DNA of 64,000 bases from Salpingoeca rosetta (GCA_033442325.1 JAWQFM010000021.1:825189-889188); one strand, 5' to 3'. Shown: positions 1 to 64,000, numbered from the stretch's first letter. The notes: generated from the letters alone by a model not told the origin. Translations and numbers: made by a program.

Positions 1-186
1 TTGTGCGCAGACTTCAGGTGTGTCTGAGTGTGTTCAATGCTTGAGATGGGTGTGACATATGATCATGTGGCCATGGGAATGCACGCCTGCCGCCAACAAC
101 GGTGTCATTGGCCACGTGCCTGCACTTGAACATGAACACACGCTTCACCAGTGTCTGCAGTGTCGCTGTTTGAGCGACTCACACGA

Positions 187-233
<47 letters not shown>

Positions 234-2423
234 CATGCGCTCTCACTGCACGGTGTTCCTGCCCTCAGCAATGTGGATGCGCATGTGGTGCTGGATCGCG
301 GTGCGCTGCACACGTATGCGTTTGATTTGGATGCTGCGGTGAACACACTCACCATGGACTGCGAGCAGCTGTTCACGGGACGGGATCAGCCCATGGAGAA
401 CTACGGCAAACACCTTCCATACCCAAACAACGCACTCCGCAACATTGCACGTCAATACGGTCTGTCCGCTGTGTGTGTCTGTGTGTGTGCCTGTATGTTT
501 GTCTGTGTGTGTTCTGCCTGTGTGTGCATGTGTGTGTGCGCGCATGTGTTCTGCCTGTGTGCGTGCATGTGTGTGTGTGTGTGTGTGTGTGTTCTGCCTG
601 TGTGTGCATGTGTGTGTGCGCGCATGTGTGTGTTGTGTGTGTGTCTCTCTGCCTGTCTCTCTGTCTGTCTGCCTGTCTGTCTGCCTCAGGGCCGCCTGGC
701 TGCTTGCCCTTCTGCCTGACTGGTTGTGTCTCAACTCATAATCTCCTTCCTATCGCGACGCACACCCTCTTGCCCCAACATCACACTCACTGCGTGCGTG
801 CACGCATTGCATGCATGCATGAATAGCCACCAGCAAGTTTATCACGGTGTTGGATGTCGACATCGTGCCGTCAGCAAGCCTCGTGCGTGCTTTTTCCGAT
901 GCTGCTGCTCAACTTGATCCTGCTGAGATCAGCAACACCGCGTTTGTGCTTCCAGGTATTGTTGACCGCTTGCCTGCATGCAACGTTTAAGGTGCGGTGG
1001 CATGTAAGGAGTAGCAGAAGGTGCATTGATGCAGTGTCTTGGCATCCCGTTCACTTGTTCGACACCAACCCCCGCCACAACACACCCACCACGAACGCAA
1101 GCCTTTGAAATATCGGCGGAGTTACCTGTGCATGAGTTCCCGACAACGCGTGAGGAGATGTTGGCTACACTTGCAGCTGGCACGGCGCAGCCCTTCTACA
1201 AGGACGTCTGCTGGAAGTGCCAGAAGTGAGTGTCTTGCGCATTGTGTGTGCATGCGTGTGCGTGCGTGCGTGTGCCGTGTGCATTGTGTCTGCTTGTGGC
1301 TGTGTATGTCTGTGCATGTGTGCATGCCACCTTGCTGTTGCGGTTTCCTCGCTGACACGAGCGTGAATTTCCATATTTTTCCTTTGCTCGTGCCTGCAGG
1401 CAAACCAGATACGACATCTGGGAAGCAACGCCATCAGACCTGACGTATGAAGGTTGGTATCGCGTCCCTGAATCACATTGCAGATGATGATGTTGTTTCC
1501 ACGCACGACCCTCAACGCTCAGACACTCGCCCTTACTTTTCATCTTGTTGGCTTCTCCTTCCCGCCTTCCCCTCACTTGTGCACACACGCTCCACCTCAG
1601 CTGTATGCATCGCCTCACTCAACCGCACGTCTCACGCGCACACACACACACACACACACACGCACTTGTGCTCGATCACTTACGCCTTGTTCGCCTAGTG
1701 CCGTGGACGGACCCCTGGGAGCCGTTTTACATCGCAAAGGCATCAACCTGTCCTCCATATGACGAGAGATTCAAGCAATGTGAGTGCTCCAAGCGTAAAG
1801 TGTACTTGTTTGTTTGTCCATTGTGTTTGTTCGTTTGTTTGTTTGACTGTTTGACCATTCACATCTTGCTCGCATGCTTCTGTGGTTGATCCCCCCCCCA
1901 CACACACAGATGGGTTTAATCGCATCTCCCAAGTCTGTGAAACGCACATTGCGGGATTCAAGTTCAAGGTCCGTGCTCACGAAAATGAGGAGTGTATCTG
2001 TACACTGTTCTGCTTGTATGCTTGCGCCCCTGAAGCTGGTGGAGGTGGGAGATCTCGAGAGCACACATTCACTCACACACACACACACTCACTCACTCAC
2101 ACAAACTCACTCAGACACACACGCATACTCACAAACACGCATACTCACAAACACGCATACTCACAAACACGCATACTCACAAACACGCATACTCACAAAC
2201 ACGCACACACACCCACGTTGCTGTGGATGTGCCTGTAACATCACACTCTGCGCGTTGCCTGCAGGTGCTGTACGATGCATTTGTCATGCATGCAGGCTTC
2301 AAGGTCCCCACGGCCTTCCATCCAACGAAGCAAGAGGAATTATCGTCCAACCGCATGCTGTTCCGGCAGTTCAAGCAGGAACTCAAATCCAAATACCCCG
2401 GAGTGGCGCGACGCTGCTACTGA
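1..2423 (+). CDS. B4GAT1: Beta-1,4-glucuronyltransferase 1 (GT49, B4GAT1/B3GNT1 family), 5' end outside window
   Basis: Exons ~<1-17, 269-459, 827-955, 1102-1225, 1400-1452, 1699-1779, 1910-1968, 2265-2423 join in frame through GT-AG. Spliced motifs YPNNALRNIAR, LDVDIVP (DxD), [40 protein letters not shown] and C-terminal LFRQFKQELKSKYPGVARRCY* match animal B4GAT1 closely. Confidence 0.92.
2121..2200. repeat. Intronic tandem repeat, 16-bp unit ACGCATACTCACAAAC x5
   Basis: Five consecutive copies read directly in the last B4GAT1 intron. Confidence 0.9.
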
Positions 2424-2856
2424 CTGAGCGCATCTCGTGACGGATGTGCGACAACATAGGATGAGCATAGGAATTGTGAGACGCAAGGGAGAAGGGAGAC
2501 TTGTGCTGCGTGCTGGATGCTGTTGCCAACACCCTTCGTCAACCACCACGACCACACCACATAATTATTTTTCCCTTCCCTTGCGCAGCCGTTATTTGTG
2601 CCTGGCGTTTTATGTTGACTCGCGATCTCGGCTTGTCCACCGCAGTATGCGACGCAAGACAGCACACATCACCAGTGTCACGCGCGCTGCTCGTGTTGGG
2701 CATCCATTGCATATGTTGCGCGGGTTGTTTATCAAGGGTACAACCATTGTGCACCAGAAACAAGCAAGAGAAGAAATTGTGGCAATGAATAGCTGCCATG
2801 TCGCATGGCGAGTATGGCACAACACAACTGCAAGTTGCGCGCTGGTGTGAATTGGC

Positions 2857-7033
<4,177 letters not shown>

Positions 7034-7346
7034 CGTGGCAGTCCGAGTGGGTATGTATGTCGATGTGTGTGTGTAGTCTGTGTGTGTGTGAGAGTGAGTG
7101 AGAGAGAGTCTGTGTGTGTGTGTGTGTGCGCGCGCGCGATGGGCGAAGAACAACACAGGGCAAACAAGACACGGCGAGGACAGGGCAAACAGGAACGGAA
7201 ATGGATGTGTGCTGCTGTGTTTGTGGTGGCGGTTGCTGAAGATTGATGGAAGATCTTAGCCATTTTTCGGCAATCCAAGGCAAGAAACGAAAAAGACCAA
7301 CCAACCAACAACAACAACAGCAAACCACAATCAAACCAAACGCAGC

Positions 7347-9323
<1,977 letters not shown>

Positions 9324-9326
<3 letters not shown>

Positions 9327-9376
9327 TGATGGTGATGATGATGATGATGATGATGATGATGAGTGATGATGATGGC

Positions 9377-9428
<52 letters not shown>
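9324..9428. repeat. (GAT)n trinucleotide microsatellite starting at the epimerase stop codon
   Basis: Directly visible. Confidence 0.95.
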
Positions 9429-9615
9429 GCGATGGTAATCGGTGGTGGCGGTGATGTTGGGTGCGCGTGTTGTGTTGAGCATTAACTGCGCTGGTGTATT
9501 CGCTTGTAACGAGCCCGCAATCCCCCAACATTAAACAAACAAACACAACACAACACAACACAGCACAACACAACAAACAAACAATAACAAAAAAACAAGA
9601 GGTTTTTGATGATGA

Positions 9616-9913
9616 TTATGATGATGATGATGGCGTTGGTGTTGTGATGGACATGATCTGGTAGCCGCTCCAGCCAAGGAGGATCTTGCGAACCTCCGTG
9701 AACCCAATCCACGCTTTGGGCCGCTGTCCTTTCCTGCAGCGGTCCCACGCAGAGCAACGAGAAAACAAATTGAAGGGAAGAGGGAGGGGGGCAAAGGAGC
9801 GTGGGTTGAGCGCAGCGTACAAACAGAAGTAGCGTGCGTGATGGTGGGAAGCAACAGACCGGAAATATCGTTTACACGAAGGACAATAAACAGAGTCTTT
9901 TACACCAAACAAG

Positions 9914-9965
<52 letters not shown>

Positions 9966-10606
9966 GCGGGCATACGCAGCACCATACACAATCGGGTACG
10001 CAATACAACACGCGTGTACCTTGCAGTGAGAATTTCCCGGACGATGCCGGTATCGTCCTCCCATTCGCGCATCGCATACACGAGTGCATAGTGGTTCGTC
10101 AGATGGAAGAGCAGCACTGGTGATGGCGTGGTGATGGAGGGGTGGAGAAGTGTGAATTGGTCACGTGTGAACGAAAGGATCGATGTCTTTGTTCTCACGT
10201 ACAGACGCAAGTGCAGACACACACACGTACACACGCAAGTGCACACACACACACACACACACGTGCACATACACGCACACACACACACACACAAGATCAC
10301 ACGCACACACACGCACACAATCACACACACCCATACACATTCACAAAAGCACAGAATGCACGCACACATCCACGTAGACAAGCACAAGCACCACCGACCT
10401 GTGTTTGATCTGTTGAACTCCGAGAAGAGGGCACGCCACTGGTCCTCAATCTTCCGCGCATCATCGCGGGTGAGCAGTTTGTGCTGCACCCGCGATCCTT
10501 TCATCGCCTTGCCCATGAACGGCCGGCACTCAAGCACCGTCTGGTGCGTTGGTTGTGTGTATTATGTGAGAGAAGATGATGAGCAAGAGTGACACACACA
10601 CACACA

Positions 10607-10639
<33 letters not shown>

Positions 10640-12982
10640 GCACGCACGCACGCACGCACAATCACACACACGCACCCCTCCCATCCAACTCACATCGTAT
10701 TGTGAAGAGACGGCCTTGCATGCAGACGTGATGCCCCAGTTCCCAAAGTACGCTGTGCTCGGTCGCTCCTTGGTCAGCTTTGCCATACCAATCACCGCAT
10801 TCACATACGCCATCAGCGCCTTCTTCCACTTGGGACTCACAGGCGTTACTGCTAGCTCCTGTGGTGTGGGTTGTGTTGTGTTGTGTTGTGTTGCGTTGTG
10901 TTGTGTGTGTGGGTTGTGTTGTGTTGTGTTGTGTTGTGCGTGTGTGCGTATGAATGTCCGTGAGTTTGTGCCCGTGTGCATGTATGCATGCACACCTCTG
11001 TGTTTGTGTGTTCACAACACACACGCAGATATGAAAGGCCCGGGCATACAAGACGATACAGCAGTTCCATCCCAAACAAATAACACACACACACATACAA
11101 ACACATTCCCTCCCCGACATCACTCACTTCGAGCTCCTCGTTGTGCTGTGCAGTTCCGCCAGTCGACGTTGTTGCTGTGGTGCTGGCAACGTTGTCGCCC
11201 TTTTGCTTCTCACCATCACCACTGCCCTCCTTCTCCTTCTGATCGCCATCATCACCACCCGATTCTTTCGACACGTCTACACACGCTGTCACACGTGACC
11301 CGACTGTGGGCGCATCTTGCTTCTGCTGCTTTTGGGCCGTCGTGACAACCACGTCGACATCATCATCGTCCTCGTCTTCATCGTGATCATCACCACCATC
11401 ATCGTCATCACCTCCATCGATATCCCCACCACCAATGCCGCCCTGGCTCCCGTCCTTGTCACCACTCCCATCTCTGGCCGGTGCGTGCCGCCCATACACA
11501 GTGCGCAGCTGAGCAAACACGCGCTCCGTGTTGCTGACGTCGTCATCAACCAGCTCCCGGATGTGCTGCCACAGTATCTTCTTCTTCTTGCCCTACGGTG
11601 CCATGGGCGGGTGTGTGTAAGAGAGGGAGAGAGGGAGAGAGACAGACAGACAGAAAGACAGACAGACAGACACAGAGAGAGAGAGTGTGTGTGTGTGTGA
11701 GTGGGTTTTGTGTGTGATGACACGATGAGCGACAGTACAAGGTGCATAGCACGTCCACACAAAAGCACACACACACACACACACACACACACTTTTGGGA
11801 ACTTGGTGGCAAAGGACTGGTCGTTTTCTGCCAGTTTCAGCTTGAGCTTTTCCACGAGATCAGATGGGTCCGCGCCAAGCGCGAATGAGCATCTGCATCA
11901 TGCGGAGGAGAATAGGTGGGGTTGCGTGGTGCCTTCAGCGTTTCGTCCACAGGCGACCAGGGCACGCACATGCACACACACATGCATACAGAGCATGCAA
12001 AGCACAAACACGCCACATGCACACGCACGCACGCACACACGCACATGCAATCAAAGCATACACATATACAAAGCACACGCATTAAGCATACCCACCGGCG
12101 ATGGTGCTTGATGACAATGCCGTCCAACACGTTGCGGAACTCCTCAAGGAGATCGTGTTGGGATAGCGCCTGCTCATCATCACGACGCCGACGCGAGAGT
12201 GCATTAAACGCGCCCGCCACAGATGCTGTGACCAGGACACCACCGCAGCAACAAAGCAAATCCAACGACAGTGTCACCACAAGCGAGCAAGTCACAAGCG
12301 AGCAAGTCACAAGCGAGCAAGTCAGGTGGCAACGGTTGATGAGTGGCTGAAAGTGCATACGTACACACATGTGCGTGCTGTTGCGGCACGGCACGTACGC
12401 AAACAACATTCAGAGCCGTTTCAACGACCACAATACGACTAACAACAGCGACAATACACACCAACGCATAAGTCACCGTGCTGTTGTTATTGTTCATGAG
12501 ACACGGTTGGCCGAAGTGTTGTGACGCCATCCCTCACCTGCTGCACAGGCTGGACTGAACTGCTTCACCCAGGAATCGAAGAGCTGCCGGTTGTACGCGA
12601 CACAGAGCCGCCGCTTGTCTGTGGGCATGCTGTCTCCATCGTACAGCAACGCGGTCAAGTCCACTTCTTCAGCAGCATCCGTATCGCGCTGCACAACCGC
12701 AACAAAAACAAAGTTGCACGAATGCGTCAGCACAAGCAGCGGCGACCTCACACACACACACACTCTCTCTCTCACTCTCTCTCTCTCGTTTCGTTTTGGT
12801 TCATACGCTTCATCATCAATGCAACTTGACACCTGACTCACTTCGTACGTGTACTTTTTGCTTGTCGTCGATCCGTCAGCCGCGGCCGTCGCTTCCATCC
12901 TTGCACTCGCCGTCACATCCTTGCGCTCGGCGCCTCCGTTGTTCATCTTTGTTGTCGTTGTCGCCGTTTCGTTGCCGCTCAT
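9616..12982 (-). CDS. Uncharacterised protein with papain-like (BIVM / phytochelatin-synthase / C39-like) motifs
   Basis: About 9 exons (~12982-12842, 12690-12538, 12226-12096, 11893-11793, 11593-11128, 10859-10694, 10541-10400, 10117-10020, 9734-9616) splice in frame. They give KQFSPACAAASVAGAFNAL ... PSTAYFGNWGI ... QWRALFSEFNRSNTVLLFHLTNHYALVYAMREW ... LTARKGQRPKAWIGF. Confidence 0.72.
12279..12324. repeat. Intronic 15-bp tandem repeat ACAAGCGAGCAAGTC x3
   Basis: Directly visible. Confidence 0.85.
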
Positions 12983-13351
12983 TTTTCGAATCTCCCGGCC
13001 GTGAATAAACACCAAAAAATGCAGCGTCGTTCGCTCCTCCTGGAATTCAATGAAGATTTCATAAAACTTTCGGCAATCGACAACGCCACCGAACGCGGTA
13101 GCGTTGAGTGAACCTCTCGCATCATCGTCATCCCGCTCGCAACAAACAACAACCAACACCACCAACAACAGCTCTGCCACAACAAGAAAGAACAAGGCAA
13201 ACCAACACAACACCTCCAGCGCCTGCTGCAACTGCTGCTGCATTCGAGTCCTGCATGGACGACAGGGGTGCGCAGCGGCCCTTGGCGCTTGGTAAGAACA
13301 CACAAGAGAGACAAGCAGACACACAGAGAGGGAGAGATTGAGAGGGAGAGA

Positions 13352-13369
13352 TTTCGCGCCAATTTCGCG
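13352..13369. promoter_or_regulatory. Putative tandem E2F-type sites (TTTCGCGCC, TTTCGCG) in a divergent intergenic region
   Basis: ATTTCGCGCCAATTTCGCG matches the TTTSSCGC consensus once fully and once partially. It lies between two head-to-head genes. Function is inferred. Confidence 0.3.
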
Positions 13370-13511
13370 TCGTTGGTGCGATCGTCGGCTTTGTGCTCTC
13401 TGTTTGCGTCGTTGCATTGCGGATTTGCGAAGCGACAGCAACAGCGGGGACAGCCTTTTCAGCAGCAGCCCCAACCACAGCATGGTGTCACCAATGGCGG
13501 TGACGTCAATC

Positions 13512-13562
<51 letters not shown>

Positions 13563-13796
13563 GTGTGTGAAGCAGGTCACACAAGTTCGGTCAACACAGC
13601 AACAGCAACAACAACAGCGACAACAACAGCAACAATCCGCCACACACAAACAACACAGCACAACACACACAACACAACACGCACATGCACGCAACAGCCT
13701 TCTCCACAAACAACAACAACTGCAGCGCACAACACCATTCATTATTTCTCTGCGTTGCTTGCTTTTACCTCCTCCTCTCTGCTTTGTTGACTCACA

Positions 13797-15433
13797 ATGC
13801 GGCACGCCAACAAACACCACCATCACACACACCACCACAAACACAAACACCATCGACTGCGTCATCGATGCCACACAACAGCGACTGATCGACATCGGCA
13901 CCATCACCAAGATGTGCACCCTCACGACATGCACATGGGTGAGTCTGACAGCGGCAACGGGGATGTGTGTGTGCGTGTGTTTGAGCGTCTGCACTGAGTC
14001 TGTCCTGGATTCCATATCTGATGTTTGGACACAAACAGCATTATTGGTACACAAACAGCATTGACCAACAGTCACTCACTGTCACACACACTCACACACA
14101 CACACACACGCACTGTCACACACACACCCACTGTCACTCACACGCACTGTCACACACACACACACACACTGTCACACACACACACACACACACACTGTCA
14201 CACACCATCACATAAACACTCACTCACTCACTCATTCACACACTCTTGCATTCACATGTAGTGACATGCGAGTATTGCGGGGAGCGGTTTTATCCGGACC
14301 GCCTGATTGTGCACCACCGCGTATGTGGGCCAGATGCACCAAGACTCCCCACTGCAACTCGGCGCTCCCAGTCCAACAAACGCATGAAGGACATCACCGA
14401 ACTCGTATCAGCAGCGCCTGCATCCAGTGCGCACGCGCGGCTGTTGAGGCCGAGCACAGATAGACAGCAGCTGTTGCAGCAGCAGTACCGCACCAACGGC
14501 AGAGCGCTCACTCGCCACAGTACCCCAACCTTCTTCACCGTCGCCAGCAGCTCGGACCACTGCACACATGGCCAATATGATGATATTGTTGATGATGACT
14601 ATGACTACGATGATGGCGATGATGACGGTGATGCCGGTGTCGTTGAAGGGCTCGGTGCATATCATGATAATGGTGGCGATACCCGCTCTGGCAGCAGCGG
14701 CAATGTCGGTGCTGGTGTCGTTAGCAGTGGTGGCGGTGATGTCCATGGCGACGGTGACGTATTAGGCAGGTACAGTCTGCAAAACACACACGCGACCGAA
14801 CCAAGAGAGTTGAGTGAACAGGGCCACGACACAGCAGAGGCGATGGTGTCGCCGCACCAGCATGACAGGCGTAGCTTGGGCTCCCGCGGGTCACACACCG
14901 GGGATCATCACCAGCGGCAGCGCAGAGAACACCGCCATAGCAGCGTCTCGCCACGAACCATGTCGGAACGCAGCACAAGCACGCCCGCGCTCTCTCGCCA
15001 GATCGCCATCCCACACACGCCGTACGTGCCGCACCAGCCACCTTCACCGCAGACCCACCGACCACGCGGAGACACGATGGTGATGATGATGAACACAGCG
15101 ACGCGTCGAACGCCAAGCTTGCGCCGACAGCGCGGACACGCAGCAACTCCAGCAGCCAGTGAGGACGATTTTGGTCGCCTCAACATCACTCAAGACGCAG
15201 CCACCACCCACGGCCGCATTGGAGCAAAGCCAAGCACCGCGCCTGCACAGCATCCACAGCAACGAACACCGCCACCACTTCAGGGACCCCCGCCCTTACA
15301 ACAACAGCACCGCCACCACCAGCACCACCATCAATCACCGTCACCGTCGAGTCGAAGCAGCTCCACCACCCACACGCGCCTGCTGCGCCAATCTACGCTG
15401 CTGGCAAGGTCTTCCTCCCACGGCAGCGGCGGG

Positions 15434-15514
<81 letters not shown>

Positions 15515-17716
15515 GATGACACAACTTCGCTGTCGACATCACTGGATACAGCCCAACTCCGCAACCACCGTGGCCAGCCCACCCGCGCCACCGACGCCAC
15601 CAACACCAACACCGCAATCGCCCACGGTCACGGTGGTGAGCGCGCGCTCTCTGCATCGTTCACAACATCCTCGTTGCTGCTGTTGCGCCAAGACCAAACG
15701 CTCACTGCGCTGGCTGAAGACGCATTCATGCTGAATACACACGATGGTGCGCGCCGTCAGCCCTCATCAACACCACTGTCATCGCCAGCATCATCAACAT
15801 CATCATCATTGGCGCCCACGGGAATGAAGGCACCAACGCCTTCTGCGCGTGCCAGTGTCAGCAGCAGTGGAAGTAGTGATAGCAAGGACAAGAGCAAGCA
15901 CCCCATCAAAGCAAAGAACAAGACGCCTTCGCCCATTGCAGCCGCAGCCACAGCTGGTGGGAAACGCATGTGCTCCCCAGCAGAGCAGCGACCACCGCCA
16001 CGTTTGTCGCTGTCCGGCGGGAAGAAACAGCGAGCCCGCAGCAGCTCAAACTTGCGTGACACGTGGTGTGACATGGTTGCGGCCCAGTCACTGACTACCT
16101 CCCCCTCCACACCTCCAACCCGCCACAGACACAACCAGCCGCCCGCGTCATCAACTACCATCGCCGCCCCTCCCTGCACAGCAACACCTCACACGCACGC
16201 GGACGTACACGCGTCCGTGCATGCTCGCGCCTCCATCTCACCAACAGCCATCGCCACGCCAGACACCCCGCCCCAACATCCCGGCACACGTGCACGTGCA
16301 CACACGGGGGCACCAGCCATCCGCATACGCACGGTTGCGCTGGCGGACCTGGCTGTTGATGCCGCTGTTGGCGTCGTGCCCTTGCGCCGTGGACATGGTG
16401 GTGGTACTGATGATGGTGGTGATCGGAATGGCGATTGGGATGATGGTGGTGCTGATTATGATGATGGTAACAGTGCTGGTGGTGATCACGGTGGTACGTG
16501 TCGCAAAGCGGATGGGGTGGGCGTCGGCCCTCGTCACCAACAAGAACAAGCACCCGTGCGAGGGAGAGTCGCTATTCAACCACGGGCACGGCTTCGAAGT
16601 CACAGCGTTGGGCACGTACCACACTCTCCAAGCAACACAGCGCTCGCGGGTGATGTGATCAACGAAAGCGGCCGCAACAAGGGTGATGCCACTGCAAGCG
16701 GCGACGGAGCTACCAGTGATGGCTTCAACATGCCCGCCTCTCAACCAACACCACCGCAGGCACGCCCACCGCCATCATCTTCATCGTCAACGGCATTGAA
16801 GCGACGCAGCTTTCGCTCACACGCGCGCAGAAAACAACAGCAACAACATCACCACCAGCCTGATAATCACGAGACGCAACAGCAGATCGCAGCTCACACA
16901 CGCGCGCAATCTACCGCCGACGCACAGTCTATGTCCCCACCAGCTGCTCCCGTGCCACGTGTATGCGTGGGTGTGGAGGACATGAGTGGCGACGATAATG
17001 AAGGGCAACACGCGCGTGACTCGCGCAGAGAAAGCGGCGGCAGTGGCATGATTAGCCGTTGCGACAGCAGCGTGAGCAGGGGCTTTCTGAGCGATGCGGA
17101 TGGTGAACTGAAGAGCGAGGATGGGGAGATGAATCACGGTACCCCCCACAGTATTGGCAGCGGTCATGGTGGTGATGGTGGTGATGGTGGTGGTGGTGGT
17201 GGTGGTGGTGACCTGGTGCACTTGCGCAGCGAGATCAACCTTGGTGAGTCGCGTGACCACGAGCACCATCAGCACCACCACCACCAGCGTCACCACCACC
17301 ACGAGCACCACCAACAGCGTGCTGTGTCGTTGATTAACAGCACACCCGAAGAGCAGCAACAGCAGCAACATCACGCGCCTTTGCACATACACACTGCGAG
17401 CACCCATTCCATCGCTACCACTGCCAGCATCACCGGCGTCAATAGCAACAGCACCACCAGCAGCAACACTAGCAGCATGCTGCACGTGCACCTCTCCCGC
17501 AGCAAGAGCGTGCGCACATTGCCCACGTACCGTGTGCCCACGCTCCACCGGTGCTTGACGACAGACCTGTCACATGCGCGGGGGATGCTGGGGCGACAAC
17601 CGCACGCGCCGCTGCCACCAATCAAGCCGTCGTCACACCCACCACCCGACAGTGTTGCTGCGGACGATGATGATGACGATGGTGCTGACGGTGATGGTGG
17701 TGTGGACAGGCAGTGA
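13797..17716 (+). CDS. zf-C2HC zinc-finger protein with a long disordered low-complexity tail (ZC2HC1-like finger)
   Basis: The large exon 14261-17716 opens with VTCEYCGERFYPDRLIVHHRVC (CxxC-x12-H-x3-C), followed by S/H/Q/N/G-rich sequence. A phase-compatible donor exists at ~13938. The true start is uncertain. Confidence 0.7.
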
Positions 17717-18316
17717 CACACGCGTCGAAGCAACAGCGTGATTTCACCCTTGCGCATTGAAAACTACGTGCGTCATTACTTGCCATGATCTTTCATCCAC
17801 CCGAACACCTGCATGGTTCCTTGCCTGCAGGCATGTCACGTCACGTCGTCTTCTCTACTTGTTCATTCGTTGTATGTGTTCATGTGCATCTGATATTTTC
17901 CGGGCTATGGGCCCTCCGTGTGGGTGTGCGTACACCTGCGCGCGTGTTGTCCTATGTGTGATATTTGCACTTGTTGTCTGGGGTTGCTTTTTCCTCTATT
18001 TAATCACACCTTGTTGTCCCCTCTCCTCTCATTGCTTGAATGCTTGCCGTGTTATCCCTGATCGCTGTCTGCGCGCATCTGTTGTGGTGCGTGTCGCCTT
18101 TCATTTATTCTTGCCTTCGTATTTGCTTTCCTGCCGTGGCACACCTTGTATCAGACCCGTATCTGTGTTCGGGGGTTCATGTTTCTGTATGCACGTGCGA
18201 TGTTGCTTCCACAGTCGTTTTATTTTCTTTCTGAAGAACCCATCCACACATCACACGCGTGTATGTACAGCAGTCACGTGCACTAGGCAGCAGGGCGGAG
18301 AATGGTGGTGGATGAC

Positions 18317-18355
<39 letters not shown>

Positions 18356-18504
18356 GAATCCTAAGGTTTGCACAGGCATGTGTCAGACCTACGAAACACA
18401 TACACTCAAGACACACACATACACAAACAAACAACCAACCAACCAAACAAACAAACAACCAAACAAACAAACAACCAAACAAACACAACGGAGAAGCATG
18501 TGAG

Positions 18505-20254
18505 CTAGATGAGGTTTGGCTTGTGGTCCTTCTTCTGCCAGCAAGCAGCACGAAGGGCCACGGCATCGCACACCGTGAAGTCACGTGATGGCAGCTGCTT
18601 GAACGCCTTTGCGCCGCTGTCGTAACGGAAGTAACGCGCCACCATGTCCCTGGTCACCGTGCGCGGGCCTGCGCCGTAAATCTTGGTGATGCCTGCAGGC
18701 ACAACCGCATACACGCCGCGGAACTTGAGGTGCGTTGGCGTGCGTAGCACAATGACGAGGTGTGGAATGTCGCAGCTGTCAATGGCCCTGAGCGCAGCAT
18801 CTCGCTTCTTCGCATTGATGTCGCCAGAACCAAGGCACGCCGGGGACTGGATGGCGTTTTTGCAAATCACCACGTTGCTTCGCAACTTCAGCACCTTCTC
18901 CGCTGCCGCTTGCTGCTTCTGCTGCTGCTGCTCTTGTGATGTGTTATCTTGCTGTCGGTCCTTCTGTTGAGGTGGTGCCTGTCGCTCCTTGTGATGCGAG
19001 GGTGCGTGCTTGCCAGCAGCATAGCCACTGCCATCTGCTGCACGTGTGTGCAATCGCTCGCCATTGCTGCCGCCCCGATCACGACGTGGAGGACTCACAG
19101 CTGCTGGCGGCTGCATCTCAACCACCCAGCTGCGACCAGCGCCACCACCTCGATCGCTATTGACATTGCCATTGTTGTGTCCATACCCACTCCCACTCCC
19201 ACTCCCAGCGCCACTGCGATCACTGCGATCACTGCGTGCGTCTGCTTTCCGCTGTGCACTGCCCCTGCTCTCGTATTCGTACTCGCCCTCCATCTCCGCG
19301 CGAATCAGCTCGTCCGCCGCGTCCCACTCCTCCCGCGCACGTGCGTGATGCTGATGTTGATGTTGATGGTGGTGATAGCCATGACGGTATTGCTGCTGTT
19401 GCTGCTGCTGCTGCTGTTGGCGCTGTGCGTATTCACGCTGCCCGCGTGTGACCTCAGAGGCCGGGCGTGCATAGCCACCACGCTGCTGCTGCTGCTGCTG
19501 GTGCATGGGAGCAGATCGCTGCGGCGTGTGTGATTGGGGGCGGCGGCGGATTTTGGGTTGCTCCCCACGCCCCTCGCCAGTGTCGTAGGCAGGTGCAAAT
19601 TCGCCTTCCTGCTGGGGACCATCGTGTCCATGCTGGCGCAGCGGAGGCGCTGCTGGTGCTGTGATACCGTCACCATCATTGCCCTCGCCACTCTCCTCCA
19701 GAATCATGGTCGATTGCAGCTGCTGCTGGCGGTGATGGTGGCGATGGTGATGACTCAAGCGTTGATGCTGCAACCCACCACCACCACCACCACCACCACC
19801 ACGACCACCACTTCCGCTACCACCTTCCATCTCGTCGATACCGTCACCGTATTCATCATCACCATACCCCGCACCGCCACGCGTGTCATCACCACCATCA
19901 TCACCACCCACTGCCGAGCGTGACTCGCGCCTCCTCATCTTCTGCGCAACCAATCTGTTCCGGTGCGACAAACGGCGCTGCCGTCGCTGCTCTGCCGCTC
20001 CACCACCACCATTCGTCGCATCGTCATCGGGGTGTGCACGTGCACGCGCGTGCGACGTTGCGTGTGCGTGGTCTTTGCTGGTGTCACTTGGTTCCTTGTT
20101 TCCATCACCAAAGCTGACAACAAAGGCCTCTGCTCGCCTTCCCTTGTCCCCACCATAAACACCGCTTTCATCGTGATGTCGGCGGGGTGAAACGTCAGCA
20201 GCTGGCAGGTCAGCAGCATCGTGGTGGTGGTGGGGCTGCTGCTGCTGCTGCTGC

Positions 20255-20339
<85 letters not shown>

Positions 20340-20803
20340 GCTGTTGTTGCTGTTGTGATTGTGGCAGTGCGGAGGAGAACAGCTCATCCACAACGCTGTC
20401 CAGTGTGCGATGACGCGTGCTAACGCCCGCCGGCGCTGCTGTTGTAGTTGGCATTGGTGCTCTTGCTGCTGTTGCCTGTAGAGGTGTTGCTGCCGACGTT
20501 TGCTCGAGATGAGACAGTGCCATATTCATCAAAAGTGCGCGCTGCTGTGCCCACGCCGCCTGCTGCTGCGTCTGCTCCTGCTGTAGCCGTTCCACCGCCA
20601 TTGCCACGTTCTTCGATCCGGGTGCACGTGGCATGCTGCCGGTGCTTTTGTTGCTGGTGCTGCTGTTGTTGGCGCTTTTGTTGCTGGTGCTGCTGTTGTG
20701 CTGCGCCTTGCTGGGCGTGATGTCTGTCTGAGTAGGTGCTGGCTTGCTCGACTGACGATGACCCCTGCCACCACGCCGTCGCACAGATGAGAGCAGCGGC
20801 TGG

Positions 20804-20870
<67 letters not shown>

Positions 20871-21457
20871 CTCCTTCTTCTTCTTCTTCTTCTCCTTCTT
20901 CTTCTTGCTGTTGTTCTTGTTTCTGTGCGTCGGTTGACCTGGATGATGGCGGTCGGCGTGTTGCTGTCCCGGGACGCGCTCGCCCCCGCGTCCTACCACC
21001 CCTTACGCCCTCCTCTTCCTCCTCTCCTTCCTCCTCGTGCTGATGGTGATGGTGATGGTGGTCGTGTGAATGTGCTGGCGATTCAGATCCTCGCTCCTCA
21101 TCTCCACCACTTCTGCCGCGCTTGCCGTCAGCGCTGGTGTGTTTGTCACCACCCCCAGCATCCCCGTGTGCATGTGTGTGCGTGTGTTCCGACCCGGGAG
21201 AGTGCTCGCGCTGTGTAACGGGCGCATGCATAGCAAGCTCTGCACCACTATGCTCATCGCCAACAGTGTGCACGTTATCGGGGTGTTGGTCAGGCTCGTG
21301 TTCGTGTGTGTCCGGGTGCTGGCCACCGGGGACATCTGCACCGGCCATCCCACGGATACGACCAGGGGATAGAGACACTGAACGTCGTCGCGGCCGCCCC
21401 ATTTCCGACACCGTCGCGTCGTGGCGCAGCGCATCGGTAGCTCCGCGCTGACCGTGC

Positions 21458-21520
<63 letters not shown>

Positions 21521-22649
21521 CGCTTGCGTTCGAGGGAGCGCGCGTGAGCAGCACCTTCCTCCGCGCGTACAACAGCAGCAGCCTTGCGTCTTTGATGCTG
21601 GTGCGCATACCCATGACCTTTGTCTTCATCACCTGCACCAGCCCTGTCGCCTCGAGGTTGCCCCCTGCCGCTCTGACGTCGTCGGCCACCACCATCATAT
21701 CCTCCTCCTCCACTTTCGAGTTCACCACCGCCATCATCGTCGTCACTGTCGCTGCTATCTGCGGGGTCGATTGGGATGTCCTCATACGTTGCCGGCAGCA
21801 CGTCGCTCTCACCGTCATCAGCAGCTTCGCCATCATGTGATTCGTCCTCGTGATGATGATCGTGATGATCATGATGATAGCGTTGGCGTTCGTGGTCATC
21901 GTTGGGCGCATTTGATGTCTTGACCACCGCGGCTTGAACAGGCGCATCTGCGATGTGTAACGTATCACTGCGCAAAACCAACAACAAGATGGGAACTGTG
22001 AGTGCCAGTGTGTGGTGCACACAAAGCACGTACACCCGCAAGCCCAAACCACACACAACACAATACACCAATGCAACACGCACACGCACACACACACGCA
22101 TACGTACTCTGCTGGTGGCTGAAAATCAGAAGCGGACTGGGACAGGTGAAGGCGTGATCGATGTGCTGGCTGGTAGCTGCGCTGAGAGTGGCCATGCCGC
22201 GGCCGTGTGCTTGCGGCTGAGTTGGACGGTGCGGACGGGGTTGTTGATGTGCGGGCGTATCGATTTGCGGGGCGCGGAGGAGGGCCAGGCCGACCTGCTC
22301 GTGTTGCCGACCCCAACTGTTGGTATTGATGCTGATGCGGCTGCGGCGGTTGTGACAATGGTTGCGACTGCTGGTACCGTTGCTGTGGGCCCGCTGTCGC
22401 TGATGCCGAGAGTGCAGCAGTTGCACGCCTTGACGATGATGATGCTGACGACGCCGATGATGGTGGTAGCGGCTGTCCTCTTCTGCGCCCTTGGGTGTCC
22501 TCTTGAGTTGCCGCATTGATCTTGGCCATGGTCAGGTCACCGATGACGGTGTCGCCAAACTCGCGCTGCAGCTCCTCGACCAGCTCCTTTGTCGTCGAAT
22601 TGCCGCTGCTGCGCGCAGCTCTGAACGATTCCGAAGGCGCCGACATCAT
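18505..22649 (-). CDS. CKK-domain microtubule minus-end binding protein (CAMSAP/patronin-like)
   Basis: Two exons (22649-22108, 21967-18505) join in frame. The C-terminal RSNVVICKNAIQSPACLG...HLVIVLR...KFRGVY...IYGAGPRTVTRDMVARYFRYDSGAKAFKQLP...CDAVAL...WQ is a typical CKK domain. The rest is polyQ/disordered. Confidence 0.87.
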
Positions 22650-22912
22650 TGCTTCTCAACGAAAGAACGAGGCAACGAGCGACAAAGACGAAGCAACGAA
22701 GCAGGAAGACACAGACAGGGAGACAGAGATGGCCAAACACAGAGAGATGGGGGGAAACGAACAGGAGGAGAGGTGGTGCCACGACAATCGCCGTCGTCGC
22801 CCACGTTGCAACTTCCTCCTCAACAACAACGTTCGCCTCCCGCTACCTGCTTCTTGTTGTTTGGGGCGGTTGTTGTTGGGGCGAAAATTTGGCTGGAAAT
22901 ATATGTGAAGAT

Positions 22913-25900
22913 ATGTACCAATCGCCAACAACCGCGATGGCTGGAAGGACAACGCTTCTTGCTGGGATGCTGGTGGTGGTGTTGCTGGTGGTGTTGTTGC
23001 TGGTGGTGTTGGTGGCGCCGCCTGCACTGGCGTCATCGTCGTCGTCGCCGTCGCCGTCGTCGTGGCAGTGCTGTGATGACGGAGCAAAGGCAACACTGGA
23101 GCAGGAAAGACACGAGGCTTTGGATGGGATGAGGGGTGATGCGGCAGCAGCAGTGCCATGGTGCAACTTTGCGCAGAAGTACACGACCTCTGAGCTGGTG
23201 AACGATGCCGGGAGACGGGAACAGTTCATCAAGGACGTCATGCATGCTGAGGGGAAGTTCCACCAGAGCGGCATTGCGTATCATCCAGTGACGGCGATGA
23301 CCTTTGATGGGCACCTTATAGACTACGCGAGCGGGAAGCTGTATCCTGGAGGCCTGCACAACTTCAGCAGCGGCGCCAAGGATGCGCAGCATCTGTCGAT
23401 CCTTGCGCTTGGGTTGGATGGGCAGCCACGTGCGCTTGCATACCTCAACAGCACGCTGAAACAACCAGTGTCCATCCAAGACATTCAATTACACGCCATG
23501 CACCTTATTGACCTCAAGCTGACAGCCCTCGAAAAGTGGAACGCCAGGTGTGAGTGAGTGTGTGAGCGTGCATGAGTGTGTGTGTATGTGCATGAGTGTG
23601 AGTGTGTTAATGAGCGTGTGTGAATGTGTGAATGTGTAAGCGTGTGTGTGTACTGTGTGTGTATGCTCTGTGTGTATGTGTGTGTGTGTGTGCTCTGTCT
23701 GTCTGACTGACTGTCTCTTCTATCTCTATCTATCTCTATCTATCTCTGTACTCTTTGTGTGCATGTGTGTGTGTGTACTTTTGAGTGCTCATTGTGGTGT
23801 GGATATGCGCTTCGTCCAGTTTCCCGGGATACGGCGGCTACCTGCCCTGGTTCTCGCACACGACCAACGGGGATCTCGTGCCAGCACCTGGCTGGTCCAA
23901 CCCATATCGCGTACGCCGCCGCTGCTTCTGCTGTTGCCTCCTGATCGTGGTGCTGGGTGTTGTCGGTGTTGTCGGTGGTGGTTGCTGCACTCGGTGCAGC
24001 AACAACAGCAGCAGCAGCTATTGAACGCCATTGCTGCCTGACTGCCTGTTGTTTCGATGGAAGGCTGGCCACAAGTGACACAACACACATGCCAATGTTC
24101 GCTACTCTCTGGTCTGTAGGTGCCAGCGCTGGACAATGGGGAGTTCTACTGGGGCCTGTATGCCGTGGAGGTTGCTCTGTCCACATCATCACTCCCGGGC
24201 GCGGCTCCACTGGCAGCAAGATGCCGCCGATATTTGCGCTTGCTCCAAGACAACGCCGCCACCATCTTCCTTACACGTTAGTGGTGTGGTGTGTGTGTGT
24301 GTGTGTGTTTGTGTGCGTTTGTGCTTTTGTGTGTGTGTGTGTGGGTGTGTTTGTGCGTGTGTTTTTGTGTGTGTGTGTGTGTGTGTGCGTGTGTGTGAAC
24401 TCTGGGTGCATTTATACTCTGTGCGTGTCTTTATGCAAAGGTAGAGGACGAAGGACAGTGTTTGCGGAGCCACCCATCCCCTCACATGATGCACATGTCA
24501 CCGCCAATGCTCAGACGATGGCAAGACGCGGTGGGTGAGTGAGATTGTGGACGTAACAACTGTGCCAACACGCAGCAACTACCGTGGTTCCGGCGACTAT
24601 GGAGATCCATTTGAGGTGAAACACGCTTTTCCAAGCCATTTAATGCTGCACTGACACATTGGATTGTGTGGCGCGCACATGGATGGGGCTGTTTTTGAAC
24701 ATACAAGCACATTTTGGACTGTGACTTGCATGGCATATAACATTTTGTGATGCGACGTTTTCTGTGTCACATGTGTGCATTGCGCAGGGTGAACTGTTTA
24801 CGTGGGTGCTGTATTGGCACGCGCCGTGGTCAAAGCTGAACCTCTCACGTGATGATCTCTTTCTTCACAAGCACTCTTCCTTGCAAGCCGTCAACTTCAC
24901 CACCAGCACAGGTCTGCTTGTGCAAGTGAGCGGCAGCAGTACTCGTGTATGTGTATGTGTGTGTTTGTTTGTGTGGATATGTTTGTGTTGTGTGAATATG
25001 TTTGTGTTTGTACGTGTGTTAGTGTAGATGTGTATGTGTGTGTGGTGTTTGTATGTGTGTTTGTGGCTGCAACACATCGTACAACGCACCCACCCCACCA
25101 ACGACCATCACCAACTCCACAAACCCATCTCGCTCTGCCGCTGTCACGATGGCAGGCCAGCCCATTACCGTACAGCGTGGGTTCTGGTTCTCTTCCCACG
25201 AGCAGTGGAAGCTGCTTATGCTACCTTATCTGCATCTCCAACGCGTTGCGCGTGTGTTTGCAAACTGTGAGCGCGCCCGCACCGTCAACAGCGCCGAGAA
25301 ACGAATCCCAGGCCTCTACGCATGCATCAACGACGTCACAAATGGTTTGTTTGTTTGTTTGTTGAGCTTGCTTGCTTTGTTTGTTTGTTTGTTTGTCTGC
25401 TTGTTTTTTTGTTCGTTTGTTTGGTTGTTTTCATTCCCTTTCGAGCACGGGTGTGTCTGCGCGATTCCACTTGCTATCATAGGTTTCTTCTGCTAACACG
25501 CACGTGCTCCTCCTGCCTCCCCCCTCCCCACTGCAGGAAGCGAGGCCATTCCCGATTACATTTCGTACACGGGCATCCCCTCGATCGCCATGGAGAACAG
25601 CACGATGTGGCGATATGACGTGGTGTGGAAACACAACGTAGACGCCAATTTGCGCTGCTGCCTGTCGTGCTGTTGTGGCGGTGTGGTTGATTGTGAGTAC
25701 TTCTGCACGCACACACAACTCCCACGTTCACTGTCTTCACATTCACACACATGTGCAGGTGACACCGTATGCTGCGTTTCCCACAACACTCATCAACGAG
25801 ACTGTCGGAGCAGCGTGGTACCACACCATGCTCCTCCCAAACAGGTGTGCATGTGTAAATGGCCGCTGTTTGGTGGTGCAATTATGTTTGTGTTACGTGT

Positions 25901-26499
25901 GTGGTTGTTGGTGGCGGTGACGTTGTTTTTGTACTGGAGTGTGCTGTATGGCGCAAGTTTGGTGGTTCACATGCACGCCACGCGCGCGCATCCCCACGTC
26001 GTCTTTCCCCTTGTCTTTGCCCCCGTGCAGAATGCAGGGCCCATACGGAAGCACAGAAGCCATCAACATCAACGGCACCGAAATCAGTCCGCTCCTCACG
26101 TGGGACGCCAAGTCCCTCACGTGCGTGACACACATATGCCAGTGTGCGTGTGCGTGTGTGTGTGTGCCTGTGTGTGTGTGTGTGTGTGTGTGTGTGCCTG
26201 TGCGTGTGTGTGTGTGTGTGTCATGGAGAACAGACAACTGCGGATGCTGCAATGCTTGCCTCACACCAAACAACACCACATACACACAATGCAGGCCGTT
26301 GGCGTTCATGGGTGGGGTTGCGGATGTGGTTGCAAAGGGGCTGAGACGAGACAACCTGTACAGCAGCTTCTTGAACGTTACCTCCAGCTACTACGCCTCT
26401 GCCTTTGCCACCCCCTTGTCTGGGGAGCACGTGCCATTTGCACTGCCGACTGCCACAGCACCAACAACGCCGCTCTCGCCTTTCACCGCCTGCCGCTGA
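22913..26499 (+). CDS. Secreted endo-beta-1,2-glucanase, glycoside hydrolase family 162
   Basis: Hydrophobic signal peptide, then about 10 in-frame exons: [11 protein letters not shown]...[27 protein letters not shown]|[72 protein letters not shown]. These follow fungal GH162 SGL motifs in order. Confidence 0.88.
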
Positions 26500-26598
26500 C
26501 TTGTCGAAAATTGTACAAAATACACATAATCGCCAAGACTCGACGCGCGCAGGAGCGGAAAAGAGGACACAGCCGCACAGCGTGCAAGGCGTGCGCAC

Positions 26599-26680
<82 letters not shown>

Positions 26681-26746
26681 TACACACACACACTCTCTCT
26701 CTCTCTCATACACGCACACACACGCAGGCACACAAGAGAAAGCGGG

Positions 26747-28136
26747 ATGGCATTGGTGGTGTGTGAGGCGCGGCCGAGCGTGTGCAGTGGCCACTTGTTT
26801 GTGAGAGGGCCATCACACTTGAATGTGAACGTCGTGTCCCAAGATGGACGCCTTGCCGTGGTTGACACGCAGGCCGAGAGACAGCTGGCAACCATCGCTC
26901 TTCCACCGCATGTGAGGCCAAGCGGCCTCGAACGGACCCACCAGGATGAGCACACAAACACATCCACATTCAGGCTGGTCCTGCACCCTTCCGACACACC
27001 GTTTCACAGGAAGCCATCCAGCGTGTCTACGTCTGAAACACGCTCGTCTCAGCAGGTATGTTTGTGCTGCTCTGCATGCATTGGTGTTGAAGACGAGTTT
27101 CTTCTGTGCCGTTGAAGTGCAAACACTATCCTCCTGTGATGAAACACATCTCTACTCGATGCTGAGGCCCCATCGCACTGCACATTGCGCATGTCCCACT
27201 ACTCATGACTCCGTCAACCCTTGACCTTCCCCCGTCTGCCATCAACCGATCTGAGCAGAAGGCGTGTGTCAAGTGTACCACGTGCAAAGCTGCAGTGAGT
27301 CCACCCTTGCAGCCGTATCGACTTCCTTCCTTGCGCTGGCACGAGATCCAGGACTTTGTCAACTGCTGCGAGGATGACCACCACACCCACGTTGATGTGA
27401 GGCTGTGTTGATCTTGCGACCCAGTTGCAGCTTTGTGCGCAATCCATGCGTGATGCCTTTTTATGCAATGGCAGCAACGACACGCACACACACATACACA
27501 CGCACACACTTTCGCATTCACACACACGCATACGCACACGTACACGTGTACATACGTGCCCAGCAACATGCCACGAACGTGTATGTCGTGACCCTGACCC
27601 TGACCTGCGATGGTTGCAATGGCAGTTGAGTGTTCGGATCGGCGAGCACAGCGTGCTCTTTGACGATGAGCAGTTGCTGCTGCAACGTGACCAACTGATC
27701 ACACATGACCGTCAGCCACTCGACACGTCAACGCTCAGCGACGAGGTGCGCCGTCAATCGCACACATATACACACAACTGTACATACACATCAATGAAAA
27801 TGCAGCCAGCGTCGAGAGAGGACAGGCACAACGACACAACTTCTTCAATACCGACTGTGTTACCATCATTATCGCTCCTTGATTCATGCCCCTTCTTCAC
27901 GCATCTGCCTCCCTCCCCCCCCCCCTTCTGCTAGGTTGTGCGATGTGAGCGGTGCCTGGCCAGCATTGGCGCGTGCGCGGTGTTCCAAGGGCAGCCCTGC
28001 GTGTCACTGCACCGCCACGCCGTGCATATGGATGGGGGCGGCCTCCCTGCCATCTCGCTTGTCCACGCTTTCATCGCTGTTGTCCAGGAGCGTATGCGCA
28101 GCTACGGCTGGTCCAAGTTCCTCGTCGTCGTGGTGC

Positions 28137-28215
<79 letters not shown>

Positions 28216-28867
28216 GTGATTGGGTGCACAGTGAACAGTCTCTGTGCGTGCGTGTGTCCCTTTTCCGTTTACTTGACTGTGTTTCATGCGTGTACTCATG
28301 CTGTGACTGATCCGCTTTATGCTGCTGTGTGTCCCCTCTGCTTCTCCGCCTCCCCAATTGCTCATATTCCCATCCTCCAACATCTCAACATGAAACACTG
28401 GCCAGCGCGGCGAGGTGGCCACCAACCCGTCACACCTCCTGCTCTGGATTCCGAGTCCGCACGTGTTGGATGTGGTCACGTGTCTTCTACCGTTGCAAAA
28501 CGAACGCAACCACACACAAGAAACGTCAGTTGTGTGCATGTGTGTGTGTGCATGTGTGCGTGTGTGCGCGTGTGTGTGTGTGCGTGCGTGCGTGTGTGTG
28601 TGTGTGTGCCTGTATGTGCGCGAGTGTGTGCATGTGATGTGGTGTCGGAGCACTGTCCACGAATGATCCTGACGTTTATCGATGCTATGCCACGTGCCTG
28701 TTGAACGATGTCTGATTCACGCTCGCCCTGTCACGCCGGGCTGCTGTGCTCCACCTCAGTTTCTCCGCTCTCAAAGTGCTCTTCAAGCATAGCTTTGCAT
28801 CGCATTCCCCAACCAGCAGCAGCGGTGTGTTGTTTGTGTGTTTGCTAGTTTGTGCTGTCTGACTGAC

Positions 28868-28960
<93 letters not shown>

Positions 28961-29136
28961 GGGAGCTTGAACAATTCCGCAGATCTGATCTCATACGCGC
29001 CACTTCCGGCGTCAGATGTGGTCGCGGCGTGGCACCGAGACGCGACGGTCGCTGAACTCGAAACCACCATGGAGGTGAGGCACTGCCCAACCCCACGCAC
29101 ACATCAACTCAACAGACAGCTTTTGTCTCTGTGCTT

Positions 29137-29214
<78 letters not shown>

Positions 29215-29428
29215 TCACACGCACACACGCACACGCGCTCACTCACTCACTCACACACTCACATCCCATCATTACCCGCTCACTTCGCCTTTTGCTCGTG
29301 GGCAGACGCTGCTTGCGGTCGTGCGTGTGTTGGAGTCCACACACCGCCTCCACCCACCAGCACACCGCGTCATGGCATCATTCCCCGCGGCGTACTTGCC
29401 CCTCGACCACCACCTCACCACAGCGTGA
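26747..29428 (+). CDS. UBE3D: UBE3D / Ipa1-like protein (HECT_2 family)
   Basis: CTTC...LPSLRWHEIQDFVNCC, a second CERC, then AWHRDATVAELE and C-terminal LESTHRLHPPAHRVMASFPAAYL. These parallel the UBE3D LPSENW..WCCH and LPSSLRRVNSFQVAFL motifs. Internal exon boundaries are approximate. Confidence 0.72.
28856..28960. repeat. (TCTG)n tetranucleotide microsatellite
   Basis: Directly visible, within the UBE3D gene span (probably intronic). Confidence 0.95.
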
Positions 29429-29670
29429 TGGTGGTACATTAGTTCGTGGTGATGAGGAAGGCTGGAGCGTGGCCACGCACTGTGGAAGCAGGGGGTTGAT
29501 GTACACGCATGTGCTGGTCGTGTAGGTCACATGTGTGCGGTTGGTTGGCTTGTTGGTTGTATTTGCTCGCTGCTTGTCATTCTTCATTGTCCATTCGTAT
29601 CAATCGGTTAGGCAAGACAGAATAAAACCCCAGAGGCAAGACGACAACACAAAGAAAGCAAACACAGAGC

Positions 29671-29750
<80 letters not shown>

Positions 29751-29766
29751 GGTGAGCGTATGTGCG

Positions 29767-33591
<3,825 letters not shown>

Positions 33592-33867
33592 CTTGCTGGT
33601 TGTGGCGCAGGTGTTGATGGGTCGCTTCTGGGTGAAGGGGCTCACCGCTGTTTGTACTGCTGCGTGCGCTTGTGCTACGATTGAAGGCTTGGCGTGTCGA
33701 TGAAAGTGGACGCTGTGTCTGCACCACAACACCAATCGCATCACCAACACCAGCACTGCGCCAAAAATAAACAGCAGTCCTTCCAACCCCGCCTCGCGTT
33801 TGTCTTCTTCCCATCGAACATGCTTGCTTGCAGTCTATTCTTGCTTCCTACTTCTTTGCAGCCACGT

Positions 33868-33930
<63 letters not shown>

Positions 33931-34093
33931 ATGCACACGCCGCACTGGAAAGCGCAGAACAACAAAGGCCATCCATCATCACTGCTTCCGTCTCAAGGAG
34001 TCCCAATGTGTCTCAAAGACACACACACACACACACACCTTCTTGCCTGTCATCTCATTCACGTGAAGCCATGAACACTCTCTCGTCCCCTCA

Positions 34094-34124
<31 letters not shown>

Positions 34125-34139
34125 CAGGAAGAGCTTGCG

Positions 34140-34971
34140 TCACCGCTTGCCTGCCCTGCGCTGCTTCTTTCCTCGCGCCCGCTTCCCCTTCCTCCTCTTC
34201 CCGCCGAGCTGGACAGCCTGCTTGCTCTTCTTCGAGGCCACCACAAACTGCACGCCGCCATTGGCAGTCATCACCACCCCCGTGTTCCCGCCGTTGCTGC
34301 GGCCCTTCTTGTTCTTCTTGTTCTTCTTCTTGCCCTCCTGCTGCTGCTGGTGCTGCTGCTGCTGGTGCTGGTGCTGTTTGGCCTGGCCACCGCCAACGGT
34401 GCTCACGCCCTCCTCCCTGATCATCTTCAGCTGCTGCTGCTGCATCGCGCGTCTCATCTTCTTGTTCCGCGCACCCGCCGCCCCTCCAGTCGACGATGAC
34501 GCTGCCGCTGCCGCCGCTGCTGTGTCGGACTTGAGAAAGTGGGCTGGGGTGAATTTCCCGCGGAACTGGCCCTGTGCAACCGCACGCACGCGCGCCTTGC
34601 GCTGCTCCAGCCGCTTCTTGCGGGCACGCAGCTGGCGCAGCACAGCACGGGCGGCGGGGATGTGCCGGGCCATGTTCTCCAGCACGCGCTCGTCGTTGGA
34701 CTCATATGTGGGCTCCTGCGGGTTGTTGCACACGCCCAAGGAGCACAGGCACCCGCCCCCGCCCTCTGGCTGGCGGTGGCAGCCAATGCCGGCCTTGGCG
34801 CACGCGCACGTGTCTGGGTTGCACACTTTGCCCTTGCACTTGCAGAACACCTTTTCGCGCTCAGATGCAACGTTGCTGTTCAGCTGCAGCAATCCCTTGG
34901 CCACAGACAACCTATGTTGCTGCGTGTGTGTTTGTGAGTGTGGGCGAGTGTGCGTGCGTGCGTGCGAGTGA

Positions 34972-35020
<49 letters not shown>

Positions 35021-35400
35021 TAAGAGAGTGTGAATGTGAGGGGTTGAGGATGAAAAGGAAAAGGATATGGCAGAGCGAGAGGACGACAGACAGCAACAAC
35101 ACGTTACCAACACCGCTATGATCAGAACAATCACCGTCGCCAAAAGCACCCAGCCAAAGCACCCGCATGCACAAATCGACACGCATACCTTGAGAAGCTG
35201 GCGGCGCTTCTTTGGGCCGAGTCGAAAGTCGAGCTCTTCTCCGCCATCATTCTTCTTCGTCGGGACTTTCAACTGCACCAAAGTCAAGCGAGATGAGAGA
35301 AGAGTGCATAGTGTGTGTGTGTGCGTGGGGTGAGTGGATGTGCACATTCGTTGCAGACAGCCCCTCTGTGATATGAATCACTCCTTCTGTCTCCACTAAC

Positions 35401-35438
<38 letters not shown>

Positions 35439-35772
35439 ACGCACGCACGCACACACACACACACACACACACACAACTCACGGTGCAATCAGCGCAGCCT
35501 GCACAGCGCTCTTTCTTGCAGATGGGTGTGTTGAGTCCAATGGGCACGGACGTGGCTGGGAAGGGCACCACGCTCTCGTTGATGCCGCGCGTGAAGAGCT
35601 GCGCCTGCGAGGCATCTGCAAAGCTCACTCGCCGCTTGTCCTTGCCTACGGCTGCCTTCTTGCCCTTGTCCTGTTTTGGCGTCGCGTTCTTCTTCCCTGG
35701 GCCTTGGTTCTTGGGGCTGCTCGCTGCGCTACCGCTGCCATCGCTGCCTCCCTTCTTGCCCTTGGCAGCCAT
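34140..35772 (-). CDS. CSRNP: Cysteine/serine-rich nuclear protein (CSRNP/AXUD1) homologue
   Basis: Exons 35772-35482, 35272-35189, 34919-34140. RRVSF...FTRGINESVVP...PIGL, LGPKKRRQLLK and REKVFCKCKGKVCNPDTCACAKAGIGC...CLCSLGVCNNP...NDERV match the CSRNP_N domain. Basic C-terminal tail. Confidence 0.8.
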
Positions 35773-35913
35773 GCTGTTGGCGTGCTGCTGTGATGGCGCT
35801 GTGTGATTGTGTGATTGTGTGTGTGTGCGTCGCCATCAAAGCAACACGTGGGTTGTTTTGGTTGTGTTGTTGTTTGTGGCGATTCGCAATTTGGCCGTTT
35901 TTTGTCGCTCATG

Positions 35914-35997
<84 letters not shown>

Positions 35998-36239
35998 CGT
36001 GTGTGTGTGTGTGTGTGGCCAAAGACGCTGCTGCAGGGCACGTTTCACATCTCCAAGTGCGCGAGATTTGGGTTTCATTATGGGGACACAACACACAAAC
36101 GCCGTTGCATGTGCGTGTGTTGGTGAAGGGTGTGTGCGAATGCGCAAGCCACACGATGGCACTCGTAAACGCACGTAATCATGCACATACACGCACACCC
36201 ACGTACTCATACACGCACAGGAGCGCATATGCACCGCCA

Positions 36240-36459
36240 TCACACGGACGTTGGGTCGAGTACGATGCGCTCGATGTTGCTTGACGGGTGCTGGTCAATG
36301 GCGGTGATAATCGCCTGCGCCACGGCCTCTGGCGCCAACATCTTCTCGCGCGGCGGGATGTCCTCTGGCGCACGGCCCCCGCTCCGGTGCGCCTACACGG
36401 GCCGTTGGTGGTGGCATGTGTGTGCGGGGGGGGGGGGGGTTACGCGCAAGTGCACGAGA

Positions 36460-36541
<82 letters not shown>

Positions 36542-36596
36542 GGAAAACGACAGGGAGAGCGTGTGTCTTTAGCTTCTGATTCAAAGACAGCCACGT

Positions 36597-36665
<69 letters not shown>

Positions 36666-36820
36666 GCACGGCTGGAAAGCGCAGAACAAAAAAGGCCATC
36701 CATCATCACTGCTTCCGTCTCAAGGAGTCCCAATGTGTCTCAAAGACACACACACACACACACACCTTCTTGCCTGTCATCTCATTCACGTGAAGCCATG
36801 AACACTCTCTCGTCCCCTCA

Positions 36821-36851
<31 letters not shown>

Positions 36852-37442
36852 CACAAAGAGCGAGCGTGACCGCTTGCTTGCCCGGCGTGGCTTCTTTCCT
36901 CGCGCCCGCTTCCCCTTCCTTCTCTTTCTGCCGAGCTAGATGGACTGCTTGCTCTTTTTCGAGGGAACCAAAAACAACACGCCGGCATTGGCAGTCATCA
37001 ACAACCACGCGTGCGCGCCGGTGCTGCGGGCCTTCTTGCTCTTCCTTCTCTTCCTCTTGCTCGCCTGCCGGTGCTGGCGGTGGTGGCGGTGGTGCTGGCT
37101 CTGTTTGGCTGGCCAGCGACAGCCAAGCTCACGCCCCCCCTCCCTGAACCGACTACAGCTAGGGGGTGGTGGATGGAGCGTGTGTTTTTTCTTGGTTTGG
37201 TGCACCCCACCCGCCCCCCCCCTTCAAAAAAAAAACAGCCTCTGCCTGCCGCTGGCTGTGTCGGGACTTGAAAAAAGAAAGGCGGGGGGGGAATTTTACT
37301 CTCCGAAAGTGACTCTGGGGTAAACCGAACGCAACGCGCGGCNNNNNNNNNNNNNNNNNNNNNNNNNNNNNNNNNNNNNNNNNNNNNNNNNNNNNNNNNN
37401 NNNNNNNNNNNNNNNNNNNNNNNNNNNNNNNNNNNNNNNNNN

Positions 37443-37479
<37 letters not shown>

Positions 37480-37490
37480 ACACACTCGCT

Positions 37491-37532
<42 letters not shown>

Positions 37533-38673
37533 CACTCGCTCACACGCACACTCGCTCACGCGCACACTCACACACGCGCACACTCACACACCCCTCAAAC
37601 ACAAACACACACTTACACACCTCGACAGCAAACTTGGAAGCGGTGTAGACGGCGTGTGTTGGAGTGAAGCGTACGCCGCACACGGAACTGGTGACCACAA
37701 CCTGACCCGCGTTGCGCTCACGAAAATGCGGCACCACCCGTTGCAACCACAAGAACACACCTTTCACCTGCAGCATCACACGCGCACACACCGTGCACAA
37801 CAACGAAGTCAAAACACGTCTCTTCATCTCACAAAACCCGCACACACACACACACATACTACACACACACACACATACTACACACACACACACACACACA
37901 CGCACACACAAGGCAAGAACGCAGCTGCAGGCACTGCTGCAAAGGGGTTGTGTGTTTACGTTTGTGTTCATGACGCGGTCATAGCCGTCTTCGCTGCAGT
38001 CCTCCAGCTTGCCGCGTTTGACACTGCAGCCTATCACAGCGACAATGCGAGTCATGCGTGTGAGAAAGGAAACGTGTGAGAAAGGAAGAAAGTGGGAGAG
38101 CAAGGAAAGGAGAGAAGTGAAGCGCATGTGGTCGCAAAGCCAAGAGAAACGGGGAAGAAAGCCCGAAAGCATACCATTGACACACGAAGGCTATGTTGCC
38201 ACTTCTCACCAGCGTTGGCAACGAGGGCATCACAGCTGCCACCAAAGTGGGAGAGCGCCTGTGAGAAGTGGTCACTCACAACAGTAGCGTCAGACACGTC
38301 GCCTTGTGCGTAGTGCAGCTTCCCGGCCTCTCCGCCCTTGTTGGCATTGCACTCTGCCGCCAGCTTTTCCATGGCTGCCGCATCGCGCCCTACACGAAAG
38401 CACGCGGAAGCGCGTGTTGTGACATGGCACATGTTGTGATATGGCGCATGTTGTGATTTGACATGGCGCACGTCAAGCGCACACACTTCAGCAACACACT
38501 CACACACAAACACACAAACACATACGCACTTCAACAAACCAACACACAAACACAAACACGAACACACACTTTAACCACTTACCTGTGATAAATACGTGGT
38601 GCCCTTTGCTCACGAGTATGCGCGTGAGCGCTGCACCAACGCCACTCGACCCGCCAGTCACAATCACCTTCAT
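36240..38673 (-). CDS. Short-chain dehydrogenase/reductase (classical SDR), interrupted by assembly gap
   Basis: MKVIVTGGSSGVG (TGxxxGxG), GDVS, LVANAG, TNVKG, TSSVCG, YTASK (YxxxK). Terminal exon 36392-36240 reads ...MLAPEAVAQAIITAIDQHPSSNIERIVLDPTSV*. One internal exon appears to be missing in or near the gap. Confidence 0.88.
36463..36539. repeat. (GA)n microsatellite
   Basis: Directly visible, in an SDR intron. Confidence 0.95.
36588..37342 (+). repeat. Degraded direct copy of 33859-~34597 (CSRNP 3' end and downstream region)
   Basis: Near-identical at first (ctggaaagcgcagaac...gtcccaatgtgtctcaaagac...gtgaagccatgaacactctctcgtcccc), with progressively more mismatches and homopolymer expansions up to the N gap. 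Confidence 0.9.
37343..37442. other. Assembly gap (100 N)
   Basis: Run of exactly 100 N. Confidence 1.
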
Positions 38674-39182
38674 GGCTCACGCTCAACTTTACAGTGGACT
38701 GCACTCAACTCCCACTCGCTCGCCTGCCACACTGGATCACTGCTGGATCGCTGCTGCTTCTTGTTGTTTGTTTGTTGTTGCGCATGGATTGACGCTTGCC
38801 GACGTTTCATGGATATTTTCGTCCAATTTTCACGACTACGCGGCTTGTGGTCTCACTCGCTCGCGTGTGGCTGCAGCCTTTCTTCAGCTCCACTCCTCAG
38901 TCTTCGCGTTGGTGTGTGTCATCACATATCCCCCCCCCCCTTGTCCTCTGTTCTGGGCTTTGTTCTGTCTGTTTGTCTGTCTCCCTCTCTCTCTCTCCCT
39001 CTGTCTTCTCCCTCTGTTCGCTGAATCCAACCGCTTTGGTCTTGTCGGCCGACAACCAGACGACAACCAGACCAACCAACCAACTCATTCAACAACGGAC
39101 ACGCGCTGTTCAAATCACAACCTGCACGCACACATCCACACATTCAACAACGACAACAAGCAGTCCGACCATAACCACCACC

Positions 39183-39335
39183 ATGGTTCGCACGGACGTG
39201 ACCATCCTCTACAACGTGACGCGTCCAAAGGATGGTGTGTTTCTTTTTGCTTGCACACATACGGACGTAGCAAACACGAAACAGCGTTCACACAACAAGT
39301 TCTCTTGGGACACATTTCGCCTGTATGCCTGCTTC

Positions 39336-39368
<33 letters not shown>

Positions 39369-42300
39369 TCACTCACTCACGCACACACACTCTCTCTAAC
39401 TCACACACGAACGCACCCACACATCCCCCATCCCCCAACACATACACACACACACACACTGCACGCACACACACTCTCTCTAACTCACACACGAACGCAC
39501 CCACACATCCCCCATCCCCCAACACATACACACACACACACACTGCCACGACAGCCTTGGACGAAACGCAGTCGCTTGTGACGGCGCTGCGCCGGCGGTG
39601 GATATCGGCGTGTGTGAGGGAGGTGCAGCCGGAAACGCACGACGCAGACGCCCTCGACGCGGCCATCAGGGACTCCAAGATCGTCATCCTGATCGGCGCT
39701 GTCGTGGGCTCCGTCAGCCGCGAAGCCACCCTCGTCACGCTGCAACGCATGCAGCACATCCTCGCAGCAAACAAGCACCTCCTTGTCATCAAGGTCTTCC
39801 AGCATGACCGCTACCCGTTTTCGGAAACAATCTGGCCGCAGCTGTCCCGCAAAGCTATAGCCGCAGCCCTGTGCGACATGTACAGCCTATCCCCGCCTCT
39901 GCAGCGCGTGTGCGACGCCCTGCACCAGCGCGACGTGCATGCCAACCTGCCTGAGCTGCAGCAGCAGCAGCACGACAAGGTCAAGGCCGCGGGCACGACA
40001 ATCGGCAGCTTGCTCGAGGGCTCCGTCTACATTGACTCATCCAAGCCGGACCGCGACAAGAAGGGGCGGCTCAAGGGGCTCGGCCGAACGCGAAGCACAA
40101 GCACCATCGTCATCCCAGACCGCATGCCGCACATGCCCAACGCCACGCTCGTGCTTCCCCAACTGATGCCGCCAAGCCCCGCGTCCGCAGAGGCTGTTCC
40201 CCGCGAGGTGATTGGCCGGCTGCTGCTGCCACTGCGAGGTATCAAGCTGGCCGAACCAACATGGCTGCCGCGCGCGGCGTTACATATGGGTGCCCATGAT
40301 GGCGCGGGCGGTGTTGCCGAGGACTGCATGGTGGATCTGACCACGCTTAACAGCTACACCCCGACGTCGGTGTCTGCCGCCGCTGCTGCCGCCGCATCTG
40401 CAAAACACAGCGCGTCTTCGCAGCGCTCATCCAAGAAGAAGCAGCAGAAGAAGCAGAAGAAAGGCAAGTCCTCTTCCTCCTCTGCTGCCTCAACCACATC
40501 ATCATCATCATCATCATCATCACCACCATCGTCATCATCATCGTCGTCGTCATCATCGTCAATGGCCACGTCCACCGCCCAGCCGTCGCTGCCTGCGCGA
40601 CCCCCCAAGTCGCCCTCGCTCATATCGCAGCTGTCCATGACGGGTGCGTCTCCACTCGCGCTGCTGGGCACCACTGGCCGCGCCAGCGACAAGATGCCAA
40701 ACACAAAGATTGTGCCCACGGCGCTCGTGGTGCTGGACGCGCTTGCGTCGCAGTTGACAGACGAGGGCAGGCTGCCGGCCGCCATCAAGCTGCCGCTGTA
40801 CGCACTGCCCAGCAGCCGACTGGTGGCGCTGGTGTCCAGCCGCCCAAAGGACAGCCTGCTGTGCCAGCGCGTGTTCCTGCTGCTTGCGGACCGGGCCGCA
40901 AAGGCCAACAGCGAGGCAGAGGAGCTGCTGCGGTGCGGCGCCATCAAAGCCGTTGTCGACGCCCTCGAGCGCAACCACAAGGCGGACACGGCCGTGCACG
41001 TGTGTGCTTGCCACCTCCTCTCCTGCGTGTGCATTGGCCTGGACGACGACGAGCGCGTGCACGACGTTGGGGCGGAGGGCGCCGCCTTCTCCGTCATTGC
41101 ATGCATGCAAGCAAGCCCCGACAACGAGGCCGTGCAGCTGGCCGGCTGCCAGGCGCTGAAGAGCATCACGTCGTCCTTTGACAACGCGCGCTACGTGGTG
41201 GGCGGCGACGGCGTGGAGGCTCTGATGGACGCCATGAGGCGCCACCCAGACTGCGCCCGCATCCAGGCCGAGGCGTGCCTGGCGCTGGGTGCCGTGTGTG
41301 AGAGTGGGGAGGACATGTGCGCGCGTGTGGTGTCCAAGGGCGCGCTCGACAGCGTCATGCGCGTGTTCAAGCAGTACAAGGCGGACCCGCTTGTGCTCGA
41401 GTGCGCGTGCGTGGTCATCACCCGCTTTGCCATGGGCACCCCGCTGTGCGCTCACCTGGTCAACGCCAACGTGACACCCGTGCTCGTGCAGACCATTCGC
41501 CGCCACAAGCAGCACGCGAGCCTTGCCTTCCAGGCAACCATGGCACTGCTGGTCATGGGCATGTCACTGGACGGGGAGAGGGTGCACAGGTTCCTGGCCT
41601 CCGCTGGCGCCGTGGACGTGATGGCCGCGCTCATGTGCCTGCACCCGGGCCACGACATTCTGCAGTCATTTGCCTGCAGCCTGCTCTGCCTGGTTGGCAG
41701 GCAGCCCACGGTAATGCAGCGGGTGCTTGAGCTGGGCGTGGTGGACCTCACCGCCGACGCCCTCAAGAACCACCCCGAGTCCTTTGACGTGCAGTCCCGC
41801 GCGTGCGAGTTCCTGGAGCTGCTCATCACGGTGAAGACGGAGGCAGCACTGGACATTCTGCACGAGCGCGACGTGCCCGCAGCGCTCGTGCGCGCCCTCG
41901 CCCTCCACTCGGACAAGGCGGACGTGCTTGAGTTTGTGCTGGGCGCCATTGGGTCCATGGCCCTGCGTCACGCCAAGTGCCTGCAGCGGTTCTCCGAGCT
42001 CAACGCCCAGGCCGCCGTGCTTGCATGCATGCTCGCTATGCAGGAGGACGAGACAGTTGCGCGGCGGGGGTCGTGGGCGCTGCTGAGCCTGTCCCTCAAC
42101 CGGGACGACAGCGTGGTGACGCTGATTGAGAAGGGCGCCTCCAAGCTGCTGCTGGGCGTGCTGGTGCGCCACTCGACGCTGGAGGAGGCCGTCATCCCCG
42201 CCATCAACCTGCTCATCCTCATTGCGGAGCGCAGCCTGCTTGAGCGCGACAACATGCTGCGCATGGGCGTAGTCGGCTTTGTGGTCACGGCCCTGCGTGC

Positions 42301-43135
42301 ACTTCGCAACGTAGACCAGCTTCAGCTGTGTGGCGTGCAGCTGCTCACCGCGCTCAGCGGCGACCCGCACAAGGTGGTGGCGGGCCTCCTGCGCCACAAG
42401 CAAGGCATGGACTTGATTGTCGCATGCACGGCTGCGGCCATGGGCAACGCGGAGATGCTGGGGCCCGTGTGCGGCCTGCTCGATGCGCTTGCGTGCGCCG
42501 ACCCGTTCGTGGAGGCGTACGCTGCCACGGGCGGCGTCATCACCGTGCTGTGCTTTCTCCGCGTCAACCCGACGGACGCCACCGTCAACTACCAGGCGCT
42601 GCGCATGCTCACGGCCATCCTGCGCACCACCCCCAAGCAGCGCGAGATCGTGCTTGCCCACCGCGGTCTTGAGACTGTGCATACCGCAGCCAAGCGGTTT
42701 GACGGGCACCCAGACGTGCAGCTGCAGGCGTGCGTGACGCTGCTATACCTCACAACGAATAACCCGACCCCGCTGCAGCTGCGCACCCAGCTCATTGACC
42801 TCGTCCGAGACTACGATGACAACGACAATGCGCAGGCTGATGTTGGAGACGAGCGTGCCGTTGCAGCCGAGGCGAAGGAAGGTGTGGCTGCGAACAAGGG
42901 CGCACAACATGCGGAGACAGCGGAGACAGACGCCACTGATGGTGATGCTGCTGCTAGTGCTGCAGAGAAGGAAGGCAGCGGCGATGAAGATGAGGTTATC
43001 AACTGGCATGCTGTGCGCCAGGATGCGTTGCAGTGGGCAAAGAAGGTGCTGCAAGCGCACAAGGCCAACGACCGCCACCTCATTGCCATCCGACGCTGCA
43101 TTTCCACATCAACGCCTGACCTTGTTCTGGGTTGA
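39183..43135 (+). CDS. Armadillo-repeat protein with N-terminal degenerate TIR-like domain
   Basis: Exons 39183-39234 and 39555-43135 join in phase 1. The N-terminus reads DVTILY...ALRRRWIS...AIRDSKIVILIG...NKHLLVIKV, then an S/K-rich linker, then many ~42-aa ARM repeats (GAIKAVVDALERNH..VHVCACHLL; GVEALMDAMRRHP..IQAEACLALG). ARM is confident; TIR is moderate. Confidence 0.82.
39379..39546. repeat. Intronic direct duplication of an ~84-bp CA-rich unit containing a CTAAC branch-point-like motif
   Basis: acgcacacacactctctctaactcacacacgaacgcacccacacatcccccatcccccaacacatac... occurs twice before the 39554 acceptor. Confidence 0.85.
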
Positions 43136-43859
43136 TGGTTGGTTGTGTGTGTGACGGTCTGTGTGTGTGTGTGTGTCTGTCTGTGTGTGTGTCTGTGTGT
43201 GTGTGTGTGTGTGTCTGTGTGTGTGTCTGTGTGTGTGTGTGTGTTTGGTAGCAGTGATTGAAGCAGCGCAATGCTTACTCTCCCCCCTCCATGACTTTTA
43301 TTTTCCCAACGGATTCGATGGTAAATGAACGCAATAATGATTTTGACATGAATCGCCTGGTACAGCCTGACACTTTAAGGCAACACCCACTTTGTTTTGG
43401 AAATTTTCGCACAACCCGACAACCAAAACCTGGGGTGGGTGGGCCGTGAACGGTGGCAACATCACCGTCATCAACCAACCCGCTGGCTTGCTTGCTGGCT
43501 TGCTGGCTTGCTGGCTTGCTTGCTCGCTCGTCCTCAGAGATGCTGGTCCTTGCCAAGTGTAGCGTAACCCGAAACACACATTCGTTCATCAATTCATCCG
43601 TTGCATTTGCACACAAGGATCACAACATCACAGCAACAGACGACATCGTACATTTGCATTTGCGCCTACATTCTCACATCTTCCTGCCCTGTACAACGAA
43701 TTGCATCTGTTTACGTTGTTCCCAGCACAGCAGCGCTGTAGAATTGAACAGCAGCAGCACAAACGTCGTTCCAATCGCGTACATTGAGCGTATACCTACT
43801 TCCTCTACAGCGTGACAACTCTACAGCAGGGGCAAAAGGTCGCACGTTCAAGACTGGCG

Positions 43860-43936
43860 ATGCATTGCCGCTCGCCCCTGGTCATCAGCACCGCCCTGCT
43901 GGTGACCATTTTGGCGCTGTTGTCCCCGCCCGCCAC

Positions 43937-44006
<70 letters not shown>

Positions 44007-44016
44007 CTGTGTGTGG

Positions 44017-44054
<38 letters not shown>

Positions 44055-46074
44055 CTGTGTGGTCATGAGTTTTGTGAGCTTCTTTCTAGTTGAACAGCAA
44101 CCTGTGCTGGTCCGTGGCTGGGTTCAAGTGTGTACCGTGTCGCAAACACAATCCCACAAACACAGACACACGCGATGTACACTCACACTCGCATTTCCCC
44201 TTCCACTCGACATGATTCTCTTCTCCTCTTCCAGCGATTGTGGATATCCCGCGCTTCTTTTCCGAAGCCACTCCGCACTCAACCCTCACTCAAGCAGGCA
44301 CATATCCAAGCCTGAAAGGTGACGTGGTCAACTCAAACGATGCCGCAACCTTGTCCATGTCTGCATGGATGCGCGCCTCTTTTTCCACCAATACCGGCGG
44401 CACCCAGGTGTGTGTTTCCGTGTGTTTGTGTGTGTATGTGTGTATGTGTGTATGTGTGTGGGTGTGGGTATATCTGTATGTTTTGGGCTTGACTTTGTGT
44501 CTTGTGTGCAACTTCTCTGTCCCTTGTCCTTTGGGCTCTTCCGCTTAAGATTCCTTCTTTTGTTCGATCTTTCCTACACTGGGCTTACATGCAAATGCCA
44601 TGCATGCCTATACTATCAAATGATCCCCCGATGCTTTCAAACCCGCCATATCCTACACAACAACACAGTTGCTGTGGGATGTTGGCAGCAGCGTGACGGG
44701 CGTATCGCTCGTGTACACGGCCACCAACACCGTGCGGGCCACCATGTGCAGCGCCGGCCAGGTGATACTTGCCCTCGAACACAACATCACCGCATCACAC
44801 CTGGACGCGGGTGCGAACGTGGACGTCGTGTTCTCGCTCGACCGCCGTACGGACGGCGTGGTGAACCAGACTGCGCGCCTGCGTGTAGGCGACGAGGAGC
44901 ACGTGGCTGTCGTCGACATGACCCCACTGTGGAGCGATAGCGACGCAACCGCGTTTCTGGCGCCCATGTCCAGCAACATCTGCACCGGTTCTGCTGGTGC
45001 TGTCGTTGACTTTGCCGACGGTCAGGCGGACCTGGACCTTGGCCTCAACATCTATACCAACTGGTTCTACTTTGACAAGCCCGTGACAGGAGGTCGGTAC
45101 ACTGCAGCGGTGCATGCGCTCAACCAGGCACGGGGGAGTGCTGGTGTTTCACCCCCACAAAGCCCACACTGGCACGTGCAAGCACACCAACACACAAGGG
45201 TACACACACACACACACATAGACAAGAGTACACTCAACATAACAGCATACACACGCAAACAAGAGTACACACACACACATAGACAAGAGTACACTCAACA
45301 TAACAGCATACACACGCACACGCACACACACGCACACACACGCACACATCTCTTGACCGTGCTCATTGCATCACAATGCTCCCAAACCCCCTCCTCCACC
45401 GCGGTGCCTGTTCAGACTGGTACAGCACGGACCGGCCCCGCGCCCAGTTTGGCATCCCACCCGATCTGCAGTACTTGGAGGCGGGCGACTACGCCAGCAT
45501 CAACGACGAGTCATTCAACGGCAAGCAGAACGCCGACGTTGCTCCCATCACGTTCTACGTGTCTGTGCAGCTGCACCCGAAATACCTCAACGTGGACGGC
45601 TCACCTCCCTCGCCGGAGGTGCTGATTGAGATTGGCGGGCACAAGGTTGGCCTGTCGCTGTTCTACGCCGCGCCGCACACACTCGTGCTCAACAAGTGCG
45701 GCGGTTCCATCACGATTGTGTACGAGGTGCCGGAGGAGCTCACAGGCACCGGCGACAGCACGCCGTTCCTGGATATCATGTTTGGACGCGATTTCAGCGA
45801 CAACCTCTTTCTTGTTGTCAACGGAGAGGCAGTGCCGCCTGTTGCGCTCGGCGCTGCGAATGATATTGCGGGCACAGACCGGTCGGGCGTGCTGCAGATT
45901 GTCAAGAACTACTGCAATGGTGATGGAAGCTACGTCAACTCGCGCAACGAGGGCGTTGAGTTCACCAGCGGCACGGTGGACTGGAACATTGGCTTCAGCT
46001 TGTGGGTGGAGGAGGTCTACGACCCCGCCCTCACTACCGATCCATGTACGCGCTCGCGAGCTCGATTGCTTACT

Positions 46075-46108
<34 letters not shown>

Positions 46109-48587
46109 TGTGTGTGTGTGTGTGCGTGTGTGTGCGTGTGTGTGTGTGTGAATGTGTGTGAATGTGTGCGTGAAGGTGTTTGTGCTTGTGCGTGTGCGGT
46201 GTGCTTGTGAGCATGTGCGTTTGTGGTCGTGTCGAGTGCTGCGTTGCTGTGGTGACAACCCCACATACTTGTGACATTATGCCAAGGCGAACACCCTCAC
46301 CCCCATGAACAACTAACACCCTCACCCCCTTGAACAACTTTCATCCACCACCACCACCGCCACCGCCACGACCACCACCCACATCTCGCCGCCGTTCCCA
46401 TCTTCGGTCTTTGCGCGCGCATGATCAGCAATCTGCCAGCACGGCGTAATCCTGACGAAGCACTCGACAGGCCTGGCCTACTGCTCCTGTCTGCCTGGTT
46501 TTGGCGGGATGCGGTGCGATGAGGAGGATTTGTCCACTCTTCCCGCCACGTGCTACGAGTCAGAGGCGCCGTTGACGACAGGACCGCAGCTGCTTCGCCC
46601 AAACCCAACAGCATCGCCCATTGCCCTCTACTGTGACATGGACTACTGGTGTGTGTGTATGTTGTTGTGTGTGTATGTGGGCGTGTGTGTGTGTGCGTTC
46701 GTGTGCGTGCGTGCATGTGCGTGTGCGTGTGCGTGTGTGTTCGCTTTGAAGGGGCGCGCGTGTTTTTGTTGGCGTTGCAGAGGAATAAGGGGCGAATGGA
46801 CGAAGCACCACACCGGGTTGCTTTGTCGATTGCGTGGCCGATCACATGAAGCGTGCCCGCTCAATCACACACACACACACACACACATACACACTCACAT
46901 GCACACGCACACATATGCACATGCACACACATGCACATGCACGCACACACACCAGGGGAGGCGGCAACACGATGTGCGGCAAGTTCCTGCGGGACAACAC
47001 TGTAGGAAAGCAGTTCCTTGACAGCGATTTTGGTCGTGTAACGAGTGATGATGCAGGCTCCTACGACCTGTCCTCCCTGGCCAACTCTGCTTCCACCGGG
47101 TACCAGGCGTCCCATGTGAGTCCCAACGGCTGTTTTGCTTGCAGGAGAATAGGGAGCAGGTGGCACCTGCAGCCACTGTGACGTGTTCATTGTGCGGCTT
47201 GTTCATGCTGCACCTTCTTGAAATGAAGACGAAGAATAACGACAACAGCTACAACAGCTGCAACAACAACCCACACTGCTGCTCTCACCACAACCACCAT
47301 CACCACCACTATCATCACCACCACTATCACCACGATCACCATCACCCCAGGATTGCCGCCATCTGATTGAGGGGCGCGAGCAGGGTGTTTTTATGAACGC
47401 CGGCAGCGACAAGGACGGCAGCAGCATGATGGACGCGGTGCTGTTCACCACCATCCTCCCAGAGGTGCTGCGCAATGCCAGCAGTCTCCTCGACGTGCGC
47501 CAGCGACCCGACGCGCTCGTTGGCGACGTCGGGTGCCAGGCAGGTGTGTTGGATGTGTTCACGGCTGATGGCGAGGCGGCCACGACTTTGTACCCGTTTG
47601 ACCTCACCGGTGCCGCCCTTGTCAACACCAGCACCATGTGGGTCAACTACGCCAAGGACGGTACGCGCAGACACCATGTCTAAGTCAACGTGTGCGTGTG
47701 CGTGCATGTGTACGTGTGTGTATGTGGGAAAGTGTGTGTGTGCGTGTGTGTGCGCGTATGTGGGTATAGTTTGGAGTGTGCGCGCGACTCTGTGTACATG
47801 TATGTATGTATGTCAGTGGTTGCTGCATCGCCTGTATGCACACAACAATCAGCTGCATGTTCTTGGTAATTCCCGCACGATGTCACGCTTGCATGTGCAA
47901 ATGACAAACCTGCATATCTCGTGCATGTTCTTTAGGTGCAATCATGTCAGCGTCCGCCACTGACTCGTGCATGGTAAAGCCGACACATGAGCGCAACTTT
48001 GATGCGTGTGCAACGCATCGTCTGCACTGTTTCTGACATGTATCGTTTTCTGTTGCACGGTCTATGTGTCTGTGTGCGTAAGTGCGTGTATTTGCTCGTG
48101 CGTGGCTGTATCTGTGACTGCATGCGATATGTACCCTGAGCCTTCGCTGACCTCACTCCAACTGTCCGACGCCTTGTTCGTCCTTCATACCATGCATACC
48201 ATTCACATCACCGTGCCACGTTCCACCCTTTTCCTTACATCTGTCTCTCACCATCACACAACCGTATGCGCTGTTGCGCGAACACAGGACACGGGCGAGA
48301 ACTTGGTGTTCTGGGGCTTTGAGGATGCAAGCGGCCGTGTGCCCAACTATCGCTGCAGTTCGCAGGGTGTGGTCACCATTGGCACATACTGTGGCGCAGC
48401 CAGCGCCCCCAGCTTCAGGTGCGGGTTTTGTGTGTGCGTGTGTGTGTGTGCGTGTGTGTGTGTGCGTGTGTGTATGTGTGTGTGTGTGTGTGGGTGCGTG
48501 GGTGCGTGGGTGTGGATGTGTGTGTACGTGTGTGTGGATGTGTGTGTACGTGTGTGTGTGTGTGGGTGCGTGGGTGCGTGGGTGTGG

Positions 48588-48628
<41 letters not shown>

Positions 48629-49201
48629 TTCACGTTTATGCACGAGTCGGTGAGAAGTGCAGGGCGACACTTTGAATGCACCTTGCCATTTTGCGCGCGG
48701 AGTTGTACCATCTTCGAGAACTTTTCGTCTCTTTACTGCAATTCCCTCTCACACCACCACGACCACCACCACCACTTATACCGTGTTCAGGAACAACTAC
48801 CTGCTGGTGAAAGCGACGCCGCCAGCGCGGGATCAGGTGAAGGCGCTGATTGGCGAGGCAGACTGGACGCTGCGCTCGTTTGGTGCAGCCACCAGCACAC
48901 CCACTGCGTTCAGGCAGCAGTCAGCCACGTTGGAGGTGGTGACCAACTTTCTCAAGGTGCCTGTGGGCCAGAGCGAGCTCATCTTCACGGTGGGCACGGC
49001 CAGCAACGGTGTTACGGTTGCATACGCGGCCCCATACAACCTCCAGCTCTTCTTCTGCGCCGACAGCGTCACCCAACGTGAGGCACAACCAAGGGCTGTG
49101 GCAGGCTCACTGCTTGCTCCATTCCAACGTGCATGCATGTAACCATGCATTGAAAAGGCGCTTCTTTTACGTCCGCAATCAATGTGTTCTTCACTAACTC
49201 G

Positions 49202-49242
<41 letters not shown>

Positions 49243-52200
49243 TGCTCACGCACACACATTTGCTCACACACACACACATTTGCTCACACACACTCACACG
49301 CACACACATTTGCTCACACACACACACACACATTCGCCCACACGCGCGCACGCAGAGGAAACGTTTCGGTTGCACGACTTCCACATTACGGGTGGACAGC
49401 AGAGCTTGGCCCTGTCTTTACTCAAGCAGACAAACGCGTACGCCGTTGTTCTCTACGTGGACTTTGTCCCCGTTGCAGTCACGGGCGCTGTGGTGTCCAA
49501 CGGGCAGTGGGCAGGCAGCGACAGCATAAGTTTCTTCAGCACCGCATCCGGTGTGTGTGGAGGAACCTTCCGGGCCCCAGTGTCACAGCGCGTGAACCCT
49601 CTTCGTGGCCTGCGCATGTGGACGGGCAAGGCATTTTCCAACGAGGACCGGTGCGCGCTGACAAACGCGTGCTTCAACGGCGGCACGTGCCTCAACGGCT
49701 GGTACGACCCGCCGCTGTGCGAGTGCGCCCCTGGTTTCACGGGGCCGGCGTGCGCGGATGACATTGACGAGTGCGCGTCGCCGAGCCTGAACAACTGCCA
49801 CAAGTACGCCGACTGCGAAAACGTGCCGTCCACGTTCACCTGCCGCTGCAAGTTTGGCTTCACGGGCAACGGCACGCACTGCATCGATGTCACCGACCCG
49901 GCCATCACGTGCCCGGCGTCTGTGGTGTCGACGGACGTGTTTATCAGCTGGAGCAGCCCCAACGCCACAGACAACGTGGACGACGGCGTGAGCGTTTCGT
50001 GCGACACTAGGCCGCAGACGTTTCCCATTGGCACAACGGCTGTCACGTGCACGGCTACGGACGCAGCAGGCAACCAGGCGCAGTGCAGCTTTGACGTGAC
50101 TCGACTGGATGCGCAGCCACCCGTGTTTCCAGAGTGCCCCGCGGCGATGGTGGTGGGCACTGACCGGTTCTCAAACAAGCACACGCTCTCCTATGCTGTT
50201 CCGCTTGCCATTGACAACCACATTCCCAACGTGCCAGTGACGTGCACGCCCGAACCGGGCGAGGACGTGGCAATTGGCACCACGAGCGTCACGTGCGTTG
50301 CCGACGACGGAAGGAATCGGGCGTTCTGCAGCTTCAGCATCACTGTGGAGGACCAAGAGCCGCCGCTCCTCAGCTGTCCTGGTGATGTGCAGACGACGGC
50401 GCCACCGGGAGCCACCAGCGTCAACACCATTGCCCTGCCCAACCCAACGGCCCTTGATGCTGTGGACAACGACCCGAGCAGCCTCGACGTCTCGTGCAAT
50501 GCAACCGCGAACCAGCCTTTCCTGGTCGGCTACACCGTGGTCGAGTGCTCGGCGGAGGACACGAGCGGCAACAGGGCGACGTGCACGTTTGAGGTTGTTG
50601 TGCGCGACGAGACAAACCCGACAGTCACATGCCCTGCAAACATGGGCGTGGCCACGGACGCCGGCATGCCAACCGCAGTGGTGGACACGGTGTCGCTGCT
50701 GACGGCATCCGACAACGGACGCATTGCGCGCAAGGCGTGCACGTGGGACGCCAGCACGCCCATGCCCATTGGCAGCAACACGGTGACGTGCGAGGTGGAG
50801 GACGAGTTTGCCAACAGCGCGTCCTGCTCCTTCACCGTGACGGTGAGCGATGCGGAGCCACCCGTGATTGTGTGCAGCAACAACGTGACGGTAAGCACGG
50901 AGGTCAGCGTTGCGGACGCCGCTGTCACCTTTGGGCTGCCGAGTGTGAGCGACAACTCTGGCCGCGTGGCCTCTGTCAGCTGTGACACGCCAACGCAAGG
51001 GCGCTTTGGTATTGGCGAGACGATCGTACGCTGCTCTGCGCGTGATGTCGCCGGCAACAGCGCCTCGTGTGCGCTCAGCATCAGCGTGATGGATACAGAG
51101 CCACCTGCACTCGGGTGTCCGCCTGCGATGTCGGTGTCCACAGACGCTGGTCTGAGCACGGCCGCCATTGAGTTTGCACCCACCGCAAGCGACAACAGTG
51201 GTATGTCGGTGGCCATCAACTGCACAGTGCCTTCGCCGGCCGACCTTGGCGTGGGGGCGTACGCCGTTGCCTGCAGTGCTGCGGATGTGTCTGGCAACAG
51301 GGCGACGTGCACGTTTGACGTTGTTGTGTTTGACGAGGAGCCGCCGGTGCTGTCGTGCCCCGACTCGCTGCAGCTCAAGGCCCCAGGCAATGCCACGTCC
51401 GTTGTTGCCAACTGGACTACTGTGGCTGCCGCAGACAACAGCGGAGAGCCCGTCACTGTGACATGCTCGCACAACGTTGGCGACGCCCTGAACGTGAGCG
51501 TGCACCACGTGGACTGCAGCGCAAGGGACGCGTACGGCAACACGGACGAATGCGCGTTTGTGGTGACCGTTCAATCGGACCTGGCGCCGACGGTGACATG
51601 CCCCAACGACATTGTCACCCAGACGTCGCTTGGCACGTCTGTGGCCGTGGTGCGCTGGGCTGATGCCGCCACTGCCGTGGACAACGCCGATGCGACGCTG
51701 CCCACACGATGCTTTCCACCAGCGGGCCGGCGCTTCGAGATTGGCGCGCACTTTCCATACTGCATGGCGGTGGACGCCAGCAGCAGGGTGGGCTACTGCT
51801 CCTTCAAGGTGACGGTGTTGGATGTGGAACCGCCCGTGTGGGAGTGCCCGGACCACATCACCATCACGACGGCGAGAAACGAGAGTTACGGTGTTCTCAA
51901 CGCCACCACGCCGACTGTCAGCGACAACTCGGGCCAGGTGGTGGCGCAGTCGTGCACACACGCGCACGGGGATTTGCTGCCTTTCGGCGACACGACGAGG
52001 CGGTGCGAGGCAGCCGACCCTTCTGGAAACAGGGCGGTGTGCAACACGACCATCACGGTGGTTGATGCGCAGCCCCCGTCCATCACATTTCTTCAACCGG
52101 ACCTGGTCGTGGAGACCAAGTTCCGGGAAAGCTACGCCGTGGTGGTGCTGCCTGATCCCGTGGCGTGGGACAACGTTGGTGTGACGCGCGTGAGCTGCAA

Positions 52201-55200
52201 CGCCAGCTCCGGTGCATTTGCCATTGGCGTGCACCACGTGCGCTGCGAGGCGGAGGACGCGGCTGGCAACACCAACGCTGGACAATACCGCGTCACCGTC
52301 GTTGATGTGGAGCCACCGGTGCTGACCTGTCCCCAATCCAGGGTGGTGGTCGTGAGGGCGGGACCGGGTGGTGATGTCGACGGCGACAGCGCGTTTTACC
52401 TCAGCACAACCTCGCCTGTCACAACGACAGATGTCAGAACAGCACCCGTGATACCAACGACACCCACTGCTGGCATGACCATGCCAGGCCTTGCGACCAT
52501 GAATGTCAGCGCATCCAAGACTGCGACCAGCACCGCAGCAACATCAACGACAACGACAACAACGACAACAACGGAGAGCGAACCGTCTGCAGCTGCAAAG
52601 TCCCGCAGCAGACGTGAAACGTCTCGGACGGGTGAAGACAACACGCTCACGCTGTTGCTTGTGGGCACGCGGGAGTTGTTCACAGTGTATTATGGTGACA
52701 ACAGTGACAGCGACAGGCAAGCGGCGAGCATCACCATCTCCTGCGTGGTTGTGGACGGCTCACCTGCCCTTGGTGTGGGTAACGTGACACGGGTGCAATG
52801 CAGTGGCGTGGATGCGTCCATGAACGAGGCATCCTGCTCCTTCCTGATTGCTGTGCAGACGGCGGACGCGCCAGAACTCGCCTGTGACGGGCCCGTGACA
52901 GTGGTGGCAGTAGACGGCACAGCAGCGCCCGTTTCTGTGCAGGCGCCAGTGCAGACGAGGGCATCAGAACCTCTGGCACTGAGCGTGGCGGAGTGCGTGC
53001 TGCCGGCAAGCAGCGAGCTGCCTGTTGGGGAGCACGACGTGGTCTGCTTTGGGAAGGTGGTTGACCTTGTGCCGGCAACCTCCTCCGCCGCTCCAACAAC
53101 TGCAGCGCCAGCGAGTGATGACGACGACACTGCTGTCGGCACCAGCACCAACAGCGACGGCGACGACGATGATGACTATGATCATGTTGCGTCTGCACCC
53201 ACGACTCTGCCAGCAACATCAGAGTCGTTTATTGGCTTCTGCTTCTCACGTGTGTATGTGCTTGAGGCGACACCGCCGGACATTGAGTGCCCCTCCGATG
53301 TGCGAGTGGCTCTGCCATCTACACCGCTTGCACAAACGGCTGCTGTGGTCTTGTTGGACCCCGCTGCATCCGACAACGAGGGCCTGGCTGGCGTGTCATG
53401 CAGCGAGCCCAACATTGCGTCGTTCCCCGCGGGGCGTCACACAGTCAACTGCACGGCTGTGGATGTGTATGGCAACCGCGCCACGTGCGGCTACACGGTG
53501 ACGGTGATTGATGAGCACCCGCCTGTGCTGGAGTGCCCGACGCTCGTCTCGACGACCGTCTCTCGTCTCACGGAGGCAGCCGTTGCAGTGGACATTGGGA
53601 TCATCGAGGCACGCGACAACACGGGTGCAACATTCAGCACCGCTGACAGCAGCAGCAACGGCGGCGGTGACGGTCTCGTTGGCGACTTGGTTGTGGCCTG
53701 CAGTGCACCCGCTGGCGGCCGCTTCCCCGTCGGACAACGCACGGAGGTGACGTGCACCTCGACAGATGCAGCCGGCAACACGGGCACATGCGCATTTGCG
53801 GTCGAGGTTGGCGTGGACTGCATTGGCCAGTGGTCGGAGTGGGTGTGCGAGCGCTGCCCAAACAGGGTGGAGCACCGGGCGTTCCAAGTGAGCGCCTTCC
53901 CAGTCCTGGGTGGGGCCGCGTGTCCGGGAGAGCAGCAGCGAGCGTGTGTCGATGCAGAACCATGCTTCTTCCTGCGCACGTCCTTGGTGATCGGGCCCGT
54001 CCTGGACATTGATGCGGCCATGGGGCCACTTCGTGCAGACTTGGTCGCGTTCTTGACCGATGTCCTACCGCAGATTGCGCGCGTGTATGGGGTTGAGTAT
54101 GACGAGGCGATGGCGTCAATGACCATTGAGGGCGTTTTCGCCACATCCGCCCCCACACCAGCCGTCACCATCAGCGACACGACCGATGCCAGCATCAGCA
54201 ACAGCAACAGCGCCAACACCGTGGACGACGACGGCGCTGGTGATGCTGCGGCGAACGGGATGCGCCGAAGAAGCAGTGATGACGATGACGACGATGGTGG
54301 CAGTGCTGGTGATGATGACGGCAGCATTGCGGAGGTTGTCAAGGACCACTTGAAGGTGTCTGTGCTGATTGACGCTGAGCGGACGCCTGCACTGGCAATG
54401 CTTGATGCACTTGAGGCGACAATGAGCGACAGCAGCAACACGGCGGCGGTGGCGGCAAATGAGGTGTTGGCGATCCTGCGCGCGGGCGACCCCGAAGATG
54501 TGTTCGAGGACGTATCCGTGGCGGTGTTCACCAGCGTGACGGCGCAGTCTGTACTTGAGACCACGAGCACAACAGTCTTGACGACATCCAACACCCCGAC
54601 AACCGTTGGGTCCAGAACTGAAACGTCACTGCAGGCGCAGGTACCGCTCATTGCAGGGGTGTGTGCCGCTGCGCTCATCCTCGTCGTCCTGATTGTGGGC
54701 GCGGTTCTGGTGCGCTTGAGGAAGGACGAACCAATTGTGCTGGCGCGTCGCAGTCCGTCCACGCGGCGACACCGCACCAGCACGCTCAAGCGCAGTGACA
54801 TTATCAAGATCAGAGGCCTGCATCATGAGGAGGAGGCGGAGTACCTCGAGATGAACACCCTCAACAACCCGGTGCGTGTTTGGTTGGGCGTGTAACTGCG
54901 CACACGTGCATGTGTGCTGGTGTGTGTGTGTGCACCTGCGCTTTCAAGTGTTGGTGTATCTGCGTTTGTGTACGTGTTGGTGTGCATTTGCGCGCATGTG
55001 TGTTGGTGAATCTGCGTGTTTGCGTTGGTGATTTGGTGCGTAGCGCTTGTATGTGTGTTGGCGTGTGGTGAATTGCTGCTTTGCTGTAGTGTCCATGGGT
55101 CAAACAATGGCATGTACCTATGTACACCCCACAGGTTGGTTTGAAACTGTCTCACAACTCCAACTCACCACCAACGTGTTTCTTCCGTTTCGTTCGCCAA

Positions 55201-56010
55201 CAACAGCTGTACGACAGCAAGGACGGCACCAACGGCAGCGATGGTGAAGAGGAGGAGGACTTGTATGATGTGGTGCGCGCACCCAACGCATCGGATACGT
55301 CAAGTGACGACGATGACGACATCATGGGCAAGGACATGTTTGACTTCGCTGGGGATGAGGATGAGGAGGACGCCGATGATGGTTTCGGTCTCTTTGGCGG
55401 CACTGTGGAGCGCAATGACTACAGCAGTGCGAATAACATGCCAGTGGAGGAGATGAGCGATGATGATTTGGATGCGCAAGTGGACATGGACATGGTCGCT
55501 GCGTTTGAGCGCCGTGATCCGCTGGGCTTGTCCGCGAACAAGAACCGCAACAGCAGCTACGGCGGCGACAGTGGCGATGATGATGATGATTATGATGACA
55601 ATGATGGCGATGGCGATGACGAGGAGGACATCTCGGGCCTGTTTGGGTTTGGGCAGCAGGATCCCATTGTTGCCGATCTGATGGACGGGCTCATGTCATC
55701 GGAGAAGATGATCAACCACCGCAAGATCCAGAACCTCGAGGAGAAGAACAGGGAGTTGCAGCGGCAATTGTCCATGTACACATCCCAGCAGCCCTCACCC
55801 ATGCGCGGTGCATCGCTCACAGAAGGTCCCGTGATGACAAGCACACCTGTGCCTGTTGGCGTTGCTGATGACGACAAGAACGCGCCGTCGCGTGTGTCCG
55901 TGGAGCGACCGGCAACGCTGTGGATGGACGATGGCGATGGCGATGGCGATGATGATGTGGTGCCGCCTGGTGGTGTTGAGACGAGTGCAGACGAGTGGCT
56001 GCCAAGGTAG
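43860..56010 (+). CDS. Giant type I membrane adhesion/receptor protein: SP, LamG-like x3, EGF x3, fibrinogen-like, HYR x14, TSP1-like, TM, acidic Tyr-motif tail
   Basis: Exons ~43860-43938, 44298-44408, 44669-45144, 45417-46045, 46430-46648, 46956-47115, 47351-47660, 48288-48418, 48792-49077, 49356-54871, ~55207-56010. Signal peptide [15 protein letters not shown]; [12 protein letters not shown] (FBG/NEC-type); [16 protein letters not shown] and DIDECAS (cbEGF); 14 D..PP...CP...C.A.D..GN...C.F.V HYR units; [15 protein letters not shown]; [24 protein letters not shown]. Confidence 0.88.
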
Positions 56011-56341
56011 CCTGTAGATTTTGTTGGTGGGGGAAGGGGGAAGGGCGTGGATGTGGATGTGAACAACGTGTGCCTGTGTGTGAATGCTTTAGAGATACGA
56101 GAAAGCCGCTGCAGGCTGAGGGTGAAAGGTGTCAGAAACAGTGCAGGTGTGCGTGTGACGTGAATGCTCCGCTACATGTTGATTGTTGTCTTGTTGTTAT
56201 TGTCTTGTCTTGTTTAATTACACCAACAGCACACAAGCACGGTGGAGAGTTAAGCAGAGAAACTGAGAGCACGGTTGGTGGTGGTGGTGGTGGTTGTTGT
56301 TGTTGTGATAGTTGCTTGTTGTTGTTGTTGTGATGATTGCT

Positions 56342-56350
56342 TGTTGTGGC

Positions 56351-56410
<60 letters not shown>

Positions 56411-56411
56411 G
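56342..56411. repeat. (TTG)n microsatellite between convergent genes
   Basis: Directly visible. Confidence 0.9.
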
Positions 56412-56465
56412 GATGTGGCGTGCACGACGGAGCTGGCTGGCATGCGTCGAGGCGTGTGTTCCATC

Positions 56466-56683
56466 TCAGTTGTCCTTGTCCTTGAGTGTTTCCTCCAGGC
56501 GCTGAAAGGCGTCGTTGCTCACAGCATCAAGCTCCGTGTCCTCAACCTGGGTACACGTGCGTGTTGTGTTGGAGGAGCACGGGGGAGTTGGTATCAACAC
56601 GGGGTTGTTGCTGATAATACGAGGACATGTAAAACGACACAGAGCGAGGGAGAGGAGAGAACTCTGCGCAAACACACAGACTG

Positions 56684-56714
<31 letters not shown>

Positions 56715-56937
56715 AGACACAGACACAGACACAGACACAGACATACACACACACACACGCATGCGCACCTGTTCAACGCCTTCGACCTCGGGGATGTAGT
56801 GCATGAGCATGTTCTCGACGCCCTGCTTGAGCGTGTACATGGAGCTTGGGCAGCCCTCACACGCACCCTGGCACGCAAGAAGCAACGGTGAGCATGAACG
56901 CTGCGGAGGGTAGCAGTGCAAGAGCAATTGCGCACAC

Positions 56938-56971
<34 letters not shown>

Positions 56972-58346
56972 GCTGCTGTTGTTGTTGATGGCGGTGATGG
57001 TGTGGATCGTCGTGTGAGTGCGAGTCATACCGAGAGTTTGAGCTTGACAATGCCGTTGGTGAACTCCTGCACGAAATTACAGCAACGAGGTGATAACGAT
57101 GATGATGAGGATGAGGATGAGTCGCAGTGTTGTAAAGCACACACACACACACAGACACACACAGACACAAACAGACAGACAGACAGACAGACACGCACAC
57201 ATACACACACAAAAGCGAGCGGTGACGGCAAACGGACCATGAAGATGATGTCACCACCGTCGTCCTGCACTGCTGGGCGAATCCGCGTGTCAAGCAGCTC
57301 CTTGATCATCGACACAACCTCGTCATCCTCCTCACTTGCAGTCGCTGTGTTGGCATGTGTGTGTGTGTGTGCGCGTAAGAAGACGGGTCGCGTTGGTGGG
57401 TGGATGAAATGGACACACACACACATCTACACACTCTCATACACATCATATGCGCACATGCCAGTGCACACATACCACAATCACATCCCAGTGCACACAT
57501 ACTACATACACATCCCAATACACACGCGTCATACGTCATACGCACATGCTGCGTTTGCCTCCTCGCCCTCGAGCAGGACGGGCTGGTTGCTGGCGAAGAA
57601 ATCCATGATGCTGCCAAAGATGTGCGGCTTCATCACGCCCCAGTCCACGTCCTCCTCCTTGGAGATGGTGATAAAGTCTGGCCCGAGGAACACGCCCTGC
57701 ACACCATCAATCCGCAACAGCACCCTGCACGATAACACACACAGAGTGTTGGTGTTGGTGGTAGCATCAATGAGATGATGTGCAGGGCGCAGTGGCGGTA
57801 CGCATATGTTGTATCGAGAGGGGAAATGCGAGTAAGATCCATGCATGCGAGCGTGCGGAAACCAACCGAGCGAGGGGCGACTTGGACGTGTCACCGCCGC
57901 GAGCAAAGTCTGCTGTGCCCGTGCCCGTCACCTGTAGCAGCCGTGTTGTGCCAATGTCATTGTTGACGTCAGCGTCGAGGCGCGCGCGCAACTACTTGCT
58001 TGTCGCACAACAAGGGCATATGTGGTGGCACACAAGCAAACAGAACGCGTGCATGCACAAATGCAAAGTACGTCACGCAAAATGAAACGTACATCCACAT
58101 GTACACACACGCACACATGCACGTACACACACACACACACACACGCACGTACACACACACACACACACACACCTCTGTGCCGGGGTAGAACATGAGGCTG
58201 TTTGGGTTTGGTGTGTCGCGGGTTTGGATGAACATGTGGCGTCGCTGTGAAGCAGCCAGCAACGGGGAAGCCAGCTGCTGCATGGCTGGAGCCAGCGCCC
58301 GCTGCAGCTGTTGCTGCTGCTGGATGCGCAGCAAATGCTGCATCAT
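56466..58346 (-). CDS. NFU1: Mitochondrial Fe-S cluster scaffold/carrier NFU1
   Basis: Seven exons. Presequence-like N-terminus then [65 protein letters not shown] and [28 protein letters not shown]. Confidence 0.96.
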
Positions 58347-58937
58347 GGGCGCCCTCGCTCTGCACCATCACACACACACACACAAGAACACCATCACCAT
58401 CAAGAAGATCATCAGCACCATCCACATCATCAATGTCGTCGTCAACAACAACGTCACGAAGAATCACAGCGGAAGCAGGCACCGTGGCGTGTCCGATGAG
58501 AGCAAAACAACCCCTAGGACCCTGCATCAAGAAGGCTCTCCAATGCCATGCCATCTCCACTGTCCTCCTTTCCCCCCTTTCCCCCCTGCTTTCCCTCTGC
58601 ATGCGCCACACCTGGATGCGACGCGTGCGCCGTGCGCGCATGCCGCTGTCATCGCAAGTCGAAGCATATCCGCCGTGCAAGATGCAGAAGTTGCGTTGTT
58701 GAAGGAGATGCCGTTACTGCAATTTATGGTGTCGCTCCAGAAAATCACATCGCGCACCGCCACTCTCGCTCGCTCGCGTTGGCTGGCTGTTACTTTGGCT
58801 CTCTCTCGATCACATCACACCCTTCATTCGTGTGAGAGCCCAGCAGTGTTGAAGCCTCGCCCTCTCCCTGGTTTCCCACTTCGCAACTGTCTCGCAGCAA
58901 CGACGCGCAGGCATCGCAGCGGGCCCGAACGGCCACC

Positions 58938-60630
<1,693 letters not shown>

Positions 60631-60722
60631 TTTGCCATGTCATCACACTGCTGCCATTGCTGTACTTGCTGCTGCTCTTGCTGCGACCTGTTCCGGTTGC
60701 AATCCCCCTCACACATACCCAC

Positions 60723-61439
60723 ATGCACACGCTTCTGGTGTCAGATACTGCCGGGGCGCACGGGGATTTGTTTGACGATTCGCATCAAGTCGTTCCCGCC
60801 CTCGCTCGCAAACACACGCGCACACGCGCACGCGAGAACACCGGCAGCCCCGATGATTGTCGTGGTGGTGATAGTGGCAGCGGTGGTGGGTTGGTGTACG
60901 GGCAGGACAACAGCAACAACCACAGCAGCAGCAGCAGTGACGGCACTGTGATGACGGCCTCATATTGGAAGAACCCCTTTGCAGACGCACAACCCCCGTA
61001 CGAAGATGTGGAGACCAGTGGGTGCGGGTTGGGGTGCGGTGGCTTGTGTATGATTGGATGTTCTCTGTCTGCACGTGCGCGCGCGTGTGTGCGCCTGTGA
61101 GAGAGAGAGTGTGTGTGTGCGTGTGTGTATATGCGTGTGTGCGTGTGTGTATATGCGTGTGTGCGTGTGTGTTTGTGTGTTAACTCCCATCTCAAGTGGA
61201 GCTGCCTGACACACACCCAGCACCTATGTGCACAAGCCACTGCCACCCCTCCTCTCTACTCATCACAACCATCCCCTCACCACCACTGCAGGTCCCCGCT
61301 GCCGCTCGGTGTGCCGGTGCGCCAGGTCGCGTGTGGGCGCAACCACATGCTCGTCCTCACAGCAGATGGCCGTGTTGCTGCAAAGGGTGGGCGCATGCGT
61401 GTTATGTGTGTGTACGTGTTATGTGTGTGTGCGCGCGCG

Positions 61440-61475
<36 letters not shown>

Positions 61476-61495
61476 GTACGTGTGCGCGCGCGTGT

Positions 61496-61542
<47 letters not shown>

Positions 61543-61850
61543 ATGGGCAATGCCTTACTCTTGCATCGTGTCTTATCTCTGGCATTGCATGGTTTAACCC
61601 CCTCCCCCAACACCCCCAACCCCCAACGCACACGCACACCTCCTCAGGCCTCAACAGTCACGGACAGCTTGGGCTGGGACGTGATGAGTCATCCATCGCC
61701 ACGCCGCACTTTGTTGCTGCGCTCGCACATGTGGCAGTGCAGCACATTGCCTGTGGCACCGAGTTCAGCGCGGTGCGTAAGCGGATGTGGCCATGCTGTT
61801 GCTCACGGTCACACGCGATGGAGATTTTGTTCGTGGTTGGATCCGTGCGC

Positions 61851-61890
<40 letters not shown>

Positions 61891-63373
61891 AATGCAATGG
61901 TTTGTTTCATGGCCTTGTGAGGTGTGCTGCAGAAGGAAGTCCCACCTGCTCCTCAACATCAACAACACCAACAACACCAACAACACCACCACCAACAATA
62001 ACACCAACACACACACACGCGCGCGCGCGCGTACTCCACTGCTGCCTGCACAGGCTGTGGCCGCAGACGGAAGCATCTACACGTGGGGACGCAACGATCA
62101 GCTTCAGGTGGCAATTTTGATTGTCGTCCTATGATGCGCCTGTCAGCCCTGCCTGCCCGAACACGATGCATTCATGCGACCACATGTTGGCGGTGTTCGC
62201 GGTTTTCTCTCGCTCTTTCTCCATTCGTCCGACTGATGTCACCCTGAGCTATTTTCACCGCCTTGATCTAGTCCCATCATCACCACGACCATCCTCACCA
62301 CGACCATCACCATCATCATCACAACCACCATGACCACGTCATCACGATCACGCGCAGTGTGGCCACGGTCCTGCCGACACCACACCATCACTGTCGTCGT
62401 CGTCGTCGTCTTCAGATCATTGTGTGTCCCAATTGCAAGTGCTTATCTTCGTCATGAGCGAATCAGGAATGCCGCGTGCACGCAACGTTCGCTGTTCATT
62501 TATACCTCATTCACGTACTTTCACCTGTCACTTGTCCTCAGCCCTTCCCACACCCCTGTGCGCCATGCACGCCTACCCACTCACTCAACCACCACCACCA
62601 CCACCACCACCACTACCGGCAGCAGTGCTCCCCATGATTGCGTTACCGGAGCCGCTGCCAAATGTGCAGAACACATGCACGCGCGTCGAATGCGGGTACG
62701 ATGCCTGAGTCCAACATCACACGTGCACACACGAATTTGCTGATTTTGATTGATTGCGGTTATCACACTTTGCACACCGCACTGACGCGATTCAAACACA
62801 CACACATACGCACAAAAACATCCAATGCAACGGCGCCTGTTTTGCGTTAGGTTGCGTCATGGCATGGCATTGACGCGCGACGGACACGTGATCCTGTGGG
62901 GAACTGGCCCCATGTTCGCTGCTGACGAGGGACACATCCCAACACGGTGCGCGCCCACACACTGCTGTCTCTCTCACATAACCATGCTCAGTGCGCTTAC
63001 ACTTGCCCGCGCTTGAACATTTGTGTGTGTGTGTGTGTGAGTGTGTACGTGCTCGGGTGATGACCTGATCTGTACGCTCACCCGACGCTGCTGTGTTCAT
63101 GGCGTGTGCACAGCGTGGATGCACTGTCCGCATATTGTGTGGAGGGCATTTCCTCCGGACAGGAGCACGTTGCTGTCCTTGGTGCGTCCTACCTTTGCCG
63201 CTGCTTGTGTGTGCGTGCGTGCGTCTGTGTATGTATGTGTGTGTGTTAAACAAGAGATAAGGAAGAGGGGGTGGGCCGTGTCATCACAATTCACCCATGA
63301 AGATAGGCAACCATTTTAGTTTCCAGCGCTTGGCTCCCTCGCTGCTGACTCAGACGCTAACATAATTTGATTT

Positions 63374-63456
<83 letters not shown>

Positions 63457-64000
63457 TTCCATCAGCGAAACCGCGGGGTGGACCATCCCGTGGCCGAATC
63501 ATGTTCACGTGGGGAAAGGTGCGTGCATCCTAGTGGGCGATGTTGTGTTTTTCAGCTTCTTTCGCACATGTACCAAAACGCACACGCACACGTTCTACTC
63601 ACGTATAAATTGTACACGTTTGCACTCACACCTTCCCACCACCACCACCACCATCACCACCACCACCTCACGATGCTCGTTTGCCACACCAGAACGAGAG
63701 CGGGCAGCTTGGTCATGGTGATCGCGCTGTTCGCCGCGCCCCCACGGCTGTACAATCGCTCGTCGGACGCAGACCCGTCCTGTACGTGCGACAATGGGAT
63801 TGCCTGCAGGCAAACACGCTTGGTGCTTGGGGTGCAGGGAAAGTATGCATGCCTTGGTGTACACGCACGCACGGTTTGTCGTGGAAGCCAATTGTTGCTC
63901 ATCAATTTCAACGTGGTTCATGCACACATGCACACATGCACACACATGTGCGCTGCTGACAACGACAGCGTTGCTGCGGGCAATTCACACACGCTGGCTG
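60723..64000 (+). CDS. RCC1-repeat protein (possibly HERC/RPGR-like), 3' end outside window
   Basis: Exons encode VRQVACGRNHMLVLTADGRV..GLNSHGQLGLG, VQHIACGTEFSAAVAADGSIYTWGRNDQLQ, HGMALTRDGHVILWG and NESGQLGHGD...PTAVQSL. The start codon is uncertain. Confidence 0.85.

Follow-up and report, generated by a model that had tools for sequence, protein, structure and literature searches.

The window, i.e., the whole 64,000-nucleotide stretch of Salpingoeca rosetta DNA that was analysed, holds a 12-exon gene at positions 43860-56007 (+ strand, as for all features given below). The public model of this gene (P0001, 2923 aa), on which all analyses of the joined protein were carried out, maps exactly onto 12 GT..AG exons of the window, and the splicing used in a preliminary description of this DNA turned out to be that of the same model. 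It carries the name 'epidermal growth factor', which is uninformative. The motifs quoted in that description all lie on the + strand where it had placed them, i.e., LLWDVGSS... opens exon 3 at 44669, the motifs of the second and third repeated units lie in exons 4 and 10, respectively, and exon 5 holds both the CQHG...GMRC module and PATCYE...LYCDMDYW, with the GGG continuation in exon 6. Stranded RNA-seq confirmed transcription, with strand-specific coverage confined to the exons, five splice junctions in the reads (45092>45416, 46045>46429, 47660>47936, 47973>48288, and 49077>49356) and an RNA loose end at 44232 that bears the end of exon 1. Two Logan contigs (X4 and X6) made contact with short CA-rich intronic stretches only.

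Exon 1 (43860..43938) supplies the start codon (ATG at 43860) and a hydrophobic leader, the signal peptide (aa 1-26), ahead of a GT donor at 43939, in agreement with P0001. Behind the signal peptide come two jelly-roll units, a reduced 4-Cys EGF-like module, a fibrinogen-related domain (FReD) and a third unit, followed by an EGF, a Ca-binding EGF, 13 HYR, a transmembrane helix and an acidic tail; the product is a type I membrane protein on an HYR stalk. The EGF (aa 917-948) and Ca-binding EGF (aa 953-993) at 49652..49882 are recognised by Pfam (EGF 42 bits, E 1.1e-10; EGF_3 7e-9; EGF_CA 30.3 bits, 4.9e-7) and match the Notch1 EGF in the PDB (9.5e-14), EGF matches being all that a phmmer search of aa 1-1020 against the PDB returned. 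The stalk (49886..53590, end approximate) consists of 13 HYR stretches (Pfam PF02494, over threshold, 418 bits, E 4.7e-128) with Ser/Thr-rich and acidic linkers, so both the EGFs after unit 3 and the HYR stalk of the preliminary description hold. A Cys/Trp-rich, TSP1-like module at 53819..53965, seen as a motif in P0001, is weak (TSP1_spondin E 0.59 only) and not established. The transmembrane helix (aa 2580-2603, 54641..54712) is a hydrophobic stretch of 24 residues with basic residues behind it, and the cytoplasmic tail (54713..56007, the end of exon 11 and exon 12 at 55207-56007) has 320 aa, of which 82 are Asp or Glu and seven Tyr, with no Pfam family found in it. The EGF that had been claimed between units 2 and 3 is right in its position, though what lies there is a reduced, 4-Cys EGF-like module (aa 436-469; 46045..46529, with its coding part at the start of exon 5, 46429-46529, after the intron seen as junction 46045>46429). 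Pfam sees it faintly in S. rosetta (EGF_DL_JAG, E 0.16), and the same position in homologues matches EGF_Teneurin (E 4e-5 and 6e-5).

For the units and the FReD of the membrane-distal head, Pfam returned nothing, either on exons taken singly or on the joined P0001. The three units occupy 44235..45447 (unit 1, aa 27-236, spanning exons 2 and 3 and reaching into exon 4), 45448..46044 (unit 2, aa 237-435, exon 4), and 48825..49639 (unit 3, aa 734-912, in exon 10 and the first part of exon 11), junctions 45092>45416 and 49077>49356 falling within the first and the last. Their mutual likeness, previously seen by inspection of the translated sequence, is weak yet above chance in pairwise BLASTP (1 vs 2, E 2e-5; 2 vs 3, 6e-5; 1 vs 3, 1e-4), and in phmmer the three units converge on a common set of regions in the outside homologues. 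Among the matches of unit 1 are bacterial regions borderline for Laminin_G_3 (e.g., P0017:690-845 and P0012:708-863), while unit 3 shares 27% identity with the third unit of Monosiga brevicollis P0002. The AF2 model of unit 2 (25-row alignment) reached pLDDT 85.7 and pTM 0.84; its top Foldseek matches were CBM40, the N-terminal lectin-like jelly roll of the clostridial-neurotoxin binding region, pentraxin and laminin LG5, and the best VIA-align match was the CBM40 lectin domain of sialidase NanB (Z 14.2, 169 aa, rmsd 3.3), within a range of Z 12.3-14.2 over 160-170 residues for Laminin_G_3/CBM40-type lectin domains. The units are ConA/LamG-type jelly rolls, in line with the fold proposed earlier; the assignment comes from the predicted model for unit 2 and from homology for units 1 and 3.

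Unit 2 is thus alike in fold to the Laminin_G_3/CBM40-type lectins (the CBM40 of NanB and NanC, the clostridial neurotoxin jelly roll, pentraxins), whereas all three units of S. rosetta stay below every Pfam threshold. No Laminin_G_1/2 was found by Pfam in P0001 or in 25 aligned relatives, and Laminin_G_3 (PF13385) had no direct match in the units themselves, matching four of the 25 relatives, at best with 28.8 bits against a cut-off of 27.6. Given that the unit profile (A2) found no significant match among PDB sequences (best E 0.24), what supports the ConA-like assignment is the predicted fold, together with these borderline Laminin_G_3 matches in relatives. The latter are bacterial TSP3-repeat proteins, and sequence comparison shows homology of the units with one another and with bacterial Laminin_G_3-like domains. 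Laminin_G_2 (PF02210) is present at six other S. rosetta loci.

The fibrinogen-like YCDM segment of the preliminary description opens a complete FReD-superfamily domain of 264 aa (aa 470-733; exons 5-10, 46530..48824), placed between the EGF-like module and unit 3 and including a micro-exon of 38 nt (47936-47973). Its AF2 model (pLDDT 85.4, pTM 0.88) was searched against 48,161 PDB representatives, where only FReDs reached Z>=5 and the next fold 3.6; intelectin-1 (ITLN1) came first at Z 10.8, followed by FGL1, ANGPTL3, H-ficolin and fibrinogen chains at 8.3-6.8. VIA-align likewise gave intelectin-1 at Z 11.1 with ficolins, angiopoietins and tenascin at about 8, i.e., intelectin leads the other structural neighbours by 2-3 Z units, and the best ESM Atlas match was an Intelectin-1a-like protein (TM 0.62). 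A profile of the 22-row family alignment (A1) matched XEEL/intelectin (7e-10) and fibrinogen beta (1e-8) in the PDB, over the N-terminal subdomain only, and tenascin, ficolin and angiopoietin at 1e-6 to 1e-5. It recovers the elements of that subdomain (Cys...YCDM...GGGWT and the disulfide), which in the S. rosetta copy read YCDMDYWGGGNT; across the FReD of S. rosetta, several family-conserved residues are replaced. Pfam Fibrinogen_C (PF00147) had no match in P0001, nor in an exon-wise search across the S. rosetta genome, and homologues match it only over profile positions ~4-58. Weak COLFI matches at the start of homologues led us to consider a COLFI identity for the YCDM domain, which was rejected as the procollagen C-propeptide reaches a Z of only 3.6 vs 7-11 to FReDs.

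Two kinds of protein resemble this domain most closely, each in its own way. Intelectins or X-type lectins (human ITLN1, Xenopus XEEL, lamprey LSVL) are the best structural match (Z 10.2-11.1, 204-217 residues aligned), but identity is just 9-14% and likeness in sequence is limited to the first ~65 positions; moreover, an intelectin is a secreted oligomer, whereas the FReD of S. rosetta is embedded in a membrane receptor. With the bacterial YCDxxxxGGGW proteins (NCBIfam NF040941; Myxococcota proteins with MopE/DUF4215 or TSP3 repeats), in contrast, the whole domain of ~250 aa aligns at 24-33% identity, sharing the Cys, the motifs TLCGK, DCR and W.W and the terminal RYN strand (Atlas TM 0.58-0.59). 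There the domain is usually C-terminal, after Cys-rich or TSP3 repeats, and the S. rosetta copy diverges from it, with GGGNT in place of GGGWT and 18.4 bits (E 0.0016) to NF040941 (GGGWT_bact) against a cut-off of 30, compared with 31.9 for the M. brevicollis orthologue and 49-112 for bacterial homologues. The 'YCDxxxxGGGW' type of FReD, to which we assign the intelectin-like domain of S. rosetta, is common to Myxococcota/Myxococcales, Proteobacteria MAGs and Diaphanoeca grandis. In the unrooted FReD tree the bacterial group (81/74) is separate from a Sushi-linked/Diaphanoeca group (96/94), and S. rosetta, not nested in the bacteria, sits on a long branch attached to a further long one; no direction of transfer can be read from this tree.

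A deep search (HMMER, 1.84 billion cluster representatives) gave 44 matches at E<=1e-3, i.e., the query's own protein and 43 others. Individual scans covered these apart from about a dozen short matches (98-557 aa) and P0014, P0021 and P0022, which are placed with bacterial P0009 by the tree only. The characterised members are choanoflagellate or bacterial-type, and none has the CNTNAP domain set or was recognised as Caspr- or neurexin-like; the bacterial ones are TSP3_bac and MopE-repeat proteins and come from Myxococcales and Proteobacteria MAGs. Homologues are contiguous over the same positions across exon joins. The whole cassette is collinear at a Monosiga brevicollis locus (L013), and an environmental contig (L014) has the same order, continuing into EGF, EGF_CA and at least seven HYR. 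Conservation of the cassette thus extends to at least two choanoflagellate species, and a complete FReD-superfamily domain is present in choanoflagellates. Several exons of the FReD are absent from the M. brevicollis gene model. Our literature search turned up no publication dealing with this gene or with FReDs of choanoflagellates.

The order of the head had been likened to that of Caspr/CNTNAP/Neurexin IV, whose architecture we take as described in PMC10084454. At the level of folds this likeness is real: both are type I proteins and share the order LamG-like twice, EGF, FReD, LamG-like, EGF. However, Caspr has four LamG domains and an N-terminal discoidin domain, and its second EGF is followed by LamG4 and then the membrane, whereas S. 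rosetta has three units, no discoidin and no fourth LamG, and places an EGF, an EGF_CA and 13 HYR after unit 3. Unit 1 directly follows the signal peptide, and discoidin F5_F8_type_C had no match in P0001 even at E<=10. The Caspr-type fibrinogen-like domain between EGF and third LamG has a counterpart here at fold level only. Pfam recognises neither Laminin_G_1/2 in the units nor Fibrinogen_C in the FReD, and no similarity in sequence to a Caspr- or neurexin-like protein was detected. In its cytoplasmic part Caspr bears a 4.1-binding (GNP) motif and, in some members, a PDZ ligand; the S. rosetta tail matches no Pfam family. Apart from this receptor, a FReD flanked by an EGF and a LamG-like domain is, to our knowledge, typical of Caspr alone.

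How, then, did this order come about? The preliminary description had offered a pre-metazoan version of the Caspr cassette, i.e., that the cassette and animal CNTNAP derive from one ancestral gene, in which case animals gained discoidin and the fourth LamG, or the present gene lost them, and choanoflagellates acquired the HYR stalk. The identical order of six consecutive folds in a type I membrane protein speaks for it, as does the presence of the cassette in at least two choanoflagellate species, which makes it old; a protein-language-model search also gave animal clusters with LamG_1/2 and EGF at 0.85 and 0.80, which lie below the 0.9 level and are leads only. However, Laminin_G_1/2, Fibrinogen_C and F5_F8_type_C are all lacking by Pfam in P0001, in a genome where Laminin_G_2 is readily detected elsewhere, the structures nearest to the units are CBM40 and a toxin's lectin-like jelly roll rather than LG domains, the FReD is nearer to intelectin and Myxococcota FReDs than to classical FBG, and neither the number of units nor the deep search favours Caspr. 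By the last refuting criterion of the preliminary description (domains that group away from Caspr, a sign of independent shuffling), the proposed link fails on these comparisons, and we regard common descent with CNTNAP as improbable. Were it true, the septate/paranodal junction scaffold would have an ancestor of unicellular grade in which the FReD was still a lectin of intelectin/bacterial type. As the detectable relatives of the modules are found among choanoflagellates and bacteria rather than among the LamG or FBG of animals, the likeness to Caspr is best read as independent domain shuffling, which is probably how the cassette arose. The coincidence over six consecutive folds is counted against independent shuffling, and a deep homology to Caspr could lie beyond sequence detection through erosion.

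Bacteria are the food of choanoflagellates, and all characterised relatives outside choanoflagellates are bacterial. Transfer of the head modules, or of a unit+FReD pair, from bacteria into a choanoflagellate ancestor, with later joining to eukaryotic EGF and HYR, is therefore worth considering, and an Atlas bacterial cluster named for the YCDxxxxGGGW domain carries Laminin_G_3 in 48% of its members (score 0.82, a lead only). However, S. rosetta is not nested in the bacteria in the unrooted tree, eukaryote-to-bacteria transfer or ancient shared ancestry would be equally possible, and the gene carries 11 spliceosomal introns; we therefore hold such a transfer to be a minority option, though a better one than descent shared with Caspr. 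That the likeness of the units and of the FReD-like stretch is due to chance, or that the model was stitched wrongly from intronic frames, might be suspected from the want of a Pfam match in any single head exon and from introns rich in CA/GT repeats, which give long spurious open frames. Such an artefact is hardly credible, being refuted by two AF2 models that are confident across exon joins, by the five RNA-seq junctions with exon-limited coverage, by homologues that are contiguous at the same positions, and by collinear orthologous loci.

We consider, with a probability of roughly 0.7, that this transcribed gene, conserved in choanoflagellates, encodes a type I surface receptor with a lectin-type head whose Caspr-like order reflects independent shuffling. 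In this receptor two ConA-like jelly rolls, the reduced EGF-like module, the intelectin-like FReD, the third jelly roll, the EGF and the Ca-binding EGF would form the membrane-distal head, which the stalk of 13 HYR with mucin-like linkers would keep off the membrane. By analogy with intelectins, ficolins and CBM40 domains, the head may bind glycans, be it those of bacterial prey or those of the cell's own matrix, and signals could pass through the acidic tail with its seven tyrosines behind the transmembrane helix. The protein is most likely a glycan-binding receptor, as far as such analogies go, and makes a candidate for the recognition of glycans of prey or matrix in the leading model species of the choanoflagellates. 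The replacement of family-conserved residues in its FReD counts against glycan binding.

In most accounts, fibrinogen-related and intelectin-type lectin domains figure as modules of animal innate immunity, and Caspr as an animal junction protein. Here, a complete FReD occurs in choanoflagellates, within a conserved receptor whose head copies the fold order of Caspr and whose kin in sequence are bacterial, which offers a testable case for animal-like extracellular architectures arising by repeated shuffling of lectin modules, not by descent. Animal mosaics of the SVEP1 type are large extracellular proteins that likewise bring together HYR, EGF/cbEGF and a ConA-like (pentraxin) module, in a different domain order, with CCP and VWA and without a FReD.

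The large last exon, used in a word search, returned a single public protein at 100% identity, P0001 (2923 aa, annotated as 'epidermal growth factor [Salpingoeca rosetta]'), which could be placed on the plus strand of the window without a mismatch, in 12 exons separated by GT..AG introns (43860-43938, 44235-44407, 44669-45092, 45416-46045, 46429-46648, 46956-47115, 47351-47660, 47936-47973, 48288-48418, 48791-49077, 49356-54871, and 55207-56007). In two 2026 runs of stranded RNA-seq, the raw reads map to the exons but leave the introns uncovered, on a single strand only, and contain five junctions (45092>45416, 46045>46429, 47660>47936, 47973>48288, and 49077>49356) as well as a loose end at 44232 that bears the end of exon 1. 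The junctions 44407>44669, 46648>46956, and 47115>47351 fell below the listing threshold; their support comes from the depth pattern, from homologues that are contiguous there, and from the confident fold spanning them. The 38-nt micro-exon (47936-47973), which has RNA-seq junctions on either side, lies within a fibrinogen-related domain (FReD). CA/GT dinucleotide repeats are abundant in the introns and yield long spurious open frames, which is why the gene appears fragmented in a mechanical ORF list. Some short CA-rich intronic stretches (44145-44173, 45202-45224, 46187-46209, and 48752-48776) gave high-depth matches to many unrelated transcript contigs, together with opposite-orientation reads running on into unlike sequence, and two apparent variants (46204 C>T and 48080-48081 AA>GT) fall in such places; these matches look like dispersed short repeats common to other loci, not expression of these introns.

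All motifs quoted in the preliminary description were found in their places, and P0001 is a transcribed, surface-exposed type I protein whose lectin-fold head is carried by a long Ig-like stalk. The head contains unit 1 (aa 27-236), unit 2 (aa 237-435), an EGF-like module (aa 436-469), the FReD (aa 470-733), and unit 3 (aa 734-912). Unit 3 is followed by EGF (Pfam E 1e-10) and EGF_CA (E 5e-7) modules and a stalk of thirteen HYR domains (E 5e-128); EGFs after unit 3 and a HYR stalk had been proposed. Beyond the HYR domains there is a Cys/Trp module of weak TSP1 likeness, and the protein ends with a transmembrane helix (aa 2580-2603) and a cytoplasmic tail of 320 residues, 82 of them acidic and 7 tyrosines. 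The EGF said to run into a fibrinogen-type start does directly adjoin the PATC segment, but it is a reduced, 4-Cys module with only faint Pfam matches in P0001; in relatives, the corresponding position scores E 4e-5 and 6e-5. Neither the single exons nor the joined protein had a Pfam match to Laminin_G, Fibrinogen_C, or discoidin, and a PDB sequence search with aa 1-1020 of P0001 gave EGF matches only. Within exon 11, the HYR array at 52400-53300 is broken by Thr/Ser-rich and Asp-rich low-complexity linkers, mucin-like in look, and this stretch is GC-rich (0.62-0.64) relative to the window average.

The mutual similarity claimed for the three units is weak but significant (pairwise BLASTP E 2e-5, 6e-5, and 1e-4), and all three align with one common set of segments in outside proteins. 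Unit 2, modeled from an alignment of 25 rows, is confidently predicted as a ConA-like jelly roll (pLDDT 85.7), and units 1 and 3 probably belong to the same fold class, judging from their homology to unit 2 and its relatives. Foldseek matched unit 2 to sialidase CBM40, the N-terminal lectin-like jelly roll of the clostridial neurotoxin binding region, pentraxin PTX3, and laminin alpha2 LG5 (E 5e-7 to 3e-5); VIA-align placed the NanB CBM40 domain at Z 14.2 (169 aa, rmsd 3.3) and the toxin jelly roll at Z about 12.5-13, with no LG domain among its top 50 matches. Among the relatives of the units, four segments reached or came close to the Pfam Laminin_G_3 threshold (27.6 bits; best score 28.8), and none scored with Laminin_G_1/2. 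Given that canonical Laminin_G_2 is above threshold at six other S. rosetta loci, this absence is not down to general choanoflagellate divergence.

What had been described as a fibrinogen-type start proved to be the opening of an entire domain: by profile, AlphaFold2 model, and structure searches, aa 470-733 are predicted to form a complete, divergent member of the FReD superfamily, nearest to intelectins and a bacterial family. The alignment of 22 family members shows a domain of ~250 aa with conserved Cys, the motifs GGGWTLCGKFDRDN, DCR, W.W, and GTGC, and a terminal RYN strand, usually C-terminal in the bacterial proteins. Its first ~46 residues correspond to NCBIfam NF040941 ('fibrinogen-like YCDxxxxGGGW domain'; cut-off 30 bits), with 49-112 bits in bacteria, 31.9 in Monosiga brevicollis, and 18.4, under the cut-off, in S. 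rosetta. Against the PDB, the family profile matched XEEL/intelectin (7e-10) and fibrinogen beta (1e-8), as well as MFAP4, tenascin, ficolins, and angiopoietins, all over only the first ~65 profile positions. The model built from the alignment is confident (pLDDT 85.4, pTM 0.88) and its top Foldseek matches are FReDs throughout. VIA-align scored intelectin-1 at Z 11.1 (204 aa, rmsd 3.9), XEEL at 11.0, lamprey LSVL at 10.2, and ficolins, angiopoietins, FIBCD1, and tenascin at about 8. In a separate search of 48,161 representative chains, independent of Foldseek, only FReDs exceeded Z 5; the next fold, the procollagen C-propeptide, reached only 3.6. The best ESM Atlas cluster was 'Intelectin-1a-like' (TM 0.62); Myxococcota DUF4215+Fibrinogen_C proteins came next (TM 0.58-0.59). 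An exon-wise search across the S. rosetta genome gave nothing for Pfam Fibrinogen_C, and the full domain occurs in this gene only. Two further loci match only the N-terminal YCD...GGGW subdomain of the profile, G000:C5:2169675-2169791 (-; E 6e-5, in a long open frame of 613 aa) and G000:C24:582675-582833 (+; E 8e-5, in one of 746 aa), and may encode further divergent FReD-type or COLFI-type proteins.

An exhaustive HMMER search with aa 27-912 against 1.84 billion cluster representatives recovered 44 proteins at E<=1e-3, P0001 included. The best homologue was M. brevicollis XP_001745979 (E 4e-32), another (P0016) came from the choanoflagellate Diaphanoeca grandis, several were metagenomic proteins with Sushi or EGF modules, and the remaining characterized ones were bacterial-type (among them a Myxococcales MAG protein, MopE-repeat, and TSP3_bac-repeat proteins). 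A Caspr or neurexin set of domains is absent from every match characterized, a group to which about a dozen short matches do not belong. At the M. brevicollis locus (CH991551.1), profile scans found a collinear series on one strand, i.e., units at 7866-8264 and 8439-9044, EGF and FReD at 9290-10637 (profile positions 3-249 in five collinear pieces), a unit at 10855-11466, and next an EGF. The public M. brevicollis model skips several FReD exons, keeping only about 125 residues, and probably also misses the start of the first unit. An environmental 5.9-kb contig (GC 0.62) encodes two units, the FReD (spread over three frames), a third unit, EGF, EGF_CA, and at least seven HYR up to the contig end, and a second contig has two units followed by the start of the FReD. 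We conclude that the cassette represents a gene family conserved in choanoflagellates, and the HYR stalk is part of it in at least one further lineage. P0016 and two other homologues (P0033, P0039) form a second, well-supported FReD subgroup with a short insertion before GWTLCGKYDRD; these are short proteins in which the FReD lies on the C-terminal side of Sushi/CCP modules, so that the domain has more than one architecture in choanoflagellates. In the Myxococcales protein (MCA9564771.1), a canonical Fibrinogen_C (E 9e-22) is directly followed by a divergent GGGWT-type copy, and thus both types coexist in tandem in one bacterial protein.

The Caspr ectodomain comprises discoidin, two LamG, EGF, fibrinogen, LamG, EGF, and LamG (PMC10084454), and the S. 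rosetta head has its middle six folds in the same order, a real and somewhat striking parallel. The preliminary description had read the head as a Caspr/Neurexin-IV-like module, a reading that is partly supported: the folds are borne out, as is their order, but Caspr ancestry is not. Descent of both cassettes from a common ancestor would account for the shared order, but we consider it unlikely, as the S. rosetta protein is without discoidin and the fourth LamG, its units fall outside the Laminin_G_1/2 family even though this family exists in the genome, its FReD belongs to the intelectin/bacterial type, the HMMER matches that were characterized include no Caspr- or neurexin-like protein, and both the unit and the FReD families have significant bacterial relatives. 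On the same grounds we favor convergent shuffling as the origin of the Caspr-like order (probability about 0.7). Three leads, none reaching 0.9, came from a search with a protein language model: phage proteins with Laminin_G_3 (0.87), a cluster of arthropod LamG_1/2+EGF proteins (0.85), and a bacterial cluster that takes its name from the YCDxxxxGGGW domain, half of whose members also have Laminin_G_3 (0.82). The unrooted FReD tree separates a bacterial group (81/74) from a Sushi-linked/Diaphanoeca group (96/94), with S. rosetta on a long branch, and gives no direction for a possible movement of modules between bacteria and choanoflagellates.

The fold neighbors (intelectins, ficolins, FIBCD1, CBM40, and pentraxins) all have carbohydrates or acetyl groups as ligands, and on this basis the head most likely recognizes glycans, either of bacterial prey or of the extracellular matrix of the cell itself. 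With three jelly rolls and one FReD, binding would be multivalent, and the stalk, with its HYR domains and mucin-like stretches, would hold the head out past the glycocalyx. Several family-conserved residues are replaced in the S. rosetta FReD, and a binding site may thus have been lost. This conserved choanoflagellate receptor joins uncatalogued subfamilies of ConA-like and FReD domains, the kinds themselves being known. The seven tail tyrosines include YLEM and YDVV contexts and the tail of the M. brevicollis orthologue is also Tyr-rich, which hints, speculatively, at phosphotyrosine signaling via the acidic tail. Upstream, a single open frame (38585-43135, plus strand) probably encodes a long protein of armadillo-type repeats.
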